Source of the DNA: a virus
IMG/VR virus record: IMGVR_UViG_3300044615_000494
Reading direction: 5' to 3' (one strand)
Length of the DNA stretch: 64,000 nt
Shown: positions 1-64,000 of the stretch, piece after piece
How positions within the stretch are numbered: the first letter of the stretch is position 1
Layout: each line of letters begins with the position of its first letter
The notes under the pieces: generated by a model
Databases searched by the model: none
What the model saw: the letters and a program-made list of their open reading frames with translations, nothing else
What the model was told of the DNA's origin: nothing
Program-made: the position numbers and the translations under genes

Positions 1-2
1 GC

Positions 3-3000
3 TTCACCTGCAGTACCATTTGAGGTATTTGCAACAGGAGCAGTACTCCAAACTACAGTGTTTGCATTGATGACAGGTAATGCAACAAACGTTCCGTTAC
101 CATTCAATACATTACTTACATTACCATCTAAGTTTGTTGCTACGATATTACCAAATGCACTTGAACCGTTAGCAAAGTTGATTGCTACTGTATTACCGGG
201 TAGTGTTAAGTTACCACTTTGGTCAAATGTCCAATCAGAATAAGTTCCTGGTGTAACTGTAGGTACACTCAACGTCAAACCATTGCTGCCGTCGTCACCT
301 ATAACAACATCATTTGGTAAGACTATATCGCCAGTATTTACAAACGACCAAGTCGCAGTAGTGTTACTACTATCGCTAACTATCGTCACATTACCATGAG
401 CATATAGATTTGCGTTGGAATCGCCGATTAGACTTAATCCCGTGATATTTCCACTATCATTTGCTTCAAGTGTTATGCTTACGTTAGCAATAACGCTTGT
501 GGTGTCTGGCAGAGTTAAGTTACCATCAATACCAAATTTCCATTGTGCTGTATTACCAGCATTGTCATCACTATTGATAACAATATTACCTGTATTTGCT
601 AACTTAACAAAGAGGTTATCACTACCTAAAAACAACTCAGTTTGATACAAGTTGCCACTAGTCAAGTGAATATGATCGCCGTCACCCGCTGTAGGATAAA
701 CTAACAATTTTTGATTAGTAATTGAACCACTACCGTGTGGGTTCAGTGTAATAGTATTACCGGGATTGCCACTTGGAGTAAATCCTTCACTGTAGATAGA
801 ACCACCTGCCGGTAATGTTAAGTTGCCGTCTGTACCAAATACCCAACTACTTGTATTACCGGTGTTAGCAAGATTGGTAGTCAATGTCATATTAGCATCA
901 GTTGCCATCTCGCCGGTATCAGCGTAAAAAACTATCTTGTCGCCACTGAACCCAGACAAGTTTAAGTAGTCTGCTTGTATAGCAAGATTAGCAGGACCTG
1001 CTAATGAAACATCTGTAGATTGTATAGTAGGAGTCGAGCCACCAAAGATATTTAAGTATGGATCAGTATTACCTGCTACGTCACGTGGGAAGTTCAAGTT
1101 ACCATTTTCGTCAAATGTCCAACGAAGGGCTATACCATCACTTTCTTTTGTGTTTTCAATGTAGACTTGAGGCTTATCTATTAGATTATCTTTGAACGAT
1201 ACGTTTAGACGAGAAATCGCAGTATTAGATCCTGTGATACTATCTTCTACATATAGATCCCATACACCTGCTGTTTGGTATTCTACTGTTTTGACATTGG
1301 CAAATGTTGTTGTAAATGTGAGTGTGTCAGAACTTATGTTGCCATCATTACCAAATGTCCAAGCCTTTCCGTTACTATGAATGACTGCTTGATTGTTTGC
1401 GCCTGATGTAATCTCAAACGCAGTATTTTCACCGCCTAAGAATATATTGGCTGCTGGATCATCAATGTTACTGAACGCATATGCACGTAAGTGAATATGA
1501 CCAGGAGCCGTTGGATCCAATACTAATACTTGACTGTTGTAGTTAGCATCTGGTGTCAATGTCATTGTGCTGACATTTGGAAGTGTTGGGTCTAAACTAC
1601 TGTTAGCAATACTGTAAATTACGCTATTACCGTTTGGTAATACTAAGTTACCGTTAGCAGTAAAGTTCCAAATATTAGCACTGGGTCCGACAGCACCGGT
1701 TAATACTACAACATCTCCTGCGCCACCGCTTGGACTGTTTATGTAGATTGCTGATAAAGCACTTGCGTTACTGATATCATCTATCCATTGTAGTACAGCA
1801 CTACCGTTACCTTGACTGACCACACCAAATGGTGTGTTACTTGCTAATATAGCATCAGCACCAAATATACTTCCTATTACTACGTTACCACTTGGCAATG
1901 TCAATAAGCCATCTGTTCCAAATGTCCAAGTACTTGTGCTATTCGCTGTGATAGTCACATTGCCATCAACAGTTGCGATATCAAAATTACTATTACCATT
2001 TGCTATCGGTAGTGATGCGATACCAGACGGACCTGTTGCACCTGTATCACCTTGTGGACCAGTAGCACCAGTCGCGCCATCACTTCCGTTAGTACCTGCT
2101 GGGCCAGTGGCACCTGTTGCTCCATCACTTCCGTTAGAGCCAGCTGGACCAGTAGCACCTACAGCGCCTACAGCACCTTCTTCTGCCATTACGCTCCAGC
2201 GAACTGGATCATCTGGTGGCGCACTACCTGAATTACCATCGCCTATCTTGATGTATGAACTACCGGCATATGATACAACATCTCGTCCGCCGACATATGT
2301 TGTTGGTATAGGTTGCCAAGCACCCTGCCATACGAAACCTGGACCTGATGCGCCTGTTGCTCCATCACTTCCATTAGTACCGGCTGAGCCTGTTGCGCCC
2401 GTAGCGCCATCAACACCTGCTGTGCCTGTAGCACCAGTGGCGCCATCACTTCCGTTACTACCTGCTGGACCTGTAGCACCTGTAGCGCCGAACCCACCTG
2501 CTGACACCCACGTGCCATCGCCGGCAAGAACACTACTCACATTACCATCAAGATTAATATTTGCTATATTACCAATAGTACCTATGTTACCATTTGTGAC
2601 TTCGATATTATCAACAACTAATGTATTTCCGTTCGCTGTGAGTACAGCATTGCCTAATGTAATTGTGTTACCTGTTAACTGATCAAACAGAGTGACAGGT
2701 GCTCTAGTCAACGTAAACAAGTATATAAAAACATTACTTCCCGGAGCACTATCTACTGGAATATTAAAGTCAACATAACCAGATACAGGAGTTGTTGTTG
2801 ATATTGTATTTGTAACTGTCAATACAGTATTTGCAGGTGCACCACCTGTCAATAATTTAAATGAATCGTTTATTTTTAAAGATTCAAATATAGGTATGAA
2901 CACAGAATTGTCATTTGTTCTTATATACAATTCACTTGCAGTTGTCCACTCTACGAATGATATCCCTCCGATTCCTTCGCCACCGTCAATTAGTTGAGAA

Positions 3001-3920
3001 GTAGATAATTGACCAGAGTCAGATACACTGAGTGCTATGTCACCTAAATGTATTGTACTGTTGGCTAACCAGATATCTTTCCAACGATTTGTAGTATTAC
3101 CTAGATCATATGTAACGTTACTGATTGGATTCAAATTCGATAACACGCTTGTACCAACGCTCAAATAATCCATGTCAACTCTAGTGACTGTCATTACTCC
3201 ATCAGCAGGATTGTATTGTAGATTATCGTCAGCATCATTATGTAATGTAGTGTCACCGGGATCAGTAGTTAATACAATGTGGTAACTATAATTGTTGTTG
3301 ACTGCTTCTACTTCAACATTAGTAGCAGTACCTATAAAGTAATTTGCTGTGATATTACCTGCATTGCTGATGTTGAATCCATTAGCATCTACATTGGCAG
3401 TAAATGTATTATTAAACGCACCGGTAGCACCAGTCTCACCGGTCGCTCCTGTAGCACCTATAGTTGATGCGGGACCAGGTGGTCCTATAGGACCTGTCGC
3501 GCCTTCAGGGCCTGTTGCACCAGTAGCACCGTCATTACCGATCACACCGGTAGCACCTACCTGATCTACCCATCCTAAACTGCCATTACCGAACGTAGCA
3601 AGAACTTGACCTGCTGTACCACCTAACATAACAAAGTTGTTGGGGTAACCTACGTTTGTAGTTCCTACAACCGTCAATCCTGTTAATGTACCTACAGTAG
3701 TGATATTTGGCTGTGATGCGTTGATTACATTATATGCAAGATTTGCTATATCTGCGCTAGCAAAAAGATTACCACTCTCTCCTAAAATAAAGTTAGCAAG
3801 AGTCGCCACTGTGACTTTATCTGTGATGAACGTTCCGTTAGTACTAACGATAGGCATCAAGGCTTGTGACGTTAAGTTGCCATTGATGTTTGGAAGTTGT
3901 GATATTTTTATATTTGCCAT
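3..3920 (-). CDS. Long tail-fibre/receptor-binding-like protein with collagen-like segments, a CBM5/12-like module and repeated W-x-F-xxx-G-x-L-x-LP motifs; 3' end truncated by the window edge (>1306 aa)
   Basis: Hand translation from ATG at 3920 (MANIKISQLPNINGNL...). Frame spot-checked near 3, 1980 and 2700 with no stop seen. G-A-T/G-P-x runs near 3410-3560 and 2020-2500; WQGAW...DVVSY...RW module; 8 WxF repeats. Absent from the ORF track because no stop lies in the window. Confidence 0.85.
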   Translation of the reverse strand, partial: MANIKISQLPNINGNLTSQALMPIVSTNGTFITDKVTVATLANFILGESGNLFASADIANLAYNVINASQPNITTVGTLTGLTVVGTTNVGYPNNFVMLGGTAGQVLATFGNGSLGWVDQVGATGVIGNDGATGATGPEGATGPIGPPGPASTIGATGATGETGATGAFNNTFTANVDANGFNISNAGNITANYFIGTATNVEVEAVNNNYSYHIVLTTDPGDTTLHNDADDNLQYNPADGVMTVTRVDMDYLSVGTSVLSNLNPISNVTYDLGNTTNRWKDIWLANSTIHLGDIALSVSDSGQLSTSQLIDGGEGIGGISFVEWTTASELYIRTNDNSVFIPIFESLKINDSFKLLTGGAPANTVLTVTNTISTTTPVSGYVDFNIPVDSAPGSNVFIYLFTLTRAPVTLFDQLTGNTITLGNAVLTANGNTLVVDNIEVTNGNIGTIGNIANINLDGNVSSVLAGDGTWVSAGGFGATGATGPAGSNGSDGATGATGTAGVDGATGATGSAGTNGSDGATGASGPGFVWQGAWQPIPTTYVGGRDVVSYAGSSYIKIGDGNSGSAPPDDPVRWSVMAEEGAVGAVGATGPAGSNGSDGATGATGPAGTNGSDGATGATGPQGDTGATGPSGIASLPIANGNSNFDIATVDGNVTITANSTSTWTFGTDGLLTLPSGNVVIGSIFGADAILASNTPFGVVSQGNGSAVLQWIDDISNASALSAIYINSPSGGAGDVVVLTGAVGPSANIWNFTANGNLVLPNGNSVIYSIANSSLDPTLPNVSTMTLTPDANYNSQVLVLDPTAPGHIHLRAYAFSNIDDPAANIFLGGENTAFEITSGANNQAVIHSNGKAWTFGNDGNISSDTLTFTTTFANVKTVEYQTAGVWDLYVEDSITGSNTAISRLNVSFKDNLIDKPQVYIENTKESDGIALRWTFDENGNLNFPRDVAGNTDPYLNIFGGSTPTIQSTDVSLAGPANLAIQADYLNLSGFSGDKIVFYADTGEMATDANMTLTTNLANTGNTSSWVFGTDGNLTLPAGGSIYSEGFTPSGNPGNTITLNPHGSGSITNQKLLVYPTAGDGDHIHLTSGNLYQTELFLGSDNLFVKLANTGNIVINSDDNAGNTAQWKFGIDGNLTLPDTTSVIANVSITLEANDSGNITGLSLIGDSNANLYAHGNVTIVSDSSNTTATWSFVNTGDIVLPNDVVIGDDGSNGLTLSVPTVTPGTYSDWTFDQSGNLTLPGNTVAINFANGSSAFGNIVATNLDGNVSNVLNGNGTFVALPVINANTVVWSTAPVANTSNGTAGE

Positions 3921-3925
3921 CTAAG

Positions 3926-5539
3926 TTATCCTATACGCCAGTCAGTACCGTCACTATAAACCGGAACTCTGTTACTGCCGCCACCTTCTACTTGTGCGGC
4001 AAAATTAGTTGCTGCGGCTAAATTCGCATCTGTAATAAATGATCTAGCACCTGTACCTGCTGTTGCCGCCGCGGGCAAAGATGAAAATGTTATCGGCTTT
4101 GTTCTAATTATATTATTTGCTACTACATTATTTGATGTAATATCGCCGGTAACTGCTAATGCTGTTAGTGTACCGACTGAAGTGATATTTGGTTGTGCCG
4201 CAGTTGTTACTGTACCGGCAGTAGTTGCTGAACCTGATGTTGCTACACTTAAGTTTGCTACTTGGGTAGTTGATGTTACTACAAGAGGAGCAGTACCCGT
4301 TGCTACAGTTGAAATCAACTGACCAGTTACATTAGCATTGCCTGCTGTTATGTTACCGGTAACTGTTAATATATTTGTAGTTTTATTGAATGTTAAGTTA
4401 GCACTACCATTTGCGATTGATGAATCATTAAAGATAATCTGTGTATTAGTGCCTGCAACCGGACCAGTAGCACCAGTAGCACCTATGCCAGTAGCACCAG
4501 TAGCACCTATGCCAGTAGCACCAGTAGCACCTATGCCAGTAGCACCAGTAGCACCTATACCTGTAGCCCCTGTCGCACCTATACCTGTTGCACCAGTAGC
4601 ACCTATGCCAGTAGCACCTGTTGCACCAGTAGCACCTGGTACTGTTACTGCGCTTGCGAACACACCGTTGCCGAATAATACATTACTACCATTACCGTCT
4701 CTATTCAGTAACGCAACGTTACCTAATCCTGTGATGTTGGCTACAGGCAGATTAGTTAACCCGCTACCGTTACCTGAGAAAACACCACCGGCTGTAATAT
4801 TATTTGCTATAGATAAGTTTGCAGGAAGATTAACACCTATGACACCTGCCCCCACTACAGGACTTCCTGTTACTACTAATTGACTGCTTGATATACCTAC
4901 GCTAGTGACTCCGCCACCACCACCAGTTGAACTTATTGTTACTTGACCAGTGTTACCGGTTAACGTGATGCCCGATCCAGCATTTAATCTAGTCACGCCT
5001 GCGTTAGTGATAGTGATAGTGCCGGTGGTTGTGATAGGACCACCTGCAACGCTAATACCTTCACCCGGGCTTACAGCAACACTTGTTACAGTACCCACGC
5101 TATTAGCATTAGCAATATTAACTACTCTACCATAAGTATCAACAGTTACAGTGGGATATGTATAAACACCCGGGGTAACGTTCGCACTTGCTAATGATAA
5201 TGTAACGTTTCCGGCATAGCCGCCACCCGATAGTCCCGTACCAGCAATTACGCCTGTTATACCGCCGCCATTGCCGCCTCCGCCTGTATTGATAATCCTA
5301 ATAGCACCGTTAGCATTTTCTAGTGCTATACCCGTGCCTGCTAGTAGATTTGCTGAGACTACGGTATTGTTTACATTGTTTACGACTGTGATACCATCGC
5401 CTGCTACGACTTTGCTAGCATCAGCAAATATCCTGTCGAAATTAGTGTTTACTTTTGTAAATGCGGTGTATAGACTATCGCTACCTGTGCTTTCGTTAGG
5501 TAGGCCTATATTGATCTGTAAATTTCCTGAAATAGCCAT
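3926..5539 (-). CDS. Collagen-like tail fibre/baseplate-associated protein (537 aa)
   Basis: Gly/Thr/Asn-rich beta-repeat composition, (GATGATGI)n block, C-terminal [11 protein letters not shown] fibre-tip-like motif; AGGA RBS and upstream TAAATA. Confidence 0.8.
4464..4640. repeat. 24-bp tandem repeat (about 6.5 copies, CCAGTAGCACCAGTAGCACCTATG-like) encoding GATGATGI
   Basis: Read directly; first three units identical, later ones with mostly synonymous changes. Confidence 0.9.
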
Positions 5540-5540
5540 A

Positions 5541-5579
5541 ATTTAGTCCTGATACTGTATTTATCAGTATGGACTAAAT
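5541..5579 (-). promoter_or_regulatory. 15-bp hairpin with a TAAATA late-promoter motif in its loop; 3' arm covers the RBS of the fibre gene
   Basis: Minus strand ATTTAGTCCATACTG-ATAAATA-CAGTAT(CA)GGACTAAAT, then T-ATG. Confidence 0.75.
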
Positions 5580-5890
5580 GAGCTTCCGCATCCGCAGGTT
5601 GTTTGTGCTTGTGGGTTACTAATACTAAATCTGCTGCCGTTTAAGTCTTCTTTATAGTCTACTACAGCATTTTCTAGATACTGCATCGAAATAACATCGA
5701 CCAGGACACTTGAGGATAATGCAGGAATTTCCCAATCGTCTTCTGCTTTTTCAGTAGTAATCTCAAAACCATATTGAAAACCCGAGCATCCGCCCCCTGT
5801 AACATACATTCTCACATGTGTGTTGGGGCTATTCTCTGCGGAGACTATCTCTGCTAGTTGTTTTTGAGCGGATTCTGTTATTGTGATCAT
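5564..5890 (-). CDS. erpA: A-type Fe-S carrier (IscA/ErpA/HesB family)
   Basis: GGGCSGFQY and C-terminal CGCGSSF motifs; start reassigned to MITITESAQ (ATGA overlap with upstream stop). Confidence 0.9.
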   Translation of the reverse strand: MITITESAQKQLAEIVSAENSPNTHVRMYVTGGGCSGFQYGFEITTEKAEDDWEIPALSSSVLVDVISMQYLENAVVDYKEDLNGSRFSISNPQAQTTCGCGSSFSPY

Positions 5891-6435
5891 TGTGTATTTA
5901 TTTGAACATCCCACAATTCTGTGAAAATACTCATAAAATAATCAAAACCTAGATTGGCCTCATCTGCTAGATCATTGCTTAGTTTATCATTAAACGCTTT
6001 AATCAATCCGGCTCTGTCAGTAAATTGATACATGTATCCGTTTCCAGGAACTACCCTAGCCATCAGTTTGCCACCGTATAAGTCACCCATATGTCTGACA
6101 TATACGTGAGCCATGAGTAATTTAGAGTTTTCCTTGCTTAGTTTATCTAGATGTGCTAGATATGCTATAGTGCTGGGCATCAAATCACGATCAACTATGA
6201 TACCTAATTCTTCCATATCTTTACAGATAGCATTATATCGGTCTAGATCAGGCATGCCCTCAGTAATACCATGCTCGTTGCTTAAATCTTCTATCTTTTT
6301 ATAAATGTGTTTGAGTTCATACAGATAATCTATATACATCACATCGTTAAACTTGCCCTCAAACATTGTTTGAATCAATGGTAGTTTTTCGATTTCCCTA
6401 TGTTTAGCCCAAGTAGCATCTTTTAAAATAGTCAT
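5887..6435 (-). CDS. Heme oxygenase (biliverdin-producing family)
   Basis: N-terminal H-x-x-x-E (HREIE) and AHVYVRHMGDLYGG motif; GAGG RBS. Confidence 0.85.
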   Translation of the reverse strand: MTILKDATWAKHREIEKLPLIQTMFEGKFNDVMYIDYLYELKHIYKKIEDLSNEHGITEGMPDLDRYNAICKDMEELGIIVDRDLMPSTIAYLAHLDKLSKENSKLLMAHVYVRHMGDLYGGKLMARVVPGNGYMYQFTDRAGLIKAFNDKLSNDLADEANLGFDYFMSIFTELWDVQINTQ

Positions 6436-6461
6436 ATATTAACGCCTCATCAGTATTTAGT

Positions 6462-7409
6462 TCAAATTCCGGACTTAGGAATAGTTTTCGGGCGTGTTAA
6501 ACTATAATCTGCTATGTCTATATCTGCCCTATCACATAATTGTATTTTCATCTCAGTAGGCAAACTTAGCCACTCAGTGGTCCTCCTCTGCTTAGGTACT
6601 GATTTTGTATGCCCCGCATCCTCATCAGATATTTTAGGTATCTCAAATTCATTGGACCCTTCTTTGAAAATAATATCATTGGGTCTTATTATTTTTCCAG
6701 TGACAACATTACCAGTGTAACCATAGAACAATTGATTTCTAGATTGAATATATCCCATGTTCTGATGCGGATCCCAATTCATGAATTGAGGTATTATCGT
6801 GTCAGTATGATGAGGGTCAAAAAATCTTGTTCCATAAATGTCTGCTGCTAATTTCCCTGCGATCCAATTAAAATCGTTGACGAAATAATTTTCAGTTCTT
6901 GATGCTATATGTTGCCATTCACTTTTGTTGCCATAGTTCTGATTCAATATATCCATGTTACCCAATTCATCTAATTTTTTTGCAAAATCTTGCGGTTTGA
7001 TGTTTACGGTAGTGCGATATATTATGTCAGGTCTTATGAATGTGACCGTCTTGTACTCTATTTTATGGTCAATTTCATATCTTCTTTTTGCAGTAGACAT
7101 GATATGATCTAGATAGGCTAGTCTCCAATAATTTACAGCGTTTTGACTAAAAACAGTTGCGCCGTTGCGATCATTCATTACTGACATCGCATTGAATTTT
7201 TTATAAGTATCTTCATTCTCTATGTGTAACATTTTTACATTACACCCATTGAAATCTTCTTTTAATTGCTCAGGTGCTCTAGTATTAGACTTCCAGAAGC
7301 AGATATACCAATCTGGCATACCCCATGCTGAATTATGAAATTCAATGATATCTTTCTTTACAAAGTTCCAAGTTCTAAGAGAACCTCGTATGAATATTGC
7401 GTGTTTCAT
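6462..7409 (-). CDS. Hypothetical protein, possibly glycosyltransferase-like
   Basis: N-terminal AIFIRGSLR and internal FIRPDI motif typical of putative GT-like phage proteins; lies next to a nucleotidyltransferase. Confidence 0.45.
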   Translation of the reverse strand: MKHAIFIRGSLRTWNFVKKDIIEFHNSAWGMPDWYICFWKSNTRAPEQLKEDFNGCNVKMLHIENEDTYKKFNAMSVMNDRNGATVFSQNAVNYWRLAYLDHIMSTAKRRYEIDHKIEYKTVTFIRPDIIYRTTVNIKPQDFAKKLDELGNMDILNQNYGNKSEWQHIASRTENYFVNDFNWIAGKLAADIYGTRFFDPHHTDTIIPQFMNWDPHQNMGYIQSRNQLFYGYTGNVVTGKIIRPNDIIFKEGSNEFEIPKISDEDAGHTKSVPKQRRTTEWLSLPTEMKIQLCDRADIDIADYSLTRPKTIPKSGI

Positions 7410-7864
7410 TTTGGCAGTATGTAAAGTTTTAAATTAAGACGCATCGCCCACCATATGAATTTGCGTGTGTTATCCGTTCGAGGATAGATAGTTCGTTGCG
7501 GCAGAACATCTTTTAATTTAGATACAGATGCAGCCCACTTAATGATAGCTCGGGGGTTTCCGGCTATCCAGTTAACTGAATTCGAGTCTTTCACCAATAC
7601 TTCGTCACCGCGAAAGTCTTTGGTGTATCTGTATACATCAAGAAAATTTGAGTCTAATTTTTCCCATATGAGTACTACGCTATTGCAAGGAGTATCAGTC
7701 CATACTAACAATCTATCTATGAGTAGTCTTTCTAGTTCAAGTCCTAGTACCGTGATCCTGTCATATAGACTATCATATTGTTGCAGATCATGGTAAATGA
7801 TCTCTATATCATTTGCGTCACGTATGTGTTCTACTGTTTTTGGATCTGACGTTATACAAATCAT
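7406..7864 (-). CDS. Hypothetical protein
   Basis: 152-aa ORF translationally coupled on both sides (ATGA overlaps). Confidence 0.7.
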   Translation of the reverse strand: MICITSDPKTVEHIRDANDIEIIYHDLQQYDSLYDRITVLGLELERLLIDRLLVWTDTPCNSVVLIWEKLDSNFLDVYRYTKDFRGDEVLVKDSNSVNWIAGNPRAIIKWAASVSKLKDVLPQRTIYPRTDNTRKFIWWAMRLNLKLYILPK

Positions 7865-9243
7865 GAATTTTTCTCATAATTGTCTAAAAAATATTGAAGA
7901 TCACCGGGCGTTCCTAACCCCCACATCTTGTCTATGTGCTTGATCTTTATCTTTTTATTGTCTTGTATCGCTTCATTGAATACCGGACATACGTAAAATT
8001 CGTTGTTTGTTCTTATATTCTTTTCTATCATAGATGTAGCATATTTGACATAATCGCTTCCATGCTTCCAGTAATATACACCACATGTAGCATTTGAAGA
8101 TATTGGTTTCTTTTCTGCTACTTCGCACACTAGGCCGTCGTCACCTAATTTAGCAAAAGACCATTTAGGGTGAGTCGATTCAAATGTCAATATACCGCCG
8201 TCTATGCTGTCAGCAGAGAACGCATACATGCAATCATTAGCACTCCACTCTAAAAACTGATCTGCATTAGATATCAATAATGGATTAGAATTATTGATCA
8301 ACTCTTTAGCCATTAGTGTCGTACAAGCAGCACCTTCGGTGACACCGTCTATCTGTATGATATCGCATCCCGGACTTATTAGGCTTAACACTTGTTTCAG
8401 ATTGTATTTTTCATAGTGTTCTTTTTGAACGATGAAGATGTAGTGTGCTTCTATGTTTAAATTTTCGACAACTACTTGTATCATTGGTTTATTGTTGACT
8501 TCGATCAGTGGCTTGGGAAATATGTATCCTGCATCTGCAAATCTGCTACCTAATCCTGCCATAGGAACTAATACATTCAAGGTACTGTCGCGCCATGGCA
8601 CGCTATTGATAGATTGAGTCTTGTTGTCTATCTTTTGAACTTCATTTAATATCATATCTAGGTTTATTGATGTGCTATTTTCAACGGCTAACAGATTTGC
8701 CCCGCTGTTTAACGCAGCAGTCCTACCCACATGACTATCTTCTATTATCAATGTTTCAAGAGCCGTTGTATTTAACCTTTTCATACACTGCCAGAAGATT
8801 TCGGGATAAGGTTTAGGTCTGGATACGTCTTCGTTGCTTAAGAATACGTCAACATATTCAAGCACCCCTAATCTTAATAAAGATATCTTCACTGAATTTC
8901 TAATGCTATTGGAGCATACTCCTATCTGATATCCTTTAGACTTTAGAGTAGAGAATATGTTTATCAACCTATCATCTATAGTTAACATGTCAAGTACATC
9001 AATAGTCGCTTTTTGTTTTTCACGCCATATGAAGTCAAAATGCTTAGGATCTAGATTTTTTTCTTTGTTTAGTATCTGTAACTTCTTAGTAGTGCTTAGT
9101 CCATCATATTTTGCTAGATGTTCATTTTTAGATATAACTAAGGAGGGGTCTATCTTTTCGATAGCACTATTCAATGTATCGTAGTGCATCTCTCTGCTGT
9201 CTATCAATACACCATCTAAATCAAATATTATACATTTTATCAT
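7861..9243 (-). CDS. Fusion of HAD-family phosphatase and sugar nucleotidyltransferase (GT-A/NTP_transferase)
   Basis: N-terminal IIFDLDGVL, KPYP and IIEDS HAD motifs; C-terminal VPMAGLGSRF...PKPL; start at MIKCII. Confidence 0.88.
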   Translation of the reverse strand: MIKCIIFDLDGVLIDSREMHYDTLNSAIEKIDPSLVISKNEHLAKYDGLSTTKKLQILNKEKNLDPKHFDFIWREKQKATIDVLDMLTIDDRLINIFSTLKSKGYQIGVCSNSIRNSVKISLLRLGVLEYVDVFLSNEDVSRPKPYPEIFWQCMKRLNTTALETLIIEDSHVGRTAALNSGANLLAVENSTSINLDMILNEVQKIDNKTQSINSVPWRDSTLNVLVPMAGLGSRFADAGYIFPKPLIEVNNKPMIQVVVENLNIEAHYIFIVQKEHYEKYNLKQVLSLISPGCDIIQIDGVTEGAACTTLMAKELINNSNPLLISNADQFLEWSANDCMYAFSADSIDGGILTFESTHPKWSFAKLGDDGLVCEVAEKKPISSNATCGVYYWKHGSDYVKYATSMIEKNIRTNNEFYVCPVFNEAIQDNKKIKIKHIDKMWGLGTPGDLQYFLDNYEKNS

Positions 9244-9680
9244 TTTATCAATGCCACATAGTCGCTGCATATTCCATAACAATTTGCATCTTTAGCATTT
9301 CGCAGTTCTCCGTCATGCCAATTTGGCATCACGCATATGCTATGATCAGTCAAACGATTGTTAGGGTATGTCCATATATATCCATGGCTGGTCAATGTGA
9401 AGTGATCTTCTTGATGCCAAAAATAGTTAAGTTCAGTTTTTGATAGTTGATATAATGCATCGATGTTCTTTGCATGTATCCAAAGACCGGGCTTTGAAAG
9501 AAATGATATATCTGTTTGATATAACGGCATGTCATGCCCTAGGTACCAGACATCGTTTATATACCATACGTCAACTTCAACATCAAAACCTTTGTGTAAT
9601 GCAATTGTTATTTGCATTTTAGAATTTTCTATATCAGGATTAGGGCCGTTAGTAAGACCTCTATGCGCTATTAATTTCAT
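9240..9680 (-). CDS. Glycerophosphodiester phosphodiesterase-like (GDPD/PLC-like) protein
   Basis: IAHRG...EN, VEVDVW and terminal GICSDY motifs. Confidence 0.8.
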   Translation of the reverse strand: MKLIAHRGLTNGPNPDIENSKMQITIALHKGFDVEVDVWYINDVWYLGHDMPLYQTDISFLSKPGLWIHAKNIDALYQLSKTELNYFWHQEDHFTLTSHGYIWTYPNNRLTDHSICVMPNWHDGELRNAKDANCYGICSDYVALIK

Positions 9681-9690
9681 GTTTCCTCAC

Positions 9691-10239
9691 TTATAAACTT
9701 TGACCCCAACGTGTGGATATTCTGTTCCAATCTATGATTTTCCATAATTGTTTTAGATATTCTTTCTTATCACTACCATAATCTAGTATCCACGCATGTT
9801 CCCACCAGTCCACCAATAGAAGTATGTCATTTTTAACTTCGTGATTAGTTATAGTTTTTATGGATCCGTCAGTAGAAAGATATGCCCATCCGGATCCTTG
9901 TATTTTCATAGCAGTTTCTTCGAACTTTTGCTGAAACTCACCGTAAGTTCCGTAATGTTTTTCTATAAAATTAGCGATAGGTCCATTGGGTTTATTGATG
10001 ACCCTTGCTTCACGGAATTGTTCGAACCAAATATTATGCAAGAACACTCCTGCATAGTTAAAATCCCTATCCCCTTCTTTGTTGTTATAACGTTTAGCAT
10101 AACCCTTTGCTAGTTTGTTATAATGAAGGTCAACGGTATCATCGCTCATCACAGGTTTAACATCTTTCCTTGTGAATTTGAGCGGGAATATTTCTATGTC
10201 TTTCGGTTTCCCTTCAAGCAGTGGTATTAATGATAGCAT
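9691..10239 (-). CDS. sod: Fe/Mn superoxide dismutase
   Basis: Metal ligands retained (LHY, LHNIWF, DWWEHAW); GSGW motif; start MLSLIPLLE lies 5 nt after TAAATA. Confidence 0.9.
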   Translation of the reverse strand: MLSLIPLLEGKPKDIEIFPLKFTRKDVKPVMSDDTVDLHYNKLAKGYAKRYNNKEGDRDFNYAGVFLHNIWFEQFREARVINKPNGPIANFIEKHYGTYGEFQQKFEETAMKIQGSGWAYLSTDGSIKTITNHEVKNDILLLVDWWEHAWILDYGSDKKEYLKQLWKIIDWNRISTRWGQSL

Positions 10240-10891
10240 TCTGATATTTATCGCGTATAATATCAGCACATAATCTATGCGTATCTACACCATAATGCTT
10301 GCCGTCAGCGGCATAATCAAGTCTGTCTATACGTATAGTCCTATGATCATAGGACTTGGTTGGGCCGAAAACTAATCGTATACAGGGAATGTCAATATAC
10401 ATAGACAACAACTTGTTTAACGTGAAGTTCCTGAACAAAAACATTCCCGATTCTTGTCCTTGGGTTATGAATTCTAAATCTTTGTCAGTCTTTCTCCATG
10501 GCCCGTATGGAACTACTAATGCAGATTCGCTCATCAATGTAGAGAATCTAGACTGATCCGGATATTGCAATACTAACAATTTGGGTTTAGGATAGGTGTG
10601 TAACCAGGTCATGACGTTGTAAAACAATACGTCAAACCCGCTAGCGGGAATACCTAGATTGTAATAATCGCACTGTAGTTCTTGCGCAGTAATATAAGGG
10701 TAAGTATCAGGAAAATCAAGTCCTTCACCCTCAGTATGACTACATCCTGCAAATAGTATATAGTTATTTAAATCTATCTGGTCTACATCTTTACATCTAT
10801 GACCAAAATTATTATATTTGAATATAATCCCGTCTTTGACAAGAGCATCATTGGGTCGATCATATCCTATGAAATTCTTGTTGAATTTCAT
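10214..10891 (-). CDS. Hypothetical protein, SGNH-hydrolase-like
   Basis: FAGCSHTEG, YNLGIPASG and C-terminal DGKHY resemble SGNH blocks. Confidence 0.5.
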   Translation of the reverse strand: MKFNKNFIGYDRPNDALVKDGIIFKYNNFGHRCKDVDQIDLNNYILFAGCSHTEGEGLDFPDTYPYITAQELQCDYYNLGIPASGFDVLFYNVMTWLHTYPKPKLLVLQYPDQSRFSTLMSESALVVPYGPWRKTDKDLEFITQGQESGMFLFRNFTLNKLLSMYIDIPCIRLVFGPTKSYDHRTIRIDRLDYAADGKHYGVDTHRLCADIIRDKYQNAIINTTA

Positions 10892-11106
10892 TATAACCTC
10901 CTTACTATTCTTCCCCTAGTAAGGTCATAGGGACTGAGTTCTAGTTCTACTTTGTCCCCGTCAAGAATTCTAATTTCATGTTGGCGCATCTTACCCGAAA
11001 TATAACCTAAGATTTTTTGTCCTCCGGTTATCTCTATTCTAAACGTGGCATTGGGTAATGCGTCTACAACGACTCCCTCTATCCTAATAGTACCTTCTTT
11101 AGCCAT
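10891..11106 (-). CDS. infA: Translation initiation factor IF-1
   Basis: MAKEG.I.IEG.V..ALPNATF...ISGKMR...[20 protein letters not shown] signature. Confidence 0.96.
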
Positions 11107-11121
11107 AAGCGTGTTTTGATG

Positions 11122-11676
11122 TTACTCCTCTAGATTGAAATTGAGATCCTTTAGTACTTTGATGTAAAGGTTCTCTCCGGCAGCGACTTGTTCTTTCCAA
11201 GTCACATTAGCATTCTCATCTGCCTTGTCGCTAATGTATTTCCAAATTTCGCATTCTGTGCCTGTTAGTAGACAAGCCTTAGCAATGCTATACGCTTCCA
11301 TTTCTACAATATCACATTGTATTCGTAACTTATGTGGTTCAGTCACAAACAGATCACCGCTAGCGCAGGTCTTGCCCTCACCACCTAGATCAATAAAACT
11401 CTTATGATCATTAAGATGTTCGCCGGGCTTGAGACCTACCGGCTTTAGATTGACATCATGCTGAAGTAATTTGTTAATTCTGTATATACCGTGACCTGCA
11501 GTCAATCCGCCAGCAGTACCTAGATTGATCACGCGATCTGGATTAAAACGATTTATCAATATTGTTGTATTGATAGCAGCGTTTACCTTCCCCACACCCA
11601 CACAAAATACATTTCTGTATTTCGCGAACAAGGTAGGCGCCTCTTCTCGCATAGCAAACAAAATTATATCATTCAT
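11122..11676 (-). CDS. mtnN: 5'-methylthioadenosine/S-adenosylhomocysteine nucleosidase (PNP/UDP superfamily)
   Basis: GVGKVNAA, INLGTAGG, ASGDLF, VEMEA and YISDKA motifs. Confidence 0.88.
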   Translation of the reverse strand: MNDIILFAMREEAPTLFAKYRNVFCVGVGKVNAAINTTILINRFNPDRVINLGTAGGLTAGHGIYRINKLLQHDVNLKPVGLKPGEHLNDHKSFIDLGGEGKTCASGDLFVTEPHKLRIQCDIVEMEAYSIAKACLLTGTECEIWKYISDKADENANVTWKEQVAAGENLYIKVLKDLNFNLEE

Positions 11677-12229
11677 TTATGTTAATTAGATTGACGACCT
11701 GGACGCCTAGTTGGTTGAGAAGTTTCTCACCAGGTAAAAATGTGATGTTGAGTAAAGTTACCACGACCATATCTTTATATTCGATATCTAATCCTTCGTG
11801 TAACAACTTGCATATTGCTTCTGCCGTCCCGCCTGTAGCCAATACATCATCAATTATCATTACTGTACCTGCAGGCTTTTTGATTTTAGCGATCTCTAAT
11901 GTGTCTGTGCCGTATTCAAGTTGATATTCGCGGCTGATTAGTTCCCCGGGCATCTTACCTTTTTTACGCACTACATGTAATGGAATTTGATATTTGAATG
12001 CTACAGGTGCAGCCCATAGAAAGCCTCTAGCGTCAGCGGCAAATATTGTTCTAGCACTGATACTGTCAGCCACTCTACTATACCATACAACACTATTCCA
12101 AAATAGATCAGGGTCACGACATATATCTACAGTATTAAGATAATTCACGCCTTCTTTAGGCCAATCTTTGTATACCTTCAAATTACTTTCAACGTAATTT
12201 GATAGAGTTGAGTCGCTAATCCACTTCAT
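11669..12229 (-). CDS. apt: Adenine phosphoribosyltransferase
   Basis: DARGF, VRKKGKMPG, YQLEYG and IIDDVLATGGT motifs. Confidence 0.92.
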   Translation of the reverse strand: MKWISDSTLSNYVESNLKVYKDWPKEGVNYLNTVDICRDPDLFWNSVVWYSRVADSISARTIFAADARGFLWAAPVAFKYQIPLHVVRKKGKMPGELISREYQLEYGTDTLEIAKIKKPAGTVMIIDDVLATGGTAEAICKLLHEGLDIEYKDMVVVTLLNITFLPGEKLLNQLGVQVVNLININE

Positions 12230-12819
12230 CGCTTAAGTATATCCCACATCTTTTCTTTTTCGATGAGTTCTTTTTCTAGTTCTTTATAACGCTTGCTCAG
12301 TTCTTTGAGTTCTTCCCAACGATCTTCAAGTTCTGGATTAGGTTTTAGTATAGCAAGACGTTCTTCTAATTTCTCTAATGTATCAGCAATGCTTTTGCCG
12401 TTGATCTTAACATCACCTTCAAACTCAGCATCACCTTTGACTTGTAATGTGCCTTGACGAACGTTTGATAAGTTACCCCAATTAACACCATTAGTACCGG
12501 TAGTTAGTATCTGCCCGCTATTAAGAGTATTAGGTCCTATCGTAATATTGGGTAAAGAAGTCCCGGCGGATGTCACATTATTATAAGTGTAATTATATTG
12601 TCCTGATGCTGATGCACCAATAGCACCAATAGAGAAACTATAGTCATCAGACAATGATATAGTGTCTGTCCCTATAGCACTGATAGTAAGAGCAGGTTGC
12701 GCTCCATAGCCGGTAGTATTCATGTTGTCATCGGTAAAATTTAAACTAAGTTGTGATTCTTCTTTTGATAAATCATCTAACCAACTATTCAGATCTTGTA
12801 AACTATTCTTAATAGTCAT
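12226..12819 (-). CDS. Hypothetical phage protein with low-complexity middle and C-terminal coiled coil
   Basis: ORF; C-terminal LEERLAIL.PN..LE..W.ELKEL motif; start reassigned to MTIKN. Confidence 0.7.
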   Translation of the reverse strand: MTIKNSLQDLNSWLDDLSKEESQLSLNFTDDNMNTTGYGAQPALTISAIGTDTISLSDDYSFSIGAIGASASGQYNYTYNNVTSAGTSLPNITIGPNTLNSGQILTTGTNGVNWGNLSNVRQGTLQVKGDAEFEGDVKINGKSIADTLEKLEERLAILKPNPELEDRWEELKELSKRYKELEKELIEKEKMWDILKR

Positions 12820-12820
12820 T

Positions 12821-13003
12821 TTAAGCCTTTGAAAGATATAGTTCGCCGTTGGGGCCAATCTCTAATTTAATATCATCACCTTCTTTGAGTCCCATCTGTG
12901 CGAGTATCGGGGGAGGGATAGGAATAATTAGATCACCTGATTCAGGATCTTCCTGTGTGATGACTTCGTACCTTACATTATTCTGTGGTGAATTTTTAGC
13001 CAT
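12821..13003 (-). CDS. AbrB/MazE/SpoVT-family DNA-binding protein
   Basis: DLIIPIP..IL.QMGLKEGD.I.LEI motif; sits directly behind a sigma70 promoter. Confidence 0.8.
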   Translation of the reverse strand: MAKNSPQNNVRYEVITQEDPESGDLIIPIPPPILAQMGLKEGDDIKLEIGPNGELYLSKA

Positions 13004-13008
13004 GATTT

Positions 13009-13037
13009 ATTTTACAATATAATATTTTAGTTGTCAA
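13009..13037 (-). promoter_or_regulatory. sigma70 promoter, probably leaderless (AbrB-like gene)
   Basis: TTGACA-17 nt-TAAAAT, then 5 nt to ATG, no SD. Confidence 0.65.
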
Positions 13038-13046
13038 CTACAAAGG

Positions 13047-13667
13047 TCAATCAGTAACCCAATGCGCTAAAAAAATATCTCTATCCCCTTCATACCCCAT
13101 GGTGATTTTTTTGACCCCGTGACCATAATAACCGTTATGCGCTATCAATGAATTCGATAGTGTGTCATATGTTTCTATAGGTTCTTTATCAGTTAGACCT
13201 ATATCCATGATCCCGCCGTAACTTACATCCCATTCAGGATGCATATAGAATATGCTAATCCAAAATTTGCTTGGTGCTATATTCTTAGGACGTATATGTT
13301 TATGCCATTCTACAGAAGGTTTGTTATGTGTATATGCGCGAACCATATATGGTCTAGGATTCACAAGTCCCTTTTCCTTAAATACACCTTGCGTCTTATA
13401 CATGATATTGGAGTAGCCCTCACCTATATAAGGAATATAGTCTTCGATGTTGTATCTGTAATTAAAAAATGTGCCCGGCGATACTTCATAATCTGTATTG
13501 AGACCGGTACCGCTGTTAACAGGTTCTAATTTGTCTAATATAGTAGTAGTACCGTCAGAGTTCAAAACTACAGCAGGTTTTTTATCTTTGATCAACGACT
13601 TTTTATATGTCTGAAGTTGATCAAATTCAGACTGTTCTAACAGATTGGTCTTTTGAAAGACAGTCAC
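13047..13667 (-). CDS. 2OG-Fe(II) oxygenase (prolyl-4-hydroxylase-like)
   Basis: WHKH...ISIFYM...W...YGG...HGV motif order; probable GTG start at 13667 just after the upstream stop. Confidence 0.65.
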   Translation of the reverse strand: MTVFQKTNLLEQSEFDQLQTYKKSLIKDKKPAVVLNSDGTTTILDKLEPVNSGTGLNTDYEVSPGTFFNYRYNIEDYIPYIGEGYSNIMYKTQGVFKEKGLVNPRPYMVRAYTHNKPSVEWHKHIRPKNIAPSKFWISIFYMHPEWDVSYGGIMDIGLTDKEPIETYDTLSNSLIAHNGYYGHGVKKITMGYEGDRDIFLAHWVTD

Positions 13668-13668
13668 C

Positions 13669-14256
13669 TTACCAAGCACGACAACTCCAATATCTTGCTT
13701 TCCAGCGCGGACCCGGATTGTCACAATTGTGTCGTGCGCGGAAGTTTTTACGGCGTCCTGGGTTGCTCTTTTTGATACGCATCTTCTTGTCACCAAAGTT
13801 AACTTTGACAACATTACCTTTAGGACCTTTAACATAGACTTTAGATTTCTTGACATCACCTGCCATTGGCTTGCCAAGTGGAACTTTGCGTCCCTGATAT
13901 TCGGCTTCGTCAATCTCGTCTTTCTTTTCTTCTTTTTCTTTCTTGCGTTGATAAGCAGGCTTATCATAATCTGTCTTATCTACAGGCTTGGTCTTACCGC
14001 TTTTGATACGGTTGATAGTAGGCTCATCATACTTTTTCCAATCAGTCTCTTCTAAGACCAATCCATGCTCTGCTAATAGTTCAAGGGTCTTATCATCACC
14101 CTCAATCAATATTCCATCTTCATTAATATCAACTACACCGGATTCTATCACTAGGTCTTCACCTAATTCAATGTCAAAACTATCATGTAATTCTATTGAG
14201 CCCTCTTCTTCGCTCATCTCGTTGATCAAATCAAGTATATCGCGCATGTTGTTCAT
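13669..14256 (-). CDS. Conserved phage protein; acidic N-half and basic C-terminal domain (RARHNC...ARYWSC)
   Basis: ORF with TAAATA upstream; C-terminal domain resembles a widespread myovirus domain. Confidence 0.75.
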   Translation of the reverse strand: MNNMRDILDLINEMSEEEGSIELHDSFDIELGEDLVIESGVVDINEDGILIEGDDKTLELLAEHGLVLEETDWKKYDEPTINRIKSGKTKPVDKTDYDKPAYQRKKEKEEKKDEIDEAEYQGRKVPLGKPMAGDVKKSKVYVKGPKGNVVKVNFGDKKMRIKKSNPGRRKNFRARHNCDNPGPRWKARYWSCRAW

Positions 14257-14278
14257 GGTATAATCCCTATCTATACAT

Positions 14279-14857
14279 CTATTTATTCAGGTAGGGGGCG
14301 TAAATTTTTTCAAGTTTTGATATGGTGTGCGCACCTGTATCCGGATCCTCATACTGATCTTCATGCTTGACTGCGATACCGCCCGCTCCCCTCCAAGCAT
14401 TTAAGTACTTACCATAGTCATCGACAAGCACGTTTGGGACACCGCCCACAGTAGCATATTTCGCTTTATTCTGTGTGAATATAGCATGTCCGCTACTTCC
14501 GCCGTGAAACTCGTCCAACCAATCACGCTTTGCTTTTACGCTGGCTTGACTATAGGGACCGCGCAAAGGTGCGCTGAGTACTGTATAGGGTATCTTATTC
14601 TGCACTAACCATTGTATCACTTGCATACCCCCGCTTAATGGGTCTAAATTACGGAAAAACTCATAGACTTCTTGCGGGGTGCTATGTGCTAGTTCGTTGA
14701 TTTCTTTTTCTTTATCTGCTATGGCTTTCCAATGCTCTACACCGCTACGTTTAGACCATGCACCGAAAAAGTCTGCCTGCACACCGTCCATATCTAGGTA
14801 AAGGTGTGGCATTTTATCTTTCATTTCTTCTTCTTTCAAAATTTCACTTATACGCAT
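14279..14857 (-). CDS. HAD 5'(3')-deoxyribonucleotidase-like protein
   Basis: LYLDMDGVQADF, VLSAP and VLVDD motifs; TATAAATA-N5-ATG. Confidence 0.8.
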   Translation of the reverse strand: MRISEILKEEEMKDKMPHLYLDMDGVQADFFGAWSKRSGVEHWKAIADKEKEINELAHSTPQEVYEFFRNLDPLSGGMQVIQWLVQNKIPYTVLSAPLRGPYSQASVKAKRDWLDEFHGGSSGHAIFTQNKAKYATVGGVPNVLVDDYGKYLNAWRGAGGIAVKHEDQYEDPDTGAHTISKLEKIYAPYLNK

Positions 14858-14861
14858 ATGT

Positions 14862-15146
14862 CTATTTATAGACGTTTTTAAACTTTTCGGGCCGTTTCGG
14901 ATCAGGTAAATAGTCTTTGTAAGGTATAGGACTATTGTCTTTACGTATGTGATCCCAACTCTTCATATCATCTCCGTATTTGATCATGAGATAACTCTGC
15001 GCTTCTTCCGGAACAGTATGGCTGATCAATAATAGATAATATTTCCATCGAATACGTTGTCTAAAATACTTTTTGATAGTATTGTCATTCAATATATCTT
15101 CAAATTTGTTATCTTCTCTGTAAAATAGATAATTCATTTTTTCCAC
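14862..15146 (-). CDS. Hypothetical protein
   Basis: ORF in co-directional chain. Confidence 0.65.
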   Translation of the reverse strand: MEKMNYLFYREDNKFEDILNDNTIKKYFRQRIRWKYYLLLISHTVPEEAQSYLMIKYGDDMKSWDHIRKDNSPIPYKDYLPDPKRPEKFKNVYK

Positions 15147-15337
15147 ATTATAAATTTGACGAAATCTTTCTCGTCATCGAATTGAAATTCATATCTACCA
15201 GGACTAGTGCCCGGTATGTTGATCATATCATAATGCCAATCGCGCTCACAGTTATATTGACACCATTGAACTATCTCTTTAAGAGATCCGAATTCTACAT
15301 CGACTTCTGTTTTATACGGGATTATGTTGGTGGACAT
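15134..15337 (-). CDS. Hypothetical protein
   Basis: ORF in co-directional chain. Confidence 0.65.
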   Translation of the reverse strand: MSTNIIPYKTEVDVEFGSLKEIVQWCQYNCERDWHYDMINIPGTSPGRYEFQFDDEKDFVKFIMWKK

Positions 15338-15779
15338 GTACGCCGCTCAGTTCAAGGAACTTTAAACCTGCATCACTACGATACTGATCTCTGTAGTATA
15401 CAGTATTGATGCCTGATTGATAAATCAATTTGGCACATTCGATACATGGTGCATGTGTGCAAAACAATGTAGCATCTTTACTGCTTTCTGTGCTTTGTGC
15501 CACCTTAGCAATCGCATTCGTCTCGGCGTGTAGTACTTCTGCCTTAGTTTTGAGTTGACCAGTTTTTTCTAATCTATTACCTTTTTCAAGATCGCTGACA
15601 AGAACTTCTTCTTCGTACTCACAAACATTTTCCCAACCGCTTGGCATACCGTTATAGCCAGTAGCAAGTATCTGATTGTCTTTGACGATAACCGCACCAA
15701 CATTTAATCGTTTAGCATAACTGAGGCCACTTGTGACCTCAGCAATCTTCATGTAATAATCAATAAACTTTGGTTTCAT
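15312..15779 (-). CDS. dCMP deaminase
   Basis: VGAVIV...GYNG, HAE.NAI and PC..C zinc motifs. Confidence 0.93.
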
Positions 15780-16108
15780 TTCTCTAATAGATCACGCTTG
15801 TTGGGCTTGTCTTTCCATTCTGCGTGATCAGGCAATGCTTCTTTCTTTTTAGTGATAACTGGCCAACCACTTTGTGAAAGTTCAGTGTTGAGTTGAACCC
15901 AAAAGGGTATGTCAGGATAGTTCTTGTCTGTATCAACTTTGATCGCATCGACCGGGCATTCTGGAATGCATACACCGCAATCGATACATTCATCGGGGTT
16001 GATAGCAAGAAAATTAGGTCCCTCATAAAAGCAGTCGACCGGGCATACGGCTACGCAATCAGTATGCTTACACTTGATACAATTTTCAACTACTACGTGT
16101 GTCATCAA
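15776..16108 (-). CDS. fdxA: 7Fe ferredoxin (FdxA type)
   Basis: [18 protein letters not shown]...[16 protein letters not shown] and C-terminal W...PNKRDLL. Confidence 0.93.
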
Positions 16109-16114
16109 TAACTC

Positions 16115-16651
16115 CTAATCCCATAAATTTCTGTAATATTTACCAAATAAATCCAAACCTTCTTGTATGCGTTCTTCATGTTTACGCATACCTTCGTAAT
16201 CTGTCCAATGTTCTTTTGGATTTTTGTCTACCATTTGAAACGTTTTTTCTATCTTGCCGGTAACGGGATTGGGGAACTCTTTATCAGTCCTAACCCAATC
16301 AAATTCACTTCTACCGTGACGATACTTTTCTTCATACTCATCAAGTAGGATTTGCTCAAAACTCCATATCATTTTATCTAATACTTCGTTCCAACGTTCA
16401 ACACCTTTGTCGAAACACTCGTTATGTGTTTCTTTATAAAAGTCAAAACTTTCTTGTGCCTCATAATCGGCACCGCCTACTTCTGCAAATTCATGTGGGA
16501 TACCATGTTTACATTCTTTTAATTGAATCAACATGGGCAGTATGACATACGACAACGTATGATCCATGCTGAAAGAATCATGGCGCTCTATCTCTACCGA
16601 TATGCGCCTATCAATCGCTCTTTTGAAATACTTCCCGATGTTTACTTTCAT
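16115..16651 (-). CDS. Conserved hypothetical phage protein
   Basis: MDHTL...ILPML.QLK...HG.P, W...LDKMIWSF and terminal GL.LFGKYY..LWD. Confidence 0.75.
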   Translation of the reverse strand: MKVNIGKYFKRAIDRRISVEIERHDSFSMDHTLSYVILPMLIQLKECKHGIPHEFAEVGGADYEAQESFDFYKETHNECFDKGVERWNEVLDKMIWSFEQILLDEYEEKYRHGRSEFDWVRTDKEFPNPVTGKIEKTFQMVDKNPKEHWTDYEGMRKHEERIQEGLDLFGKYYRNLWD

Positions 16652-17037
16652 TGCAATTCTTTTAAATCATCACGTATCTTGCCCTCAACAAACCAAAATT
16701 GTTTAGATTCATGGTTGACTAGGGCAAACTTGACCTTTTCAAACTTATAGATATGTTCAGCGAGTTCTTCTATAGTCTTTGCTTGGCCCATGAATCTTCC
16801 TGTATCCTTGTTATATAATAGTATACTATTATCTGCGACCTCAGTAAAGAAATTAGGTACTTTGATAACTCTAGTCTCTAGTCCGTTTGCTTGATCAAAC
16901 ATCTCTACTATCTCTTCTAGCGTCATACCGTTTTCTTCAGCGATCTTTTTGATGGCTCGGCGAAGTTTGTAGGTCATGAAAAATTGACCGCATACCCAGC
17001 CGGACGCAAAGATAGATAGCACAAATAATAGTTCCAT
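16648..17037 (-). CDS. Hypothetical protein with N-terminal membrane anchor
   Basis: MELLFVLSIFASGWVCG hydrophobic start 5 nt after TAAATA. Confidence 0.7.
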   Translation of the reverse strand: MELLFVLSIFASGWVCGQFFMTYKLRRAIKKIAEENGMTLEEIVEMFDQANGLETRVIKVPNFFTEVADNSILLYNKDTGRFMGQAKTIEELAEHIYKFEKVKFALVNHESKQFWFVEGKIRDDLKELQ

Positions 17038-17045
17038 GCTCATAT

Positions 17046-17534
17046 TTATTTTACTAATTGATCCCAATTATCCAAGCACTCGTCGTGCTTGATCCATTCA
17101 GTATTACCCTTAGGGGTATCCTTAGTTTTGATTACAAATCCCCAATCACGTACTTGAGGTCCCATGAAGAATAGTGTAGTAGCAGATCCTACATCTGGGT
17201 CCATTTCAAGCCAATGCAATGCTTTGCTACCGCGTATGATGATGCTACCCGGTCCACGCCAGCGAATCTTCTCGCCTCGTATATATTTTCCTATATACAA
17301 CGGGGTATGCTCATAGTAACCACCCTTAAGTATGATAGTCATATAAGGCCAGGGGTGGTCATGAAAAACAGGATCGTCACTACGAACAATCTTATGTAGT
17401 GTAAGATTGAACGGAAACCAGCAACGGTCCCTCAGAAATAAATAATACCGGTGCATATAATCTGCACCGGTCCGTCGATCATGTATTAAACGATATCGAC
17501 CAAGTTTGTTGAATAGTTTATGAAAAATATTCAT
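17046..17534 (-). CDS. Cupin-fold protein
   Basis: LHKI.RSD...HDHPW..TIIL.GGY.E...H.L...TLFF.GP...WGF. Confidence 0.75.
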   Translation of the reverse strand: MNIFHKLFNKLGRYRLIHDRRTGADYMHRYYLFLRDRCWFPFNLTLHKIVRSDDPVFHDHPWPYMTIILKGGYYEHTPLYIGKYIRGEKIRWRGPGSIIIRGSKALHWLEMDPDVGSATTLFFMGPQVRDWGFVIKTKDTPKGNTEWIKHDECLDNWDQLVK

Positions 17535-17548
17535 TTATGATTTATAGT

Positions 17549-17571
17549 ATGCGGGACTTAAGGCGCCCGCA
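17549..17571 (-). other. Stem-loop motif copy 1 (TGCGGGC-GCC-TT-AAGTCCCGCAT)
   Basis: 6-bp GC stem downstream of the HTH gene; shares an 11-nt arm with the copy at 23741. Confidence 0.55.
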
Positions 17572-17588
17572 GACCTTCTAATCAATGA

Positions 17589-17855
17589 TTAGACTAGACC
17601 AGCAGCCAACGCCTTGTAGCCGGCAGCAACAACAGCACGGCTCGGAGTTCCGAGACGATACTTAGTTGAAGTGCGACCCTTAGAGTCAGTGCTTGGGTTA
17701 GCGTAAACAGCGAAGCCCAAGAAGCGCAAGTCACTAACAGTGGCAGTCGGGTTAGCGATGCCAAAACGTGCCTTGATCTGGGCAGCAGTCAACTGCTCAC
17801 CAGTACGAAGAGCCTCAAGAAGACGACCCTGCTTAGTTACATTTACATTACTCAT
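17589..17855 (-). CDS. Winged helix-turn-helix DNA-binding protein
   Basis: LLEAL..G..LT...I...FGI.NP.A.VS.LR..G..VY...YRLG pattern; own sigma70 promoter. Confidence 0.75.
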   Translation of the reverse strand: MSNVNVTKQGRLLEALRTGEQLTAAQIKARFGIANPTATVSDLRFLGFAVYANPSTDSKGRTSTKYRLGTPSRAVVAAGYKALAAGLV

Positions 17856-17902
17856 TTCAATTTCCTCTTAGTAAAAGCATTGTCTTTCAACAATGTAGAG
17901 AT

Positions 17903-17931
17903 ATTATATGATATAGCACTTCAAGTATCAA
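17903..17931 (-). promoter_or_regulatory. sigma70 promoter
   Basis: TTGATA-17 nt-TATAAT. Confidence 0.65.
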
Positions 17932-17944
17932 GTACTTTGGTTGC

Positions 17945-18235
17945 CTAGATATACTGATCTATCAATGTGCCTACCCAATATGCATATTTGTAGTCACGAT
18001 ATGCTTGCACTTGACCCAAACGATTGTAGAGATTTAGATCCTTCATCTCATCTTGCATTTTTCTACGCTCAACGAGGCGCTGTTCTTCTTGATGTTTCTC
18101 AAGTTTCAATGCCTCACGCTCTACTTCTGCACGTTGATCTTCTAAACGACGGATGCGTAACTCATCCTGTTGTCGATTATAACGCTCAGTGTATTTTAAT
18201 AGAGGTGAGGGTACGAATGGAATTGGAGTAGTCAT
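17945..18235 (-). CDS. Hypothetical coiled-coil protein
   Basis: ORF with ATGA coupling. Confidence 0.6.
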   Translation of the reverse strand: MTTPIPFVPSPLLKYTERYNRQQDELRIRRLEDQRAEVEREALKLEKHQEEQRLVERRKMQDEMKDLNLYNRLGQVQAYRDYKYAYWVGTLIDQYI

Positions 18236-19071
18236 AGTTCTATGATACTATTTACATCCCAACCACTGTCGGGTTCATAACCCTCGTATCCACGTGGATT
18301 ACAGGCCACTTTGGTAGATCCTATCATATATTCAAAAGCATGATGTGTATGCCCTTGAGTCCATAATTTGATCTGTGGATGATCAAGAATGAATTCGCTG
18401 AGGTCGCTACAGTATCCACCATTCAAGTGAAAATCATTTTTATATTGTTCGTGGATGCTAAGGTGACTTGGTCCCATATGGCCAACTACCACTACCTTAT
18501 TATAGTTTGGTAATGTTTCACGTAACCAATTCTTATGTTCTTGATGGCGCTCCATAGTATGCATGGCTCTAAGCCTACTAAATCCCAACTTATCATTGCG
18601 AATCAGTCTATGATCGTTCATCATAGACTCAACGCTATGCATAGTCAATGGGTCACCCTTGTTCAAGTCAGTCCAAAGAGTGCAACCAAGAAAGGCTATA
18701 TCATCGATGACTTTGACATCTTTCTCAAGGAAATAGATGTTTGGCCAATAACTACATTCCTCACGTAAGTAATCAAGTGTAGCATACCACTTACCATGAT
18801 AAAACTCATGGTTGCCTGCTACATAAATCACATGCGGAAAGTTCTTGCTACAGCGATCAAGAAAATTACGGAATCGATCTGCCTTTTGAGGTCGCATCTG
18901 ACCTCCCTTCCAAAGGTACTCCTGGGTTTGCAGCCAATCACCGCGAGGATGGTCGTGAAGGTCTTGTGCGATCATAATATCGCCGCTCAATATTAGTACA
19001 TCACAACCATTATTTGGAATGTCTACATCACTAAACTCAAGATGTAGATCACTCACTAATTTAATCTTCAT
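18232..19071 (-). CDS. Calcineurin-like metallophosphoesterase
   Basis: SDLH, GD, GNHE, GH and GHTH motifs; start MKIKLVSD with GAGG RBS. Confidence 0.92.
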   Translation of the reverse strand: MKIKLVSDLHLEFSDVDIPNNGCDVLILSGDIMIAQDLHDHPRGDWLQTQEYLWKGGQMRPQKADRFRNFLDRCSKNFPHVIYVAGNHEFYHGKWYATLDYLREECSYWPNIYFLEKDVKVIDDIAFLGCTLWTDLNKGDPLTMHSVESMMNDHRLIRNDKLGFSRLRAMHTMERHQEHKNWLRETLPNYNKVVVVGHMGPSHLSIHEQYKNDFHLNGGYCSDLSEFILDHPQIKLWTQGHTHHAFEYMIGSTKVACNPRGYEGYEPDSGWDVNSIIEL

Positions 19072-19669
19072 CTTCATCCTCTTCAAATTCCGGCACATTC
19101 CAATCGTAACCCTGCTCTTTAGCATGTGTTTCGCACAATGTACGGTGCCAACCTTGGGGCAGATATTTGCCCGGGTTACCACAGTCTTCACAAGTAACAG
19201 CACTCATGCTATCAGCCAACGATTCTACACCTTGACAGTATTCATCACCGCCATAGTAATAGAAACGCAACGTACCAAACTTTTCTTTGACTTGACTTGC
19301 TACAACTTGTGGGCACGCCTTAGGTACATCACGAAATTTAAGACCACGCTCAACATCTTCGTTAGTATACTTGATAGCGTATTCACGGGCTTGTAACCCC
19401 CTACCGTATGTGTGATACTTGATGAGAGGTTCAAGATCACCATTAATGGCCCTTTTGACAGCACGGTTATATCTAAGTGCGCGGGCGCGGCTTTTGCGTG
19501 ATTGGTCGATGTGCCATTGCATACTACGGCACATTTGATTGATGATGTTGAACCAACCATCACCGATATCAAATCCCCAGCACATGGCGGTAGTCCGCAT
19601 ATCGCCATGGCGATCACGGAAAATTTTTGGATATTGCTTGCACAGCAGTTCGTCAAGTTCTTTTTTCAT
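19061..19669 (-). CDS. Conserved hypothetical phage protein
   Basis: GDGWF...QVKEKFGTLRFY...TCEDCG...W.RTLC motifs. Confidence 0.8.
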   Translation of the reverse strand: MKKELDELLCKQYPKIFRDRHGDMRTTAMCWGFDIGDGWFNIINQMCRSMQWHIDQSRKSRARALRYNRAVKRAINGDLEPLIKYHTYGRGLQAREYAIKYTNEDVERGLKFRDVPKACPQVVASQVKEKFGTLRFYYYGGDEYCQGVESLADSMSAVTCEDCGNPGKYLPQGWHRTLCETHAKEQGYDWNVPEFEEDEDED

Positions 19670-19735
19670 GTTGCGTCCCCTTGTTAGCGCACTATTATTA
19701 TACTATAGTGCTAGCAGGAAAACAACATGTTTGGG

Positions 19736-19888
19736 TCATTCTTCTGAATGCTTTTTACTTAATGATTTATTCTTTAATAATCTAAATTTTGGATGAATCA
19801 AAAACAATAGCAAAAATAGACTACCGAACATTATGATGAGCGGTAGCAATACTAGTTTGATCAAAAAATTCTTTAGATAGTTAACCAC
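19736..19888 (-). CDS. Small membrane protein (50 aa; not in ORF track)
   Basis: Hand translation MVNYLKNFLIKLVLLPLIIMFGSLFLLLFLIHPK...; fills the gap. Confidence 0.5.
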   Translation of the reverse strand: MVNYLKNFLIKLVLLPLIIMFGSLFLLLFLIHPKFRLLKNKSLSKKHSEE

Positions 19889-20070
19889 ATAACACCGAAT
19901 AGTATAATAAAAATCATGGCATAAAATAACGCCGCGCGTAAAGTCAAATTAGGTTTAGGGTACATAGGACAACGACCTTGCTGAAAGTCGCAATATTCTA
20001 CAGGTATGTTATCGCTATCTAATTTCTTCCTACAACCACTAATAGGACACTTGACAATTTCTGTACTCAT
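19873..20070 (-). CDS. Small protein with Cys motif and C-terminal TM helix
   Basis: CPISGC...C...GRCP then a hydrophobic tail. Confidence 0.6.
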   Translation of the reverse strand: MSTEIVKCPISGCRKKLDSDNIPVEYCDFQQGRCPMYPKPNLTLRAALFYAMIFIILFGVMWLTI

Positions 20071-20345
20071 AATAGATTTAATTGTTTGATGAGGCCCACG
20101 GTGCAAATGAACAGCATCACGCCATTAACTAATTGCATGGCTCTGTCGCCCCACTTGTAGCCAACCCAGTACCAACCTAACGCGCCTATCCAACTAGCGG
20201 CAGTATCGTATACTTGCCACTCAGGATTACCTGTACCACGACCTAAAGCCATGCCTACAAGCATGATGATGCTGACACTCCACTTGACATACCACGTAGC
20301 ATCTTGTTTCGGGGTGATGCTTTTGACCTCATTGAACCATTTCAT
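20067..20345 (-). CDS. Small multi-pass membrane protein
   Basis: Three hydrophobic segments; WYVKW...GW..VG..W.DRA. Confidence 0.7.
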   Translation of the reverse strand: MKWFNEVKSITPKQDATWYVKWSVSIIMLVGMALGRGTGNPEWQVYDTAASWIGALGWYWVGYKWGDRAMQLVNGVMLFICTVGLIKQLNLL

Positions 20346-20533
20346 AAACTGCCCTTATACCAATATTGGTCTACTTTTTCCAATACAGGTCCTAAATTGC
20401 TAGGATAGACTACAGCATGATCGTTGAGTACATCATGATTAACCGTTAGGCTACAAACCTCTTTATACATCTCTTTCAATTTTTGAAAGAGTGTCGCTTC
20501 TTCGTTACTGATAACTGTGAAATTCCCGCTCAC
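20342..20533 (-). CDS. Hypothetical protein
   Basis: ORF with ATGA coupling. Confidence 0.6.
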   Translation of the reverse strand: MSGNFTVISNEEATLFQKLKEMYKEVCSLTVNHDVLNDHAVVYPSNLGPVLEKVDQYWYKGSL

Positions 20534-20561
20534 TAGACACCTCGCATTTGCTATTAATATA

Positions 20562-21686
20562 TTATTTCTTATCTACTAAAAAATCAACCATTTCGGGAAA
20601 AGTATTCTTAAAGTTTAATTTACGAAAACCATCGTGCCTCACTAATCTATATCTAAACGTATCAAAGTGTTTGCTGTCGTCTTCAGTATTCAACAGCAAG
20701 ATGAACGGGCTTAGATCAAAACGGCAATTCTCTAATCGATTTATGATGAATTGTTTAGCGTCTTCTCTCCATACAGTAGGTCTTAAGTGAACTGGGTTAT
20801 GTACCCTGCCTAGATAAGGCAACCCTAATCCTATGTCATCACACCATTCTACTAACTCATTTAGATACGCAATATTATATGCGCTGACTGTAGTAGAAAC
20901 ACCTAGTTTGATACTGCTACTGTTTCTAAGTTCTATATATTTTTTTATGTTAGATAGCACTTCTTCCCATACTGCAGGATACCTGATATATTCAAATTTA
21001 TCAGCCACACCATCTATGCTCAACTGCAATTCTACTTCGTTGAAGTGGCTCCATATCTCTAACCATTCATCATCAGGAAACTTAGTGCAGTTTGTTGTAT
21101 AATGAAGGCTGATATCTTTAGCAGAGTTATCATTTATATACATGCGTAACAACTCTTTTTGTTGCTTGACACCACTCAGTAAAGGCTCACCGCCCGGTAT
21201 ATCAAGATGAATCAGATTGGGTGTCTTATCTTTAAAACTCTGTACGAAATCTTCTTTGTAAAAATGATTAGGTTTGACATCCTTACCTAAAAGTATCTTC
21301 CATTCTTGTTGCCATTTACTTGATGCTGATGGGTCGCAGGTTATACAACTCAGATTACATGTGTTTCCGAACGCTACACTAGCGGTGACGAAACCTTTAT
21401 CCTCTGATAATAATGAGCCCCAACGTTCATGGTCTTGAACACGCTTGCTACGTATATCGTTAGCCTCTTCGATCTTACAACGTTCACAACCCTTAGGCCA
21501 TTTTCCTTCTTTGAAATCTCGTTTTACTTCTTTTAGTGTGGGGCTATTGATATATTCATCTATAGATGATGAATTGATGTTGCTAGGTCTGTTGGGATAT
21601 AGAGAACTTTTAAACTTACAGCAAGGAGACATCTCTCCTTGCGGAGAGATGTCTATGTTAGTCCATGGTAATGAACAATAGGGCAT
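20562..21686 (-). CDS. Radical SAM protein with N-terminal SPASM/twitch-like Cys cluster
   Basis: CSLPW...PCC...C..C..EE, then CNLSCITC and GGEP. Confidence 0.9.
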   Translation of the reverse strand: MPYCSLPWTNIDISPQGEMSPCCKFKSSLYPNRPSNINSSSIDEYINSPTLKEVKRDFKEGKWPKGCERCKIEEANDIRSKRVQDHERWGSLLSEDKGFVTASVAFGNTCNLSCITCDPSASSKWQQEWKILLGKDVKPNHFYKEDFVQSFKDKTPNLIHLDIPGGEPLLSGVKQQKELLRMYINDNSAKDISLHYTTNCTKFPDDEWLEIWSHFNEVELQLSIDGVADKFEYIRYPAVWEEVLSNIKKYIELRNSSSIKLGVSTTVSAYNIAYLNELVEWCDDIGLGLPYLGRVHNPVHLRPTVWREDAKQFIINRLENCRFDLSPFILLLNTEDDSKHFDTFRYRLVRHDGFRKLNFKNTFPEMVDFLVDKK

Positions 21687-21693
21687 CAACTAC

Positions 21694-21942
21694 TTAGTCA
21701 GTAAAGGGCTTCCTGTCATGGAATGCATTTTGCCTGATTAGCATCTCAAATGTCTCAAATAGCCGTTCAAACTTGACCTGATAGATCGTCTCAAGGCCCA
21801 ATAGGTAATTGTTGACCTCATCTTCAGTCATATTGCGCCGATCCATCTTGCAACGGCTGAGTTCTTTGATATCTTCAACTACGCTCCAGCAGTTCATGAT
21901 ATCTTGCTCTAGGTCAAATCGTGTTCGATTAGTCTCACTCAT
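21694..21942 (-). CDS. Hypothetical protein
   Basis: ORF with GGAG RBS. Confidence 0.7.
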   Translation of the reverse strand: MSETNRTRFDLEQDIMNCWSVVEDIKELSRCKMDRRNMTEDEVNNYLLGLETIYQVKFERLFETFEMLIRQNAFHDRKPFTD

Positions 21943-22165
21943 CTTTTACTCCATAGTATTTGAGGATCAATTTAAAGGCTTCGATATGCTCTTTGATTAG
22001 TGCTAAATCGGTAGTCTTATCTGTTTCAAAAATAGCCATGCCTGTGCCTTTCTTGCGCTTCTTTAGATCCTCTTGTAGATTAGCCTTGAGGCTAACAAGT
22101 TCCTGTTTGACGATACCATCGATGGTATTCCAATCTAGTTCAACTGTCACTTTACGTGCTTCCAT
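21935..22165 (-). CDS. Hypothetical protein
   Basis: ORF with AAGGA RBS. Confidence 0.65.
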   Translation of the reverse strand: MEARKVTVELDWNTIDGIVKQELVSLKANLQEDLKKRKKGTGMAIFETDKTTDLALIKEHIEAFKLILKYYGVKDE

Positions 22166-22173
22166 GATATTCC

Positions 22174-22260
22174 TTATTCAATAAAAACCCAATAGATCCC
22201 TAGTAGGATCACGTACACAAAAACGATGTTAGCAACGCTAATCCAGAAATCTTTACTCAT
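22174..22260 (-). CDS. Micro membrane protein (28 aa; not in ORF track)
   Basis: MSKDFWISVANIVFVYVILLGIYWVFIE; GAGG RBS; overlaps upstream stop. Confidence 0.55.
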   Translation of the reverse strand: MSKDFWISVANIVFVYVILLGIYWVFIE

Positions 22261-22714
22261 TTGTTTCCTCTTTAGTTAATTCACATACCAATAAGAAATG
22301 TTCGTATGCTTTTTTGACACTAGGATTAGACAGTAGTTTTTCAGCCTCATCCTGCATAGCCTTGACAGCAGTTTCACACGCTTCTCTGGCACTAGGCCAT
22401 TCTAACCTACGTGCGTCTTCACCGAACTCTTTGACTAGATTTTCCCAAGCCTCTTTTTGTTTTTTTGTGATAGGTTTAGTACGTGGGCGCAAGTCAGTAG
22501 CCTTCCTGATCACTTCACTGATCTTATCTTCTGCTACACGACCAGCGGCAATCATAGGCGCATATGCGATATTGATACTATATCGTGTGCTACGACCGCC
22601 TGGATACACACATACCAAGTGCGCACCTTTAGGCATAGCATCCATCAATACTTGGTCGTACTCATATACAGGCTTATACCTGCGACCAACTTTCTCGTAA
22701 AAAATTTTCTTCAT
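22253..22714 (-). CDS. Conserved hypothetical phage protein
   Basis: FYEKVGRRYKPV.EYD...PKGAHLV..YPGG pattern. Confidence 0.75.
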   Translation of the reverse strand: MKKIFYEKVGRRYKPVYEYDQVLMDAMPKGAHLVCVYPGGRSTRYSINIAYAPMIAAGRVAEDKISEVIRKATDLRPRTKPITKKQKEAWENLVKEFGEDARRLEWPSAREACETAVKAMQDEAEKLLSNPSVKKAYEHFLLVCELTKEETNE

Positions 22715-22720
22715 GATAAC

Positions 22721-22966
22721 TTAATCAAAAATCTTAGACCAGACAGTTAGTTTCTCACGTTTGGATTGTTTAGCCACATCTAATTCTTCTTTAGTGATGA
22801 TGTTGTTTTCTAACATCAAGTCAATCATGCACCAAACATCACCTACCTCTTTAATTAGATGATCTCGGTTAGAGTCCATACCGAAACGTCTTACCTTGCT
22901 AATGACTTGAACCAACTCCCCGCATTCTTCCTGCGTGATAGTGAAAATCTCTTCTATCTTATCCAC
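22721..22966 (-). CDS. MazG-like nucleotide pyrophosphohydrolase
   Basis: EECGEL...K...EVGDV motif; probable GTG start. Confidence 0.8.
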   Translation of the reverse strand: MDKIEEIFTITQEECGELVQVISKVRRFGMDSNRDHLIKEVGDVWCMIDLMLENNIITKEELDVAKQSKREKLTVWSKIFD

Positions 22967-23384
22967 GGCGCATCCTTGAAATGTCTTGCATCTGTTCTTC
23001 GTTGATAACGGGAACAGCATTGCTCTTATGCATAGTAGCAATACCTTTGATCAACGTACCTGTATACTTAGGTGGTTCTTTCTTAGCGCAACTATCGGGA
23101 CTACCCATAGTTTGCAAACTAGGAATATGTTGTGTAGTCTCTCGCCTATAAGGAGTATCGTTAAAAATCTTTACCGAGGACACTTGCGCAATTTTGCCGC
23201 GAACGATACCGCGACGGTTGTCTACATACTCATCGAAATCAATCTTGGGCAGTCCTTGACGTTTCTGATCACGATTATGTTGCATCCAATCAACCTGCAA
23301 TTCGGCATACTTAGCCTTAGTCATTTTGAACTTTGGCTTGCGAGTGTTGAGTGTGCAAACACCACGGATAAGATGCATTGTCAT
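22959..23384 (-). CDS. Conserved T4-like hypothetical protein
   Basis: C-terminal YTG...GI.TMHKSNAVPV motif. Confidence 0.8.
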   Translation of the reverse strand: MTMHLIRGVCTLNTRKPKFKMTKAKYAELQVDWMQHNRDQKRQGLPKIDFDEYVDNRRGIVRGKIAQVSSVKIFNDTPYRRETTQHIPSLQTMGSPDSCAKKEPPKYTGTLIKGIATMHKSNAVPVINEEQMQDISRMRRG

Positions 23385-23391
23385 AATATAA

Positions 23392-23721
23392 TTATAATAC
23401 AGAATTTAAATGTTTGCAAGTACCTCGGAACTGGAATCCAGCACAAGTGCAAGTCTTGTTGTCCGGATCTACAAAATAGGTATCGCCCTTGCTACCGGAT
23501 ACTTTGATTAGATTGGTCTCGACTTTGACCTTGAAGGGATTCTTTTTGAGTTCCACAAACTGGCGACCACGCTTGTCGATGCGCAAAGGCTTCTTAAAGT
23601 AGAATGCATCACCTTCGCCCCACTTGATGTATGCAACAGCCTTGTCACCATCTAGCAAATAGATATGATTGGGTTGCTTGTATTCAACATCCCATTTAGT
23701 AGTTTCACGCACAGCAATCAT
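23392..23721 (-). CDS. SWIM zinc-finger protein
   Basis: CTC.GF.FRG.CKH. Confidence 0.8.
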
Positions 23722-23740
23722 ATATCACCTGTAGAAAAAG

Positions 23741-23782
23741 ATGCGGGACTTGATCGCTTCAATTGAAGCAGGGGTGCCCGCA
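23741..23782 (-). other. Structured leader, stem-loop motif copy 2 with an inserted GCTTC-AATT-GAAGC hairpin
   Basis: TGCGGGCACC...AAGTCCCGCAT followed by CTTTTTC; lies between promoter and SWIM gene. Confidence 0.55.
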
Positions 23783-23796
23783 CAACCCATATTAGA

Positions 23797-23828
23797 AGTA
23801 TACTGTACTAGTATGCTAATGTCAAGCC
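23797..23828 (-). promoter_or_regulatory. Cassette sigma70 promoter
   Basis: GGCTTGACA-17 nt-TATACT. Confidence 0.8.
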
Positions 23829-24118
23829 TAAGCATGATATTTCATAAAGTGAGTTAGTATTTGACTGGCCCTGCTTAGATCAAAATTCTCTTGACGATAG
23901 TGCCACAATTTTTTTCTTTCTGCGACTTCAAGGGCTTTCATAAGCATAAACTTTTCATCTAGACTTTTTGTAGTCATCAATAGTTTATTCATATCATGTA
24001 TATCAACACTATACTCTACCCATTTTACTGTGCTATCAATGCGATCCCTAGGAATCATCATTGGGCCTTTGCTAGTACTAGCAGTATATTTTACAGCATA
24101 ACGTTTAGCATTAAACAT
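23828..24118 (-). CDS. Hypothetical protein
   Basis: ORF with AAAGG RBS behind its own promoter. Confidence 0.7.
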   Translation of the reverse strand: MFNAKRYAVKYTASTSKGPMMIPRDRIDSTVKWVEYSVDIHDMNKLLMTTKSLDEKFMLMKALEVAERKKLWHYRQENFDLSRASQILTHFMKYHA

Positions 24119-24148
24119 ATAACACCTTTTCTAGTTGATAGAATTAGT

Positions 24149-24180
24149 ATTATATGCCCAAATTGACCCAATGTCAAGCC
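24149..24180 (-). promoter_or_regulatory. Cassette sigma70 promoter containing the palindrome TTGAC-N5-GTCAA
   Basis: GGCTTGACA-17 nt-TATAAT. Confidence 0.85.
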
Positions 24181-24462
24181 TTAATCACCGCTGTCGATTT
24201 CGTACCTATGACCACAATCCGTGCAAGTATATTCTGTCAAACACCGACCGGTCGTGCGACTAGTATATTTGTGCTTGCAGGGCTGTCCCTCTTTGTTCAA
24301 GGGCACTTGACCACTAGCACGACCATACATAGTTTGCCCACCACAATTGCTACAAGCCCTGTGTGTCTTGTCCTTATTCCAACTATACTTCAATTCACCG
24401 TCTGTAAGAGGGACTTCCTTAGTACCATTACAAACCGGGCAAACTCCATATTCAATCGCCAT
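24181..24462 (-). CDS. Small Cys-rich zinc-binding protein
   Basis: CPVC, CSNC, C.H and C..CTDC motifs. Confidence 0.7.
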   Translation of the reverse strand: MAIEYGVCPVCNGTKEVPLTDGELKYSWNKDKTHRACSNCGGQTMYGRASGQVPLNKEGQPCKHKYTSRTTGRCLTEYTCTDCGHRYEIDSGD

Positions 24463-24474
24463 TTTAATTTCCTA

Positions 24475-24930
24475 TTAAGAACCAGTTGTCATGAAAAGAA
24501 TTTCGGGGTTGACCGAACTTTGCTTGAAATGTTCGATAAACACATGATGGTTGTCGCCGCTGTCACGGATGAGTGCATTACCTGCGACATACAATGCCGC
24601 CCAAGTACTACCATTGATAGCGACCTCTTGATCGCCTGAACCAAACGCACTATAGACTACCTTAGTAGCGCCCTCGAACGGATGACGTTCGCTAAGGTTG
24701 TCAACCTCGTAGACAGACCAAATCGCATCAAGACCAAGTTCCTTCTTGACCTCACTATAATGCTCATGCTTGTTATCGAATGAATCTTGATCTTGTGCAT
24801 AAGCACCAGCAAGAGCCTCACGAATCTTTTGAGCACCTGTCACAGCATCCATGCTATTAAACTCTAGATGCCAGAGGATGTTGTGAATCTCAGAAAATTC
24901 CTTAGCAGTCAATGTCACATCGCAATTCAT
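24475..24930 (-). CDS. Hypothetical protein
   Basis: ORF with GGAG RBS in cassette leader. Confidence 0.75.
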   Translation of the reverse strand: MNCDVTLTAKEFSEIHNILWHLEFNSMDAVTGAQKIREALAGAYAQDQDSFDNKHEHYSEVKKELGLDAIWSVYEVDNLSERHPFEGATKVVYSAFGSGDQEVAINGSTWAALYVAGNALIRDSGDNHHVFIEHFKQSSVNPEILFMTTGS

Positions 24931-24961
24931 ATCAGTCTCCGTTTCTCAACTCTATGTAACT

Positions 24962-24993
24962 ATTATAGTACCAAATTGACCCAAAGTCAAGCC
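24962..24993 (-). promoter_or_regulatory. Cassette sigma70 promoter containing TTGAC-N5-GTCAA
   Basis: GGCTTGACT-17 nt-TATAAT. Confidence 0.85.
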
Positions 24994-25254
24994 TTAATAG
25001 TCATACTCGTAAAACTTAACTGCCGGATCCAACTTGCGTAGTTCCTTAGCGGCAGCATCCAATTCCTTATAACGACGGTTAACTTCTGCACGGGGCAGTT
25101 CGCCATCGCATGTCAAGTTCTCGGGACTCAGTGCCGCATCGATCATATCCGCAACACGCTGGCGACCAGCGGCAGTCTTGATTTCATATTGCTCACCGTT
25201 GAAAAAACTGTTCCAACGATTCTTTTGATCTATGAATTTCTGTAGTGCTTTCAT
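24994..25254 (-). CDS. Conserved hypothetical phage protein
   Basis: LSPENLTCDGEL motif; cassette leader. Confidence 0.75.
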   Translation of the reverse strand: MKALQKFIDQKNRWNSFFNGEQYEIKTAAGRQRVADMIDAALSPENLTCDGELPRAEVNRRYKELDAAAKELRKLDPAVKFYEYDY

Positions 25255-25285
25255 TTCTATCTCCGTTTCTCAACTCTATGTATTA

Positions 25286-25367
25286 ATTATAGACCCATGA
25301 TACCCAAAAGTCAAGCCTTTTAGCCATTATTTTATGGATATTTTGTTGTTTAAAAACAACAACTTAC
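25286..25367 (-). promoter_or_regulatory. Cassette: upstream 9-bp inverted repeat plus sigma70 promoter
   Basis: GTAAGTTGTTGTTT-TT-AAACAACAA...GGCTTGACT-17 nt-TATAAT; about 60 bp near-identical to 43456-43515. Confidence 0.8.
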
Positions 25368-25567
25368 AGACGGATTTTGTCGAAAATCTGCTGTTGTAAA
25401 CGTGCAACATCATCACGGGGCACGTAAAAGTCGGTCTGCGGGTCCCAATAATCCCCTGCTTTGGGATCGTAATAAAGCACCGCACCTGACGGGTAGAAGA
25501 ACGGACCCTCGAGGCCCTTACGGGGTTGATACTTGCGCTCCAACTCAGATAGTACACGGAAACCCAT
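25364..25567 (-). CDS. Conserved small phage protein
   Basis: GLEGPF...G.VLYYDPK.G.YWDP.TD.Y. Confidence 0.75.
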   Translation of the reverse strand: MGFRVLSELERKYQPRKGLEGPFFYPSGAVLYYDPKAGDYWDPQTDFYVPRDDVARLQQQIFDKIRL

Positions 25568-25577
25568 AACTCACTCC

Positions 25578-25847
25578 TTAAAGAAGATCAACTTGAACAT
25601 CGTACTCAACTTGCTCACCGGTCTCACCGAAGACCTTCTCGCGGCGTAGCAGACCAGTGGGACGCTTACCTTCAGGCAAATACTGATCGAAACCTAAGTT
25701 AGTCAACGCAGAACTGACCGCGATACGTTGGCTAGTGAAACACATATCGAAAACGCCTTTGACGGTCGTCACGAAACCGATCCCATTGATGATCACACGG
25801 ATCTTTTGGTTATTGTCAAGTCCCATGATATATCGCTTCGTCTTCAT
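25578..25847 (-). CDS. Hypothetical protein
   Basis: ORF with AGGAG RBS in cassette leader. Confidence 0.7.
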   Translation of the reverse strand: MKTKRYIMGLDNNQKIRVIINGIGFVTTVKGVFDMCFTSQRIAVSSALTNLGFDQYLPEGKRPTGLLRREKVFGETGEQVEYDVQVDLL

Positions 25848-25877
25848 TAGTATCTCCTAAAATCTCAGTATGTAGTT

Positions 25878-25909
25878 ATTATGCTCCCTAATGGGTCAAA
25901 AGTCAAGCC
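25878..25909 (-). promoter_or_regulatory. Cassette sigma70 promoter
   Basis: GGCTTGACT-17 nt-CATAAT. Confidence 0.75.
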
Positions 25910-25931
25910 TTTTATGCCATTATTTCGCCAT

Positions 25932-25966
25932 AAAAAAGGCGTTGTAAATCAACAACTTACAACGCC
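25932..25966 (-). terminator. Intrinsic terminator; the recurring GTAAGTTGTTGATTT motif spans the loop
   Basis: GGCGTTGTAA-N9-TTACAACGCC followed by T6 on minus strand. Confidence 0.75.
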
Positions 25967-25989
25967 AGGATGTTGTGTAAAAACAACGG

Positions 25990-27447
25990 TTATAGTCCCA
26001 AATATGCTTTCTTTTTTGCTATGTATATCTGTTTAAGTTGGGCACTCACGTTATACGCTTGGTTTCTCAATTGTTCGTATATGATTTTTTTGCCGGGTCT
26101 CAACAATCCTAGTGAACGGAATCCAGCATACTCAAAATGATTCATCAATAGAATTCTCTGCCCTATGCTTTCATATAATTCACTTACGAAAGTTTGTGCT
26201 TGTTTATAATCTATCCAATCACTATTCCAATCTAAAGTATTAGTTTCTTTATCTCCGTGCAAAGATGTTATGGGAATTCTTTTAGTTTTAAAACCGTATT
26301 TTTCTGGTTCTTTATCTAAGTCACTTAAAAAATAACTATCGGTTAAACTATTAGAACTAGTGATGACTAAAGGATATACTTGCAAGCCCCATAACAATTT
26401 TTCATCAATGACACGTTCGATGCTATCAACAATAGACTGTTTATTGTCTCCTTCTAATCCTACAATTAAACTACCGATAGTATACGTATCAGGACAGCGT
26501 TTCTTGATCTCACGTAGTGTTTCAAAGTTATCAATCAAGCCGGTACGTTTGCGCATAGTCTTACTAACATCAGGATTGAAACTCTCTATACCAAAAAACA
26601 ATGCGGAGAACTGTATCTTTTCAATAAGGTCTAATTGATGTTTGCGCTTACTAAACAAATCCAGTCTAGCAAAACTTGTTATCTTAGGACTATAATCAAG
26701 GCCCTCCATAGCCTCTACTATGATCTCTAGTTTCTGATCGCTCTCGTTGATAGTATCATCGCTAGTATAAAAATTAGTGATTCCGTATTTTTTATATGCG
26801 ACTTCAAAATAATGATGTAACTCTTTAGGGTCTAGAAACTTAGTGATCTTGGCGTTACGTAATTCATAGTTACAGAAAGTACAATTAAATTTGCAACCTA
26901 CACCGATCTCAAAACCTAATATATCCCTATTTAAAAAGCAATTGTCTTCATCGTCTATGTTAGGTAATACGGGCTCATCGATTACTTGATCAAAATCATG
27001 ATTCAGTAAAACTAGAGGTGAATTGTGAACGATATACTTAGACAAATCCTTATTAGTCACCCAAGCATCAAACATCTCCATGCTTCTTCCTAAGAAGAAG
27101 ACTTCGATAAGATCATCTAATGTCTTTTGAAAAGTTCTGCTGCCGCCGTGAATTATTTTAAGTTTGGGGTATCTTGCTTTAGCATCCCTCAAGAAAGATT
27201 CAATCTTATACAAGTCACGATTATCAAAAGGTGTTGATACTGCTATGACTGGTTCGTCCGTGTCTTTGAAGTATGCGCCTGCAGCCGCAATTAGATCATC
27301 TATCTTCCAATGAGTGAACCACTCAAGTATAGTAGCATCATGACCGTGCCTTTTTGCACGTTTCTTTAACTCAAAGGCACCCAGGCCCCTGTAATGCAGG
27401 TAGGGCCAAGCGCCATTGCTGTTCTCGCATAATATCAGGAATTTCAT
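25990..27447 (-). CDS. Radical SAM protein with N-terminal cobalamin-binding-like domain
   Basis: GCKFNCTFC; N-terminal region like B12-binding RS; DDT, FGIES and LIVGL motifs. Confidence 0.85.
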   Translation of the reverse strand: MKFLILCENSNGAWPYLHYRGLGAFELKKRAKRHGHDATILEWFTHWKIDDLIAAAGAYFKDTDEPVIAVSTPFDNRDLYKIESFLRDAKARYPKLKIIHGGSRTFQKTLDDLIEVFFLGRSMEMFDAWVTNKDLSKYIVHNSPLVLLNHDFDQVIDEPVLPNIDDEDNCFLNRDILGFEIGVGCKFNCTFCNYELRNAKITKFLDPKELHHYFEVAYKKYGITNFYTSDDTINESDQKLEIIVEAMEGLDYSPKITSFARLDLFSKRKHQLDLIEKIQFSALFFGIESFNPDVSKTMRKRTGLIDNFETLREIKKRCPDTYTIGSLIVGLEGDNKQSIVDSIERVIDEKLLWGLQVYPLVITSSNSLTDSYFLSDLDKEPEKYGFKTKRIPITSLHGDKETNTLDWNSDWIDYKQAQTFVSELYESIGQRILLMNHFEYAGFRSLGLLRPGKKIIYEQLRNQAYNVSAQLKQIYIAKKKAYLGL

Positions 27448-27456
27448 TAACTATAT

Positions 27457-28050
27457 TTACACGACCCTCTTGTCGAGAATCTTATCAGCAAGGCCGTATT
27501 CCAATGCCTGCTGTGCGCTCATGAAAAAGTCACGCTCCATGTCTTTAGCAAGTTCTTCATATGTCTTGCCTTTGCTATTATGCTTGACGTAGATGTTGGT
27601 TAGATTCTTTTTCATCTCAAGGATTTCCTTGACTTGAATCTCCATGTCAGTTGCTTGACCACGTGCGCCGCCACTTGGTTGATGAATCATGTGACGGGCA
27701 TTAGGTAGAATCATTCGCTTACTTGCGGCACCTGCTTGTGCAAGCAAACTACCCATGCTACAAGCCTGTCCCATGACGATAGTTGAAACGTCTGGTTGAA
27801 TGAATTGCATAGCATCATAGATAGCCATACCAGCAGTCACGCTACCACCTGGACTATTGATGTAAAGGCTGATATCTTTTTCAGGATTTTCTGATTCAAG
27901 ATAAAGTAATTGGGCAACGATAAGATTTGCCATCTGATCGTGGACCTCACCCTCAAGTAAGATCACACGATCACGTAATAGACGGCTATAGATATCGTAA
28001 CTACGCTCACCGCGGCTTGTCTGCTCAAGGACTATTGGAACTAAACTCAT
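27457..28050 (-). CDS. clpP: ATP-dependent Clp protease proteolytic subunit
   Basis: [22 protein letters not shown] (Ser), MIHQP (His), ERD..MSA..A.EYGL.D. Confidence 0.97.
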
Positions 28051-28112
28051 ATATTCTCCTGTAATTGATAGTTATAATAAACTATCTAGCAGACAAAATC
28101 AAATGAAACGGA

Positions 28113-28343
28113 TTACTTTGCTAATTTAAAATTAGGAAACTGACCAATTTCTTTGCTGATTACTGTACTGATCTCAGCGCCGGTCTTTACTACTTGCTTG
28201 GCAAAGTTTGTCTGTGCATCGACAAAACCATTCATGGCTTCAGCAATCTTCTCGTCTTTAACGAATTGCTTTACCCATTCTTTCTTTGCACCTTGGACCA
28301 TACTAATACCTAAATTTGCGTTATCTGATAACATTGTAAACAT
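28113..28343 (-). CDS. Phasin-like protein (76 aa)
   Basis: Amphipathic helical Q..KK.WV..FV...AM..FVDAQT.F.K pattern; AAGGA RBS; start reassigned. Confidence 0.55.
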   Translation of the reverse strand: MFTMLSDNANLGISMVQGAKKEWVKQFVKDEKIAEAMNGFVDAQTNFAKQVVKTGAEISTVISKEIGQFPNFKLAK

Positions 28344-28344
28344 T

Positions 28345-28485
28345 TTATTTCCTTTTTTGAGTTTGATTATAAGCCACGAGTTCGCGGGCTTGTTCAGCAT
28401 AGCCACGATTATAAAGAATATGTGCGGCTCTTGCTGTAGCGAATACTTCATACCACTCCATAAAGGAGTTCCATAACTTTCTCAT
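28345..28485 (-). CDS. Small protein (46 aa; not in ORF track)
   Basis: MRKLWNSFMEWYEVFATARAAHILYNRGYAEQARELV...; AAAGGA RBS; TAAATA and a 7-bp hairpin upstream. Confidence 0.6.
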   Translation of the reverse strand: MRKLWNSFMEWYEVFATARAAHILYNRGYAEQARELVAYNQTQKRK

Positions 28486-28565
28486 GATAATCCTTTCATA
28501 TGGAAGTTAGTGTGAGAAGAACATCTCACAGTGTATTTATGCTGCGGCGCAACAATTTGAAATTT

Positions 28566-29978
28566 TTAGTCTGTGACTTTGAAAGAAAGAGCCTGGCTCA
28601 TGTCAGCCGTGCTTAGTTTAGTATATAGTGACACATTACCGTCAACTTTACCTGGCCACAACACTTTGAATACAAGTTTGCCGCCAACAACTCTAGTGAA
28701 AATTTGCATGAAGTTTTCATCTAGTAGTTCAAGAACCGTTTCTCTGAAGCCCGGAATCAATCCATCGTTGATGATTTTTACTAATTCTTTGGTCATGAAA
28801 TATACGACACTGCCGCCCGCTGTGCCTTTGCCCGGCTTCATAAAAGGTTCTTGTGTGAATTTTTTGAACTTGGCAGGGATAGGAGTAGTACCCTTCATCT
28901 TTATATTGGCGAGTACTTTGTCTACGTCATCGTTGCTGAACGGCATTAGTTTTCTTAGATAGTCAGGTATAGCATCTGGATAATGTTGTGATACCCAGTT
29001 CAAGCCCACGAATCCTTGTTTCACAGTAGAAGTAGAATTCATAGTACTGATGAAATCAAGACCGTTGCCGGGCTTAATCTTTCCCTTACGTTTTTCAACA
29101 CTTGACTTTAATCCACTCATTGCTGGAGCGGCACCGGTCGCAGTCTTACCTACGCCACCTTTACTACTGATCATGATAGTATGACCAGTCTGTGCGTTCT
29201 GTACGCCGTAACTGTCTGCGAGACTTGCGTTCTGCTCACCGGGGAAGATCAATAATAAATTATCTAAATTCTGAGACTTCAAGAATTTTAAGAATGCTTC
29301 CTTCTTGGGGAACTCTGCAACGTCTTTGACCATTGCCAATATGCCTAGATACTCGCCAGCATCGATAGCCATAGTCTTTTGTGTTCGTTCATCATATTGC
29401 TTGACCGAAGGATTTTGACCCTCGTTGATTTCTTTAGCAGCCTGCTTGATAGCCGCACCCAAATCTCCTGCTTTATCTAATGTAGGGTTGGACATGATCA
29501 CATCATATAACTTACCTGCAGGGATTTCTTTATGTGCGTCTAATGCGTCTTGTATCGCTTGGTCTGTGGTTACAACTTCTTTTTTCTTACCCTTGATCGC
29601 AGCCTTAGGATTTGTAGCGATGCCGATACCTATAGGCTGTACGTTGACTGATTGTGTCGCTTGACCAGTAGCCTTTTGTAGATCGGCCTTTTCAAATTTT
29701 TTAGTAGACATCAAGCCATGATCTTTGATTTTTACTTGTATGTCAGGGGCAGCAAACATTGGATTCTTTAAAAGAGCCTGCACAGTTTTTGTGACGACAG
29801 GTTCAAGTCTTTCGCCTTCACCTTCTTCAGGATAATACTCGTTACCTGCTTTATCTACGAAAGGTGTACCTGAGTGCAACTTACTGATAAAGGCGCTGGG
29901 TCTCCAAGTCAAATGTCTGGGATCAAACAATGCACTGGAATCTAGTGACTTTTCTGTTAAAAATTCTTTTGCTCGCAT
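28566..29978 (-). CDS. Hypothetical late protein (470 aa), possibly PD-(D/E)XK nuclease-like
   Basis: MRAKEFLTE start 5 nt after TAAATA; LADS...IMISSKG resembles a PD-(D/E)XK core. Confidence 0.6.
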   Translation of the reverse strand: MRAKEFLTEKSLDSSALFDPRHLTWRPSAFISKLHSGTPFVDKAGNEYYPEEGEGERLEPVVTKTVQALLKNPMFAAPDIQVKIKDHGLMSTKKFEKADLQKATGQATQSVNVQPIGIGIATNPKAAIKGKKKEVVTTDQAIQDALDAHKEIPAGKLYDVIMSNPTLDKAGDLGAAIKQAAKEINEGQNPSVKQYDERTQKTMAIDAGEYLGILAMVKDVAEFPKKEAFLKFLKSQNLDNLLLIFPGEQNASLADSYGVQNAQTGHTIMISSKGGVGKTATGAAPAMSGLKSSVEKRKGKIKPGNGLDFISTMNSTSTVKQGFVGLNWVSQHYPDAIPDYLRKLMPFSNDDVDKVLANIKMKGTTPIPAKFKKFTQEPFMKPGKGTAGGSVVYFMTKELVKIINDGLIPGFRETVLELLDENFMQIFTRVVGGKLVFKVLWPGKVDGNVSLYTKLSTADMSQALSFKVTD

Positions 29979-29997
29979 TATAGTATTTATTCAACTA

Positions 29998-30489
29998 CTA
30001 GCATTTGAAAAGTTGTTGTGTCTGGAACCATTTGTTATGATCATTAAATGTTTTTAATGGAATACTGTGCTTTTTGAATTTGTCTTTCCATTGATAAAAA
30101 CTAGGACCATGACTCATGATAGGATCCAGACCTTTCTTCATACGTCTCTTACTGTAAACATCCCATTGCCATTGATGAACCATCTCATGCGCTAGAGCCA
30201 TGATTAGCCATTGACGGCAATACCAACGCTCAGATAACAAAATGACGCATCTAGACCTGCCCCTATCATACATCGTGTCAGCACCATAGCATTGTCCCCA
30301 CATTTCCCTTAGTCTGGGTTTTACATGGATCTTGGGCATACTCAATCTGTCGTTAAATATGCTACTATTAATAAGACGATATAGAGCCTTAGTTTCCCTG
30401 ATATTGGTGACATAAGACATCTTTCTTTGATATGTCAGAGTAGGGAGTTCTTGGGACATTAAATCTTTCAGGGTAACATTATGATACAT
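29998..30489 (-). CDS. SprT-like zinc metalloprotease
   Basis: LAHEMVHQWQ and SHG..F..W. Confidence 0.85.
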   Translation of the reverse strand: MYHNVTLKDLMSQELPTLTYQRKMSYVTNIRETKALYRLINSSIFNDRLSMPKIHVKPRLREMWGQCYGADTMYDRGRSRCVILLSERWYCRQWLIMALAHEMVHQWQWDVYSKRRMKKGLDPIMSHGPSFYQWKDKFKKHSIPLKTFNDHNKWFQTQQLFKC

Positions 30490-30515
30490 GTCTCATCTCC
30501 TCTTTCATATGATAT

Positions 30516-30758
30516 TTATTTCTTCAAACTGTCTATATACTCTTGGTATTCCCGATTGGGGTGATTTGTCAGTCTTTTATGATACAGAAAAATTACGGTT
30601 TTAGCAGCCGTTCCGGGAAAAAGACCTGGAATAAACCCGTGCAACATACTTGCTATACCTGCCCAAATCAGTCTAAACCCGGCTAGAAACGCCCAAATTA
30701 AGTGGCTAAAGTAGGTTTCTTTGCTTTTTTCGAGGTGCTCTCGGCTTTTCTTAAACAT
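30516..30758 (-). CDS. Small membrane-associated protein (DUF6356-like)
   Basis: HL....ETYF.H...A...L..AG....HG..PGLF...A. Confidence 0.65.
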   Translation of the reverse strand: MFKKSREHLEKSKETYFSHLIWAFLAGFRLIWAGIASMLHGFIPGLFPGTAAKTVIFLYHKRLTNHPNREYQEYIDSLKK

Positions 30759-30825
30759 TGTTATTTTCCCTAAAATATTTATGTGTTATAAAAATAAGTT
30801 AAATAAGTTTTTAGGAGAAAAAACA

Positions 30826-31137
30826 ATGGACGCATTCGTATTAGTATTATTAGTCATCGCTGGTGGTTTAGCCGCACTTTGGTACTTCAATAGAGGTACT
30901 AAGGACTTCGATACCAACAAAGATGGCGCAGTCAATTTTGACGATGCTAAGAAGGCTGTTGAAAATACAGTTCAAGGTGTTAAGGCTGTAGCAGATGTAA
31001 ACAAAGACGGTACTGTTAATGTTGCTGATGCTAAGGAAGTAGTTGCTAAGGCCAGAAAGACGGTAGCCAAGAAGGCCGCCCCTAAGGCTAAGCCTGCTGC
31101 CAAGAAGACATCACCTAAACTTAAAGTAGCAAAATAA
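30826..31137 (+). CDS. Membrane-anchored protein with two EF-hand-like loops and a Lys/Ala-rich tail
   Basis: N-terminal TM; DTNKDGAVNFDD and DVNKDGTVNVAD; AGGAG RBS; start reassigned to 30826. Confidence 0.75.
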   Translation: MDAFVLVLLVIAGGLAALWYFNRGTKDFDTNKDGAVNFDDAKKAVENTVQGVKAVADVNKDGTVNVADAKEVVAKARKTVAKKAAPKAKPAAKKTSPKLKVAK

Positions 31138-31144
31138 GACCGAG

Positions 31145-31834
31145 ATGGAGATAGGATTTGATTTAATCGGCGATTTGAATCTAGACCCAGAAGAAAGTTT
31201 CAACTGGGAGGGCAAAGCAACCAGCCTGTATTGCATAGTCGCTGGAAATGTTAGTGATGACTTAAGAACAGTTTTTCAAACTTTAAGTCACCTAAGCAGA
31301 TTCTATCAAGGTATTTTTTATGTTCCAGGATTAGAAGAGTACAAGAACAGTACTGACTTCGAAATCAGGACTAAAGAAATTCAAACTTTAGTTAGAAGAT
31401 TACCTAAGGTTGCGTTGCTATACCATCATGTAGTAATTATTGATGGTATAGCAATACTCGGCATCAATGGCTTCAGCGCAGATAATCCTGATGACATTGA
31501 TATACAATTGATCAAGGCTAGACTTGATGATATCGCATATTTGAATAAGAGTGTGGCTAAACTACAAACTCATTTAGATGTGAAGAGCATTCTTGTTGTC
31601 ACAGCATGTGTTCCTAGCAAGCAATTATATTTTGGTAAAGTACCGGAACACGTTGACGATCATATATACCCCGATCATTGCTTTAGTGTTGATACTGAAA
31701 TGAAAATCACTCATTGGGCCTATGGTGGCTCAGATACAGTAGCCGAGACTGTATATCAGAGTGTGACCTACATGAATAACCCATATAAAAAGAAAGGGCC
31801 ATATTGGCCCAAACGTGTTGGAATAGAGACTTAA
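31145..31834 (+). CDS. Degenerate metallophosphoesterase-like protein
   Basis: IGDLNL, VAGNV, YVPGLEEY and HWAYG align to MPE motifs but lack the His ligands. Confidence 0.6.
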   Translation: MEIGFDLIGDLNLDPEESFNWEGKATSLYCIVAGNVSDDLRTVFQTLSHLSRFYQGIFYVPGLEEYKNSTDFEIRTKEIQTLVRRLPKVALLYHHVVIIDGIAILGINGFSADNPDDIDIQLIKARLDDIAYLNKSVAKLQTHLDVKSILVVTACVPSKQLYFGKVPEHVDDHIYPDHCFSVDTEMKITHWAYGGSDTVAETVYQSVTYMNNPYKKKGPYWPKRVGIET

Positions 31835-32146
31835 TTATTTCTCTGCTTCAACTTTGACTTGCAATGGATAGCCCTGTGATCTGGCTTCCAGGGTTACTTC
31901 AATACCTTTTTGTTCTGCAATCTCATAAGGAAGCACAGCAACTACTGCGCTACCGTTATCATGAATATCTTTTGTGATAGTAGTGGCAGTATCTGGATTA
32001 TAATTGAAATATTCAATCAATGAACCAACAACAAATTCCATAGTAGTAACTTCATCATTCATATAGATGATTTTATACATAGGTGGTTCTTGTAGTGCGT
32101 GATTGACTTTGATATGTTGTTTTGTTTCTGGATGTGCGTTTGCCAT
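31835..32146 (-). CDS. clpS: ClpS N-degron adaptor
   Basis: P.MYKIIYMNDEVTTMEFVV..L...F...IH..G.AVVA...YEIAE.K...YPL; start MANAH with AAGGA RBS. Confidence 0.92.
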   Translation of the reverse strand: MANAHPETKQHIKVNHALQEPPMYKIIYMNDEVTTMEFVVGSLIEYFNYNPDTATTITKDIHDNGSAVVAVLPYEIAEQKGIEVTLEARSQGYPLQVKVEAEK

Positions 32147-32209
32147 TACTTTGTTTCCTTTGTTAAAGTGTTCGCAGCCTGATGACTGCGAACACATGCT
32201 ACTACTATA

Positions 32210-32656
32210 TTATTTATTGTAGGAAATTGCAATCTTCTTGGGTTGCAACTCGTCAGGTACTTGACGTTCAAGGGTGATTCCCATGATACCATTGTTAACA
32301 ACGGCGTCAGATACTTCTACATGGTCGGCGAGAGTAAAAGTGCGGGTAAAATTACGGGCACTGATACCACGATATAGATACTCAACATTACTGTCAAGAT
32401 CCACGCTCTGGCTACCCTCAATAGTAAGTAGGTTCTTATCCACAGTCACGTTGATATCCCCTTCCTTGAAACCAGCAACGGCCAATTCGATAACAAACTT
32501 GTTGTCGCTATGTTTCACAATATTATATGGGGGATAGTTTGTGTCTTTTTGCTGATTGGATAGTCTTAGAATTTCATCAAAGACTCCATCAAATCCGACT
32601 GCAAACTTGTGAATCGACGGAATGTCGAAGGAACGTAGTGTTAATGTATTTGTCAT
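32210..32656 (-). CDS. ibpA: Small heat-shock protein (Hsp20/IbpA family)
   Basis: YPPYNI, IELAVAGF, YLYRGIS.R.FTRTF.LA and NGI..I.LER..P. Confidence 0.95.
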   Translation of the reverse strand: MTNTLTLRSFDIPSIHKFAVGFDGVFDEILRLSNQQKDTNYPPYNIVKHSDNKFVIELAVAGFKEGDINVTVDKNLLTIEGSQSVDLDSNVEYLYRGISARNFTRTFTLADHVEVSDAVVNNGIMGITLERQVPDELQPKKIAISYNK

Positions 32657-32716
32657 TTGTTTTCTCCTTTATTAAGCAAGATGACTATTGTAGACCCGAC
32701 TATCGGCATCTACAAC
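32657..32716 (-). promoter_or_regulatory. ROSE-like RNA thermometer candidate in the hsp20 5' UTR
   Basis: 5' hairpin (UUGUAGA/UCUACAA plus CCGA/UCGG), then UCUUGCUU-AAUA-AAGGAGA: the UUGCU motif pairs with the SD with a bulged G. Confidence 0.7.
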
Positions 32717-32762
32717 AGTATTTATTATAACGTGTTTCGCAATAAATTAAAGTATTTAGGAA

Positions 32763-32984
32763 TTAAAACTTAGACTTAGGGAGATTTTGTTGGTCTATTT
32801 GTTTTTTCCAACGTCTTTTGGCTAATTCTCTAGCGAGTTTCTTTTTGACGCTAGGTTTAGTATATGTCTCTCTATCTTTAAGTTCTAATAGTAAGCCGGA
32901 CTCCTGCACCTTTTTCTTTAGTTTTCTTAGTGCTTTTTCTACGTTTCCGTCTTTGACTATTACTTTTCTACCGTATAAATTCAT
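32763..32984 (-). CDS. rpsU: 30S ribosomal protein bS21
   Basis: V.V.DGNVEKALR..KKK....G...EL..RE.Y.KPS..K. Confidence 0.9.
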   Translation of the reverse strand: MNLYGRKVIVKDGNVEKALRKLKKKVQESGLLLELKDRETYTKPSVKKKLARELAKRRWKKQIDQQNLPKSKF

Positions 32985-34198
32985 ATTAATGTCTCAGGAT
33001 TTTTCACAAGGTCCTGAATAATATTTATCTCCGCAACGTCACTTTCCTTGTATCTGCTGATGTTAAACATGTGGGGCATGAGTACTCGTTCTAGTTCGCT
33101 TTGTATGCCCCTAGCACCGGTTTTTAACTTAAGACAGTTATCAGCCATCTGTTCTATAGCACCCTTGCTAAATTTGAGTTTGATCTTGTCGATGCTGAAT
33201 AGATATGTATATTGATCAATTAGATTGTTTTTGACCTTGGTCATGACTTCGACTAACTGTTTCTTATCTAAATCCTCTACAGATATAGAAGTAGCGAATC
33301 TACCAACAAATTCAGGTATCAAACCAAATCGTGTCAAGTCGTCCGGACTTACTCTATCTAAGAAACTTTCATCAGTATTTGGCTTTACTTCAGCATTGAA
33401 GCCTATGCTGGTTCCCTTGATGCGAGACTTGACGATATCGTTCAATCCTACAAACGCACCGCCCGCTATGAACAATATGTTCCTAGTATCAATCATATCC
33501 ATCTTGCCGTCAGGGTGCTTTCTCCCGCCATTAGCAGGAATACGACAACGTGTTCCTTCTATCAGTTTCAGTAGTGCTTGCTGAACGCCCTCACCACTAA
33601 CGTCACGGGTGATACTAGTGCTTTCGCTTTTACGTGCGATCTTGTCAATCTCATCGATGAATATGATTCCACGTTCGGCTAGTTGTATATCTCCACCGGC
33701 TTCTTGTAATAACATAGCGATCATGCTTTCGACATCATCACCTACGTAGCCCGCTTCAGTTAAACTTGTAGCATCGGCTATGACAAAAGGAACACGCAAA
33801 AACTTAGCGGCTGTCTTAGCCAATAAGGTTTTACCGGAACCAGTAGGACCTAGCAACAATACATTACCTTTTTGAATCTCAAGATTATCCGGCGGATGCA
33901 TGATACGCTTATAATGATTAGCGATAGCGACAGACAAGGTAACTTTAGCGTTATGTTGCCCGACTACATGCCCATTTAAGTGATCATAAATGTTTAGGGC
34001 ATCTACATCTCTTAACGCCTCTAACATCTGATGTTGTTTCTCATCATCAGGCTTTATGTCTTTACTAACAAGATCGTGGCATAGATACGTGCAATAATCA
34101 CATATTGCTACCTCACCGGACACAATTAATTTTTTTCTTTTATCCTTATGGGTACCACAAAAAGAACAGGTTTCTAAATGTTTTTCTTCATCACTCAT
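32981..34198 (-). CDS. clpX: ATP-dependent Clp protease ATPase subunit ClpX
   Basis: C4 zinc domain (CSFC...CDYC), GPTGSGKT, GYVG pore loop, IIFIDEIDK, RDVSGEGVQQALLK, IGF loop, GARG. Confidence 0.96.
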   Translation of the reverse strand: MSDEEKHLETCSFCGTHKDKRKKLIVSGEVAICDYCTYLCHDLVSKDIKPDDEKQHQMLEALRDVDALNIYDHLNGHVVGQHNAKVTLSVAIANHYKRIMHPPDNLEIQKGNVLLLGPTGSGKTLLAKTAAKFLRVPFVIADATSLTEAGYVGDDVESMIAMLLQEAGGDIQLAERGIIFIDEIDKIARKSESTSITRDVSGEGVQQALLKLIEGTRCRIPANGGRKHPDGKMDMIDTRNILFIAGGAFVGLNDIVKSRIKGTSIGFNAEVKPNTDESFLDRVSPDDLTRFGLIPEFVGRFATSISVEDLDKKQLVEVMTKVKNNLIDQYTYLFSIDKIKLKFSKGAIEQMADNCLKLKTGARGIQSELERVLMPHMFNISRYKESDVAEINIIQDLVKNPETLI

Positions 34199-34227
34199 GA
34201 CTTTACTTAGTGCCTTAAATTGTTATG

Positions 34228-35175
34228 TTATAATTTGCAATCACGTGCCGCAACAACATCTACGTATATATCATATATGACATCTGCAGGTACTGTCAGT
34301 TTAATGCGCATGGTTCCTGCATTGCGGTCATTGCCGAATACAGTTAATCGATTATTTACGCCTATGCTGTAGAATATGCCGCCTGCTCGGTACTCAGGAT
34401 TATAACAGATATTCAATACTTGTCTGCCGCGATCATCTCTAGCCTTTACCTTCAGACGCAGTTCGTTTTGGTTTACAAACTTGCTTTTTAGATAATCAAG
34501 TCTATGTAAATCATCGATGAAATATTTATTGTGCTTACCTAACAATAAATCATTAGGATTTTTAGCAGAAACATTGATCACCCCACGGCCTATAGGAGTC
34601 TCTATCTCAGAGAATATCTCATTCATCGATGTGACAAAATTGTAATTCCATCTGATATCATAGGGTACCATCAGATAGAAGTTTCTATATGAATCTGTTG
34701 TAAAGTATGGATTTTTAGTTTGTTGCAAATTATAGGCACGATAAGGATAATCGCGAAATACTTCATCAATTAATCTATCGCCTTTCTGCTGTTCATGGCG
34801 AATAGTATGTACTTGTGCATTGACGATATTACTGTCAAATTGATTTTTAGAATTAGATTTGCTGAACAATCTTTCGGATGTTTTGTTATTGGTCACCGTC
34901 ACATTGATCTTTATTTGAGTACCAATATCCTCTAGTATCTCGTATTTCTCTACACGACAACTACTGTATGAGATTACTTGATCATGAACCGTCTTTCCGT
35001 TGAAATGTTCACGGTCGCTTAACACGGCAGTACCGCATATATTTTCTATGGCAGTACGGAAAGCGTCCTTCTTGGCAGATTCGCGGTCGGCACCATAACC
35101 ATATACAGTTATAGATTCAGCACCGACCGCGATTCCCGCAAATGATAGAAGGATCGCAGTAGCGATCTTCTTCAT
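34228..35175 (-). CDS. Secreted/periplasmic protein with signal peptide (LPP20-like N-terminal domain)
   Basis: MKKIATAILLSFAGIAVGA signal; G.G....A.KDA.R.A pattern. Confidence 0.65.
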   Translation of the reverse strand: MKKIATAILLSFAGIAVGAESITVYGYGADRESAKKDAFRTAIENICGTAVLSDREHFNGKTVHDQVISYSSCRVEKYEILEDIGTQIKINVTVTNNKTSERLFSKSNSKNQFDSNIVNAQVHTIRHEQQKGDRLIDEVFRDYPYRAYNLQQTKNPYFTTDSYRNFYLMVPYDIRWNYNFVTSMNEIFSEIETPIGRGVINVSAKNPNDLLLGKHNKYFIDDLHRLDYLKSKFVNQNELRLKVKARDDRGRQVLNICYNPEYRAGGIFYSIGVNNRLTVFGNDRNAGTMRIKLTVPADVIYDIYVDVVAARDCKL

Positions 35176-35176
35176 A

Positions 35177-35815
35177 TTAGCCGCCAGCAATCAAGCCACG
35201 TACTTGTCGAATGTCATTACTATCATACTTGTTCCAATTGATAGTACATGCCACAGTCTTGGGATCTACAAGATTAGTCTTACTGATCGCAAAACCTACA
35301 AGACGACCTTGAGCATTAACAGTAACAGTTCTGACGATATCAATGTCAGTGTTGATCAATGCTTCGCGGACGCTATAGTTGGTATCCTTGTTAGGATCAT
35401 CGGGACTCATAGAAACATCAGGTCCGATCTCAGTTTGGCTCTTGAATCTATCCTTCTGATTCTCGTTCTGGTTGTTCTTAGTAATAGTACGGCGATTTTC
35501 GGAAACGTTCATACCAAACACATAAGCGACTACGTTAGCACGGGCATTATCACACGCCATACTAGTCGTAGACTTCTGAAGCAATCGGGTAGCACCAACA
35601 CTAGGTTGCACACCTACAGCCTGAATGCCGATCACTTCGCACTGTTTGCTATTCCATAGCCACCCGCACTTCTTATCAATCTTGATAGTCTCGCCGGGAA
35701 CGTTTGTTGCGAAAGTTTGAGATTCGATTGTGGGAATCTCGCCCTTCTTAGGACCATTACTAGAACAACCAGCAATAGCCAATGCAACACCTGCAACAAT
35801 TAAACTAGACTTCAT
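35177..35815 (-). CDS. Lipoprotein (LPP20-like)
   Basis: Lipobox IAGC after a hydrophobic leader; GGAG RBS; own TTGACC-17-TATAAT promoter. Confidence 0.75.
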   Translation of the reverse strand: MKSSLIVAGVALAIAGCSSNGPKKGEIPTIESQTFATNVPGETIKIDKKCGWLWNSKQCEVIGIQAVGVQPSVGATRLLQKSTTSMACDNARANVVAYVFGMNVSENRRTITKNNQNENQKDRFKSQTEIGPDVSMSPDDPNKDTNYSVREALINTDIDIVRTVTVNAQGRLVGFAISKTNLVDPKTVACTINWNKYDSNDIRQVRGLIAGG

Positions 35816-35874
35816 AAACGTTTTCTCCATAGTTGTGAAACGTATAATGATTATAGAATAGTCTACTGTTTAGG

Positions 35875-36495
35875 TCAAGTGTTTTGGTTACCTTTTAGAT
35901 GTGCTTCTATCTCAGCCTTTTCGTCATCGCTGAATACATCCAAATCGTATTCGCCCGAATTCAATTTCTCAATCAAAAACTCAATGTACTCCTTGTTGTA
36001 CATATAACTTTGGCTAGTGTTCTTATTTTGCTCTAACCATTTTTTACCGTCAAACTTGAATACACGATTTGGTAACACATCTACGCGAACGAATATATCA
36101 CCTTTCGCGGCTATTTTGGGAAACTGTGTTCCAAATCCTGTACTCTTTTGAGCACCTAAATCTGCTTTGGCAGAGAATAAATCCGGACGCAATTCTTTCA
36201 GTGCGTTGCTCTGATATAAAGAACTATTGAATTCTACGTAGCCGTTACCTACATCCTTTAAAGGGGTAACACCCTCAGTTATTATTTCTTTGGGGGCAAC
36301 AACTTCTTGAACAGATTTAATATCGGGCTTCGGCTCCAGTTTGTTAGGTTCTTCCAACTTAACTTTTCTTTTACGTTTAGTTGGCTTAGGCTGGAACGTA
36401 ACTTGCTTGAGAGGTTTGACGGGCTTAGTGACTTTATTTGGTCTAATCTTGGCAACTTTAAGTTTAGGTTGCTCAACTTTAGCCTTTCGCTTAAC
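35875..36495 (-). CDS. -1 frame C-terminal extension of the 37487 gene (track shows only 35875..36357 from a TTG start)
   Basis: Frame is open from the A9G run at 36495 (VKRKAKVEQPK...) to the stop at 35875 and closed by TAG at 36513. Confidence 0.7.
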   Translation of the reverse strand, partial: VKRKAKVEQPKLKVAKIRPNKVTKPVKPLKQVTFQPKPTKRKRKVKLEEPNKLEPKPDIKSVQEVVAPKEIITEGVTPLKDVGNGYVEFNSSLYQSNALKELRPDLFSAKADLGAQKSTGFGTQFPKIAAKGDIFVRVDVLPNRVFKFDGKKWLEQNKNTSQSYMYNKEYIEFLIEKLNSGEYDLDVFSDDEKAEIEAHLKGNQNT

Positions 36496-37487
36496 TTTTT
36501 TTTTACAGGACTATCCTGCTTTACTTCTTCTTTAACTAAGCCGCCGTCGGCAGTGAGTTCTGCATCCCCTGCTTTTGGCTCAATAGGCTCGCTTGTTTGT
36601 TCTTTTTCTTCAGGGGTTAATGGTAGATATCCTGCTGTGGTGGCCGGAACAAACTCTTCCTTCTTTTCAAATTCCCATTTATAACTACTGATTGCGGCGA
36701 TCACAAGCATCAATGCTAATGGGTCAAATACAAAAATCAATAGTATGATTACCCAACGGACGGCCTTTTCTAACAACGCATTGTCTGGGTTGTCACCATA
36801 TATCAATGCCGCGATATATTTTATAGGACCTACTTCTGCTTCAATCTTACGAAACTGAGTGGCTAACGGAGCCTTTTCTAAACTCAATGCCTGTATAGTC
36901 TGATTTGATTTTTCTATACGGGACTGTGCATCATCAATCTCTTTTGTATATGCCTGTCTATCTCTACGCTGTGCGGCTCTTATCTGTACGGATCTTTCTG
37001 CACTTGCCTCACTAGTGCCGCGATCCAGTCTTGCGGACACTTGAGCATCCATCTGTGATAATGCTCTGCGGGCAGATTCTATATTTTCGCGCTCACTGCT
37101 TATCAATTCACGCTGAATAGCGATCTTCTCATCGATTAAACTTATCTGAGCAGCCACATCGCCTGTAGGTATACCCTGATCCATATGGGCTTTGCTTAAG
37201 AAGCCGAATATGCCCATGCTTGTGACAAGTGCTAATACTGCTACAGCACCTGTCAAATATGTTTTCATCAACCATCTACATCTTTCCCAATATCGGTGCA
37301 ACCATATCGTTGTAACAATCTTGGCTACCTCGAGACTACCTCCCATGATGATCACGGGTATGACGGCGGCAGCGAATATAGCGGTCAAACCGACTACGCT
37401 ATACCAGGCTGCTATGGCACTGAGCGTTAATGCTGTGATTAACGCTAATGTAGATAGGCTAAATACTTTCCTTATTAATAGTGGCAT
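36282..37487 (-). CDS. Multi-pass membrane protein with long coiled coil (401 aa in 0 frame; about 537 aa if frameshifted)
   Basis: Three N-terminal TM segments, GFLSKAH, coiled coil, VGPIKYIA and IFVFDPLA motifs; start 5 nt after TAAATA. Confidence 0.85.
   Translation of the reverse strand: MPLLIRKVFSLSTLALITALTLSAIAAWYSVVGLTAIFAAAVIPVIIMGGSLEVAKIVTTIWLHRYWERCRWLMKTYLTGAVAVLALVTSMGIFGFLSKAHMDQGIPTGDVAAQISLIDEKIAIQRELISSERENIESARRALSQMDAQVSARLDRGTSEASAERSVQIRAAQRRDRQAYTKEIDDAQSRIEKSNQTIQALSLEKAPLATQFRKIEAEVGPIKYIAALIYGDNPDNALLEKAVRWVIILLIFVFDPLALMLVIAAISSYKWEFEKKEEFVPATTAGYLPLTPEEKEQTSEPIEPKAGDAELTADGGLVKEEVKQDSPVKKKLSERLKLSNLNLKLPRLDQIKSLSPSNLSSKLRSSLSQLNVKEKLSWKNLTNWSRSPILNLFKKLLPPKK
36495..36517 (-). 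promoter_or_regulatory. Candidate -1 frameshift signal: A_AAA_AAG heptamer with AGGA 12 nt upstream
   Basis: In-frame GTA AAA AAA AAG; 9-A run at 36496-36504. Confidence 0.6.
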
Positions 37488-37526
37488 TAATATATTTATT
37501 ACGAATTGCACCAAAATAAGTGCATA

Positions 37527-37760
37527 TTATTCTCTAGGTTCAGGAGCCTCTCCTTTACCAAACAAATGCCCGTAATTGCCTAAAAACTCTGTAAGAGACT
37601 GCACAAGATTTCGTGGAATGCCTGGACCTTGTTGTACTAGATATCCTACAATAAAGTCTTCGTCACCGCGCCATTTGATATGCTTAACTTCAAGCCAGTC
37701 ACCATCAGCGAACATATATCGCTGACCTACTAAATCTTCGTAGCCGCTGAGTTTAGTCAT
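37527..37760 (-). CDS. Hypothetical protein
   Basis: ORF; start reassigned to MTKLSG. Confidence 0.7.
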   Translation of the reverse strand: MTKLSGYEDLVGQRYMFADGDWLEVKHIKWRGDEDFIVGYLVQQGPGIPRNLVQSLTEFLGNYGHLFGKGEAPEPRE

Positions 37761-38043
37761 CTTCGCCGGGAACCTCATAGGCTACGTCATAGCCACCCTT
37801 GCGATCACTGAACCAATCATCATCACGGTCGTAATCGTAGTTTTCGATGAACTCTAAGAAATTATCATGCTCTTCATCAGTAGGTTCTTCACCTTCTGGT
37901 TCGTTCCAATCATTGCTAGTCATATGGCTAGCGATCTCTTTGAAACGTTCTACTGAACCAAAGTTCTCAATGATATCTTCTTCAGGGATATCATAATTAA
38001 AATGACTATGTACTTGGTGATACTCAATTTTTACGAATTTCAT
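37753..38043 (-). CDS. Acidic hypothetical protein
   Basis: AAGGAG RBS; D/E-rich. Confidence 0.75.
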   Translation of the reverse strand: MKFVKIEYHQVHSHFNYDIPEEDIIENFGSVERFKEIASHMTSNDWNEPEGEEPTDEEHDNFLEFIENYDYDRDDDWFSDRKGGYDVAYEVPGEDD

Positions 38044-38054
38044 GGTTTTCTCCT

Positions 38055-38255
38055 TTACCAACTATCTGAATGTGTGACGTTAACGCGAACAGTTACCGGT
38101 GTACTATTTAATACAAAATCAAACTCCATAGATAAAGTAGATCCGATATCGCTCTCATTATCATAAATCAATTTTATAACACCGTCTACTTCATTCTCTC
38201 TTACGACATTAACTATAAAGTCTAATTCTTGTTTGGTTATATAAATTTCATTCAT
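38055..38255 (-). CDS. Hypothetical protein
   Basis: ORF with ATGA coupling. Confidence 0.65.
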   Translation of the reverse strand: MNEIYITKQELDFIVNVVRENEVDGVIKLIYDNESDIGSTLSMEFDFVLNSTPVTVRVNVTHSDSW

Positions 38256-38485
38256 TCTTCAACTCCGAAATGTTCTTTAATATCTTTAAGATGTTTCATG
38301 GAACGCAAATACTTTTCAGTATTGTGGCCATCACGGGTAATACCCATCTGAATAGTTAGAATACATTCTTTCACAATCAACTGGGCAAACTTTTCTTTGT
38401 CAAAGATCCATCCCTCGCCACTGTTTGCTGTTGGCTCAATATAGGTAGTAGCCTGTACGGCAAGTAGTTTAATTCGTTCGTTCAT
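38252..38485 (-). CDS. MNER-family small protein, paralog 1
   Basis: MNERI...EKFAQLIVKEC...IKEHFGVE. Confidence 0.8.
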   Translation of the reverse strand: MNERIKLLAVQATTYIEPTANSGEGWIFDKEKFAQLIVKECILTIQMGITRDGHNTEKYLRSMKHLKDIKEHFGVEE

Positions 38486-38697
38486 AGTTCAACGCCGAAA
38501 TGTTGTTTAATCTGTTCACTGATCATCCGGCCTGTCCAAGCAGGATGATCCTCACAAGTCTGCAACATTTCCCGAACAATCAACTCGGCGAACTTTTCAG
38601 TATCAAAACGATCTACCATGTAACTGTTAAACGCAGTAGTACCTCGTTGTTCACGGACAATGCATTGTGATTTTAATAATGCGATACGTTCATTCAT
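38482..38697 (-). CDS. MNER-family small protein, paralog 2
   Basis: MNERI...EKFAELIVREM...IKQHFGVE; start reassigned. Confidence 0.8.
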   Translation of the reverse strand: MNERIALLKSQCIVREQRGTTAFNSYMVDRFDTEKFAELIVREMLQTCEDHPAWTGRMISEQIKQHFGVEL

Positions 38698-38861
38698 CAA
38701 AAGTGTTTCCCAAAAAGACAATACACAGCAAATCGTTTCCAAGTCTTAGGTTGTGTATTACGTGTAGCAACTTGCATAGGATTCTGTCGCCATGTCATGC
38801 CATCAGGTCCCCACTGCCAGTGATATGTACCGAATCTGATATTGAACCATAAGTTACTCAT
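38697..38861 (-). CDS. Small Trp-rich protein (54 aa; not in ORF track)
   Basis: MSNLWFNIRFGTYHWQW...; overlaps both neighbours by 1-4 nt. Confidence 0.6.
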   Translation of the reverse strand: MSNLWFNIRFGTYHWQWGPDGMTWRQNPMQVATRNTQPKTWKRFAVYCLFGKHF

Positions 38862-39085
38862 GATTTGAGTCCAAAATGTTCCCTTATAGCCTTGACGCTA
38901 TTATTGATGGTATGCGATACCATACCTTGATCAAAGGTCGTATAAATGTGGTTAGTATTTGTCTTAGACTCTACTGCTAGAATCGCTTCCTGTATGATCA
39001 AATCAGCAAACTCTTCAAGACGCACATGGCTTACACAATGTTCTACTTGCGCTTTTACAGCAATCTCTTTAAGTCGTTCGTTCAT
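38858..39085 (-). CDS. MNER-family small protein, paralog 3
   Basis: MNERL...EEFADLIIQEA...IREHFGL. Confidence 0.8.
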   Translation of the reverse strand: MNERLKEIAVKAQVEHCVSHVRLEEFADLIIQEAILAVESKTNTNHIYTTFDQGMVSHTINNSVKAIREHFGLKS

Positions 39086-39207
39086 TCTTTTGGTTCCTTA
39101 ATATAATCTTTTAATTTGAATTCTGTGAAATTAACAATCAATAAAAGAATATACAGGGCGAAAGGAAACAACATTCCAACCATCAATAATAATATGTCAT
39201 ATATCAC
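39082..39207 (-). CDS. Small membrane protein (41 aa; not in ORF track)
   Basis: GTG start with AAGGA RBS; hydrophobic; ATGA coupling. Confidence 0.55.
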   Translation of the reverse strand: MIYDILLLMVGMLFPFALYILLLIVNFTEFKLKDYIKEPKE

Positions 39208-39216
39208 ATTGATCCT

Positions 39217-40554
39217 TTATTTGTCATCACGGAATCTCACAAAGCGGGGAAATCGCAAACTATAAGTTCCGTCTTGATTTTGTGTAATCACATCACACAA
39301 GATTTCAACTGTGCGACCAATAACCAAACTACGGTTACCCCAAAGGCTATCTCTATCACCATCAGTAAAGCCACTACCAACATTGACAGTAATAGTTTTC
39401 CCGTCGTCAACTCCGGAGCAAACAAGAGCCCCAAGTCGTCCCACATTTCTACCAGTACCTTCTTCAAGATCAATTACCTCCAAGTCAACTGTGATAGTAG
39501 GCTTCCACTTCATCCAGAAAGTGTTGCGCTTGCACTCATAAGGACTATTGATGTCCTTGATCATGATGCCTTCGAACCCTGCGTTAACGTTATCCTTAGC
39601 ATAACGCATCAACTGATCACGACCTTCGCCTGTATCAAGATCAACCATGATGTGCGGCAACAACTCTACGTTAGGCATAGTATCAATGACAGGACGCAAC
39701 TTCTCAAGCAATTTTACACGCTTATGCAACTGTGCGTTCCAGTATCCACGCTCCCAGTCATCGATAGGAATGATATCAAAGATATTGAACACGCTATCAT
39801 CAGCCTTGGCGTTGTCTTTGCGCCGTGCTTGTCGCATCAATTCTTGGAAACTGTTACCGATAACTTCACCGTCAAGCCAGAAGCCATTGAATAGGCTACG
39901 ATCACCTGAGGCACGGACTAATTTGAGATGATTATTTTGAATTTGTTGTTCGATAATACTGAAGTTCTCAAAGATTTTACCATTGCGGCTATAGCAAGTA
40001 GTGACACATTCTCCTTGATCATTATGAACGACACGCATCAGTACACGCACACCGTCAAGTTTAGGCTCAAGACGCTTGAGTCCCTTCATCTCAGGACGAC
40101 CCTCGCTATTCGTTGCCAACTGACAACCAAAGATAGGAATCTCGTACTCTGACTTCTTGACAACCTTGTTGAAAGTCTTATCGCTGATACCGCAACGCAA
40201 ATCCTTGCGAATCACATTACGGCAGAAGTTATTCCATTCGTCAGTATCGAAACGCTTGCTCATCATATCTACGGCATCACGGGCACTATTGCCTGTGATA
40301 TCACGGTTGCGCAATTTCAATAGCAAGTCTGTGAATTCTTCCCAAGGATTTTCCTGATTGATCAGACCTTCAGTCTCTGGCACCTGGCGCAAGTGGAAAT
40401 TGTCATAAGGATTATAAGCACTTTGCACATAACGCAAGAATCGAATGCTACTCTCGTTACCAAGCACAGCCATCTCATATGCCTGCTTGAGTACGTCTTC
40501 CTTGTGTAGACGGCTATCGCTCTCGTTTAGTTTGTGAATCCAGTATGCGCTCAT
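39217..40554 (-). CDS. lig: ATP-dependent DNA ligase
   Basis: EPKLDGVR (motif I), SRNGK, LDGE, FDI, EGIMIK, W.KWK and LRFPRF. Confidence 0.96.
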   Translation of the reverse strand: MSAYWIHKLNESDSRLHKEDVLKQAYEMAVLGNESSIRFLRYVQSAYNPYDNFHLRQVPETEGLINQENPWEEFTDLLLKLRNRDITGNSARDAVDMMSKRFDTDEWNNFCRNVIRKDLRCGISDKTFNKVVKKSEYEIPIFGCQLATNSEGRPEMKGLKRLEPKLDGVRVLMRVVHNDQGECVTTCYSRNGKIFENFSIIEQQIQNNHLKLVRASGDRSLFNGFWLDGEVIGNSFQELMRQARRKDNAKADDSVFNIFDIIPIDDWERGYWNAQLHKRVKLLEKLRPVIDTMPNVELLPHIMVDLDTGEGRDQLMRYAKDNVNAGFEGIMIKDINSPYECKRNTFWMKWKPTITVDLEVIDLEEGTGRNVGRLGALVCSGVDDGKTITVNVGSGFTDGDRDSLWGNRSLVIGRTVEILCDVITQNQDGTYSLRFPRFVRFRDDK

Positions 40555-40561
40555 GTATTTC

Positions 40562-41068
40562 TCACTTAAAGGGCCATGCACTATTTGGGTCTAGTTTGGG
40601 CCGGGGTTCTAATTTGATATCTTCTTCAATGACTTCATTATACTCGTCCCCGTCAACAATATCAACCTTGAACGGACCCGCAATCTCAATATAGTCTTCC
40701 TCTACCACCCAATCACTAAAATCATAAAGCCAGGCTGCTCCCGATCTTTCAAATTCATCATCCGGATCTCCGTTACACCATAACTTTCCAATTTCTTCTT
40801 TTTCTTCTTCGGTAAAGTCATCATCAAATTCAAAATCAAGGCTAATCAAGTCGTCTAACTCTGATCCCCAACCTATACCTGGATCACAGATAATCCAGTT
40901 ATCTTCAAGATAAACAGGTTCGTCAAGTTCGCGGAATCCCTGTCCCCAACGATATAGTTCACGTACTACGAAACCTCGGGTGTTACCCTCACTATCAGTT
41001 TTGTAAACATCATACACGGCATAGATAGATTTCTTATCTGTGGGCATGATGCGATATAATTTAGCCAT
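40562..41068 (-). CDS. Acidic hypothetical protein
   Basis: ORF; C-terminal AWPF. Confidence 0.75.
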   Translation of the reverse strand: MAKLYRIMPTDKKSIYAVYDVYKTDSEGNTRGFVVRELYRWGQGFRELDEPVYLEDNWIICDPGIGWGSELDDLISLDFEFDDDFTEEEKEEIGKLWCNGDPDDEFERSGAAWLYDFSDWVVEEDYIEIAGPFKVDIVDGDEYNEVIEEDIKLEPRPKLDPNSAWPFK

Positions 41069-41069
41069 A

Positions 41070-41282
41070 TTAATCTTTCTTATTAATTGCGTTGGTCACA
41101 CTACCAAACGTCACCATAGTTAACCAAGCCATAGCCAACCATGTCCAAAAAGTATAATCGATACCTAGATTGAACAATGTGTTTAGTGACCAAATCGTTA
41201 CCAGTGGGGCAAATATTAAAAGTGCTATAATTAGCAAAATTAAAACAGTGAAAGTTATAGGTGTGAGATTTAATTTACGCAT
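41070..41282 (-). CDS. Two-TM membrane protein
   Basis: Hydrophobic P...IWSLNTLF...I.YTFWTWLA pattern. Confidence 0.7.
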   Translation of the reverse strand: MRKLNLTPITFTVLILLIIALLIFAPLVTIWSLNTLFNLGIDYTFWTWLAMAWLTMVTFGSVTNAINKKD

Positions 41283-41297
41283 GATACTATTATACAC

Positions 41298-41657
41298 TTA
41301 CCAACTAGAATTGTAAAATACTTTACGACCCAAAAACAGTTCTGCTTTTGCGTTAACGCAAAATTCTAGGTCATGATCACGATAGTGTTCATCGCTAGGA
41401 TTACCGAAAAAGAATCCAGTTGTACCTAGTTTGGACACTTGACCTGACTTGATATCTTGCTCAAGTTTATGAACATCGTCCCATGTCAGTTCTACTTCAA
41501 CACCGTTGAATGTGTCGCACACTCCACCCTTCTCAGCAAAGAGTTTTTCCATCCAGCCTTGCAAGTTGGGATGCTTGCGCCAGTAACTGATCTCTTGATG
41601 GTTGTTCCAATCCTCGCCTGCCTTGCTAGCGACATATGCGTATGCATCAAGTCCCAT
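41298..41657 (-). CDS. Conserved hypothetical phage protein
   Basis: MGLD.Y...YWRKH..L.GWM...GFFFG...FY.SSW. Confidence 0.8.
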   Translation of the reverse strand: MGLDAYAYVASKAGEDWNNHQEISYWRKHPNLQGWMEKLFAEKGGVCDTFNGVEVELTWDDVHKLEQDIKSGQVSKLGTTGFFFGNPSDEHYRDHDLEFCVNAKAELFLGRKVFYNSSW

Positions 41658-41856
41658 TTTTAATCCTCTCTAAGATAGGTTGCACTAAATCTACCGAATC
41701 CACATTATCATAATATGCGGCTAACATCATGTTGTAAACTACTACCGCATCTTTACCATATGTGCCTATGATTTCTTTTACTTCACTAGTATTCTTGGCT
41801 TTCCACAACAAATCAGCGATATGATGTTGTACCTTGTTTGCTAATTGCAATTCCAT
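41647..41856 (-). CDS. Hypothetical protein
   Basis: ORF with AAGGA RBS. Confidence 0.65.
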   Translation of the reverse strand: MELQLANKVQHHIADLLWKAKNTSEVKEIIGTYGKDAVVVYNMMLAAYYDNVDSVDLVQPILERIKNGT

Positions 41857-41865
41857 GATATTCCT

Positions 41866-41976
41866 TTATACAAAAGATTTTACAGTATCTACGAACTTTT
41901 GTAAAGACTCAGCGATACGATACATCCCAATTTCACCGATGATGATACCCACAATCACGCCTATAAAAAATCTCAT
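41866..41976 (-). CDS. Micro membrane protein (36 aa; not in ORF track)
   Basis: MRFFIGVIVGIIIGEIG...; ATGA coupling. Confidence 0.6.
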   Translation of the reverse strand: MRFFIGVIVGIIIGEIGMYRIAESLQKFVDTVKSFV

Positions 41977-42632
41977 ATGACCTGCACCCTATTCAATTGT
42001 GTTTGGTTATTGTCCTGACGTTTCACTGTACCCTTGATAGATAACTTACTACCATAGTTTAGATCCTGCTTGTAACTGAAAAAGATCGATTGATCCTTAT
42101 CGGTGATAGCAGTCACAAAGTACACGCCCCACTTCTGACTATAGATGCACTTCAAGACCTCGATGTTGGCTGTGACACGATCCAACACTTTACCTAGATA
42201 TCCGCCTTGTGCAAACTTAGCACGATTCTCACCTAAGTCACGTTGCACGCCTTTAAGATATGACGCAGGGAGACTGCTGGCTACTGCTATTTCATAGTTA
42301 CCAACTATCTCTTCTTTCTCGACCAACTTCATAGCATTGCGGTCGAACTCACTCATATAACCACCGCCAAGAATCTTGAACGTCTTACCTTGATACCAGG
42401 CTTTGAGGCTAGCAGCCATGTCGTTGTCTTCTTTAGTGATAGTGCTAGGATCGGCAATGAATTCCATGACCAACTGACGATTAGACTTGCGAGGATCCCC
42501 TTTGGTATCCTGTGTATTACCAATCTCGTATGCCACCTTGACATACATACCATTGACACGTTGCGCGGCACATGCCGCCGACAACACAAGCATAGTAGGA
42601 TACATTGCCTCAACCTTTTTAACTTTAGGCAT
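41973..42632 (-). CDS. Hypothetical protein with OB-fold-like C-terminus
   Basis: I.GTVK.......TQLNRV tail. Confidence 0.7.
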   Translation of the reverse strand: MPKVKKVEAMYPTMLVLSAACAAQRVNGMYVKVAYEIGNTQDTKGDPRKSNRQLVMEFIADPSTITKEDNDMAASLKAWYQGKTFKILGGGYMSEFDRNAMKLVEKEEIVGNYEIAVASSLPASYLKGVQRDLGENRAKFAQGGYLGKVLDRVTANIEVLKCIYSQKWGVYFVTAITDKDQSIFFSYKQDLNYGSKLSIKGTVKRQDNNQTQLNRVQVI

Positions 42633-43101
42633 TTTCTTCTTCTGCTTCTTTAGCAAAAGCCTCAGTCAACAAAATGTAGTCATCACCATGATCGGACACA
42701 TACCAATTACCATCAGTACGCAGTATGTAATCATATTCCTCGGCTTGACCATTAGCCTTGAAATCTGCAAAGTCCTTGAAGTAACGTGCATAGACATTGT
42801 GTTCGCTACGGTCACGACCATAGAAGGTAGTCATGTTGCCGTACAATTCCTCAAACTTACCATCCTTGCTCATTGGGCTGTCAGAGGGTAAGTCCAACAC
42901 GCTAAAGGGATGCTTGGTTCCGATTGTAGGACGCAAACTTGAGACATCACCTAAGTCAATCAGGTCACGCAAGATGAAGGGATTTGAATAATTCTCAAAC
43001 AGGATCTTACCGTTGTGAGACAAGTAACCGTCCCAGTGACAATACACTTGACCAATAGTACCATCTGCAAATTCAAGAGAGATTGTAGAACGTGTAGCCA
43101 T
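42625..43101 (-). CDS. Conserved hypothetical phage protein
   Basis: MATRS.I...VYCHWDGY...G..L...Y and EEYDY motifs; cassette leader. Confidence 0.8.
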   Translation of the reverse strand: MATRSTISLEFADGTIGQVYCHWDGYLSHNGKILFENYSNPFILRDLIDLGDVSSLRPTIGTKHPFSVLDLPSDSPMSKDGKFEELYGNMTTFYGRDRSEHNVYARYFKDFADFKANGQAEEYDYILRTDGNWYVSDHGDDYILLTEAFAKEAEEENA

Positions 43102-43135
43102 TTCGTGAGTCCTTTAATTAACTGTTTAAGATTCT

Positions 43136-43166
43136 ATTATATACCCAAACCGATTTATTGTCAACC
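43136..43166 (-). promoter_or_regulatory. Cassette sigma70 promoter
   Basis: GGTTGACA-17 nt-TATAAT; leader TATAATAGAATCTTA..AAAGGACTCAC shared with the 43433 cassette. Confidence 0.8.
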
Positions 43167-43168
43167 TT

Positions 43169-43399
43169 TTAGCCTACTTCAGCACCACAGAAAACTACTT
43201 CATATACTGCTTCCCGTACAGCGGTATCCATTGCTTCACCAAACTTGGGGTAGTCAGAATCGGCCAATGCCCGCAAAGCACTCTCGGTTTGGTCCCAAGT
43301 CAGTTTCAAAGTTTTAGCAGTAATCGCAATACCGTGAACTGCCAAGTTACCTTCGGTACTGAACATTTCGTAAGAGATATCGTATGTCAATGTAGCCAT
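43169..43399 (-). CDS. Hypothetical protein
   Basis: YGMFS.EG-like MFSTEGN and DTAVRE motifs; cassette leader. Confidence 0.75.
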   Translation of the reverse strand: MATLTYDISYEMFSTEGNLAVHGIAITAKTLKLTWDQTESALRALADSDYPKFGEAMDTAVREAVYEVVFCGAEVG

Positions 43400-43432
43400 T
43401 TGTGAGTCCTTTTCTTTACTGTCTAAGATTCT

Positions 43433-43515
43433 ATTATATGCCCAAACTGACCCAAAGTCAAGCCTTTTATGCCATTATTTTTAGGATATTTTGTTGTTTA
43501 AAAACAACAACTTAC
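43433..43515 (-). promoter_or_regulatory. Cassette: 9-bp inverted repeat plus sigma70 promoter with near-palindrome
   Basis: Near-identical to 25309-25367; GGCTTGACT-17 nt-TATAAT. Confidence 0.85.
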
Positions 43516-43712
43516 GCTTCCTTAGGGTTCACGGTAAATTCCAGTCTGGCCAGTCTACCTACGTAGAGTTTCCGTTTCTCATCTAGGGTCATTTCCAGTA
43601 CCTGATTGGTCGGAAAACGCACCCAAATCTTGTTGGTTTCCATGTCAACTATGGGGCAATTCACTCCCTTGCCCCCTTCGCTACGGACAGTAATGTTCTC
43701 ACCCTTACGCAT
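43512..43712 (-). CDS. Hypothetical protein
   Basis: ORF; start reassigned to MRKGE with AAGGA RBS. Confidence 0.65.
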   Translation of the reverse strand: MRKGENITVRSEGGKGVNCPIVDMETNKIWVRFPTNQVLEMTLDEKRKLYVGRLARLEFTVNPKEA

Positions 43713-43887
43713 GTTCCTTTTCCTTTTTTCCGGCAATAGTCAACAATGCGGCAATGCTAGCCTCGAGGTCACCGGTCATTGTGTAAAGATCCTCGCTACT
43801 AAGGTTTTCGTTTTCTAGTGCGATCATGTAACCAAGAGTACTAAGAACATCGCTAACCTGAGTCAGAGTAAGATTTTTATTAGCCAT
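43705..43887 (-). CDS. Hypothetical protein
   Basis: AAGGAG RBS. Confidence 0.65.
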   Translation of the reverse strand: MANKNLTLTQVSDVLSTLGYMIALENENLSSEDLYTMTGDLEASIAALLTIAGKKEKEHA

Positions 43888-43899
43888 TTTGTGTCTCCT

Positions 43900-44673
43900 T
43901 TATTTAAGTTCAATACTAGCAACTTTCAATCTAGCAAAAATGTCATCACCAAACTTCCATCCTTCGGGCATACTTGTCTGCATGTCCAATTCATTATCAA
44001 GTTTAACAGCCTCTTCGTTAGTAATCAAGACAATAGCCAAATTGTTTTTAATCATTTGGGCAATCTCAGTAACAGGACATTTTTCCATAGTCATCGTTAC
44101 CGCTTGATTATAAATCATGATACAAGGAACGATATGCTCACGATAAGTATTTTCCTTAGTACGGTTTACACTCTCGCCGATAGTGATAAGATGGTCAATG
44201 CTATCACTCTCAAGTAATGACCTCGCATTCTCTAGACCAAATCCATCTTCGTTGTCAATCAAAAATCTAAAACGTTTGGCAATCTTTTCAAAGATGTTAC
44301 GCTCACTAACCTCACGTGGTATAGGCTTGATTGCCTGTCCACGAACCTTTCTTACGATTGTTTCAATAGATTCGATGATACTAACAAGTATCCAAAAATT
44401 TTCAAGGATATCACCGTCAAAATTGATAGTGATACATTTCTCATTATCCTTTCGTGCCTTTTCAGAAAATCCCTGCTCCAGCATACGCTTTCGCATTTCG
44501 GCAATATCTTCTGATCGTGCTAACCAACCAAAGGTATAATGCTTCTTCTTGATTTCACATTTGACACCGTTGTTGGTATAGAGTACGCAATTATTTTGCT
44601 CCTCGTATACACGTTCAGTGTAGCCACGCTCCTCACATGAGGACTTGAATATATTGAAACTAATAGCAGCCAT
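43900..44673 (-). CDS. Hypothetical protein, possible His-Me finger nuclease
   Basis: REHIVP motif followed by ITNEEA..LD. Confidence 0.55.
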   Translation of the reverse strand: MAAISFNIFKSSCEERGYTERVYEEQNNCVLYTNNGVKCEIKKKHYTFGWLARSEDIAEMRKRMLEQGFSEKARKDNEKCITINFDGDILENFWILVSIIESIETIVRKVRGQAIKPIPREVSERNIFEKIAKRFRFLIDNEDGFGLENARSLLESDSIDHLITIGESVNRTKENTYREHIVPCIMIYNQAVTMTMEKCPVTEIAQMIKNNLAIVLITNEEAVKLDNELDMQTSMPEGWKFGDDIFARLKVASIELK

Positions 44674-44677
44674 TATA

Positions 44678-44947
44678 TTAGTTCATGAGGTAAGTGCTGA
44701 TGATCCACTTAGCACGATTGATCGCCTGACGGCCGTCTTCGGCTCGCATACTATCAACTTCACCGTATTCGGTGTTGATCATTTCCTGCGCATCGCTGAG
44801 GATGCTCATTGCCATCATAGCAGGGCCACTGAAACGAAACGTGAGACTGTCCTCGACCGCTTCACGCATCTGGGTCTCAGTGCAACCAAACATGCGAACT
44901 TGGCGTTTTTCTTGCTCGGTCAAACCACTGTAAATTGCTGTTGTCAT
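44678..44947 (-). CDS. Hypothetical protein
   Basis: Cassette leader with GGAG; MSILSDAQE...INRAKW motif. Confidence 0.75.
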   Translation of the reverse strand: MTTAIYSGLTEQEKRQVRMFGCTETQMREAVEDSLTFRFSGPAMMAMSILSDAQEMINTEYGEVDSMRAEDGRQAINRAKWIISTYLMN

Positions 44948-44976
44948 CTCTATCTCCGTTCGTTCAGTATGTATAT

Positions 44977-45058
44977 ATTATGAACCCAATTAGCCCAAAT
45001 GTCAAGCCTTTTTTGTTGTTTTTTTGCTACAAAAAACCTATATAAATCAACGACTTAC
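44977..45058 (-). promoter_or_regulatory. Cassette sigma70 promoter with upstream GTAAGTCGTTGATTT motif
   Basis: GGCTTGACA-17 nt-CATAAT. Confidence 0.75.
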
Positions 45059-45070
45059 AAGAGCGGGATT

Positions 45071-46636
45071 TTACTGTACGGTTTTCACACCCTTGTAAAA
45101 CTTGATAGCACCTTTTAACGACTTGTTATTCAACACGTTGTCCGGATACACAATGATATCCATGATGCCGTCACCATCAAAGTCTGCCATTTCGGACATA
45201 TGCTTATCAACATCATGCAATACAAACTTAGACAGATCGCCGATATCTAACTTTTTGAAAGTAGAGTCTTTCTGGTTGATATAGATACGACTGATCTCAT
45301 TAGTCTTTCCTGGACCCACACTCATGACAAGATCATCATAACCATCTTTGTTGACATCGATGCATTGCAGTCTGCCACCAGTGAGATTAGTTTCCCCGGG
45401 TATGTTTAGAGCAGTTCTAATAAGTTCCTTACCTTTGATCGTGTATGCAGTTAGTTCGACATCAAAATTAAGATTTTCAAACTTTAATTCCGTACCGGAA
45501 GCATATAACGTTTTTAATGTGGGCATGTATGTGACACCTACAGAGAAGGGCTCACTATTACCCATTCTAACCGTGCAAAGATTTTCAACTCCGCCCATAG
45601 TACCGGCAAGTACATGCTTACCTTTATACTCATAGACATCAACTGGTTTTCTATCTCCGGCGTAATTGATTATAGATTGACCAGACGCTATTAATTTCAT
45701 CTCAGGGTTCACATGATTAGTAGGGAACCATGAACCATTCTCCATATAGTAACCTTCTACACCATAATGTCCTCGAAAGAATGTTTGCTGTACCATCCTG
45801 TTCGATGATTTGTTATCAGTAGAATAGAAATTAAAAGTCACAGGACTGATGCCGGGAAGTATACCATCGTGTACAGTATGTAAACTCACTCCATTCCACA
45901 TATATTTGTGATTCTGTCTATAGACTCCTAGATCGCTGGGGAAGCCGGCAGCGGTGACGAATTGTTTTCCATAATAGTCAACACCGTGACCTATGCTACC
46001 ATAGTACTTACCTTCACCAGTCCTGTGCATCTTATACTTTTTGTTAGGTTGACTTACGTAAGCCACTACATAACCTGTGACTAACGAACCAGCATCGTTG
46101 CTCCTACCATCAGACTGATTAGTAGAGTAAAAGATATCTTTTAATCCGTCACCGTTGATATCAAGTATAGAATAAATGAATCCAGAACACGATTGGCTAT
46201 CTCTGGTTCCCTCGATATACTTTTCGCTAGCGTCAACAAACTTGCCTTCACTATTCAATTCATAGATAACTGTCAAACTTTTGCAGGGCTCTGCTACATA
46301 ACTACGCCATAATAGATCAGAACCTTTGCCCTTGTGAAAGGTCATGAGAAATTCAAGTTTACCGTCATTGTTGAGATCGACTGCTATGCTACCTGCCACC
46401 TTAGCGGGATAATTTTTACCCGAAAGATCAAGCGGCGCGCTAGCGTGTGCAGGATCAAAAAACCAGTACGTCAATGTAGGATCGGGGAAAGCACCTGCTA
46501 CTTCTTGAAAGTAGTCTTTGGATACTACTGCGGCCTGAGTGACCGGGGCATTATTAGTAGTCGGGGCAGGATTACTTCCACCGCCACCGCATGCAGTAAG
46601 AATGATACTGCTAACAACATAAGCAACCTTGCGCAT
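45071..46636 (-). CDS. Lipoprotein with FG-GAP/VCBS (beta-propeller) repeats
   Basis: Lipobox LTAC; DLNNDGKLE, DINGDGLKDI, DVNKDGYDDL and DFDGDGIMDI repeats. Confidence 0.85.
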   Translation of the reverse strand: MRKVAYVVSSIILTACGGGGSNPAPTTNNAPVTQAAVVSKDYFQEVAGAFPDPTLTYWFFDPAHASAPLDLSGKNYPAKVAGSIAVDLNNDGKLEFLMTFHKGKGSDLLWRSYVAEPCKSLTVIYELNSEGKFVDASEKYIEGTRDSQSCSGFIYSILDINGDGLKDIFYSTNQSDGRSNDAGSLVTGYVVAYVSQPNKKYKMHRTGEGKYYGSIGHGVDYYGKQFVTAAGFPSDLGVYRQNHKYMWNGVSLHTVHDGILPGISPVTFNFYSTDNKSSNRMVQQTFFRGHYGVEGYYMENGSWFPTNHVNPEMKLIASGQSIINYAGDRKPVDVYEYKGKHVLAGTMGGVENLCTVRMGNSEPFSVGVTYMPTLKTLYASGTELKFENLNFDVELTAYTIKGKELIRTALNIPGETNLTGGRLQCIDVNKDGYDDLVMSVGPGKTNEISRIYINQKDSTFKKLDIGDLSKFVLHDVDKHMSEMADFDGDGIMDIIVYPDNVLNNKSLKGAIKFYKGVKTVQ

Positions 46637-46693
46637 AATCGATATCCATAGTTACAACAGATATGACTATGTTAACAGATTACATGTAAAAGG

Positions 46694-46864
46694 TCAAGAC
46701 CCTCTGCCCGTTTTTCGGGTAACTGCAGGGCCGCCAAAACCCTTACTTACCTTACCCTTTTTTCCGTTATTAGGATTGAACTGTCCTTTATTATTCGCTT
46801 GTATCGCTTTCTTACGTGCTAGTAATTCTGCGATTGGGTTTTTTGTTTTATTATCTTCGCTCAT
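46694..46864 (-). CDS. Small basic Gly/Lys-rich protein (56 aa; not in ORF track)
   Basis: MSEDNKTKNPIAELLARKK...GFGGPAVTRKTGRGS; ATGA coupling. Confidence 0.6.
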   Translation of the reverse strand: MSEDNKTKNPIAELLARKKAIQANNKGQFNPNNGKKGKVSKGFGGPAVTRKTGRGS

Positions 46865-47658
46865 GTGAATATAGGTCCTTCTGTTTCAGGTCTCAACGAC
46901 CTGTTATTTTTAAAACTAAAGTTCTTGCAAAATACGCTGGTGCACCAAGCATTATAATTATTCCAACCTGGACCCCAGAAATCTATTCGCTTATACCCTT
47001 TATCTATCAAGTACTGTTGCAAAGTGTTATACTGCCAGCGATCACTGTTGTCCAATATGATCAACGTATCGTCTCTTGCTCGTTCGACGGCTAACACACC
47101 GCTTAATGCTCTAGCCATACCGTCTAACACGATCACATCAAAATATCCTTGTGGATAATTATATAAAGTGCTGGCGTAGCCAGCGAATTCGTTGTTAATC
47201 AATCCATGCCTGACATCGTGATCCCTGTCATCACTACGTATCTGCGGAAAGTTTGTAATGAAGTTGTTTACGACTTCCAATGCATCATCGTGTACTTTTG
47301 CATTTTGATCTACTACATGTATCACTGCATTAGGTGCCTTTTCTTTGACATGATCTACCCAGGTGATATCATGCTCGACACTAACTGTTTCTCTCACGTA
47401 ATTGTTAAAGAATAGTGTGCTGTATCCACAACCATATTCGAATACTTTACTTTCTTTTGACAATACATCTTTTAAGAATGCGATTGCTGGAAATGTCATC
47501 CACGGGGTCACACCTTCTTCATCGCAAGGATGATCATGGAACCATCCATGCTCTTGCAAATATAGGTATGCGTGTGTGCTTAAATGTGAACTAAGATCGT
47601 TGGTGAGACTTAAACGTTTTACACCTTCGTGTTCTACTAATACTATAGGTTTTTTCAT
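46861..47658 (-). CDS. Class I SAM-dependent methyltransferase
   Basis: PWMT..AI..L, FEYGCGYST, SVEHD, DVIVLDG and ILDNS. Confidence 0.8.
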   Translation of the reverse strand: MKKPIVLVEHEGVKRLSLTNDLSSHLSTHAYLYLQEHGWFHDHPCDEEGVTPWMTFPAIAFLKDVLSKESKVFEYGCGYSTLFFNNYVRETVSVEHDITWVDHVKEKAPNAVIHVVDQNAKVHDDALEVVNNFITNFPQIRSDDRDHDVRHGLINNEFAGYASTLYNYPQGYFDVIVLDGMARALSGVLAVERARDDTLIILDNSDRWQYNTLQQYLIDKGYKRIDFWGPGWNNYNAWCTSVFCKNFSFKNNRSLRPETEGPIFT

Positions 47659-48059
47659 GTCTTTGCTGATTCAAGATATTCTAAGAAACTGCCATATAAT
47701 GTGATCATCATGGCAATTTTACTATCATATATGCGTATATATGCTGTTTTAGCCTGCTGATTTTTTAATCCTATATACCAAGGACATTTTATTTTTTTGC
47801 CTAGTTTCAGCGTGAACCTCTTTAGGTCTTCTTTTTTCAGACCTTTATGCTTGTCACCCACAAACAAAGGAAAATCATAATGCTCTATCTCAGCGAGTGA
47901 GAAGGCATCCATACCGTCTTCAGTAAGGCGCAGGCCAGAACCACTGCGTCCTGTAGCCCACCATTTAAATAACAAATCGTTGATTGAGTTTTTAGGTTGA
48001 GATAAGTCTATCTCTAGTATTTCTATCAGTGCTTGTGTGATAAGTTCTTTATTCTTCAT
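47655..48059 (-). CDS. Hypothetical protein
   Basis: WW...R.GSGLRLT..G motif. Confidence 0.7.
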   Translation of the reverse strand: MKNKELITQALIEILEIDLSQPKNSINDLLFKWWATGRSGSGLRLTEDGMDAFSLAEIEHYDFPLFVGDKHKGLKKEDLKRFTLKLGKKIKCPWYIGLKNQQAKTAYIRIYDSKIAMMITLYGSFLEYLESAKT

Positions 48060-48345
48060 CTGGGTAAACTTGTCTACCCTGGTTCATGAACACCACTGTA
48101 AACTTATCAGTTTTGAATTGATTGTTTAACTTACGACACAAGTTTCTAGCATGTCCTGGATTACTGAAACTAGTCTTTTTATACTTAGGAGCCGCTTCGT
48201 TCGCTAGGTAATGCTGACTCTTGAGATTGATCGGTTGTCCCTCATAAAACACAGCCCAAATACCAGAAGCCTCTACTATCTGGTCGCACTTGTACGTTGT
48301 TTTGTCAACATGCTCAAGTATTATTTTTGGTTGTGTTCTGCTCAT
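48049..48345 (-). CDS. Conserved hypothetical phage protein
   Basis: IWAVFY.GQPINLK...KYKK.SFSNPGHA.NL. Confidence 0.8.
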   Translation of the reverse strand: MSRTQPKIILEHVDKTTYKCDQIVEASGIWAVFYEGQPINLKSQHYLANEAAPKYKKTSFSNPGHARNLCRKLNNQFKTDKFTVVFMNQGRQVYPDEE

Positions 48346-48545
48346 TTAAATTTTCCACCTGTAATCTCTACTTTGATAACTTCCTCAGTTTTTTTATCCT
48401 CATTATTAAGTTCATGTAGATCAGCAAGTAACTTCGCTATCTCATCCCTCAATACTCTAGCCTCTGACATGGGTAAAACAAGATCCTTAGACCTTTTGCT
48501 GTCCAAATGAGAGACTTTATCCATGAATCTCTTTATCTGAATCAT
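48342..48545 (-). CDS. Hypothetical protein
   Basis: ORF 6 nt after TAAATA. Confidence 0.7.
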   Translation of the reverse strand: MIQIKRFMDKVSHLDSKRSKDLVLPMSEARVLRDEIAKLLADLHELNNEDKKTEEVIKVEITGGKFK

Positions 48546-48550
48546 CTTAA

Positions 48551-49000
48551 TTATTTATGTGTTTTGGCCTCATCTTCTGATTTAAACGGACCCTCATAGG
48601 GGTATCGCTGTATGAAGATGTATTTGGGGCAAAAAACTGTCTGATTATGTCCATTTTGATCTATATTAAACCATCCTGCTACATGATAACACTTGCTTTT
48701 TGTCGTTTTTGTAAAGATATGTAACTTACGCTTGACATCAAACATATTGTTATATGTCTTGTTAGTAGTAGGATATTCAGGATAAGGCATCTCTACCTTA
48801 GTCCTATTACTCTTCATAGGTTGAAAACTAATCTTAGTCTTCTTTTGTATATCCTTAGTATTGTTAAATTGTAGTGTGCTACCATTGATCATGACTTCAT
48901 AGCCCGCGCTATTGGCCTGCACATTACCTACTTTTTTCTCACCGTCAGTCACGACCCAATATTGGTCTTTGATGATTGGTTTCGCTATTAGTTCTGTCAT
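48551..49000 (-). CDS. Conserved hypothetical phage protein
   Basis: LIAKPII...W...CPK.I...RY.Y.GPF. Confidence 0.75.
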   Translation of the reverse strand: MTELIAKPIIKDQYWVVTDGEKKVGNVQANSAGYEVMINGSTLQFNNTKDIQKKTKISFQPMKSNRTKVEMPYPEYPTTNKTYNNMFDVKRKLHIFTKTTKSKCYHVAGWFNIDQNGHNQTVFCPKYIFIQRYPYEGPFKSEDEAKTHK

Positions 49001-49009
49001 ATTTCCTCT

Positions 49010-49612
49010 TTACGTTATCTCTATGAAATTAAAAATCTGTACTATCCTAGCATCTTCATCTTGCTCTCCGAACACCGGGCCTATGCCATGGAATTTGTTA
49101 GCAGGATATAGCAAGAATCTATTATAAACAATGTTTGATACAGTGTGTATAGTCCATTTATCTAATTGGTTAAATTCATTATTTTGAATAATATGCTTAA
49201 GATGCTCTTTGCTCAATGCTCTATCTGAGTTGGTTGACTTTTGGTTATAAAAGATAGTACCGGGGGTGTCTTCTCTGTTTTTAGAAAGATACAACACACC
49301 CGCATAATAATTGGCATCAACGGAATCCGCATGTAACAAGTTTGATGATACCGTACCTTTTTTACTAATCCTAAAAGAACCGTTATCCATCTGTCTCAAC
49401 TGGCGCATATTCTTATTTAGAATCTTAGAAATTTTCACATCGATCCAAGTAGGGGAATACGTATCCTTGCTCATTTTTCCTGGCCAAGGTGCATCACCAA
49501 ACTTATAGCCTGATGATTTTTTATCTTCGTAATATTCGGAAGACAAAGCCATATCTCTGATACTATCAGGATCATCATAGAAATCATCGATTATGATTAA
49601 TCCTAAATTCAT
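49010..49612 (-). CDS. 2OG-Fe(II) oxygenase (DUF6445-like)
   Basis: IIDDFY.DP, H.D (LHADS), AGVLYL, GT.FY, YNR...Y....FHG and R.VQ. Confidence 0.8.
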   Translation of the reverse strand: MNLGLIIIDDFYDDPDSIRDMALSSEYYEDKKSSGYKFGDAPWPGKMSKDTYSPTWIDVKISKILNKNMRQLRQMDNGSFRISKKGTVSSNLLHADSVDANYYAGVLYLSKNREDTPGTIFYNQKSTNSDRALSKEHLKHIIQNNEFNQLDKWTIHTVSNIVYNRFLLYPANKFHGIGPVFGEQDEDARIVQIFNFIEIT

Positions 49613-49845
49613 TCTGATATGCTCTCCCAAAACAATTCGTTATCCTTGACATTTGCTATGGGTTTGAGCCAACCTCTATCAATACAATCTAGTAAAATTG
49701 ATTTATATTCCCTAGGACATTTATCACTAATTTCAAACCCTGCTCTAGGTGCCATAACTAATCCATCGATAATATGAAACTTTGGATCACCCGATTTAAG
49801 AGTTCGAATAGATGTTTGAGTAACCTTAAACATTTGCCAACTCAC
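49609..49845 (-). CDS. Hypothetical protein
   Basis: ORF with ATGA coupling. Confidence 0.7.
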   Translation of the reverse strand: MSWQMFKVTQTSIRTLKSGDPKFHIIDGLVMAPRAGFEISDKCPREYKSILLDCIDRGWLKPIANVKDNELFWESISE

Positions 49846-50836
49846 CTGTATAAGGATTGTTCAACCACTTTGCATAACTATCAGCCTGGTCGCTGATCTT
49901 TTGCAATTCATACTTGCCACAAAACTTCATGAAGTGAACACCAACTTGCGGTGTCGTCTTGAGGCGCACACCTGTAGTGATGCTAGCATCAACTATCTGC
50001 TTAATTTCATCAGGCTGCGCAGTCAGATCAATCAATAATCTATTACGTTCATAATCTTCACGTACACGATGTTCGACACCATCGGGGTCTACCCAACGCT
50101 GTAGCATCATGTTGTTCCAATTAAAGCCCTGCTTAGTGCGGTCAGCATATGCTTCGATGAGACCGACTTTGTTCTTGCTACCCTTAGTACGCACTCCAGG
50201 ATAAGCACTGAACACATTATCACCCGCGTCACCGCGCATGATCTTCTCAAACAATACAAATTGTGGATCACCAAGCAACTTGGGTTCTTTAGTCTTTTTA
50301 TCTTTGACTGGCTTACCCTTGTCATCAAAATAACCTTCAAGAGTAATTAGTTGGTTTGCGACACCGTTGTACTGCTTGACGTTGGGTGCGATCAATTGAA
50401 TATAGTCTGTGTCGCTACTGATGATCACATGTTCATCGTTGGGATGTAGATGTACGAATCGTGCGATGAGGTCGTCTGCCTCAGCACGTTCATGTCGCAA
50501 CACACTTACGTTAGTCTTCTCACGCAAAAACGTAGTGAACATATCATACGTTTCCCAGAACATCTTATTTTCTTCTGCTTCTGCCTCAGTGAGGCTTTGC
50601 TCTGCAACTTTACGATGTGCCTTATAAGGTGCATACACATCCTTGCGCCAACTACGACCCTCAAGACAGAATACGACATGATCGATTCCATATTTGCGAA
50701 CAGCCTGATTGACACTTGATAATGTCAAGTGCAGAGCCATGCCGATCTTTTCCCAAGTATCGCTATTGCGACTGGCAACATGTCGGGCACGGAAAAATGT
50801 ATTAGCAGTATCAATCAGAGCATATTTCACAATCAC
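49826..50836 (-). CDS. rnh: 5'-3' exonuclease/RNase H (T4 Rnh/FEN family)
   Basis: LID..N, WRK..Y..YK..R, EADD, SSDTD..QL and GD.GDNV. Confidence 0.93.
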   Translation of the reverse strand: MIVKYALIDTANTFFRARHVASRNSDTWEKIGMALHLTLSSVNQAVRKYGIDHVVFCLEGRSWRKDVYAPYKAHRKVAEQSLTEAEAEENKMFWETYDMFTTFLREKTNVSVLRHERAEADDLIARFVHLHPNDEHVIISSDTDYIQLIAPNVKQYNGVANQLITLEGYFDDKGKPVKDKKTKEPKLLGDPQFVLFEKIMRGDAGDNVFSAYPGVRTKGSKNKVGLIEAYADRTKQGFNWNNMMLQRWVDPDGVEHRVREDYERNRLLIDLTAQPDEIKQIVDASITTGVRLKTTPQVGVHFMKFCGKYELQKISDQADSYAKWLNNPYTGELANV

Positions 50837-50863
50837 ACCTATTTAGTAGAATAATATACGTAT

Positions 50864-50892
50864 ATTATACTAGGTGTTTGCGAACATGTCAA
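50864..50892 (-). promoter_or_regulatory. sigma70 promoter
   Basis: TTGACA-17 nt-TATAAT upstream of rnh. Confidence 0.75.
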
Positions 50893-50910
50893 CTAACTTA
50901 GGTACAGCCT

Positions 50911-51954
50911 TTACCCAAAGTTAAACAACATGATACCTGTGGGTTCGACTTTGTTTTTGGACAGTACCATTATGCTTTCATCTGTATTCAGATTTGATTT
51001 GGCACTAGGTCGTACCTTATTCTTAAGGTCAGTGGTCTGTATATGATGATAGCCCAAACTTTTTGCCAAGGATAAAGTATCCTCGTACAATTTATAATTT
51101 GAAAAATTCTTTATGTTAACTAGCAATTTACCTTCAGCAATTAGATATTTGTTGATGTTCACCAATGTGGGCTTAAGATAATTGTCTAGCCATTGTTGAT
51201 AAGTAGTTCCGGGTTTATACGATTGATTACCTACCCTATAATCTTCAAGATTAAAATATGGAGGACTACTAAAAGCCAATCCAATCGTGTTCTCCCATTC
51301 AGGCACATACACCTCACTACCCTGGCATCGTATGTCGTATTTGCTATCTGTTAGGTTGGCTGTATCATAATCCTTTGCCATTTCAAATAATCTGTCAACC
51401 AACAAGTTATTAGGATCTGTCCCATAATACTCTACTTTATTTTTGATTGCGCTTAGTAATCTTACACCCCAACCACAACTAAAATCATAATACTTGTTAT
51501 TCACATTGTAATATTTCAATATGTGGTCGGCAGTCTGCATTGGAAAGTTGCTCGGTTTCATAGCAACTCCCCCACCAGAAATTCTTAACGCCGTCTCTAA
51601 ATTTTGTATATCAGTATTTGTTTTTGGATACACTTTTTCACTGGCTAATGTGCGGCTATAAAAATATTTTATCAGATCATTTGACTCAAATACCTCTTCT
51701 ATGCTCCAGCGAGGGGTTTCAAGTTTTACTTTTGCCATCAAATCTTTATAGTAATAGTTGGCTATATCACCTATCGCAGTACCACCGCGCTTTACGCTTT
51801 TCAAATTTTCTTTTACAAGGTTGTAGTCGGGTTTAGTATAATACTGTTGTTTTAATTCAATACACTTTTCAACAGGCAGGTCATAATAATGGTCGGTGTA
51901 CAAAACCTTACCAAGATGTTCAATGGTATATTTTTTCTTAGTGGTTTTAGCCAC
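50911..51954 (-). CDS. DNA amino-methyltransferase (m4C/m6A)
   Basis: Motif I YDFSCGWG..L, GTDPN and motif IV FSSPPYF. Confidence 0.85.
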   Translation of the reverse strand: MAKTTKKKYTIEHLGKVLYTDHYYDLPVEKCIELKQQYYTKPDYNLVKENLKSVKRGGTAIGDIANYYYKDLMAKVKLETPRWSIEEVFESNDLIKYFYSRTLASEKVYPKTNTDIQNLETALRISGGGVAMKPSNFPMQTADHILKYYNVNNKYYDFSCGWGVRLLSAIKNKVEYYGTDPNNLLVDRLFEMAKDYDTANLTDSKYDIRCQGSEVYVPEWENTIGLAFSSPPYFNLEDYRVGNQSYKPGTTYQQWLDNYLKPTLVNINKYLIAEGKLLVNIKNFSNYKLYEDTLSLAKSLGYHHIQTTDLKNKVRPSAKSNLNTDESIMVLSKNKVEPTGIMLFNFG

Positions 51955-51969
51955 GATACTTTTATGTTA

Positions 51970-52413
51970 TCAACTGATTTCGGTTCGTCCGTTACCCAAA
52001 TCTCGTTGTCTGATTACTCTGAGATTATCTGCGTTCCTGCGCTTTTCTGGGTCTGCTATCTCTTGCTCATACATCTCAAGTGCGATGTTACGGCAAACTG
52101 CTTGAAACCAGCGATCTACGATCTCGTTGTCGGTATCAGTCTCGCTTTTCTTATATCCTGACTTAATTAGATTAAGAAGGAACTTATCGTTCCAATCTAA
52201 TTCAAAAGCGCCGTTGTTGATGTTGTTGGGGTCAATGTCTACTCTATTGATAGCGATATAAGGATCACCATCTTTAGTGGCCTGCTCTTTGGGACTGAGT
52301 TTCTTTTCAGTTTTTTCTTTCTTAGGTTTGGAGGAATCCTCGCTCGGTGGATTCGGCCTCGGCTCTGGTTTTTTCGCTCCTAACCCAAAAATACTTTTAA
52401 TCTTATTGAACAT
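51970..52413 (-). CDS. Conserved hypothetical phage protein
   Basis: K..AT..G.P...I...ELDWN..F..L...GY...VD.WF. Confidence 0.75.
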   Translation of the reverse strand: MFNKIKSIFGLGAKKPEPRPNPPSEDSSKPKKEKTEKKLSPKEQATKDGDPYIAINRVDIDPNNINNGAFELDWNDKFLLNLIKSGYKKSETDTDNEIVDRWFQAVCRNIALEMYEQEIADPEKRRNADNLRVIRQRDLGNGRTEIS

Positions 52414-52972
52414 TCTTAGCCCTGGTAATAGCGCCACGCACCGCAGTTTGTAACGCATTGTTTAAATCTACATTGTACTTATTGTTGGCAACTACGTAAC
52501 CAGAAATTTCTTTAATGTCATTGAGATTAATTTTCAAGTCGAATCCATCTCCCGTTTTATGCAGATTACGAATGACCGTTTCTTTGTCAACAAGAAAACA
52601 CCCATCGTTTCGTAATACTATTGTAATGTCGCAAATTAATTCAGGTTCTAACATGTCCTTATTATTCGTGCCATTACTATTTGTAAATTTGACAATGAAT
52701 GTTTTTCTGCTTTTACCATTCTTTTTATACATGCTTTGACTTAACTGGCTTTTTAACTCAATAGTAGTATTATGTTTTGGCCAATCAAAGTCTTTGTGAT
52801 CCTCTCTCACACAAATTAATGAGGAATCTTGCATAGCAATTAATTCTTCGCAGACGAATCCCTTTAAAAATCTGAGTTGTCTGTCATTCAACTCTTCTAG
52901 GCTATTACCAAAATTAATGATAAATTGCCAGTCGTATTTTTTAAGATCATTGATTATTTGTTGCATATTCAT
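52403..52972 (-). CDS. PD-(D/E)XK restriction-endonuclease-like protein
   Basis: KG..CE, HKDF...IELKSQ spacing; start codon uncertain. Confidence 0.6.
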   Translation of the reverse strand: MNMQQIINDLKKYDWQFIINFGNSLEELNDRQLRFLKGFVCEELIAMQDSSLICVREDHKDFDWPKHNTTIELKSQLSQSMYKKNGKSRKTFIVKFTNSNGTNNKDMLEPELICDITIVLRNDGCFLVDKETVIRNLHKTGDGFDLKINLNDIKEISGYVVANNKYNVDLNNALQTAVRGAITRAKNVQ

Positions 52973-53978
52973 ATAGTTTAAAACTTGCAAGATTTTTAGC
53001 CTTGCTTTCGCACATTATATCAGCCCATGAACGATGTGTCAATGCCCAATTATTTACTGCTTCATTCCAGTAGTAATCACTATGAGCGCGTAGTTTCTGT
53101 TTGTTATGGCCGCTTTCTAGTAGTGTAGTCAAGCACGGACGGCTGACGGTGCAGGCACTTGGTAGATGCTCTTCTCTACTGACACTATAGTGTATGACAG
53201 GGCGCACGCCACGCCAACTATCAATAACCATGCCAATACGGGGATCAGTTTTTTCAATGTATTCTCCTGTTTTAATCCAATTGTGATGAATGTCGAGTAC
53301 GATAGGAACAAGGTCAGCCAACTCTAGGCACGAATCGAGACCCCACGACATTTCTTCGTTTTCGATTGTGAGTCCATTTCTTGCTTCGGGGCTGAGTCTG
53401 TTGTAGGCCCGCCGGATGCCTTCGGGACCTTGGCGACCACTGATGTGGACGTTGATTTTAATGTCCTGAAATGATTTACCATACCCCATGAAACGGGCCA
53501 TATCTGCATGATATTCGAACTCCTCGATACTCTTATTTACTACCTCAGGACGATCACTTGCAAGAACAACAAACTGATCAGGGTGAAAACTTAGTCGTAC
53601 ATCATTGGCACGTGCAGTCTCACCTATAGGAGCCATCCAACGTTCTAGTGTATCCTGTACATCTCTACGTAACCAAAAGTCTTTGTACTCATCCATTGTA
53701 TAGAAACTAAACATATCGCTTGTGATACGCAACATACGTAGTTCATGCGGTAGTTCTGCTACCTTTTTGACAAGCGCATGGGTATTGAGGATGTTGCGTT
53801 TGGCTACATCAATGATCTTGTCTTCAACTACTTGCCGCGATTTTTGACGTTTTGCCCACGCAAAAGTCGTGCCACCTGTGTTGAGGCCCTCGGTGCTAGC
53901 GATCTCGCCTTTTTTATTGATCTCTGCCCATTTGCAGGCAAAGCCAATGCGTTTGATATTAATATTGAAGGTAGTCAT
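52947..53978 (-). CDS. uvsE: UV-damage endonuclease (UVDE/UvsE)
   Basis: RIGFAC, RITS, RLSFHP.QF.VL.S, INVH, TIEN, VLDIHH, HYS, H.D and MCESKAKNLA. Confidence 0.93.
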   Translation of the reverse strand: MTTFNINIKRIGFACKWAEINKKGEIASTEGLNTGGTTFAWAKRQKSRQVVEDKIIDVAKRNILNTHALVKKVAELPHELRMLRITSDMFSFYTMDEYKDFWLRRDVQDTLERWMAPIGETARANDVRLSFHPDQFVVLASDRPEVVNKSIEEFEYHADMARFMGYGKSFQDIKINVHISGRQGPEGIRRAYNRLSPEARNGLTIENEEMSWGLDSCLELADLVPIVLDIHHNWIKTGEYIEKTDPRIGMVIDSWRGVRPVIHYSVSREEHLPSACTVSRPCLTTLLESGHNKQKLRAHSDYYWNEAVNNWALTHRSWADIMCESKAKNLASFKLYEYATNNQ

Positions 53979-53984
53979 GATATA

Positions 53985-54013
53985 AATATAACACAATAGA
54001 TTATGAATGTCAA
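53985..54013 (-). promoter_or_regulatory. sigma70 promoter placing +1 on the uvsE ATG (leaderless)
   Basis: TTGACA-17 nt-TATATT-6 nt-ATG. Confidence 0.65.
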
Positions 54014-54022
54014 CACCAACTT

Positions 54023-54727
54023 ATGAAGTATGAGCCAAATCAAAAATACACTTATGTGACTAATGGGCAACGCAAGATTTCTATAGACTTCATGGGATTC
54101 TTGAATGGGGGCGGTACGTGGGGAAGTGTAAGGTTCATAAATACTCTCCAAAAATATTATCCTAACAAGTCTTTCCAAAAATGTTTAGAATGGTGCAGCG
54201 GCCCGGGCTTCATAGGCTTTGAACTATTATCTAATAATATTTGCTCAGAGTTAAGTTTTATGGACATATATCAGCCTGCTTTGGACAACATAGCAGAGAC
54301 TATAAAAAATAATGGACTCACTGACAAGATAACATTGCATAACGTAGGAAAACTGTCAGAATTATCAGGAGAAAAATATGACCTGATATTGGGTAATCCT
54401 CCATGGCACAAAAAAGCCCCTGCTAGATTCGCTATCAAAGACGGTGAATATAATGGGGATTTCATGCGTAGAAATGTAGACGAAGGACTAGTGATACACA
54501 AAGAGTTTTTCAATCACGTGGGCGACCATTTAAATGAAAAGGGAGTGGTCATCATTAGCGCATTAGACAATCGATATGACGATCCTAGACATATAGGGGT
54601 CAGCATACATGACTTCTATTCTATGGCCAAGAATACTCCGCTAAAATTGATCGATATTTATTATCCTGATAGAGACTTGTCTAAGGGCTATTCTACCACA
54701 TATTACGCTGTATTTGAAAAAAGGTAA
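54023..54727 (+). CDS. Class I SAM methyltransferase (HemK/PrmC-like)
   Basis: LEWCSGPGFIG, MDI and GNPPW motifs. Confidence 0.8.
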   Translation: MKYEPNQKYTYVTNGQRKISIDFMGFLNGGGTWGSVRFINTLQKYYPNKSFQKCLEWCSGPGFIGFELLSNNICSELSFMDIYQPALDNIAETIKNNGLTDKITLHNVGKLSELSGEKYDLILGNPPWHKKAPARFAIKDGEYNGDFMRRNVDEGLVIHKEFFNHVGDHLNEKGVVIISALDNRYDDPRHIGVSIHDFYSMAKNTPLKLIDIYYPDRDLSKGYSTTYYAVFEKR

Positions 54728-54761
54728 TTTCGATAAATACTACATATTTAGGACTATAAAC

Positions 54762-55916
54762 ATGAATTTCAGAAAACTTATCAAACTAGTGACCGAAGGG
54801 GTCAGCCCTTTCAGTAAAAATCTCAAAGTCATGAGCCTTGACCAATTCGTGGATAGTGAAGGCAAGGACGAAAAAGATGTTGAAGAAGCCAAATTATCGG
54901 GAGTCGCTAGTCGCAAATTTGATAAAGATGAACTTACAGCATATCTAGACAGAATTATCGGCAAAAATAAAGAGAAACAGGACAAATATCAGCGCCCATA
55001 TATACACAGCGGCAATATACCTATCGTCAATGACGAAGGTAAGAAATATGACCTAGATGCCCTTCGCAAGACTTTCTCCGAGCGTCCCGCAAAGATTCTC
55101 AAGCAAAACGAAAAGATGCAACACAGCGACGGCACATCAAGCATTTTCTTCAATGTTGGTCTCCCTGCACTAAAGGGACTTGCCGTTGATGAAGACACCG
55201 GTGAATTTATAGTGATTGATACTTGTCCTGGCGCAGGCGCATGTAAGACATTCTGCTATGCTATGAAGGGTGGTTATGTTCAATGGAAGGCTAGCAGTTT
55301 GGGTTCAACTAAGATGCTTAACTTCTTGTACAATGATCCAGACGGTTTCATGGCTAAGTTAAGTGAAGAGATCGACCAAGCAGAGAAAAAGTACGGCAAG
55401 AAGGGTACCAAAGTTGTTATTCGTTGGCATGATGCCGGCGACTTCTTTAGCCCACAATACCTAGAAATGGCATACGATGTTGCTAAGAAACATCCTGATG
55501 TTGACTTCTATGCATATACTAAGATGGCTAGTGTAGCACAGGCGGCACGTCCTGATAACTTTAAGATGAACTTCAGCCAAGGTGCGGCTACTGGTCAAGA
55601 AAAGAAAATCGATTTCGTTAAGACTAAGAACAGTCGTGTAGTTCCTAAAGAACTATTTGCCGACGCATTAGAGAAGGATGAATCAGGTAAATGGCAATAT
55701 AAGAACCCAGAAGCAGAAAAGGCTGTCAAGGATCGTATCGCTATCAAGTATAGTCTCAAGCCAGAGTCGGTCATCACTTACGATGAGATGATGAAGAAGC
55801 CGGCTGATAAAGATCCAGAAGCCAAAGGTAAATGGAATGTTATCGTCAAGCCGGGTGATGGTGACGATGCTGCCAATCGTAATGACGTATTGAGCAGTTT
55901 ACTTCTTATTCACTAA
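54762..55916 (+). CDS. Gp88-like radical-SAM-related protein (384 aa)
   Basis: TCPGAGACKTFCYA (Cx5Cx3C), IRWHDAGDF and FYAYTK; AGGA RBS and TAAATA; start reassigned to 54762. Confidence 0.75.
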   Translation: MNFRKLIKLVTEGVSPFSKNLKVMSLDQFVDSEGKDEKDVEEAKLSGVASRKFDKDELTAYLDRIIGKNKEKQDKYQRPYIHSGNIPIVNDEGKKYDLDALRKTFSERPAKILKQNEKMQHSDGTSSIFFNVGLPALKGLAVDEDTGEFIVIDTCPGAGACKTFCYAMKGGYVQWKASSLGSTKMLNFLYNDPDGFMAKLSEEIDQAEKKYGKKGTKVVIRWHDAGDFFSPQYLEMAYDVAKKHPDVDFYAYTKMASVAQAARPDNFKMNFSQGAATGQEKKIDFVKTKNSRVVPKELFADALEKDESGKWQYKNPEAEKAVKDRIAIKYSLKPESVITYDEMMKKPADKDPEAKGKWNVIVKPGDGDDAANRNDVLSSLLLIH

Positions 55917-56745
55917 CCTTCAATAAGTCTTTCAATTCAAATAAGTGCTTCATGTAACGGCTAGGATTATCTAGCACACTTACTGCGGCATCACCTTTCC
56001 TTCGAGGTCCGTACTTAACATCAAACTTGACGTTATTGACTTCCTTGTACATCTCTACCATAGCGTTCACTGTAGTACCTACTCCGTGCCCTAAATTCTC
56101 AAGGCTATTTGCAGGTTCTTCGATAGCAGTCTTCAATGCTTCGCAAATCTCTAACACATGAACATAATCACGAACACATGTGCCGTCTGGGGTATCATAG
56201 TCGTTACCGAATATAGTAAACTCACCCTTAGTTTCTGCCCACATTAGGTTCAGCATCAACCCATCAGGGTTAGTGGGCATCAATCCATAACTAGCACCGA
56301 TCACATTATAGAATCTAAACATGCTAAAATCTTTAGGATGATGATTAGTGCAGTATTCCCGCACACAATCTTCCGCCGCCCGCTTACTGATACCGTATGC
56401 ACTCTCACATAATGCGGCTGCACCGGTACTAGCAAAGATGAAATTATTAGTAGGTACTTTATTCAGTACGTTCATAGTACCGTTCATGTTAGTGATATAA
56501 TACATGATGGGTATGCGTTCACTCTCACTAACGTTGACCATAGCAGCCAGATGTATCACAGCATGATATGGTTCTGTTTGATCGGGAATAGTAAACAATC
56601 TGTTGATGTCAACATTATAAAATTTGCTTATCGGGACGACAGGATCTCTGATATCAAGACCATGTATCTCGTATTGTCCTTCTAACATCTTGCATAGATG
56701 ACTACCGATATAGCCTGAGCAGCCTGTTATTAATATTTTTTTCAT
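55906..56745 (-). CDS. NAD-dependent sugar epimerase (GalE-like)
   Basis: ITGCSGYIG, IHLAA, FASTGA, YGISK, RFYNV, RDYVHV and RRKGD. Confidence 0.93.
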   Translation of the reverse strand: MKKILITGCSGYIGSHLCKMLEGQYEIHGLDIRDPVVPISKFYNVDINRLFTIPDQTEPYHAVIHLAAMVNVSESERIPIMYYITNMNGTMNVLNKVPTNNFIFASTGAAALCESAYGISKRAAEDCVREYCTNHHPKDFSMFRFYNVIGASYGLMPTNPDGLMLNLMWAETKGEFTIFGNDYDTPDGTCVRDYVHVLEICEALKTAIEEPANSLENLGHGVGTTVNAMVEMYKEVNNVKFDVKYGPRRKGDAAVSVLDNPSRYMKHLFELKDLLKVSE

Positions 56746-58076
56746 ATTCCCTCAAATAAGTTCGTTGATTCTAATTTTTCTACTGGTTGAAAAGTAGGAT
56801 CTTTAGTCAAGTATGTATTGTCATCTGTGTAGATAACACTGAATTTATGCTTGTTGGTTAAGATACTACGCACATCATCGATGCAAATTATTTTTCTACC
56901 TAAACTTTGTATGAACTCACTATGTTGCACTGTATTAAAATTACAAATCTGTGCAGTGTTGTTATTGCTTTGTTTGCCTTTGAAATCATTGAAGCATTCA
57001 TTCCACTTATGAAACACATCTTTTTCTCTATTACGATATGCTTCTAATATATCATTAGAATACCAAGTCTTAGCATCAGGAACATTATTATATAAATCTA
57101 ACACAGTCTTAGCCATATTCTTTTTGTTGACTGTAAAAAAATGACGGCTATCAAAGTTTTGAGTCCAGCGTTGATTCTCTAATACTACTGTAGGCATCTG
57201 TATCATCTGTTCATAAAAAGCCATGCCATAACTCTCTACAGTGCTAGGGTTGAATGCTACCCTTGCGCCAGTGATGAAGTCTACCTTCTCTTGTCCTACA
57301 ATGCTAGCACGAACATCATAGGTAGCACCGATCTTAGCCAGTCTATCTTCAAACTTCTTAACACCATTAGGACTAGTCATTACTTTAGCGGGTAATTTAG
57401 TTTGTTCTATCAAATCGATAAACAGTTCAGGATTCTTACCTTCTTCCCAACGACCAATAAACAATACACCTTCACGTGGTTTGTGATGTTCTTCTAACAA
57501 TCCTTGCTCCGTGACGGGGATAGGTAAATGCCAAGCATTGTCAAATTGATGCTTATTGAACATGCTCTGTGTACCTACATAGATACCATCAGTCTGTAAC
57601 TGTTGACGCATCACCACATTTGTATTGTACAAGAATGGATTCTTTGTGTCTTTGAACATTTGACTTTCAAGGTGTGTATACGCAATAATTTGTATAACAT
57701 CCTCGAGGCCCATAGTACTAGCGACTTGTACAGTCTCGTATGTATTACAGATAAATGCATCATATAGATTGTGTTCCAATGCTTCTACAATAGCAGTACG
57801 GAAGTTGGCCATGCGCTCATAGCAAAACGTATCACCATACATGAATATATTACTATGAAGAGTGTATGGCAGTGGTTCTAGTGGGGCAATGATGTTCGCT
57901 TTCAATGACTCGACAAACTCATTATCTTTAGGTTCTTTATCTGTAATGATATCGACTTTGATATTATGCTCGTCCATCAATTCACAAAAACTCTTTGTAA
58001 ATTGACCTATACCACCATGAGGTATCAATGTTTGATAACTCACTAAGAAGCCGATTCGTTTATCGTAGGTTCTCAT
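56742..58076 (-). CDS. GT-B glycosyltransferase (GT4-like)
   Basis: GGIG.F, LFIGRWEEGKN and ESYGMAFYE. Confidence 0.85.
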   Translation of the reverse strand: MRTYDKRIGFLVSYQTLIPHGGIGQFTKSFCELMDEHNIKVDIITDKEPKDNEFVESLKANIIAPLEPLPYTLHSNIFMYGDTFCYERMANFRTAIVEALEHNLYDAFICNTYETVQVASTMGLEDVIQIIAYTHLESQMFKDTKNPFLYNTNVVMRQQLQTDGIYVGTQSMFNKHQFDNAWHLPIPVTEQGLLEEHHKPREGVLFIGRWEEGKNPELFIDLIEQTKLPAKVMTSPNGVKKFEDRLAKIGATYDVRASIVGQEKVDFITGARVAFNPSTVESYGMAFYEQMIQMPTVVLENQRWTQNFDSRHFFTVNKKNMAKTVLDLYNNVPDAKTWYSNDILEAYRNREKDVFHKWNECFNDFKGKQSNNNTAQICNFNTVQHSEFIQSLGRKIICIDDVRSILTNKHKFSVIYTDDNTYLTKDPTFQPVEKLESTNLFEGI

Positions 58077-58459
58077 TCTTCCACTTTAGTAATTTCTAAC
58101 TCACAATCGATGATCATCTCGCATTCATCTTGTACCCAACCGTGATCGCATTCGAGGTCAAGCCAACTATTGCCCTCTTCAAAAAATTCTTCTAGCCACT
58201 CTTGTGTTTCTTCATCACATTCATCCATGTCATGCTCTTCCCAACAGCCGTCAGTAGTTTCTACTAGTTCAGATTCATAACCACAATCATAGATATTCAC
58301 ACCGGCTTCGATATCAGGAGGATTATCATCCTCAGTCTCTACGGTGAACTCACCCCAACGCCATCCAGTCTCAATCATAATACGATTGTCACCTTTATAA
58401 AGGTAATTACGTTCAATGATTGACTTCTTCCATGCGGGTTTTACACTCCAAGTTGCCAT
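58073..58459 (-). CDS. Acidic hypothetical protein
   Basis: W..KP.WKKS.IER...ETGWRWG motif. Confidence 0.75.
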   Translation of the reverse strand: MATWSVKPAWKKSIIERNYLYKGDNRIMIETGWRWGEFTVETEDDNPPDIEAGVNIYDCGYESELVETTDGCWEEHDMDECDEETQEWLEEFFEEGNSWLDLECDHGWVQDECEMIIDCELEITKVEE

Positions 58460-58701
58460 TATACGTTTCCTTTCAATTTAGCAATAAGATATTCATCTTT
58501 ATGATACCAGCGATATTCAAACACAGGTTCGCCTGGACCTGTCCACATGGCTACTTTTCTATATGCGAACTGTAGCCATAACCTTTTATCTGATAGCCAG
58601 CAACGTTTAGGTAACCAAGCGAATCGCAAGGTAGTACCTATACTATGGTGATCAAAATGATCCCAATCATCTACTCTATCTCTACTGTTATAGAATGGCA
58701 T
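58459..58701 (-). CDS. Trp-rich hypothetical protein
   Basis: FAWLPKRC..S.K..WL motif. Confidence 0.7.
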   Translation of the reverse strand: MPFYNSRDRVDDWDHFDHHSIGTTLRFAWLPKRCWLSDKRLWLQFAYRKVAMWTGPGEPVFEYRWYHKDEYLIAKLKGNV

Positions 58702-58910
58702 TACCAACTCTCTACGTCAGTAATGTCTAACTTTACCATCTCTTTAGGATCAAACTCAATTGTTACTGACGGTCCAATACCGCTAGGTGATGATTGCTTC
58801 CAAACAATTTGATTAACTGCATCATACATATCGAACACTTCTCTAAGTTTTTCAAACTGATTGCGAGTGATCACAAATTGTTGTTCTTTTGATATAACAC
58901 CTTCTGTCAT
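58701..58910 (-). CDS. Hypothetical protein
   Basis: S.SGIGP...DITDVESW. Confidence 0.7.
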   Translation of the reverse strand: MTEGVISKEQQFVITRNQFEKLREVFDMYDAVNQIVWKQSSPSGIGPSVTIEFDPKEMVKLDITDVESW

Positions 58911-58911
58911 G

Positions 58912-59769
58912 TTATGTTCCCCATTCGTTCTTAAACAATGGTACTTGCAGTCTATCGCTGTACCTCAAACCATTCTTCATAGCAAAGTTTGCTACTTGTC
59001 TATTATTAAGACTGTACACACTTTCTACACCGCCTACGGGCATGACATACACATTACCTGTAAAACCTTCACTGCGATAAAGTTCTGTGACTTCTAATAC
59101 TTCGTCCATATCTTCTTGACTTGCGATAACAAACTTAAGATATACATGACCTGATTCTTGATATTGTAAAACAACATCAGGTCTGATCGCACGTTCACGC
59201 TTTTCACCACTAACACTGAGTTTTGCGCTTACGCTAAACGTGATACTATCATAACTGCGACTGCTGAACGGATCACCCTCAGCCCAATCATATAAAAAGT
59301 CTACAAGTTCAGGCTTTAGTTTCTGACTACCGTTAGTCTCAAACGTGATCTCTTTAAGATTTTTCATGAAGGGATGACTGAGAAGTTTAGGATACATCTT
59401 CTGCCATCCTAACAGTGGCTCACCGCCTGTGATGACTAAGTGTTCGTCTCGCCACTCTTTGAAGGGGAGGATATCTTTGATTGAATCAGCGATGCCATCA
59501 ACTGAGACACGCGGACTAAGATGCTTGAACCTAGGATCCCAACTAGCATAACTGTCACATCCGGTACTAACCAGTGGTAAATCTCTATAAGATTTATATA
59601 ACTTTGCATCGACAGCATGACGTTCATTAGTTTTTTCTCCTCTGGGCATACCGAAACCATCGCAAGTGAAGTTACAGCCGAACGTTCTTAGAAAGACTGA
59701 AGGCACGCCCATGTAGCGACCTTCGCCTTGAATACTGTAGAATAGTTCACTTATCTTGATTGAGTTCAT
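58912..59769 (-). CDS. queE: 7-carboxy-7-deazaguanine synthase QueE
   Basis: SELFYSIQGEG..G.PSVF.RT.GCNF.C...CD, ITGGEPL, ETNGS and K. Confidence 0.9.
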   Translation of the reverse strand: MNSIKISELFYSIQGEGRYMGVPSVFLRTFGCNFTCDGFGMPRGEKTNERHAVDAKLYKSYRDLPLVSTGCDSYASWDPRFKHLSPRVSVDGIADSIKDILPFKEWRDEHLVITGGEPLLGWQKMYPKLLSHPFMKNLKEITFETNGSQKLKPELVDFLYDWAEGDPFSSRSYDSITFSVSAKLSVSGEKRERAIRPDVVLQYQESGHVYLKFVIASQEDMDEVLEVTELYRSEGFTGNVYVMPVGGVESVYSLNNRQVANFAMKNGLRYSDRLQVPLFKNEWGT

Positions 59770-60157
59770 TTAAATACCTTATTAATTCTTTATCTGTAGG
59801 TTTCACACTGTAGTTCTGTTTAAAGAATATCTCATAACTATCACTACCGTATTTACCAATACCATAGAGTATATTAGCATTTATTTTGTCCCAAGTCAAG
59901 TAATCACGGCTCATACCACGCAACCTTTTTTCCCTGATATTATACATACCAAGAGGCTTGATGATATCGATCACTTGTTCTGGTGTACTATTTAGGAGAC
60001 TTCTTGGGTTTGGAAACTTTTTTAGGAACTTTGGAAGCACGTACTTTACTGGCTTTCTTCCCGTTTGGTTCAGCATGATCACTCCTACCATGTGTTCCCA
60101 TTCGTTCTTTATCTGTTGCTGAACCATTAGATCGTCTCTTAGTGCTTTTACCTTCAC
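59747..60157 (-). CDS. Minimal HhH-GPD DNA glycosylase, MBD4-like
   Basis: W...V..I.LNQT, F..KFP, PLG...R, LYGIGKYGSDSYEIF and PTD; GGGAG RBS before GTG. Confidence 0.85.
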   Translation of the reverse strand: MKVKALRDDLMVQQQIKNEWEHMVGVIMLNQTGRKPVKYVLPKFLKKFPNPRSLLNSTPEQVIDIIKPLGMYNIREKRLRGMSRDYLTWDKINANILYGIGKYGSDSYEIFFKQNYSVKPTDKELIRYLNELNQDK

Positions 60158-60326
60158 TTTGCTTCTCCCTGTATCTCAACACGCCATCTACTATGCCATA
60201 TTCAGTAGTCTCTGTGACCAATCGCCAACCGTCAAAAACTACTATTTTTTCAGTGGTTTCACGCTCTAAAAATTGCTTGAATTCTGATAGGCTATTATAC
60301 TTTAATTTTTTAGGTATATACATCAT
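59988..60326 (-). CDS. Hypothetical protein; 3' end overlaps the glycosylase gene by 170 nt
   Basis: ATGA coupling; first ~55 aa look genuine, tail is probably overlap-driven. Confidence 0.5.
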   Translation of the reverse strand: MMYIPKKLKYNSLSEFKQFLERETTEKIVVFDGWRLVTETTEYGIVDGVLRYREKQSEGKSTKRRSNGSATDKERMGTHGRSDHAEPNGKKASKVRASKVPKKVSKPKKSPK

Positions 60327-60589
60327 TGAAACTTGAGTTTGTACCAATTCAGTTCAGCATCAGAATATAAGTATATCCTAGTTCTATGATTGTCAGTCAA
60401 AAAAGCCCAGGTATATTTTTGTTTAGGATTTAAAAATTTTAATTCTCTACCCGGGCCAAATACTTGCCAGCACCATTCACGTATCGTACAAAAATCATGA
60501 CCATCTTTATGAGGGTGGACGAACTCTAAGCAGTACCCAAAGTTCGCACCACCGGCAAATCTACGATCTAATTTTTGTATGATTATCAA
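60323..60589 (-). CDS. Hypothetical protein
   Basis: F...REWCW..FGP...W motif; probable TTG start. Confidence 0.6.
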   Translation of the reverse strand: MIIIQKLDRRFAGGANFGYCLEFVHPHKDGHDFCTIREWCWQVFGPGRELKFLNPKQKYTWAFLTDNHRTRIYLYSDAELNWYKLKFQ

Positions 60590-60590
60590 A

Positions 60591-61115
60591 TTACCACCAG
60601 TCTTCCCAAGGGAACACACACCATTCGGGATTCTCGGCTTTGTTGATCGCCAGGCCAACAAAGTCTGTCTCAAATTCGCTTGCTTGATTTTCGATCAATA
60701 CAGCAAACCTGACATTCTTATGCCAAACACTAGCCCATGCTGTTTGTTCTTTAGGTAAGCAACCGCCTTGCCAATCGCTAACAATATTTTTAAATGTATT
60801 GCCAGTGTCATTGATGTCGTCAACAATCAAGATATTCTTGCGCATAGAAACATCCCAGCGACTCTTATATGTCTCTTGCTCTTCAGATGGAACAGTGCCA
60901 AATGCGTCCTCTGCCATCCATAGATTAGACTCAGCAGGATCTAATGCATAGAAAGGAATGTTTAGGTAATGACTAAGCATCACGCCAGGAATCAATCCTC
61001 CCCTAGTCAAACCTACAATATAGTCAGGTCTGTAGTCGGCAGTATACATCTGACGCACGATTTCTAGAACCCCGCCCTTGACGAATTCATCTGTGTAATA
61101 CATTTGTTTATCCAT
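60591..61115 (-). CDS. Type I phosphoribosyltransferase (xanthine/guanine PRT-like)
   Basis: IVGLTRGGLIP, ILIVDDINDTGNT (PRPP loop) and terminal FPWE. Confidence 0.9.
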   Translation of the reverse strand: MDKQMYYTDEFVKGGVLEIVRQMYTADYRPDYIVGLTRGGLIPGVMLSHYLNIPFYALDPAESNLWMAEDAFGTVPSEEQETYKSRWDVSMRKNILIVDDINDTGNTFKNIVSDWQGGCLPKEQTAWASVWHKNVRFAVLIENQASEFETDFVGLAINKAENPEWCVFPWEDWW

Positions 61116-61117
61116 AA

Positions 61118-61309
61118 TTACCAATGCCTCATTACGTTTGCTATGATGAATAGACATGTTATCACATGTAACACTACCCATGAAGTTTTTAGGAACAATG
61201 CGATACGGGCTTCACGCAAAGTAAGTACAGGGACTCTAGGGCGATCCTCGTCGGTCTCACCCATTAGATGCCCTGTTGCTCTAGCCCAAATTTTTACTAG
61301 ACTGTTCAT
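61118..61309 (-). CDS. Small membrane protein
   Basis: IWARATGH..G.TD...hydrophobic C-terminus; ATGA coupling to queD. Confidence 0.7.
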   Translation of the reverse strand: MNSLVKIWARATGHLMGETDEDRPRVPVLTLREARIALFLKTSWVVLHVITCLFIIANVMRHW

Positions 61310-61755
61310 GCTTCGTAAATTGCGCTGTTTGCACCATGTTCGGCACATTCTACACGCACACAATAACAACGATTGTTAGATTTCTCGCGAATTAAGTTAT
61401 CAGCATAATTAAAAGCATGTTCAGCAAATTTTTCTGCGCCCACACCATTAAAATATGTAAGTTTTGCCAACCCCAATTCTTCTAAATGTTGAAAATCTGC
61501 AACGTGCGGGTCTGCTGTATCTAAACAAACCTTATGATCAAAACTGTCTTCTAACCATTTCTTTAAATCTTTAAGACCCCCGAAATCTACAGCCCAGTTT
61601 TTATCATCTAATGTCTCACATCCAAAAGTAAACTTGAATGATAAACTATAGCCATGCAATAAATGACAATGACTATGCCCTGCATTGGGCTGTCTAAAGA
61701 CTGCCGATAAACCTATGTTGTGTCCGTATGTTTTTGTTGAATAGTACTTTGCCAT
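61306..61755 (-). CDS. queD: 6-carboxytetrahydropterin synthase QueD
   Basis: FRQ..A.HSHCHLLHGY, VDFGGLK, FDH and E..E. Confidence 0.92.
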   Translation of the reverse strand: MAKYYSTKTYGHNIGLSAVFRQPNAGHSHCHLLHGYSLSFKFTFGCETLDDKNWAVDFGGLKDLKKWLEDSFDHKVCLDTADPHVADFQHLEELGLAKLTYFNGVGAEKFAEHAFNYADNLIREKSNNRCYCVRVECAEHGANSAIYEA

Positions 61756-61832
61756 CTCTAGTCTCCTTTACTAATGAGCAAGTTTGATGGCGGCAGAATT
61801 TATAAATCGGGATGACGCCAAGACCGATGTGA
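61756..61832 (-). promoter_or_regulatory. Candidate structured cis-regulatory RNA (H-type pseudoknot plus anti-SD) upstream of queD
   Basis: AUCGG/CCGAU and UGGCG/CGCCA interleaved; CUUGCU before AAAGGAG. Confidence 0.55.
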
Positions 61833-62000
61833 TTATACGCTTTTTACTTCGTATTGTTCGCTAATTTTAGTAGTCAATGTTTCCCATAATGGCTCTAGTG
61901 CATTACGCGGATCCAACTCTACTTCTTGATCAGTGATACAAGATACATCATAATTGACGATAACCTTATCACCTTTGTTATTCTCAAATGTTAACTTCAT
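61833..62000 (-). CDS. Small hypothetical protein (55 aa; not in ORF track)
   Basis: MKLTFENNKGDKV...; GGAG RBS; ATGA coupling. Confidence 0.6.
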   Translation of the reverse strand: MKLTFENNKGDKVIVNYDVSCITDQEVELDPRNALEPLWETLTTKISEQYEVKSV

Positions 62001-62209
62001 ATCCATCTCCTAACTATCACTGTTCCATATCTGTACATATGTGTCTCACAGCCTATTCTGTCAGTAACACTGTGTACTAATTGTATCATCTTTGCGCTGT
62101 TTCCGCAAATGATTTCTAATGGGAATTCGCCCTGATTCATCAATATAAAGTTCTCTACCATAGGTTCGACCTCACTATGTCTGACACCGTGTAGGTCTAA
62201 CTGATTCAT
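61997..62209 (-). CDS. Smr/MutS2-like small domain protein
   Basis: LDLHG.......V..FI....II.G.S motif. Confidence 0.75.
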   Translation of the reverse strand: MNQLDLHGVRHSEVEPMVENFILMNQGEFPLEIICGNSAKMIQLVHSVTDRIGCETHMYRYGTVIVRRWI

Positions 62210-62682
62210 GGCTTATCAGAGTACCTTTTTTGATTCTCTGCTTCCCATACACGCTCACGCAAGTTAGTGCTACTGAAACTATGATCGCGGCTATTAAACA
62301 CTAATTCAATATTACGCTTCTCGCAGATAGCACGACCAGTAAATTCACTTTGCATATACTCTACACCTAATATACGAACATCAAGGGGTAGTGTTAGCAA
62401 AATATCTTCAAGGTCTTTTTCACTATTATAAACTACGATTTCGTCAACGAATCTATTTGCACTAAGTTGAATCTGTCTTTCTACCAGGCTTTGTATGGGA
62501 GCATTCTTTTGAGGTCTGTCCCAACTCGCATTGTTTTGTAAACCTGCGATTAGATAATCGCAATGATTCTTTGCTTCTGCAAGCATAGCAACATGACCTG
62601 CATGTAACAAATCGAATTGGCTGAACGTGATACCTATCTTCAACCCTTTATCTTTTAATTCTTTTATTTTATTGAATATCAT
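62206..62682 (-). CDS. Cytidylyltransferase (TagD/RfaE-like HIGH family)
   Basis: FDLLHAGH, LIAGL, ER...L...FVDE and SST. Confidence 0.9.
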   Translation of the reverse strand: MIFNKIKELKDKGLKIGITFSQFDLLHAGHVAMLAEAKNHCDYLIAGLQNNASWDRPQKNAPIQSLVERQIQLSANRFVDEIVVYNSEKDLEDILLTLPLDVRILGVEYMQSEFTGRAICEKRNIELVFNSRDHSFSSTNLRERVWEAENQKRYSDKP

Positions 62683-62915
62683 CTTTTTAATTCACTCCAA
62701 AATTGTTTCTTATGTTGCTCTTCAAGCCAAACATCTTCATCAGTGAATGTAGGTTGTCTTTTGAGCATTTCCTCTAAAAGAAATTTGATCTCATAGAGTT
62801 CTTTTTTAGTCTGCCAAGATGTCCATCCGTCATTATAAGGGCTACAGATTTCTCCATGAGCCTTAATCAATTGCATTTTAATGCTATCTGGCTCTATTGG
62901 TTTCCTGTATCCCAT
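62679..62915 (-). CDS. Conserved hypothetical phage protein
   Basis: SPYNDGWT....K.EL. Confidence 0.7.
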   Translation of the reverse strand: MGYRKPIEPDSIKMQLIKAHGEICSPYNDGWTSWQTKKELYEIKFLLEEMLKRQPTFTDEDVWLEEQHKKQFWSELKR

Positions 62916-63081
62916 TTGCGACCTTATTAGTATCAATGATGATGTCCATTGCTTGACGTAGTAACTGTTCGATAGTCACAAGTTTCTGTTCAGTTTCCCA
63001 AACTTTCTTGTGCTGTAGTTCTAATCTAGCCTCTAATTCACATACTTTAGAGAATAGTTGATCGTTAAAGTCTCCCATCAC
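62884..63081 (-). CDS. Hypothetical coiled-coil protein
   Basis: ATGA coupling to folE. Confidence 0.6.
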   Translation of the reverse strand: MMGDFNDQLFSKVCELEARLELQHKKVWETEQKLVTIEQLLRQAMDIIIDTNKVANGIQETNRAR

Positions 63082-63758
63082 TTACAGCCCTTCATTGCGA
63101 TATTCAAAAACTCAGCACGGGCAGCAGGATCGTTCTTGAATCCACCACCAAGACGGCTTGTGACTGTGCTACTACCTGTATCCTCTACACCACGACTCTT
63201 CACACAATAATGTTGTGCATCAATCATTACAGCAACATCTTCTGTGCCTAGGATGAATTGTAATGTGTGGAAGATTTGTTCTGTGAGGCGTTCTTGAATC
63301 TGTGGACGCTTGCTGAAGTATTCAACGATTCTGTTGATCTTGCTGAGTCCCAATACTTTATCCTTAGGTACATATGCTACTGTAGCAAGACCATCGATGA
63401 CAACAAAGTGATGTTCGCAGTTGCTTTGTACATTGACATTACGCTCAACGACCATCTCGTTATACTTCATCTTGTTATCGACCGTAGTACACTTAGGGAA
63501 CGAATCATAATCTAGTCCCCAGAAAATCTCATTGACATACATTTTAGCGACACGCTTGGGTGTATCGATCAAACTGTCATCGGTCAAGTCTAATCCTAAA
63601 GCCCTCATGATCTCAGCAAAGTTACCTTCGATGATATCAATCTGTTCTTTACGATCTAGATTGCGCTTTTTGATTGGGGTTTCAACACCCATTTTGACTA
63701 GGTGTTCATGAACCTGTTTGCCAAGTTCTGGGTCTGTTTTTGTCTTATTGTATGACAT
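63078..63758 (-). CDS. folE: GTP cyclohydrolase I (type IA)
   Basis: DTP.RVAKM, SNCEHH, GLSKI.RIV..F..RPQIQERLT, H.CV..RGV and R.EF. Confidence 0.97.
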   Translation of the reverse strand: MSYNKTKTDPELGKQVHEHLVKMGVETPIKKRNLDRKEQIDIIEGNFAEIMRALGLDLTDDSLIDTPKRVAKMYVNEIFWGLDYDSFPKCTTVDNKMKYNEMVVERNVNVQSNCEHHFVVIDGLATVAYVPKDKVLGLSKINRIVEYFSKRPQIQERLTEQIFHTLQFILGTEDVAVMIDAQHYCVKSRGVEDTGSSTVTSRLGGGFKNDPAARAEFLNIAMKGCK

Positions 63759-63773
63759 TTAGTTTCTCCTTCC

Positions 63774-63998
63774 TTACACGGATATGTTAAATTTTGCATT
63801 GATATGCGGTAGAACTATTTGTTCTGCGAACCCTTTAAACTGTTCTCTACTTGGATGAGTAGCCCTGTATCGAACTTCTAGATTACTATGATTTCTTAAA
63901 TGCTCGGGCAAACATGCGAATCCAGAATTCAAACACCAGTCCCAACATGTTTTGACTGGTAAGAAATTACTCCAGTCTATCATATCGTAAAGATGTTT
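63774..63998 (-). CDS. C-terminal part of a protein truncated by the right edge
   Basis: Frame stays open upstream of the track ATG (KHLYDMIDW...) to the window end; HP near the C-terminus. Confidence 0.6.
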   Translation of the reverse strand, partial: KHLYDMIDWSNFLPVKTCWDWCLNSGFACLPEHLRNHSNLEVRYRATHPSREQFKGFAEQIVLPHINAKFNISV

Positions 63999-64000
63999 AA

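Follow-up and report, generated by a model that had tools for sequence, protein, structure and literature searches.

The locus lies in a window of 64 kb (64,000 nucleotides, the whole stretch of DNA that was analysed), which is itself part of a 100-kb IMG/VR viral contig. The CheckV completeness of this 100-kb contig is 27%, which implies a jumbo phage, and related viral contigs reach up to 260-360 kb. Four genes, clpX, rpsU, hsp20 and clpS, form a co-directional block on the minus strand:

32981..34198, minus strand: clpX, the gene upstream of rpsU
32763..32984, minus strand: rpsU (ribosomal protein S21), overlapping the clpX stop (ATGA)
32210..32656, minus strand: hsp20, encoding an IbpA-like small heat-shock protein (148 aa) and presumed to be the regulated gene (Pfam, NCBIfam, PHROG)
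31835..32197, minus strand: clpS, the gene downstream of hsp20

The hsp20 product matches Pfam HSP20 (E 1.1e-17), PHROG 432 (E 8e-40) and, over its full length, the NCBIfam IbpA model NF008013 (120.9 bits, below the equivalog cut-off). The downstream gene is an IbpA-like small heat-shock protein, as the preliminary description had proposed when it placed the element in front of a phage Hsp20. ROSE-class RNA thermometers are known as bacterial heat-shock devices, and ROSE-like thermometers are expected in the 5' UTR of small heat-shock (alpha-crystallin type) genes; the element considered here is located directly 5' of the IbpA-like ORF.

The spacer between rpsU and hsp20 is 106 nt long on the minus strand, and the element occupies the part of it between a TAAATA late-promoter-like box and the hsp20 ATG. 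Its parts are as follows:

32713..32690, minus strand: hairpin I, the stable 5' stem-loop, in which G32707 is bulged and UAG forms the loop, GUAGAU(G)CCGA-UAG-UCGGGUCUAC, predicted at -9.3 kcal/mol at 37 C
32689..32682, minus strand: linker of 8 nt between the hairpins, read from the sequence
32681..32663, minus strand: hairpin II, weak, the presumed sensor, from the MFE fold, conservation and the ROSE_3 alignment
32681..32674, minus strand: anti-SD UCUUGCUU, the 5' arm of hairpin II, predicted to pair with AAGGAGA
32679..32675, minus strand: UUGCU motif, paired with AAGGAG in the MFE fold
32677, minus strand: bulged G, unpaired in the predicted fold
32673..32670, minus strand: hairpin II loop AAUA, read from the sequence
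32669..32663, minus strand: SD strand AAGGAGA, predicted to pair with the anti-SD
32664..32667, minus strand: Shine-Dalgarno (SD) core GGAG, 7 nt 5' of the ATG
32656, minus strand: hsp20 ATG, after a 7-nt spacer

The minus-strand letters read exactly as described earlier, namely a 5' hairpin followed by UCUUGCUU-AAUA-AAGGAGA, and the claimed pairing of U(U/C)GCU with the SD around a bulged G is reproduced in the RNAfold structure, in which the bulge aligns with that of Rfam ROSE_3. RNAfold predicts both hairpins. In hairpin II the pairs U-A, C-G, U-A and U-G are followed by the skipped G32677 and then by C-G, U-A and U-A; the lower C-G pair flanking the SD/anti-SD core (C32680-G32664) is kept, and GGAG is predicted to be approximately 72% paired, almost wholly with the anti-SD segment. 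The predicted fold combines the two characteristics of ROSE elements, a U(U/C)GCU motif imperfectly paired with the SD in the 3'-proximal hairpin and a bulged G opposite the SD, with the arrangement of ROSE_3: exactly two hairpins are predicted, of which the first is stable and conserved and, judging from the TAAATA spacing, would be placed at the 5' end. Hairpin I was rejected as a terminator, since no U-tract follows it and the terminator scan is empty there.

The 96-nt leader (32654-32749, minus strand) folds with z = -3.56, a value that none of 200 shuffles equals. Hairpin II alone does not stand out in stability from its shuffles (z = -1.3; 26 of 200 are as good), so the single sequence proves nothing about this hairpin; what supports it is its conservation together with the family match, and folding energy adds nothing to this. 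A z value close to that of shuffles is how a deliberately weak sensor hairpin would behave.

In a local search of Rfam, ROSE_3 (RF02523) matches 32651..32715 over model positions 1-69 of 69 with 31.6 bits and E 6e-5. This is the only significant Rfam match, and it is reported at an E-value threshold and not at gathering; with ROSE_3 alone against the 100-kb contig, a single match is found (E 4.8e-6). The gathering cut-off of the family is 43 bits, which is above both the match in the window and that of Methylophilales phage Melnitz (34.1 bits), and at gathering thresholds Rfam has no match in the whole window or in 20 related loci. The outcome of the Infernal check suggested in the preliminary description is accordingly divided: the match to ROSE_3 is significant and full-length, but its score stays below the curated cut-off. 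Within the alignment the bulged G32677 falls on the unpaired G of ROSE_3, and the core of hairpin I agrees with the model base for base. The classical ROSE families RF00435 and RF01832 gave no match in the window at E up to 10. R1, a covariance model built in this analysis from phage leaders, has a single match in the window and likewise in the contig (86.6 bits). T[TC]GCT is present near 4 of 27 other SD sites in the window, which is about chance, and the full element is found at hsp20 only. The phage hsp20 leader is very probably homologous to the ROSE_3 type.

A weak match to freshwater-2 (RF02980) was also recorded at 32654-32749 on the minus strand (24.6 bits, cut-off 49.9). It is driven by the identical 3' end AAAGGAGAAAACAAAUG, the common part being mainly the ribosome binding site and the spacer, and the freshwater-2 motif may have its origin in related lake phages.

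A protein-guided scan of viral contigs identified 185 hsp20 relatives, and nearly all of the best 80 loci (48-93% protein identity) have the order clpX-(rpsU)-hsp20-clpS in common. Among the relatives (loci L121-L199), rpsU is located between clpX and hsp20 in about two thirds and is absent in about one third; the leader accompanies hsp20 either way. The layout is shared by 57 distinct leaders, in all of which UUGCU, the bulged G and ATGAC are invariant (57/57). On a MAFFT alignment that was not fitted to the structure (A2), 10 of the 12 pairs of hairpin I are changed on both sides and 92% of the cells are paired; for the whole structure none of 500 shuffles matches the covariation score, and slid controls are about 45% paired. 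The SD helix, with 93% of its cells paired on the same alignment, is nearly invariant among the phages and for that reason uninformative, as it has no internal covariation. A second set of 55 distinct leaders, collected via the hairpin I core, gives the same picture for all helices. In MFE folds the exact ROSE register is reached by only 17-29 of the 57 relatives, the energies being small and the registers shifting. The reading of this leader as a ROSE-like element is supported by its retention in relatives with compensatory changes.

The core of hairpin I, GAUGCCGA(N)GUCGGGUC followed by TYGCT, was searched for in 185,579 species genomes, and in dozens of them, belonging to Pseudomonas, Azotobacter and their relatives, it is located directly 5' of ibpA; the same scan returned scattered chance matches in GC-rich coding DNA as well. 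The Pseudomonas-type ibpA leaders contain MTTAFSLAPLFR..., and two of them score 78.6 and 61.1 bits on ROSE_3. The phage model R1 gives 23-42 bits on leaders of this type. On a mixed alignment of phage and Pseudomonas leaders, hairpin II is 94.6% paired; one of its upper pairs switches between U-A (31 sequences) and G-C (28) from phage to Pseudomonas, and another varies between U-G and C-G, which corresponds to the U(U/C)GCU motif. The switch is supportive and not decisive, because the mixed alignment is fitted to the model and the change represents essentially one evolutionary event. It has previously been shown experimentally that the two-hairpin leaders of Pseudomonas ibpA are thermometers, in which hairpin II melts and hairpin I stays closed (Krajewski et al. 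2013, PMC3669281). In the same study hairpin II conferred thermoregulation without the help of hairpin I, and repression depended on the upper G-C pair next to the core: in P. putida, opening this pair abolished repression at 25 C (PMC3669281).

The hairpin I core is present in two non-Pseudomonas bacterial ibpA leaders as well (L288:2696-2759, plus strand, and L255:5371-5439, plus strand, the latter from a Rhodospirillales MAG). The L288 leader has an AUGG loop, the same as most phages, and neither of the two leaders was recovered with ROSE_3 at E up to 0.1.

The phage leader and the ROSE_3 leaders of Pseudomonas ibpA share a common plan: two hairpins only, a length of about 60 nt and an IbpA-like gene downstream. 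Hairpin I is G+C-rich in both, has the same core and the same bulged G and is placed at the 5' end (in the phage, at the probable 5' end), and in hairpin II of both U(U/C)GCU is paired with the SD around a bulged G. Four differences can be highlighted. First, the phage has a TAAATA-type phage box where Pseudomonas has a sigma-32 promoter. Second, the upper stem of hairpin II is U-A/U-A in the phage and a G-C clamp in Pseudomonas, a difference predicted to cost the phage hairpin about 3 kcal/mol at 37 C. Third, the phage leader is AT-rich and reaches 31.6 bits on ROSE_3, whereas the Pseudomonas leaders reach 61-79. Fourth, the phage start codon may pair with GUCAU of the linker, whereas the AUG is unpaired in Pseudomonas. 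Classical ROSE elements (ROSE1 of Bradyrhizobium hspA and E. coli ibpA; RF00435, RF01832) have in common with the phage leader the U(U/C)GCU anti-SD, the bulged G, the 3'-proximal position of the hairpin and the small heat-shock gene; unlike the phage leader, they consist of three or four hairpins, and their long final hairpin also holds the AUG.

The segment GUCAU (32685..32681, minus strand), whose last base also belongs to hairpin II, is the complement of AUGAC at the start codon and is found in 64 of 110 distinct leaders. The complementarity exceeds that of shuffled linkers (4.8 vs 3.0 nt), and 67% of the cells of this outer helix are paired on the mixed phage and Pseudomonas alignment; among the 110 distinct leaders it has no covariation, and the extension pairs are inconsistent. 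We hypothesize that an optional outer helix would bury the start codon too, as in classical ROSE.

Upstream of hairpin I, three candidate promoter elements can be pointed out:

32719..32729, minus strand: box TATAATAAATA, late-promoter-like (TAAATA at 32724..32719), conserved 5' of hairpin I
32738..32746, minus strand: T-rich GCG box TTTATTGCG, possibly a promoter element, single copy in the window, present in 43 of 58 leaders
32759..32753, minus strand: CTAAATA, a second late-box-like sequence directly after the rpsU stop, 34 nt 5' of TATAATAAATA

A box of the (A/C)TAAATA type lies 5' of hairpin I in 57 of the 58 leaders. No sigma-32 promoter (CTTGAAA...CCCCAT-like) was found upstream of the leader, and the conserved TAAATA box is present in its place. 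The T-run and GCG box keeps a fixed distance of 19-20 nt 5' of the TAAATA end in the 43 leaders that have it, and reads TTTTTTGCG in most relatives; its position is roughly that of the T4 MotA box, but the sequence differs. A CC(T/A)AAATA motif, similar to the CTAAATA at 32753-32759, recurs in relatives.

In the window as a whole, MTAAATA is depleted (28 copies vs 40.6 expected); 23 of the 28 are on the coding strand, many of them just before starts. TAAATA-N5-ATG is found six times where 1.7 are expected, always on the coding strand, and none of 100 shuffles reaches six:

10237-10250, 14855-14868, 17035-17048, 29976-29989, 37485-37498 and 49406-49419, all minus strand: TAAATA-N5-ATG sites, mostly at ORF starts

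This excess suggests leaderless late mRNAs, and taken together the TAAATA counts are indicative of a late box of the T4 type, from which +1 would lie six bases downstream. The exact T4 box TATAAATA is found in 2 copies vs 7.4 expected, and the working motif is the shorter TAAATA. Judged by these motifs, transcription of hsp20 probably starts about 6 nt after TAAATA, near G32713. This residue belongs to the first pair of hairpin I with good covariation; the two pairs outside it are poorly kept. A start near G32713 would place hairpin I at the very 5' end of the mRNA. Conversely, a transcription start 3' of the UUGCU arm, which had been named beforehand as evidence that would speak against a thermometer, is unlikely considering the conserved TAAATA just 5' of hairpin I.

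The position of hairpin I about 50 nt after the rpsU stop codon raises the question of whether it is a mere terminator of the upstream clpX-rpsU unit, the anti-SD match having arisen by chance. We consider this explanation very improbable, given that a conserved promoter-like box separates the rpsU stop from hairpin I, that the element is kept where rpsU is absent, and that the match to ROSE_3 is full-length and significant at E 4.8e-6.

Evaluated in isolation, the phage hairpin II is predicted to gain stability on cooling, from -0.9 kcal/mol at 37 C to -3.2 at 20 C and then to -4.5 at 10 C; the Pseudomonas-type hairpin II has -3.5 to -4.3 kcal/mol at 37 C. The phage hairpin is predicted to be weaker because the upper G-C clamp is missing, and its stability at 5-10 C is comparable to that of the Pseudomonas hairpin at 30-37 C. 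On the one hand, these modelled stabilities fit a lower set point; on the other hand, it is equally possible that the hairpin is too weak to matter. In the nearest-neighbour ensemble the SD pairing is approximately 0.72 and nearly flat between 10 and 37 C, and a composition-preserving shuffle of the anti-SD 10-mer still gives 0.65. In silico melting is equally flat for validated-type Pseudomonas leaders and does not separate phage from Pseudomonas; as the whole-leader partition function is nearly temperature-independent in Pseudomonas too, it cannot decide function.

The main alternative that has to be weighed against these energies is a leader which is derived from ROSE but does not sense temperature in the range of the phage, so that hairpin I stabilizes the late mRNA and hairpin II provides a fixed, modest translational damping. 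Such a leader would agree with the lack of the G-C clamp, on which repression depends in P. putida (PMC3669281), with the -0.9 kcal/mol predicted at 37 C, with the flat SD pairing between 10 and 37 C and with the strong stem at the 5' end. However, not one of the 57 leaders departs from UUGCU or the bulged G while the adjoining bases drift, and this is tighter than a plain attenuator needs. In addition, the stability of the phage hairpin at 5-10 C, similar to that of Pseudomonas at 30-37 C, fits a lower set point, and the predictions are just as flat for leaders of the validated type. We regard the non-sensing leader as unlikely, although it is the principal competitor of a thermometer.

The strict invariance of UUGCU would also suit a binding site, and in S-PM2 the regA gene is located directly 5' of hsp20; a trans-acting factor, be it a RegA-like translational repressor of the phage or a small RNA, could in that case use the CUUGCUU/AAGGAG region as its operator. 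This seems improbable to us, since ROSE works independently of proteins (PMC3669281) and the leader agrees with it in motif, register and bulge, since phages of very different gene content, from cyanophages to jumbo phages, have retained the element, and since no candidate partner was found.

Taking the analysis together, we think it likely that the hsp20 leader is a translational thermometer of the ROSE family, and the proposed mechanism can be outlined as follows. Hairpin I, at the 5' end of the transcript, would probably protect it and help the next hairpin to fold. In the cold, UUGCU would be imperfectly paired with AAGGAG, with G32677 bulged, and the access of the ribosome to the SD would be limited in vivo. 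On warming, the weak hairpin II would melt and more of the IbpA-like chaperone would be made; we infer this temperature response, and likewise a set point below that of Pseudomonas. The supply of an IbpA-like holdase would in this way be coupled to temperature in late infection, where it could work alongside the neighbouring phage ClpX, ClpS and ClpP.

A phage-encoded mRNA structure that sets translation by temperature is already known in the cIII mRNA thermosensor of phage lambda. It differs from the hsp20 leader in several respects: the sequences are unrelated, cIII does not belong to the heat-shock genes and lacks a ROSE motif, and its mRNA alternates between two structures, with translation favoured at lower temperature. 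ROSE-like leaders of phage genes did not come up in full-text literature searches, which agrees with the statement of the preliminary description that it knew of no characterised phage example, and the leader is apparently an unpublished phage variant of a known RNA class. The hsp20 gene has been described as a core gene of marine T4-like cyanophages, and its regulation is not mentioned there (Sullivan et al., PMC3037559).

The same layout is found before hsp20 in four cultured Kyanoviridae, in each case behind a TAAATA-like box:

Methylophilales phage Melnitz: anti-SD CUUGCUU, 48 bits with R1
Synechococcus phage S-PM2: anti-SD CUCGCUU, 34 bits with R1
Pelagibacter phage HTVC008M: anti-SD UUUGCUU, 22 bits with R1
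Cyanophage P-TIM40: anti-SD CUCGCUU, 21 bits with R1

To our knowledge, cyanobacteria have not been reported to use ROSE elements, and their presence among the hosts of the carriers points to inheritance within phages and not to repeated capture. We tentatively suggest, as a reading whose chances we put slightly below even, that a ROSE thermometer of the proteobacterial type has become a heritable phage module in T4-like and jumbo lineages, including phages of hosts (cyanobacteria, SAR11, OM43) not known to use ROSE, and that phage promoters now drive it, that losing the G-C clamp has adapted it to cool water, and that it has found a further use before groES-groEL. If so, these phages would read temperature directly and set the chaperone supply during virion assembly. 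A conserved phage version of ROSE would mean that phages themselves sense temperature at translation and adjust chaperone output late in infection, and the leader offers a concrete and easily tested handle on the role and regulation of hsp20 in cyanophages. From the natural series of weaker hairpins, with U-A in place of the G-C clamp, it could be learned how a thermometer adapts its set point to the temperature of the habitat, and the same series would supply low-temperature thermometer parts for synthetic biology.

Two loci, L031 and L010, have groES-groEL as an insertion between clpX/rpsU and hsp20, and a second copy of the leader, detected with R1, precedes it:

L031:2708-2774, minus strand: second leader copy, 45.8 bits
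L010:5068-5130, plus strand: second leader copy, 41.1 bits

The SD and ATG of the second copy open only an ORF of 8 or 14 codons, and groES starts approximately 120 nt after the copy, behind a TTGACA-N17-TATACT-like promoter and its own SD. The second copy may have been left behind by the insertion, or it may act as a regulatory uORF. A further R1 match (38.1 bits) was observed in a third locus, L184:819-877 on the plus strand, about 2 kb 5' of hsp20, where extra genes are located between rpsU and hsp20.

Follow-up and report, generated by a model that had tools for sequence, protein, structure and literature searches.

Most documented cases of recoding in phages concern tail chaperones, capsid proteins and mobile elements, and stimulators are not obligatory for phage frameshift sites. 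Several described systems resemble the locus analyzed here. The phage tail chaperone G/GT and T7 10A/10B are cases of conserved -1 recoding in which two products share an N-terminus, often without strong stimulators (PMC5009743). The tau and gamma forms of dnaX arise in E. coli by a ribosomal -1 shift at A_AAA_AAG and in Thermus thermophilus by slippage on a run of nine (PMC5009743). For the Roseiflexus IS630 element, a nascent-RNA stem-loop that lies directly 5' of the slippage run and is intrinsic-terminator-like has been described (Penno et al. 2015, as related in PMC5009743). In Citrobacter rodentium and Yersinia, the inner-membrane protein gene tssM is described as interrupted at a poly-A tract, where polymerase slippage gives a short and a full-length form, both of which are needed (as set out in Gueguen et al. 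2014, PMC4256274).

Results

Gene layout and reading frames

The putatively recoded gene is on the minus strand of a 64-kb stretch of virus record IMGVR_UViG_3300044615_000494 (hereafter the window), and coordinates below are on that strand unless stated otherwise. Its 0-frame ORF (36282..37487; 401 aa) runs from an ATG at 37487 to a stop at 36284..36282 and encodes four predicted membrane helices, with a coiled-coil hairpin between the third and the fourth, followed by an acidic stretch, the KKK site and a tail. The ATG at 37487 is the conserved start, with M1 and P2 invariant (alignment A4). Codons 328-331 read GTA AAA AAA AAG (36506..36495), and the A9 run appears on the plus strand as T9 at 36496-36504. 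A TAG at 36513..36511 closes the -1 frame just before the A run. From the slip site this frame (35875..36495) is open for 206 codons, beginning with GTT at 36495..36493 and followed by a TGA stop at 35877..35875, and it encodes a basic linker and then a globular C-terminal domain of ~135 aa (about 35878..36300). A trans-frame product would have 331 + 206 = 537 aa, with the junction ...SPVKKKVKRK.... The first-pass annotation, made from the sequence alone, had described the heptamer in the 0 frame, a -1 frame shut by the TAG at 36513 and open for 206 codons from the slip site, and products of 401 and about 537 aa; both the sequence and the computed lengths agree with this description.

Conservation of the split and of the shift site

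The same -1 split is present in 49 non-redundant metagenomic relatives, most of them 56-90% identical in the N part, and in every split locus no more than 6-69 nt of open -1 frame precede the A run. Homologs of the 0-frame ORF at 72-92% identity have 393-433 aa. The best 120 protein matches to the N part are all 341-433 aa long, and all but two are 393-433 aa. A search of 5.8 billion proteins gave no fused form more than 62% identical. In a quick IQ-TREE tree the split genes form one clade (support 100) and every outgroup is a single ORF of 470-570 aa; therefore, the N and C parts belong to one protein. In 70 relatives the C domain is joined to the N part in frame. Among related contigs, lengths of up to 335 kb occur. 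The comparative record is unusually clean: the outgroup is fused, the split arose once, there are three in-frame revertants, and the signal is present in about 45 independent copies.

The shift site A9G (36495..36504), read in the 0 frame as (GT)A AAA AAA AAG and including the heptamer A_AAA_AAG, occurs in identical phase in 45 of the 49 split relatives. The remainder have A8GG (2), A10 (1) or A8 (1). The heptamer is correctly phased (NNA AAA AAA AAG) in the window and in 45/49 relatives, and a G directly follows the A run in 48/49. The A9 run is the sole A/T homopolymer of at least 8 in the 64-kb window, where ~7 are predicted from base composition. Judged from its being the only such run and from its retention in the split relatives, the A9G site is beyond chance. 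Moreover, every split locus has an A directly ahead of the Lys codons, whether the codon that it ends is Val, Leu or Pro, and GTA makes up only 48% of Val codons elsewhere. On this ground the length of the run is kept beyond coding need, as far as the aligned genes tell.

The first-pass annotation had proposed checking homologs for the split and for the heptamer, and both checks were clearly positive. It had also named, as an observation that would count against recoding, homologs uniformly in one frame without a slippery site; this is true of the outgroup only. Within the alignments the site, the split and both frames are conserved.

Two pairs of otherwise identical or near-identical genes differ between assemblies by one A (A10 in L130 and A11 in L127; A8 in L121 and A9 in L022), so that some heterogeneity of the run, in the DNA or from sequencing, is real. 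One in-frame lineage (L027/L139) retains CCA AAA AAA AAG. Here a -1 shift would end the protein four codons on (KKKVSEI*) and would again yield a long and a short form.

Selection on both downstream frames

Downstream of the site the two frames overlap for ~70 codons (36282..36494). The 0 frame encodes a Leu/Lys/Ser-rich tail (...KEKLSWKNLTNWSRSPILNLFKKLLPPKK), and the -1 frame encodes the Lys/Pro/Val linker (...KRKVKLEEPNKLEPKP...) that had been noted earlier ahead of the downstream domain. Stops in the 0 frame of the overlap are absent from 49/49 split loci, compared with 3.3 per 60 codons in the corresponding frame of the fused relatives and 12.5 in the third frame. Based on synonymous resampling, the probability of a stop-free tail has a median of <0.0005 and a maximum of 0.02 per sequence. 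Stop-making Val/Leu/Ile codons account for 0 of 511 in the overlap vs 1169 of 2228 elsewhere. Within the overlap, substitutions no longer show an excess at third positions, and the tail carries an invariant Trp in the tail alignment. By these measures of codon use and substitution, the ~70 codons of the 0-frame tail are themselves coding sequence under selection, which argues that the unshifted product is functional too.

The C domain has a diversity by codon position of 0.26/0.20/0.53 within the split clade, and 15 sister pairs have 181/130/645 differences by codon position. The substitution pattern indicates that the domain is under purifying selection inside the split clade, and hence that it is expressed. 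AlphaFold2 models it with a pLDDT of 73. Foldseek against the PDB gave nothing at an E of 0.001 or better, the best Z in VIA wide (4.2) is within noise, and Pfam gave no match. There is one weak PHROGs match, to a 'virion structural protein' family (E 2e-4).

RNA elements around the site

A potential hairpin, GCAGGA-UAG-UCCUGU (36505..36519; 5-6 bp), has as its last base the base before the A run. The SD-like AGGA (36517..36514), found as annotated earlier 12 nt upstream of the heptamer, is in its 5' arm, and its loop contains the TAG at 36513..36511. The folding energy is -6.3 to -7.0 kcal/mol (z -3.4 to -4.7). At the level of primary sequence the hairpin is conserved. In 45 sequences, 92.6% of cells are paired, vs 21-43% when the stem is slid, and the stem is present in about 37 of the 45. 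Its bases are also under codon constraint. The double changes are one C-G to G-C and two A-U to C-G, a thin covariation of 3 cells, and the inner pair is A-U in 18, U-A in 9 and unpaired in 16. RNAalifold on 45 sequences, from -50 to +70 around the site, gave no consensus pairs and did not call the hairpin.

AGG(A/T/C) occurs 12 nt upstream of the heptamer in about 40 of the 45 sequences and pairs over just 3-4 nt. It is absent in three loci (L111, L137 and L146) and altered in L130. Six to eight split loci without the hairpin and the AGG still keep the split; thus, neither stimulator is essential.

No conserved structure 3' of the site was found in the 45 sequences using RNAalifold. For the window by itself, folding the 85 nt that begin with the A run (36504..36420) gives a modest -13.4 kcal/mol (z -2.1). 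This is in line with the first-pass annotation, which saw no strong 3' hairpin. A permissive Rfam scan returned no frameshift element, only two chance matches at E 4.7, and there are no tRNA genes within the 64-kb window.

The membrane part and its genomic neighborhood

A coiled-coil hairpin of ~130 aa lies between predicted membrane helices 3 and 4. The AlphaFold2 helices of the N part span residues 11-105, 108-156, 160-230 and 239-271, and the tail is modeled with low confidence. Based on the positive-inside rule, the coiled coil would be periplasmic and the C-terminal parts cytoplasmic. DUF4407 (PF14362) matches residues 118-261 below its cut-off (18.5 bits vs a gathering cut-off of 31.3, E 0.0013), and Tetraspanin matches weakly, also below the curated cut-off. 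Some homologs have precomputed PF14362 matches. A distant relation to DUF4407 is therefore possible, and the window protein is not a filed member. A search of the protein Atlas with the N part returned only viral hypothetical clusters.

The gene belongs to a conserved module that also contains an exported lipoprotein (35177-35830) and a secreted protein (34228-35190), both encoded downstream of it, as well as ClpX; a small ORF also flanks it. The lipoprotein, the secreted protein and the small upstream ORFs matched no Pfam or PHROG family. A tail chaperone G/GT frameshift, for which a small chaperone gene pair between the tail tube and tape measure genes is expected, was considered and rejected, given a membrane protein with four predicted helices flanked by these genes.

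Cultured phages, including Mosig, immuto, Xanthomonas phage XacN1 and others, have N-only homologs at 26-43% identity. Those of Pelagibacter phage Mosig (Mosig_00157, 326 aa) and Flavobacterium phage immuto (gp85, 381 aa) are annotated as single ORFs, and all cultured-phage homologs are annotated as hypothetical. They have the membrane and coiled-coil N part in common with the window protein, but tblastn of the C domain against the cultured-phage collection gave no match in these or other records. The Mosig homolog adjoins a glucosaminidase and the immuto homolog is near a holin and a chitinase, a weak lead towards lysis. A lysis cassette as such was rejected: the downstream genes in Mosig are not lipoproteins, and no lysis gene is adjacent in the window.

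Interpretation of the locus

We conclude that the locus very probably holds a programmed recoding site, by which one phage membrane protein would be made in two forms that differ at the C-terminus. Under standard decoding the product would be the ~401-aa protein with four predicted membrane helices, the coiled-coil hairpin and the ~70-aa Leu/Lys-rich tail. In a fraction of events, reading would move to the genomic -1 frame at A9G, and the tail would be swapped for the basic linker and the ~135-aa globular domain, giving ~537 aa. This could happen by two routes: RNA polymerase may add one A on the A9:T9 hybrid, aided by the nascent hairpin that ends at the run, or the ribosome may slip -1 on A_AAA_AAG. 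The peptide ...SPVKKKVKRK... would be common to both. The interpretation offered in the first-pass annotation, a programmed -1 shift at A_AAA_AAG or slippage on the A9 run, is thus supported by the conserved split and A9G. The production of both proteins, their ratio and the machine that slips are matters that we infer.

We lean slightly towards polymerase slippage as the main route, and both routes possibly contribute. A hairpin that abuts the run is also how the slippage stimulator of Roseiflexus IS630 is arranged, and bacterial slippage at A9/T9 runs is efficient; both are presented in PMC5009743.

A purely ribosomal frameshift of the dnaX type, in which tandem tRNA-Lys slip on a uniform A9 mRNA with stimulation by the SD-like AGG(A/T), is a sub-case of this explanation and was the main reading of the first-pass annotation. 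We regard it as possible, without expecting it to hold. The phasing of the heptamer and the G after the run are consistent with it, the AGG is at a spacing that stimulates -1 shifts in dnaX (PMC5009743), and the A8GG variants still provide A_AAA_AAA. However, the G is fixed by both coding frames as well, and the short SD match is missing or altered in the four loci named above. Neither a conserved 3' stimulator nor an Rfam frameshift element accompanies the site. The ninth A is not part of the heptamer and does not vary, whether its codon is for Val, Leu or Pro, and a hairpin 1 nt before the site would sit inside the ribosome, where it could not act. Finally, transcription should in any case give slippage on an A9 run (PMC5009743).

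It is unlikely that the locus instead comprises two genes, with the ancestor truncated by a fixed frameshift and the C domain made from an internal start as a soluble protein of ~160 aa. The ORF listing does give a 160-aa ORF from a TTG at 36357, and TTG or GTG occupies this alignment column in 40 of 46 sequences, but the invariant Trp in the other frame dictates the last two bases of the TTG, and the T at its first base fits ordinary Leu codon usage. No SD precedes it, in accordance with the earlier remark that the C domain has no convincing start of its own. In addition, the -1 frame is open over the 46 codons from the A run to the TTG in 49/49 loci, against the 12.5 stops per 60 codons of the third frame, and it closes just upstream of the A run.

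We give slightly less credence still to phase variation at the DNA level, by which replication slippage would maintain A9 and A10 genomes that each make one isoform with no recoding. The two gene pairs that differ by one A are what this would produce. Nevertheless, A9 is the consensus in 45/49 assemblies, L127 is the only in-frame run-length variant found, and strong purifying selection on the C domain, as observed, would hardly persist in a minority genotype. An assembly or sequencing error in the window, or a decaying pseudogene, is refuted in practice. Error-prone as homopolymers are, the A9 state recurs across about 45 assemblies that are independent and differ in their flanks; moreover, selection acts on both frames, and no fused close relative was found.

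Returning to recoding as the preferred explanation, we tentatively propose a history for it that we rate not far short of an even chance. After a one-base loss in, or the creation of, a poly-A tract, A9 slippage would have kept the ancestral full-length protein while overprinting turned the 0 frame of the linker into a tail of ~70 aa that is functional and has an invariant Trp motif. A new protein segment would thus have been born within a linker, recently and datably, in an uncultured jumbo-phage clade, with the ratio of the products set by the action of the terminator-like hairpin and A9 on RNA polymerase. We know of no report of this combination in a phage gene.

Discussion

Recoding in this gene family is not on record in the sources searched. 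The case would add a multi-pass membrane protein, from a widespread group of uncultured large phages, to the recoded phage genes. Gene callers now give a ~400-aa protein and an orphan ORF, an annotation that can be corrected. The hairpin and A9G form a compact natural cassette that could be used to tell polymerase slippage from ribosomal frameshifting, and the tail may be a case in which the origin of a new peptide by overprinting can be dated. The selected 0-frame tail, the hairpin abutting the A run and the SD-like AGG inside the stem go beyond what the first-pass annotation contained.

Comparison with known systems

As in tssM, a membrane protein gene is split at a poly-A tract and the long form would carry a C-terminal domain. 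The published account presents tssM as a bacterial T6SS gene with A11 and a stop directly after the run, and describes no long overlapping frame. In contrast, the phage gene analyzed here has A9G, a selected tail of ~70 codons, a hairpin 5' of the run and clade-wide conservation, and slippage is only proposed.

The locus has the same heptamer as E. coli dnaX, with an upstream SD-like element at a similar spacing, and shares with Thermus dnaX a run of nine and, as predicted here, two isoforms (PMC5009743). The shifted product of dnaX is short and ends within a codon or two, whereas here the shifted product is the long one. E. coli dnaX has a strong 3' hairpin and no such hairpin is conserved here; the protein families are unrelated.

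With Roseiflexus IS630 the locus shares the position of the stem, which here ends on the base before A9. At the IS630 site, as that source describes it, the motif is T5C5, the stem has 6 bp and is G+C-rich, and slippage loses one base. The present site has an A9 run and a weaker stem of 5-6 bp with a putative stimulatory role, and one base would be gained.

Like phage G/GT and T7 10A/10B, the locus combines conserved -1 recoding with two predicted proteins that have a common N-terminus. Those genes encode virion-assembly or capsid proteins, and their 0-frame product stops close to the site. Unlike them, the gene described here encodes a multi-pass membrane protein, is part of a ClpX/lipoprotein module and has a long dual-coding overlap.

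A conserved, probable shift site in a membrane protein gene

The putatively recoded gene lies on the minus strand, where its 0 frame runs from the ATG at 37487 to a stop at 36284..36282 and encodes 401 aa. Codons 328-331, GTA AAA AAA AAG (36506..36495, minus), are nine A residues followed by G, with the heptamer A_AAA_AAG in phase for a tandem -1 slip and AGGA 12 nt upstream of the heptamer. On the same strand, the -1 frame is closed by a TAG at 36513..36511 and then has 206 open codons before a TGA at 35877..35875. The predicted shifted product is 331 + 206 = 537 aa, with the junction SPVKKKVKRK. The first-pass annotation had proposed a -1 frameshift or slippage here, and its heptamer, TAG, 206 codons, 401 and 537 aa products and AGGA spacing were all correct on re-reading.

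The A9 run is the sole A/T homopolymer of at least 8 bases in the 64-kb window. Base composition predicts ~7 runs of at least 8 and ~2 of at least 9, so such runs are strongly under-represented across the window, whose composition is skewed by strand (T 32.6%, A 27.6%, C 22.1%, G 17.7%). The window belongs to a 100-kb viral record with a CheckV completeness of 27%. Related contigs reach 333-335 kb and the source is therefore a large uncultured phage.

We searched the N-terminal 330 aa (the membrane and coiled-coil part) against 5.8 billion proteins. The best 120 matches (72-92% identity) are 341-433 aa long, all except two being 393-433 aa, and thus end where the 0 frame of the window ends. 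No fused form above 62% identity was found with the 206-aa -1-frame product in a search limited to longer proteins. We then classified 173 loci from viral and metagenome contigs using tblastn of the N and C parts. After de-duplication, 50 loci are split between frames, and in 70 a single frame (470-573 aa) covers both parts. Among the 50 split loci, 49 place the C part in the -1 frame. Of these 49, 45 match the A9G of the window exactly, in length and in phase; two carry A8GG instead, in which A_AAA_AAA is still on offer, and one has A10 followed by TTA. The loci are independent sequences, given that their flanking sequence varies. Conservation of the split and the heptamer in homologs, named in advance as a check on the candidate, is thus clear, and we judge from these comparisons that the split is conserved and not an error. 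In a maximum-likelihood tree from a quick search (full-length proteins, split genes read through), all split genes form one clade (SH-aLRT 100) and every outgroup is fused. This nesting indicates that the ancestor was a single ORF and that the split arose once.

Exceptions within the split clade

Three members of the split clade are back in frame. Two of them, L027 and L139, retain CCA AAA AAA AAG, yet reading continues in the 0 frame, and a -1 shift would stop four codons later (KKKVSEI*). The third, L127, is identical to the split locus L130 save for A11 instead of A10. Likewise, the near-identical genes L121 and L022 have A8 and A9, respectively. One-base run-length variants therefore exist in assemblies, as rare exceptions to A9. 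The members of each pair (L127:2449 and L130:2462; L121:2493 and L022:2453) come from different metagenome or viral contig records, and the one-A differences are either homopolymer assembly noise or true length polymorphism in phage populations. Separately, in L029 (IMGVR_UViG_3300020221_000240, 1388-2321) the N domain itself contains a second frame break, with two tblastn pieces in different frames and a read-through stop at residue 202; this gene copy may be decaying, or the assembly may be wrong there.

Selection acts on both reading frames

Nucleotide diversity among members of the split clade, listed by codon position, is 0.24/0.18/0.49 for the N domain and 0.26/0.20/0.53 for the C domain, and the latter pattern reads as the normal mark of purifying selection. 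From the A run to the 0-frame stop, where the frames overlap, it is 0.40/0.33/0.38 in -1-frame numbering. Across 15 phylogenetically separate sister pairs, differences by codon position number 181/130/645 in the C domain and 243/170/183 in the overlap, where variation peaks at the wobble position of the 0 frame; silent changes in the overlap are no rarer in the 0 frame (33%) than in the -1 frame (26%).

In 49/49 split loci, the 0 frame is stop-free throughout the 60 codons that precede the globular domain. The same 60 codons contain 3.3 stops for this frame in fused relatives and 12.5 for the third frame in split loci. When the -1-frame linker was resampled synonymously, the probability of the 0 frame being open by chance had a median below 0.0005 and a maximum of 0.02. 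Stop-making Val, Leu or Ile codons preceding A or G are used at 0/511 positions in the overlap, versus 1169/2228 elsewhere in the gene. The 0-frame tail spans 63-83 aa up to the start of the globular domain and carries the conserved motif KEKLSWKNLT(N/D)WxKSP(I/T/V)L, with an invariant Trp. The DNA of this motif, read in the -1 frame, gives the linker motif KRKVKLEEPNxLE, which occurs only in split genes; linkers of fused relatives are variable and acidic. Selection therefore preserves both the C domain and the 401-aa product of unshifted decoding, and one start with two products is the simplest reading.

A predicted hairpin abuts the A run

The consensus of 45 distinct site sequences is GCAGG-N5-CCTGT-A9-GTTA, in which CAGG is complementary to CCTG. 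The window RNA, GCAGGA-UAG-UCCUGU, folds at -6.3 to -7.0 kcal/mol (z -3.4 to -4.7), its stem stopping at the base preceding the A run and the Shine-Dalgarno-like AGG forming the 5' arm. Across the alignment, 92.6% of stem cells pair, versus 21-43% with the 3' arm slid. Most stem pairs are invariant and only three cells are double-changed, including GAGG...CCTC in L017; the innermost position pairs as A-U in 18 sequences and as U-A in 9, and is unpaired in 16. RNAalifold did not call the stem from the alignment and an Rfam scan matched no family. RNAalifold also found no conserved structure 3' of the site, in agreement with the first-pass annotation, which had seen no strong 3' hairpin. Six to eight split loci (e.g., L111, L137 and L146) have neither the hairpin nor the AGG, and L140 has an AGG and no hairpin. 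Thus, neither element is indispensable.

Polymerase or ribosome

The protein is identical whether one A is inserted or the ribosome slips by -1, so mass spectrometry cannot tell the two routes apart. We lean slightly towards RNA polymerase slippage on the A run as the main route to the long form. The run is nine, more than the six A's of the heptamer, and its extra first A is invariant after a Val, Leu or Pro codon, with GTA just 48% of Val codons elsewhere. In bacteria, slippage on runs of nine A or T is efficient, and Thermus dnaX makes use of it; in Roseiflexus IS630, the stimulator is a nascent hairpin immediately 5' of the run (PMC5009743). The rest of the window also avoids long runs.

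A -1 ribosomal slip is nearly as probable. A_AAA_AAG is the most shift-prone heptamer known in E. coli, and the AGG has dnaX-like spacing (PMC5009743); the heptamer is in the correct phase, and in 48/49 loci the run is followed by G. However, a hairpin one base from the site would sit inside the translating ribosome, unable to act. Judging from these site features, polymerase and ribosome likely both contribute.

Protein architecture and gene neighborhood

AlphaFold2 predicts four hydrophobic helices in the N part, the third and fourth being separated by a long helical hairpin (mean pLDDT 59; coiled-coil part 70-88). The positive-inside rule would put the coiled coil on the periplasmic side and all residues beyond helix 4 on the cytoplasmic side. 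Disorder is predicted for the 0-frame tail, save for a short helix at the Trp motif, and the C domain is modeled as a small beta-rich fold with helices after it (pLDDT 73). For the N part, Pfam gave only sub-threshold DUF4407 and Tetraspanin matches, and the protein Atlas only viral hypothetical clusters. Cultured phages encode the N part on its own (Mosig, 326 aa; immuto, 381 aa; XacN1 and others). For the C domain, we found no match in cultured phages and no convincing structural match in the PDB.

The gene belongs to a five-gene module on the minus strand: an 83-aa ORF (37527-37778), the recoded gene, a 217-aa lipoprotein with lipobox IAGC (35177-35830), a 320-aa protein with a signal peptide (34228-35190) and ClpX (32981-34198). 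This order is preserved in split and fused relatives alike. No Pfam or PHROG family matched the 83-aa ORF, the lipoprotein or the secreted protein. A sigma-70-like promoter match (35850-35878, minus; TTGACC, 17 nt spacer, TATAAT; 11/12, by consensus match only) overlaps the recoded gene's stop codon and lies immediately upstream of the gene for the lipoprotein. In Pelagibacter phage Mosig (L001, 1789-3421) the N-only homolog adjoins a putative glucosaminidase, and in Flavobacterium phage immuto (L002, 1-3571) it has a holin and a chitinase a few genes away, neighbors that may point to an envelope- or lysis-related setting there. No lysis-type neighbor of the recoded gene was seen in the window. 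Our guess is that the protein is part of an envelope-associated complex.

Comparison with known recoding systems

In the literature searched, recoding turned up neither for this phage gene family nor for membrane proteins of jumbo phages, although absence there is not proof. The signal at the site resembles both the E. coli and the Thermus solutions of dnaX and the IS630 hairpin. Closest in logic is tssM of Citrobacter rodentium (PMC4256274), an inner-membrane protein gene in which transcriptional slippage on an A11 tract yields short and full-length forms, both of them needed. On its sequence features, we consider the proposed recoding in the phage gene to be of a known type with two uncommon features, namely an overlap of ~70 codons with both frames selected and a terminator-like hairpin beside the A9 run.

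Follow-up and report, generated by a model that had tools for sequence, protein, structure and literature searches.

PreQ1-I riboswitches are small H-type pseudoknots with a 5-bp helix P1, a second helix P2 that runs from the loop to the 3' tail, and an A-rich loop L3, and the known preQ1 riboswitches are OFF switches, which act either via a terminator or via Shine-Dalgarno (SD) nucleotides that are included in P2 (PMC10639078). The phage leader described here is pseudoknotted like preQ1-II and preQ1-III, two classes that sense a 7-deazaguanine and control the translation of que-related genes. Both of these are larger, contain more helices and bury the SD motif in the ligand-bound fold. The competition between an aptamer and a structure that hides the initiation site, which is proposed below, has counterparts in guanidine-III, a pseudoknot acting as an ON switch, and in the V. 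vulnificus add adenine riboswitch, a translational ON switch; however, both of these have unrelated sequences and another gene context, and neither was matched in Rfam. The leader of gene 32 of the T-even phages offers a likeness by description only, i.e., an H-type pseudoknot in a phage 5' leader that governs translation, but that element nucleates the binding of gp32 and has no competing sequestor strand. Few riboswitches are encoded by phages, and no case is known in which one of them controls a pathway of DNA modification.

The leader analyzed here precedes queD in an uncultured jumbo phage. The window, that is, the whole stretch of 64,000 nucleotides that was analyzed, is part of a 100,327-bp IMG/VR virus record that is rated 27% complete and contains phage genes including those for a tail fibre and a DNA ligase. 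All genes surrounding the leader are encoded on the minus strand. The gene that would be under regulation, queD (61306-61755), encodes a 6-carboxy-tetrahydropterin synthase of 149 aa (Pfam PTPS, 1.6e-14; PHROG QueD-like, 1.2e-39). On the 5' side of the leader lie a 57-aa open reading frame that ends at 61833, a cytidylyltransferase-like gene and folE (63078-63758), and queD is followed by a phosphoribosyltransferase gene (60591-61181), an HhH-GPD glycosylase-like reading frame and queE (58912-59769). The glycosylase-like frame (136 aa, 59747-60157; Pfam 5.3e-9) is thus located within the deazaguanine cluster, immediately 5' of queE. A second radical-SAM protein (375 aa, 20562-21689), weakly similar to QueE-like PHROGs, is encoded at a distance from the cluster.

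Together, folE, queD, queE and the phosphoribosyltransferase gene constitute a deazaguanine module (58912-63758 in the window). QueC was not found in ten related records, five of which are 91-100% complete, and the Pfam TGT model detected no DpdA in five records (G000-G004), a model that divergent DpdA families may evade. Phages with FolE, QueD and QueE but without QueC have been proposed to make 7-carboxy-7-deazaguanine (CDG), or 7-deazaguanine through DpdL, in their DNA (PMC10516641). The end product of the present module may be CDG, 7-deazaguanine, or the product of a nucleotide-level route via the phosphoribosyltransferase. In some lineages a second reading frame of the PTPS (T-fold) family overlaps the end of queD (L012:3456-4019, G003:C1:128010-128357); its product is a candidate DpdL-like CDG decarboxylase, which would then be translated together with queD.

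The gap between the upstream stop codon (ending at 61833) and the ATG of queD (61755-61753, minus strand) is exactly 77 nt long. The first-pass annotation had picked out this gap as a GC-rich structured leader in AT-rich DNA, with a P1 helix AUCGG/CCGAU and an H-type pairing of the loop motif UGGCG with a downstream CGCCA, and all of these elements were recovered: the G+C content is 50% in the pseudoknot core compared with about 39% in the window, and both helices, at 61828-61824/61810-61806 and 61820-61816/61792-61788, respectively, covary. The complete H-type pseudoknot, composed of P1 and the loop-to-tail helix P2, occupies about 45 nt (61786-61829, minus strand). The P1 strands AUCGG (61824-61828) and CCGAU (61806-61810) flank a 13-nt loop, which starts with L1, UCUU (61820-61823; consensus N-C-U-U with an invariant C), a loop that carries between 0 and 7 additional nucleotides in relatives. 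The 5' strand of P2 (61813-61819) consists of GGCG (61819-61816), an invariant U (61815) that faces a C, and a CA extension (61814-61813); its 3' strand (61789-61795) consists of a UG extension (61795-61794), the facing C (61793) and CGCC (61792-61789). The core may widen by one pair outside GGCG/CGCC, between U 61820 and A 61788. L2 is the dinucleotide UC (61811-61812), the C of which (61811) abuts the 5' side of the P1 3' strand, is unpaired, and is invariant in 79 sequences, and L3 (61796-61805) is an A-rich tail, UUAUAAAUUC, that closes with an invariant A-N-U-C. Across the family, P1 has 5 bp, P2 has 4-7 bp plus a 2-bp extension past the U/C mismatch, and L2 has 2-3 nt.

Nested folding of the single leader, which is blind to the pseudoknot, yielded a minimum free energy (MFE) of -16.4 kcal/mol that is not significant (z = 0.18), and thus one sequence alone is no proof of the structure. 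The relevant evidence comes from comparison. With the QueD protein as query, IMG/VR yielded 80 loci with 78-85% identity, out of 594 confirmed relatives, and a second search seeded with a QueD of 71% identity contributed more motif variants. The upstream regions of these QueD relatives contain the same motif with evident compensating changes. They were assembled into a core alignment of 52 columns, with gaps essentially confined to L1 and L3, in two versions, A2 with 59 sequences and A3 with 79 sequences from IMG/VR phage contigs, 73 of which are distinct. In A2, 92.2% of the cells are paired, compared with 70.0% in column shuffles and 34-49% when the partners were slid by 1-3 columns, and the covariation score of 0.453 (0.133 in shuffles) was reached by none of 500 shuffles. 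The values for the more diverse A3 are 83.7% paired, versus 61.0% in shuffles and 36-50% in the slid controls. The covariation test on phage queD leaders that had been proposed at the outset thus turned out positive, with double changes in 11 of the 15 pairs among the 73 distinct sequences.

The compensating changes are distributed over both helices. In P1, pair 4-30 occurs as A-U (32), C-G (32) and U-A (9) in A3 and is never broken; pair 5-29, which is invariant in A2, is G-C in 67 sequences and C-G in 6, the latter being AGACG/CGUCU variants; and pair 6-28 is an invariant G-C. The pairs of the P2 core occur in as many as five standard types apiece. Beyond the conserved U/C mismatch, which is replaced by U-A in four sequences, P2 extends by two base pairs, a C-G and then an A-U (61813/61795), and this outer pair (24-43) is A-U in 53 and G-C in 20 of the distinct sequences, again without a broken case. 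Fully complementary versions include nine different P1 helices and 19 different 4-bp P2 cores. The G-U pairs place the structure on the sense strand of queD, and covariation and conservation together demonstrate that the pseudoknot is real and under selection, with two helices that are conserved through compensating base changes. Ten positions are invariant, namely G6 and C28, which form the top pair of P1, C8 in L1, U22 and C23 in P2, the unpaired C27, A39, U41 and C42, which close L3, and G44 on the 3' side of P2, and the unpaired ones among them suggest a binding pocket. A divergent sub-family (L089:1946-1989, L095, L096, L134, L139 and L147) has a P1 of AGACG/CGUCU, an additional bulged base in P2, UCG/CGA or UCA/UGA extensions, and U-A in place of the U/C mismatch. 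With the covariance model, R1, this sub-family scores just 9-16 bits, and therefore the motif family is broader than R1 finds.

In the window, the R1 match spans 61786-61829 and scores 53.2 bits (E = 1.8e-12). A second copy was absent from the window, from the whole 100-kb record and from five large relatives; a 9-bit match at 29032-29067 and a 12-bit match in G004 were dismissed as chance. Four phage genomes of 222-357 kb that are 96-100% complete contain exactly one copy apiece, directly 5' of queD, and the same is true of a 163-kb record that is 46% complete. Among the 80 closest QueD loci, the motif is present in 76 (74 complete matches and two cut by the contig end), and three have a promoter and a short leader alone. 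The sole constant partner is queD itself; the downstream genes vary by lineage and include queE and genes for a phosphoribosyltransferase, UvdE, a second PTPS-family protein and a KdsA-like enzyme.

Several of these loci have features of their own. Genes for UvdE-type UV endonucleases recur closely 3' of queD (L007:3598-4632, L063:4336-5421, L061:4407-5423). At L008, the phosphoribosyltransferase gene is located 5' rather than 3' of the motif, and QueD (2821-3447) has a 59-aa N-terminal extension, with the pseudoknot and the sequestor adjoining the new start codon. The MAG-bin contigs L088-L092 encode phage-like QueD proteins with 60-75% identity, and one of them, L088 (PBPT01000016.1, 335 kb, binned as Neomarinimicrobiota), which has a tRNA gene beside queD, resembles a jumbo phage that was binned with a bacterium.

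Outside the IMG/VR phage contigs, the searches recovered no copy. MAG contigs with QueD proteins of 47-75% identity gave no R1 match, and in one of them, L089, a divergent AGACG-type version was recognized by eye. A scan of 302 sampled bacterial genomes from two classes, run with strict filters and no positive-control genome, found no match. The best QueD of a cultured phage, that of Synechococcus phage BUCT-ZZ01, is 55% identical and lacks the leader. This freshwater cyanophage (L175; ON615601.1, 68014-73457) carries overlapping genes for QueE, a xanthine-guanine phosphoribosyltransferase, a hypothetical protein, QueD and FolE, and might serve as a laboratory model of the pathway, though not of the RNA.

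A sigma-70-like promoter of the form TTGACN-17-TAnnnT is present in 25 of 58 distinct upstream regions and mostly ends 7-8 nt 5' of P1, which places the knot at the extreme 5' end of the mRNA. In the window, only a TATAAT (61832-61837, minus strand) is left, a possible -10 box that was read from the sequence, covers the stop codon of the 57-aa reading frame and is homologous to the promoter GTAAAAGCGTATAAT of L043. As it is only 3 nt away from P1, it is uncertain where the RNA begins here, and the leader may be transcribed from a promoter further upstream. A scan of the leader for terminators found none.

The region between P2 and the start codon contains a predicted sequestor of the translation initiation site. 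In the MFE structures, GCCAUC (61786-61791), whose GCC is common to the 3' strand of P2, pairs with GAUGGC (61751-61756), which includes the start codon of queD, and the GAG of the SD motif AGGAG (61763-61767) pairs with CUC (61778-61776) inside the same hairpin. Pairing of the region of the P2 3' strand with the AUG or the SD motif is predicted in 85 of 86 distinct platforms, against a high background of 69% when this strand was shuffled, and the mean MFE of the platforms is -8.1 kcal/mol compared with -5.0 kcal/mol for shuffled sequences. The sequences between P2 and the ATG represent at least five unrelated designs, each of which shares the P2 3' strand with a helix that includes the start codon or the SD motif (GCCAUUG/CAAUGGC; CCCAUAA/UUAUGGG; CCUAUG/CAUAGG plus UGCC/GGCA; ACUCC/GGAGU; CCUAU/AUAGG). 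The flanks of the start codon covary with the upstream strand, with C-G, U-A or A-U at position -1 and G-C or C-G at +5, the latter changes going along with Ala or Gly second codons; this signal, which also involves -2, comes from few positions.

Because the 3' strand of P2 is shared, the pseudoknot and the sequestor are mutually exclusive, and this exclusion predicts a translational ON switch. The mean duplex energy is -8.0 kcal/mol for the sequestor and -5.7 kcal/mol for P2, values that exclude pseudoknot loop costs and tertiary contacts, and a sequestor that is stronger than P2 would fit a default-off state. The predicted platform is of the kind expected for a riboswitch, i.e., mutually exclusive structures that share a strand of the putative aptamer, with modest covariation. 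RNAalifold offers a further pairing, between YUCU in L3 (including the next U) and GGAG of the SD motif, both sides of which are invariant. In the aptamer, the U of YUCU pairs with A24, with perfect covariation, and therefore the pairing between L3 and the SD motif competes with the aptamer; it is a possible second sequestor at most.

In this respect the outcome departs from the first-pass annotation, which had ascribed preQ1-like logic to the leader, with a coupling of the pseudoknot to the SD motif and an alternative pairing of GGUCUU with GAGACU over the latter. The alternative pairing did not survive comparison, since the nucleotide after GG changes between A, U and C with no matching change in the partner strand, and most lineages lack GACU. 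A coupling of the pseudoknot to translation initiation was retained, but its predicted route is the strand shared by P2 and the sequestor, and the predicted polarity is ON, the opposite of preQ1. The view that the leader is a riboswitch candidate has thus become stronger, and it is now a strong candidate, although its predicted polarity is reversed and its predicted coupling is not the one first proposed.

The relation to the preQ1-I class (RF00522; B. subtilis queC, T. tengcongensis) deserves particular attention. Both RNAs have the H-type topology, a 5-bp P1, a short pyrimidine L1, an A-rich L3 and an unpaired C directly before the 3' strand of P1, and both are found in the 5' UTR of a gene of the queuosine/7-deazaguanine pathway. 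By analogy, the invariant C 61811 would occupy the site of the ligand-pairing C of preQ1-I. In contrast to preQ1-I, P2 of the phage RNA has 6-9 bp with an internal U/C mismatch (3-4 bp in preQ1-I), L2 has 2-3 nt rather than 4-6, L3 includes the additional invariant A-N-U-C before P2, the RNA is predicted to be an ON switch with the SD motif outside P2 and no terminator, and the motif was found only in contigs of uncultured phages, which lack queC. Rfam 15 scans, at permissive thresholds, of the leader (121 nt), of 6 kb around it, of ten related loci and of six MAG loci returned only unrelated chance matches and one tRNA, and preQ1-I, preQ1-II (RF01054) and preQ1-III (RF02680) had no match in the leader at E<=10, in the 6 kb or in the ten related loci, which agrees with the initial impression that the leader belongs to none of the known riboswitch classes. 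Literature text searches found no description of the motif. Judged by sequence and predicted fold, the phage RNA resembles a preQ1-I-type pseudoknot aptamer but is probably a separate family, and it has the appearance common to riboswitches, with a conserved and structured putative aptamer in the 5' UTR, covarying helices and invariant loop bases.

The explanation that is favored here, with a probability of roughly 0.6, is that the leader of queD acts in cis as an RNA switch in which a pseudoknot aptamer turns translation on. The first 45 or so nucleotides of the leader would fold into the H-type pseudoknot aptamer. Without a stabilizing ligand, the stronger sequestor hairpin would bury the start codon and part of the SD motif, and QueD would remain untranslated; a ligand would lock the pseudoknot, which would capture the shared strand and open the initiation site so that QueD could be made. 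Several points speak against this model: an ON switch is unusual for a biosynthetic gene, the long P2 could be stable without a ligand, and the limits noted above for the sequestor test, the duplex energies and the 5' end of the RNA count against it as well.

Two alternatives dispense with a small molecule. The pseudoknot might be the operator of a protein, e.g., a phage translational regulator, QueD itself or ribosomal protein S1, in the manner of the T-even gene 32 leader; pseudoknotted phage translational operators do exist, a long and stable P2 requires no small ligand, and the constant linkage to queD alone is compatible with autoregulation. However, the ten invariant nucleotides cluster in the junction and loops of a knot of 45 nt and are arranged as in a known small-molecule aptamer, the competing-sequestor design is typical of riboswitches, and the loci examined offer no candidate protein whose presence tracks that of the motif, so that a protein operator appears rather unlikely. 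Alternatively, the element might act independently of any ligand as a 5' stabilizer, a translational enhancer or a folding timer that captures the anti-start strand co-transcriptionally, since a P2 of 6-9 bp could form unaided and the pseudoknot is transcribed ahead of the start region. This is improbable, because the anti-start strand is kept in five platform designs, which would be pointless if it were always neutralized, and because the invariant unpaired bases suggest a pocket.

A further alternative is a divergent preQ1-I-type OFF riboswitch that would bind the product (preQ1, preQ0 or CDG) and repress QueD, for example with the bound fold or the L3 YUCU blocking the ribosome. Feedback repression would be the customary arrangement, YUCU and the GGAG of the SD motif are complementary, and the topology, the C before the P1 3' strand, the A-rich L3 and the que context are shared with preQ1-I (PMC10639078). 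Nevertheless, such an OFF switch is unlikely, given that the Rfam preQ1 models stay silent, the SD motif lies 10-40 nt past P2 and thus outside the pseudoknot, the L3:SD pairing would form at the expense of the aptamer, and in 85 of the 86 platforms the strand shared with the sequestor points to ON polarity. The unremarkable folding energy of the single sequence would be in line with chance or with a feature of the DNA, such as a promoter or an operator, and no RNA structure at all, but 11 pairs with compensatory changes, strand-specific G-U pairs and the far lower values of the slid controls effectively refute this explanation.

If the leader is a translational ON switch, the most probable ligand is a small molecule that presents a guanine-like pairing face. 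This speculation starts from the invariant C, which suggests such a face, a feature that is common to all candidates, i.e., CDG, 7-deazaguanine, preQ0, preQ1, a pterin intermediate of the dihydroneopterin triphosphate type and a guanine compound. Equally speculatively, an ON switch at the committing enzyme would agree less well with product feedback than with feed-forward activation by a precursor, either dihydroneopterin triphosphate or a guanine compound. A more far-reaching version, which is tentative and on balance doubtful, is that the RNA represents a new, phage-confined riboswitch class, the first known example that governs DNA hypermodification, with a ligand not known for any other riboswitch (CDG, 7-deazaguanine or dihydroneopterin triphosphate) that turns on QueD as the step committing GTP-derived pterin to 7-deazaguanine synthesis.

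The importance of the element lies in the combination of its small size and very strong covariation support with its occurrence in aquatic phages that are uncultured and number in the hundreds, jumbo phages among them, and in a predicted wiring opposite to that of all known preQ1 riboswitches. Should a metabolite bind, the RNA would be an additional aptamer, perhaps with a ligand that is itself new, and would provide a compact ON-switch part for synthetic biology. Metabolite binding would also show how phages time or meter the diversion of GTP into 7-deazaguanine for the anti-restriction modification of their DNA.
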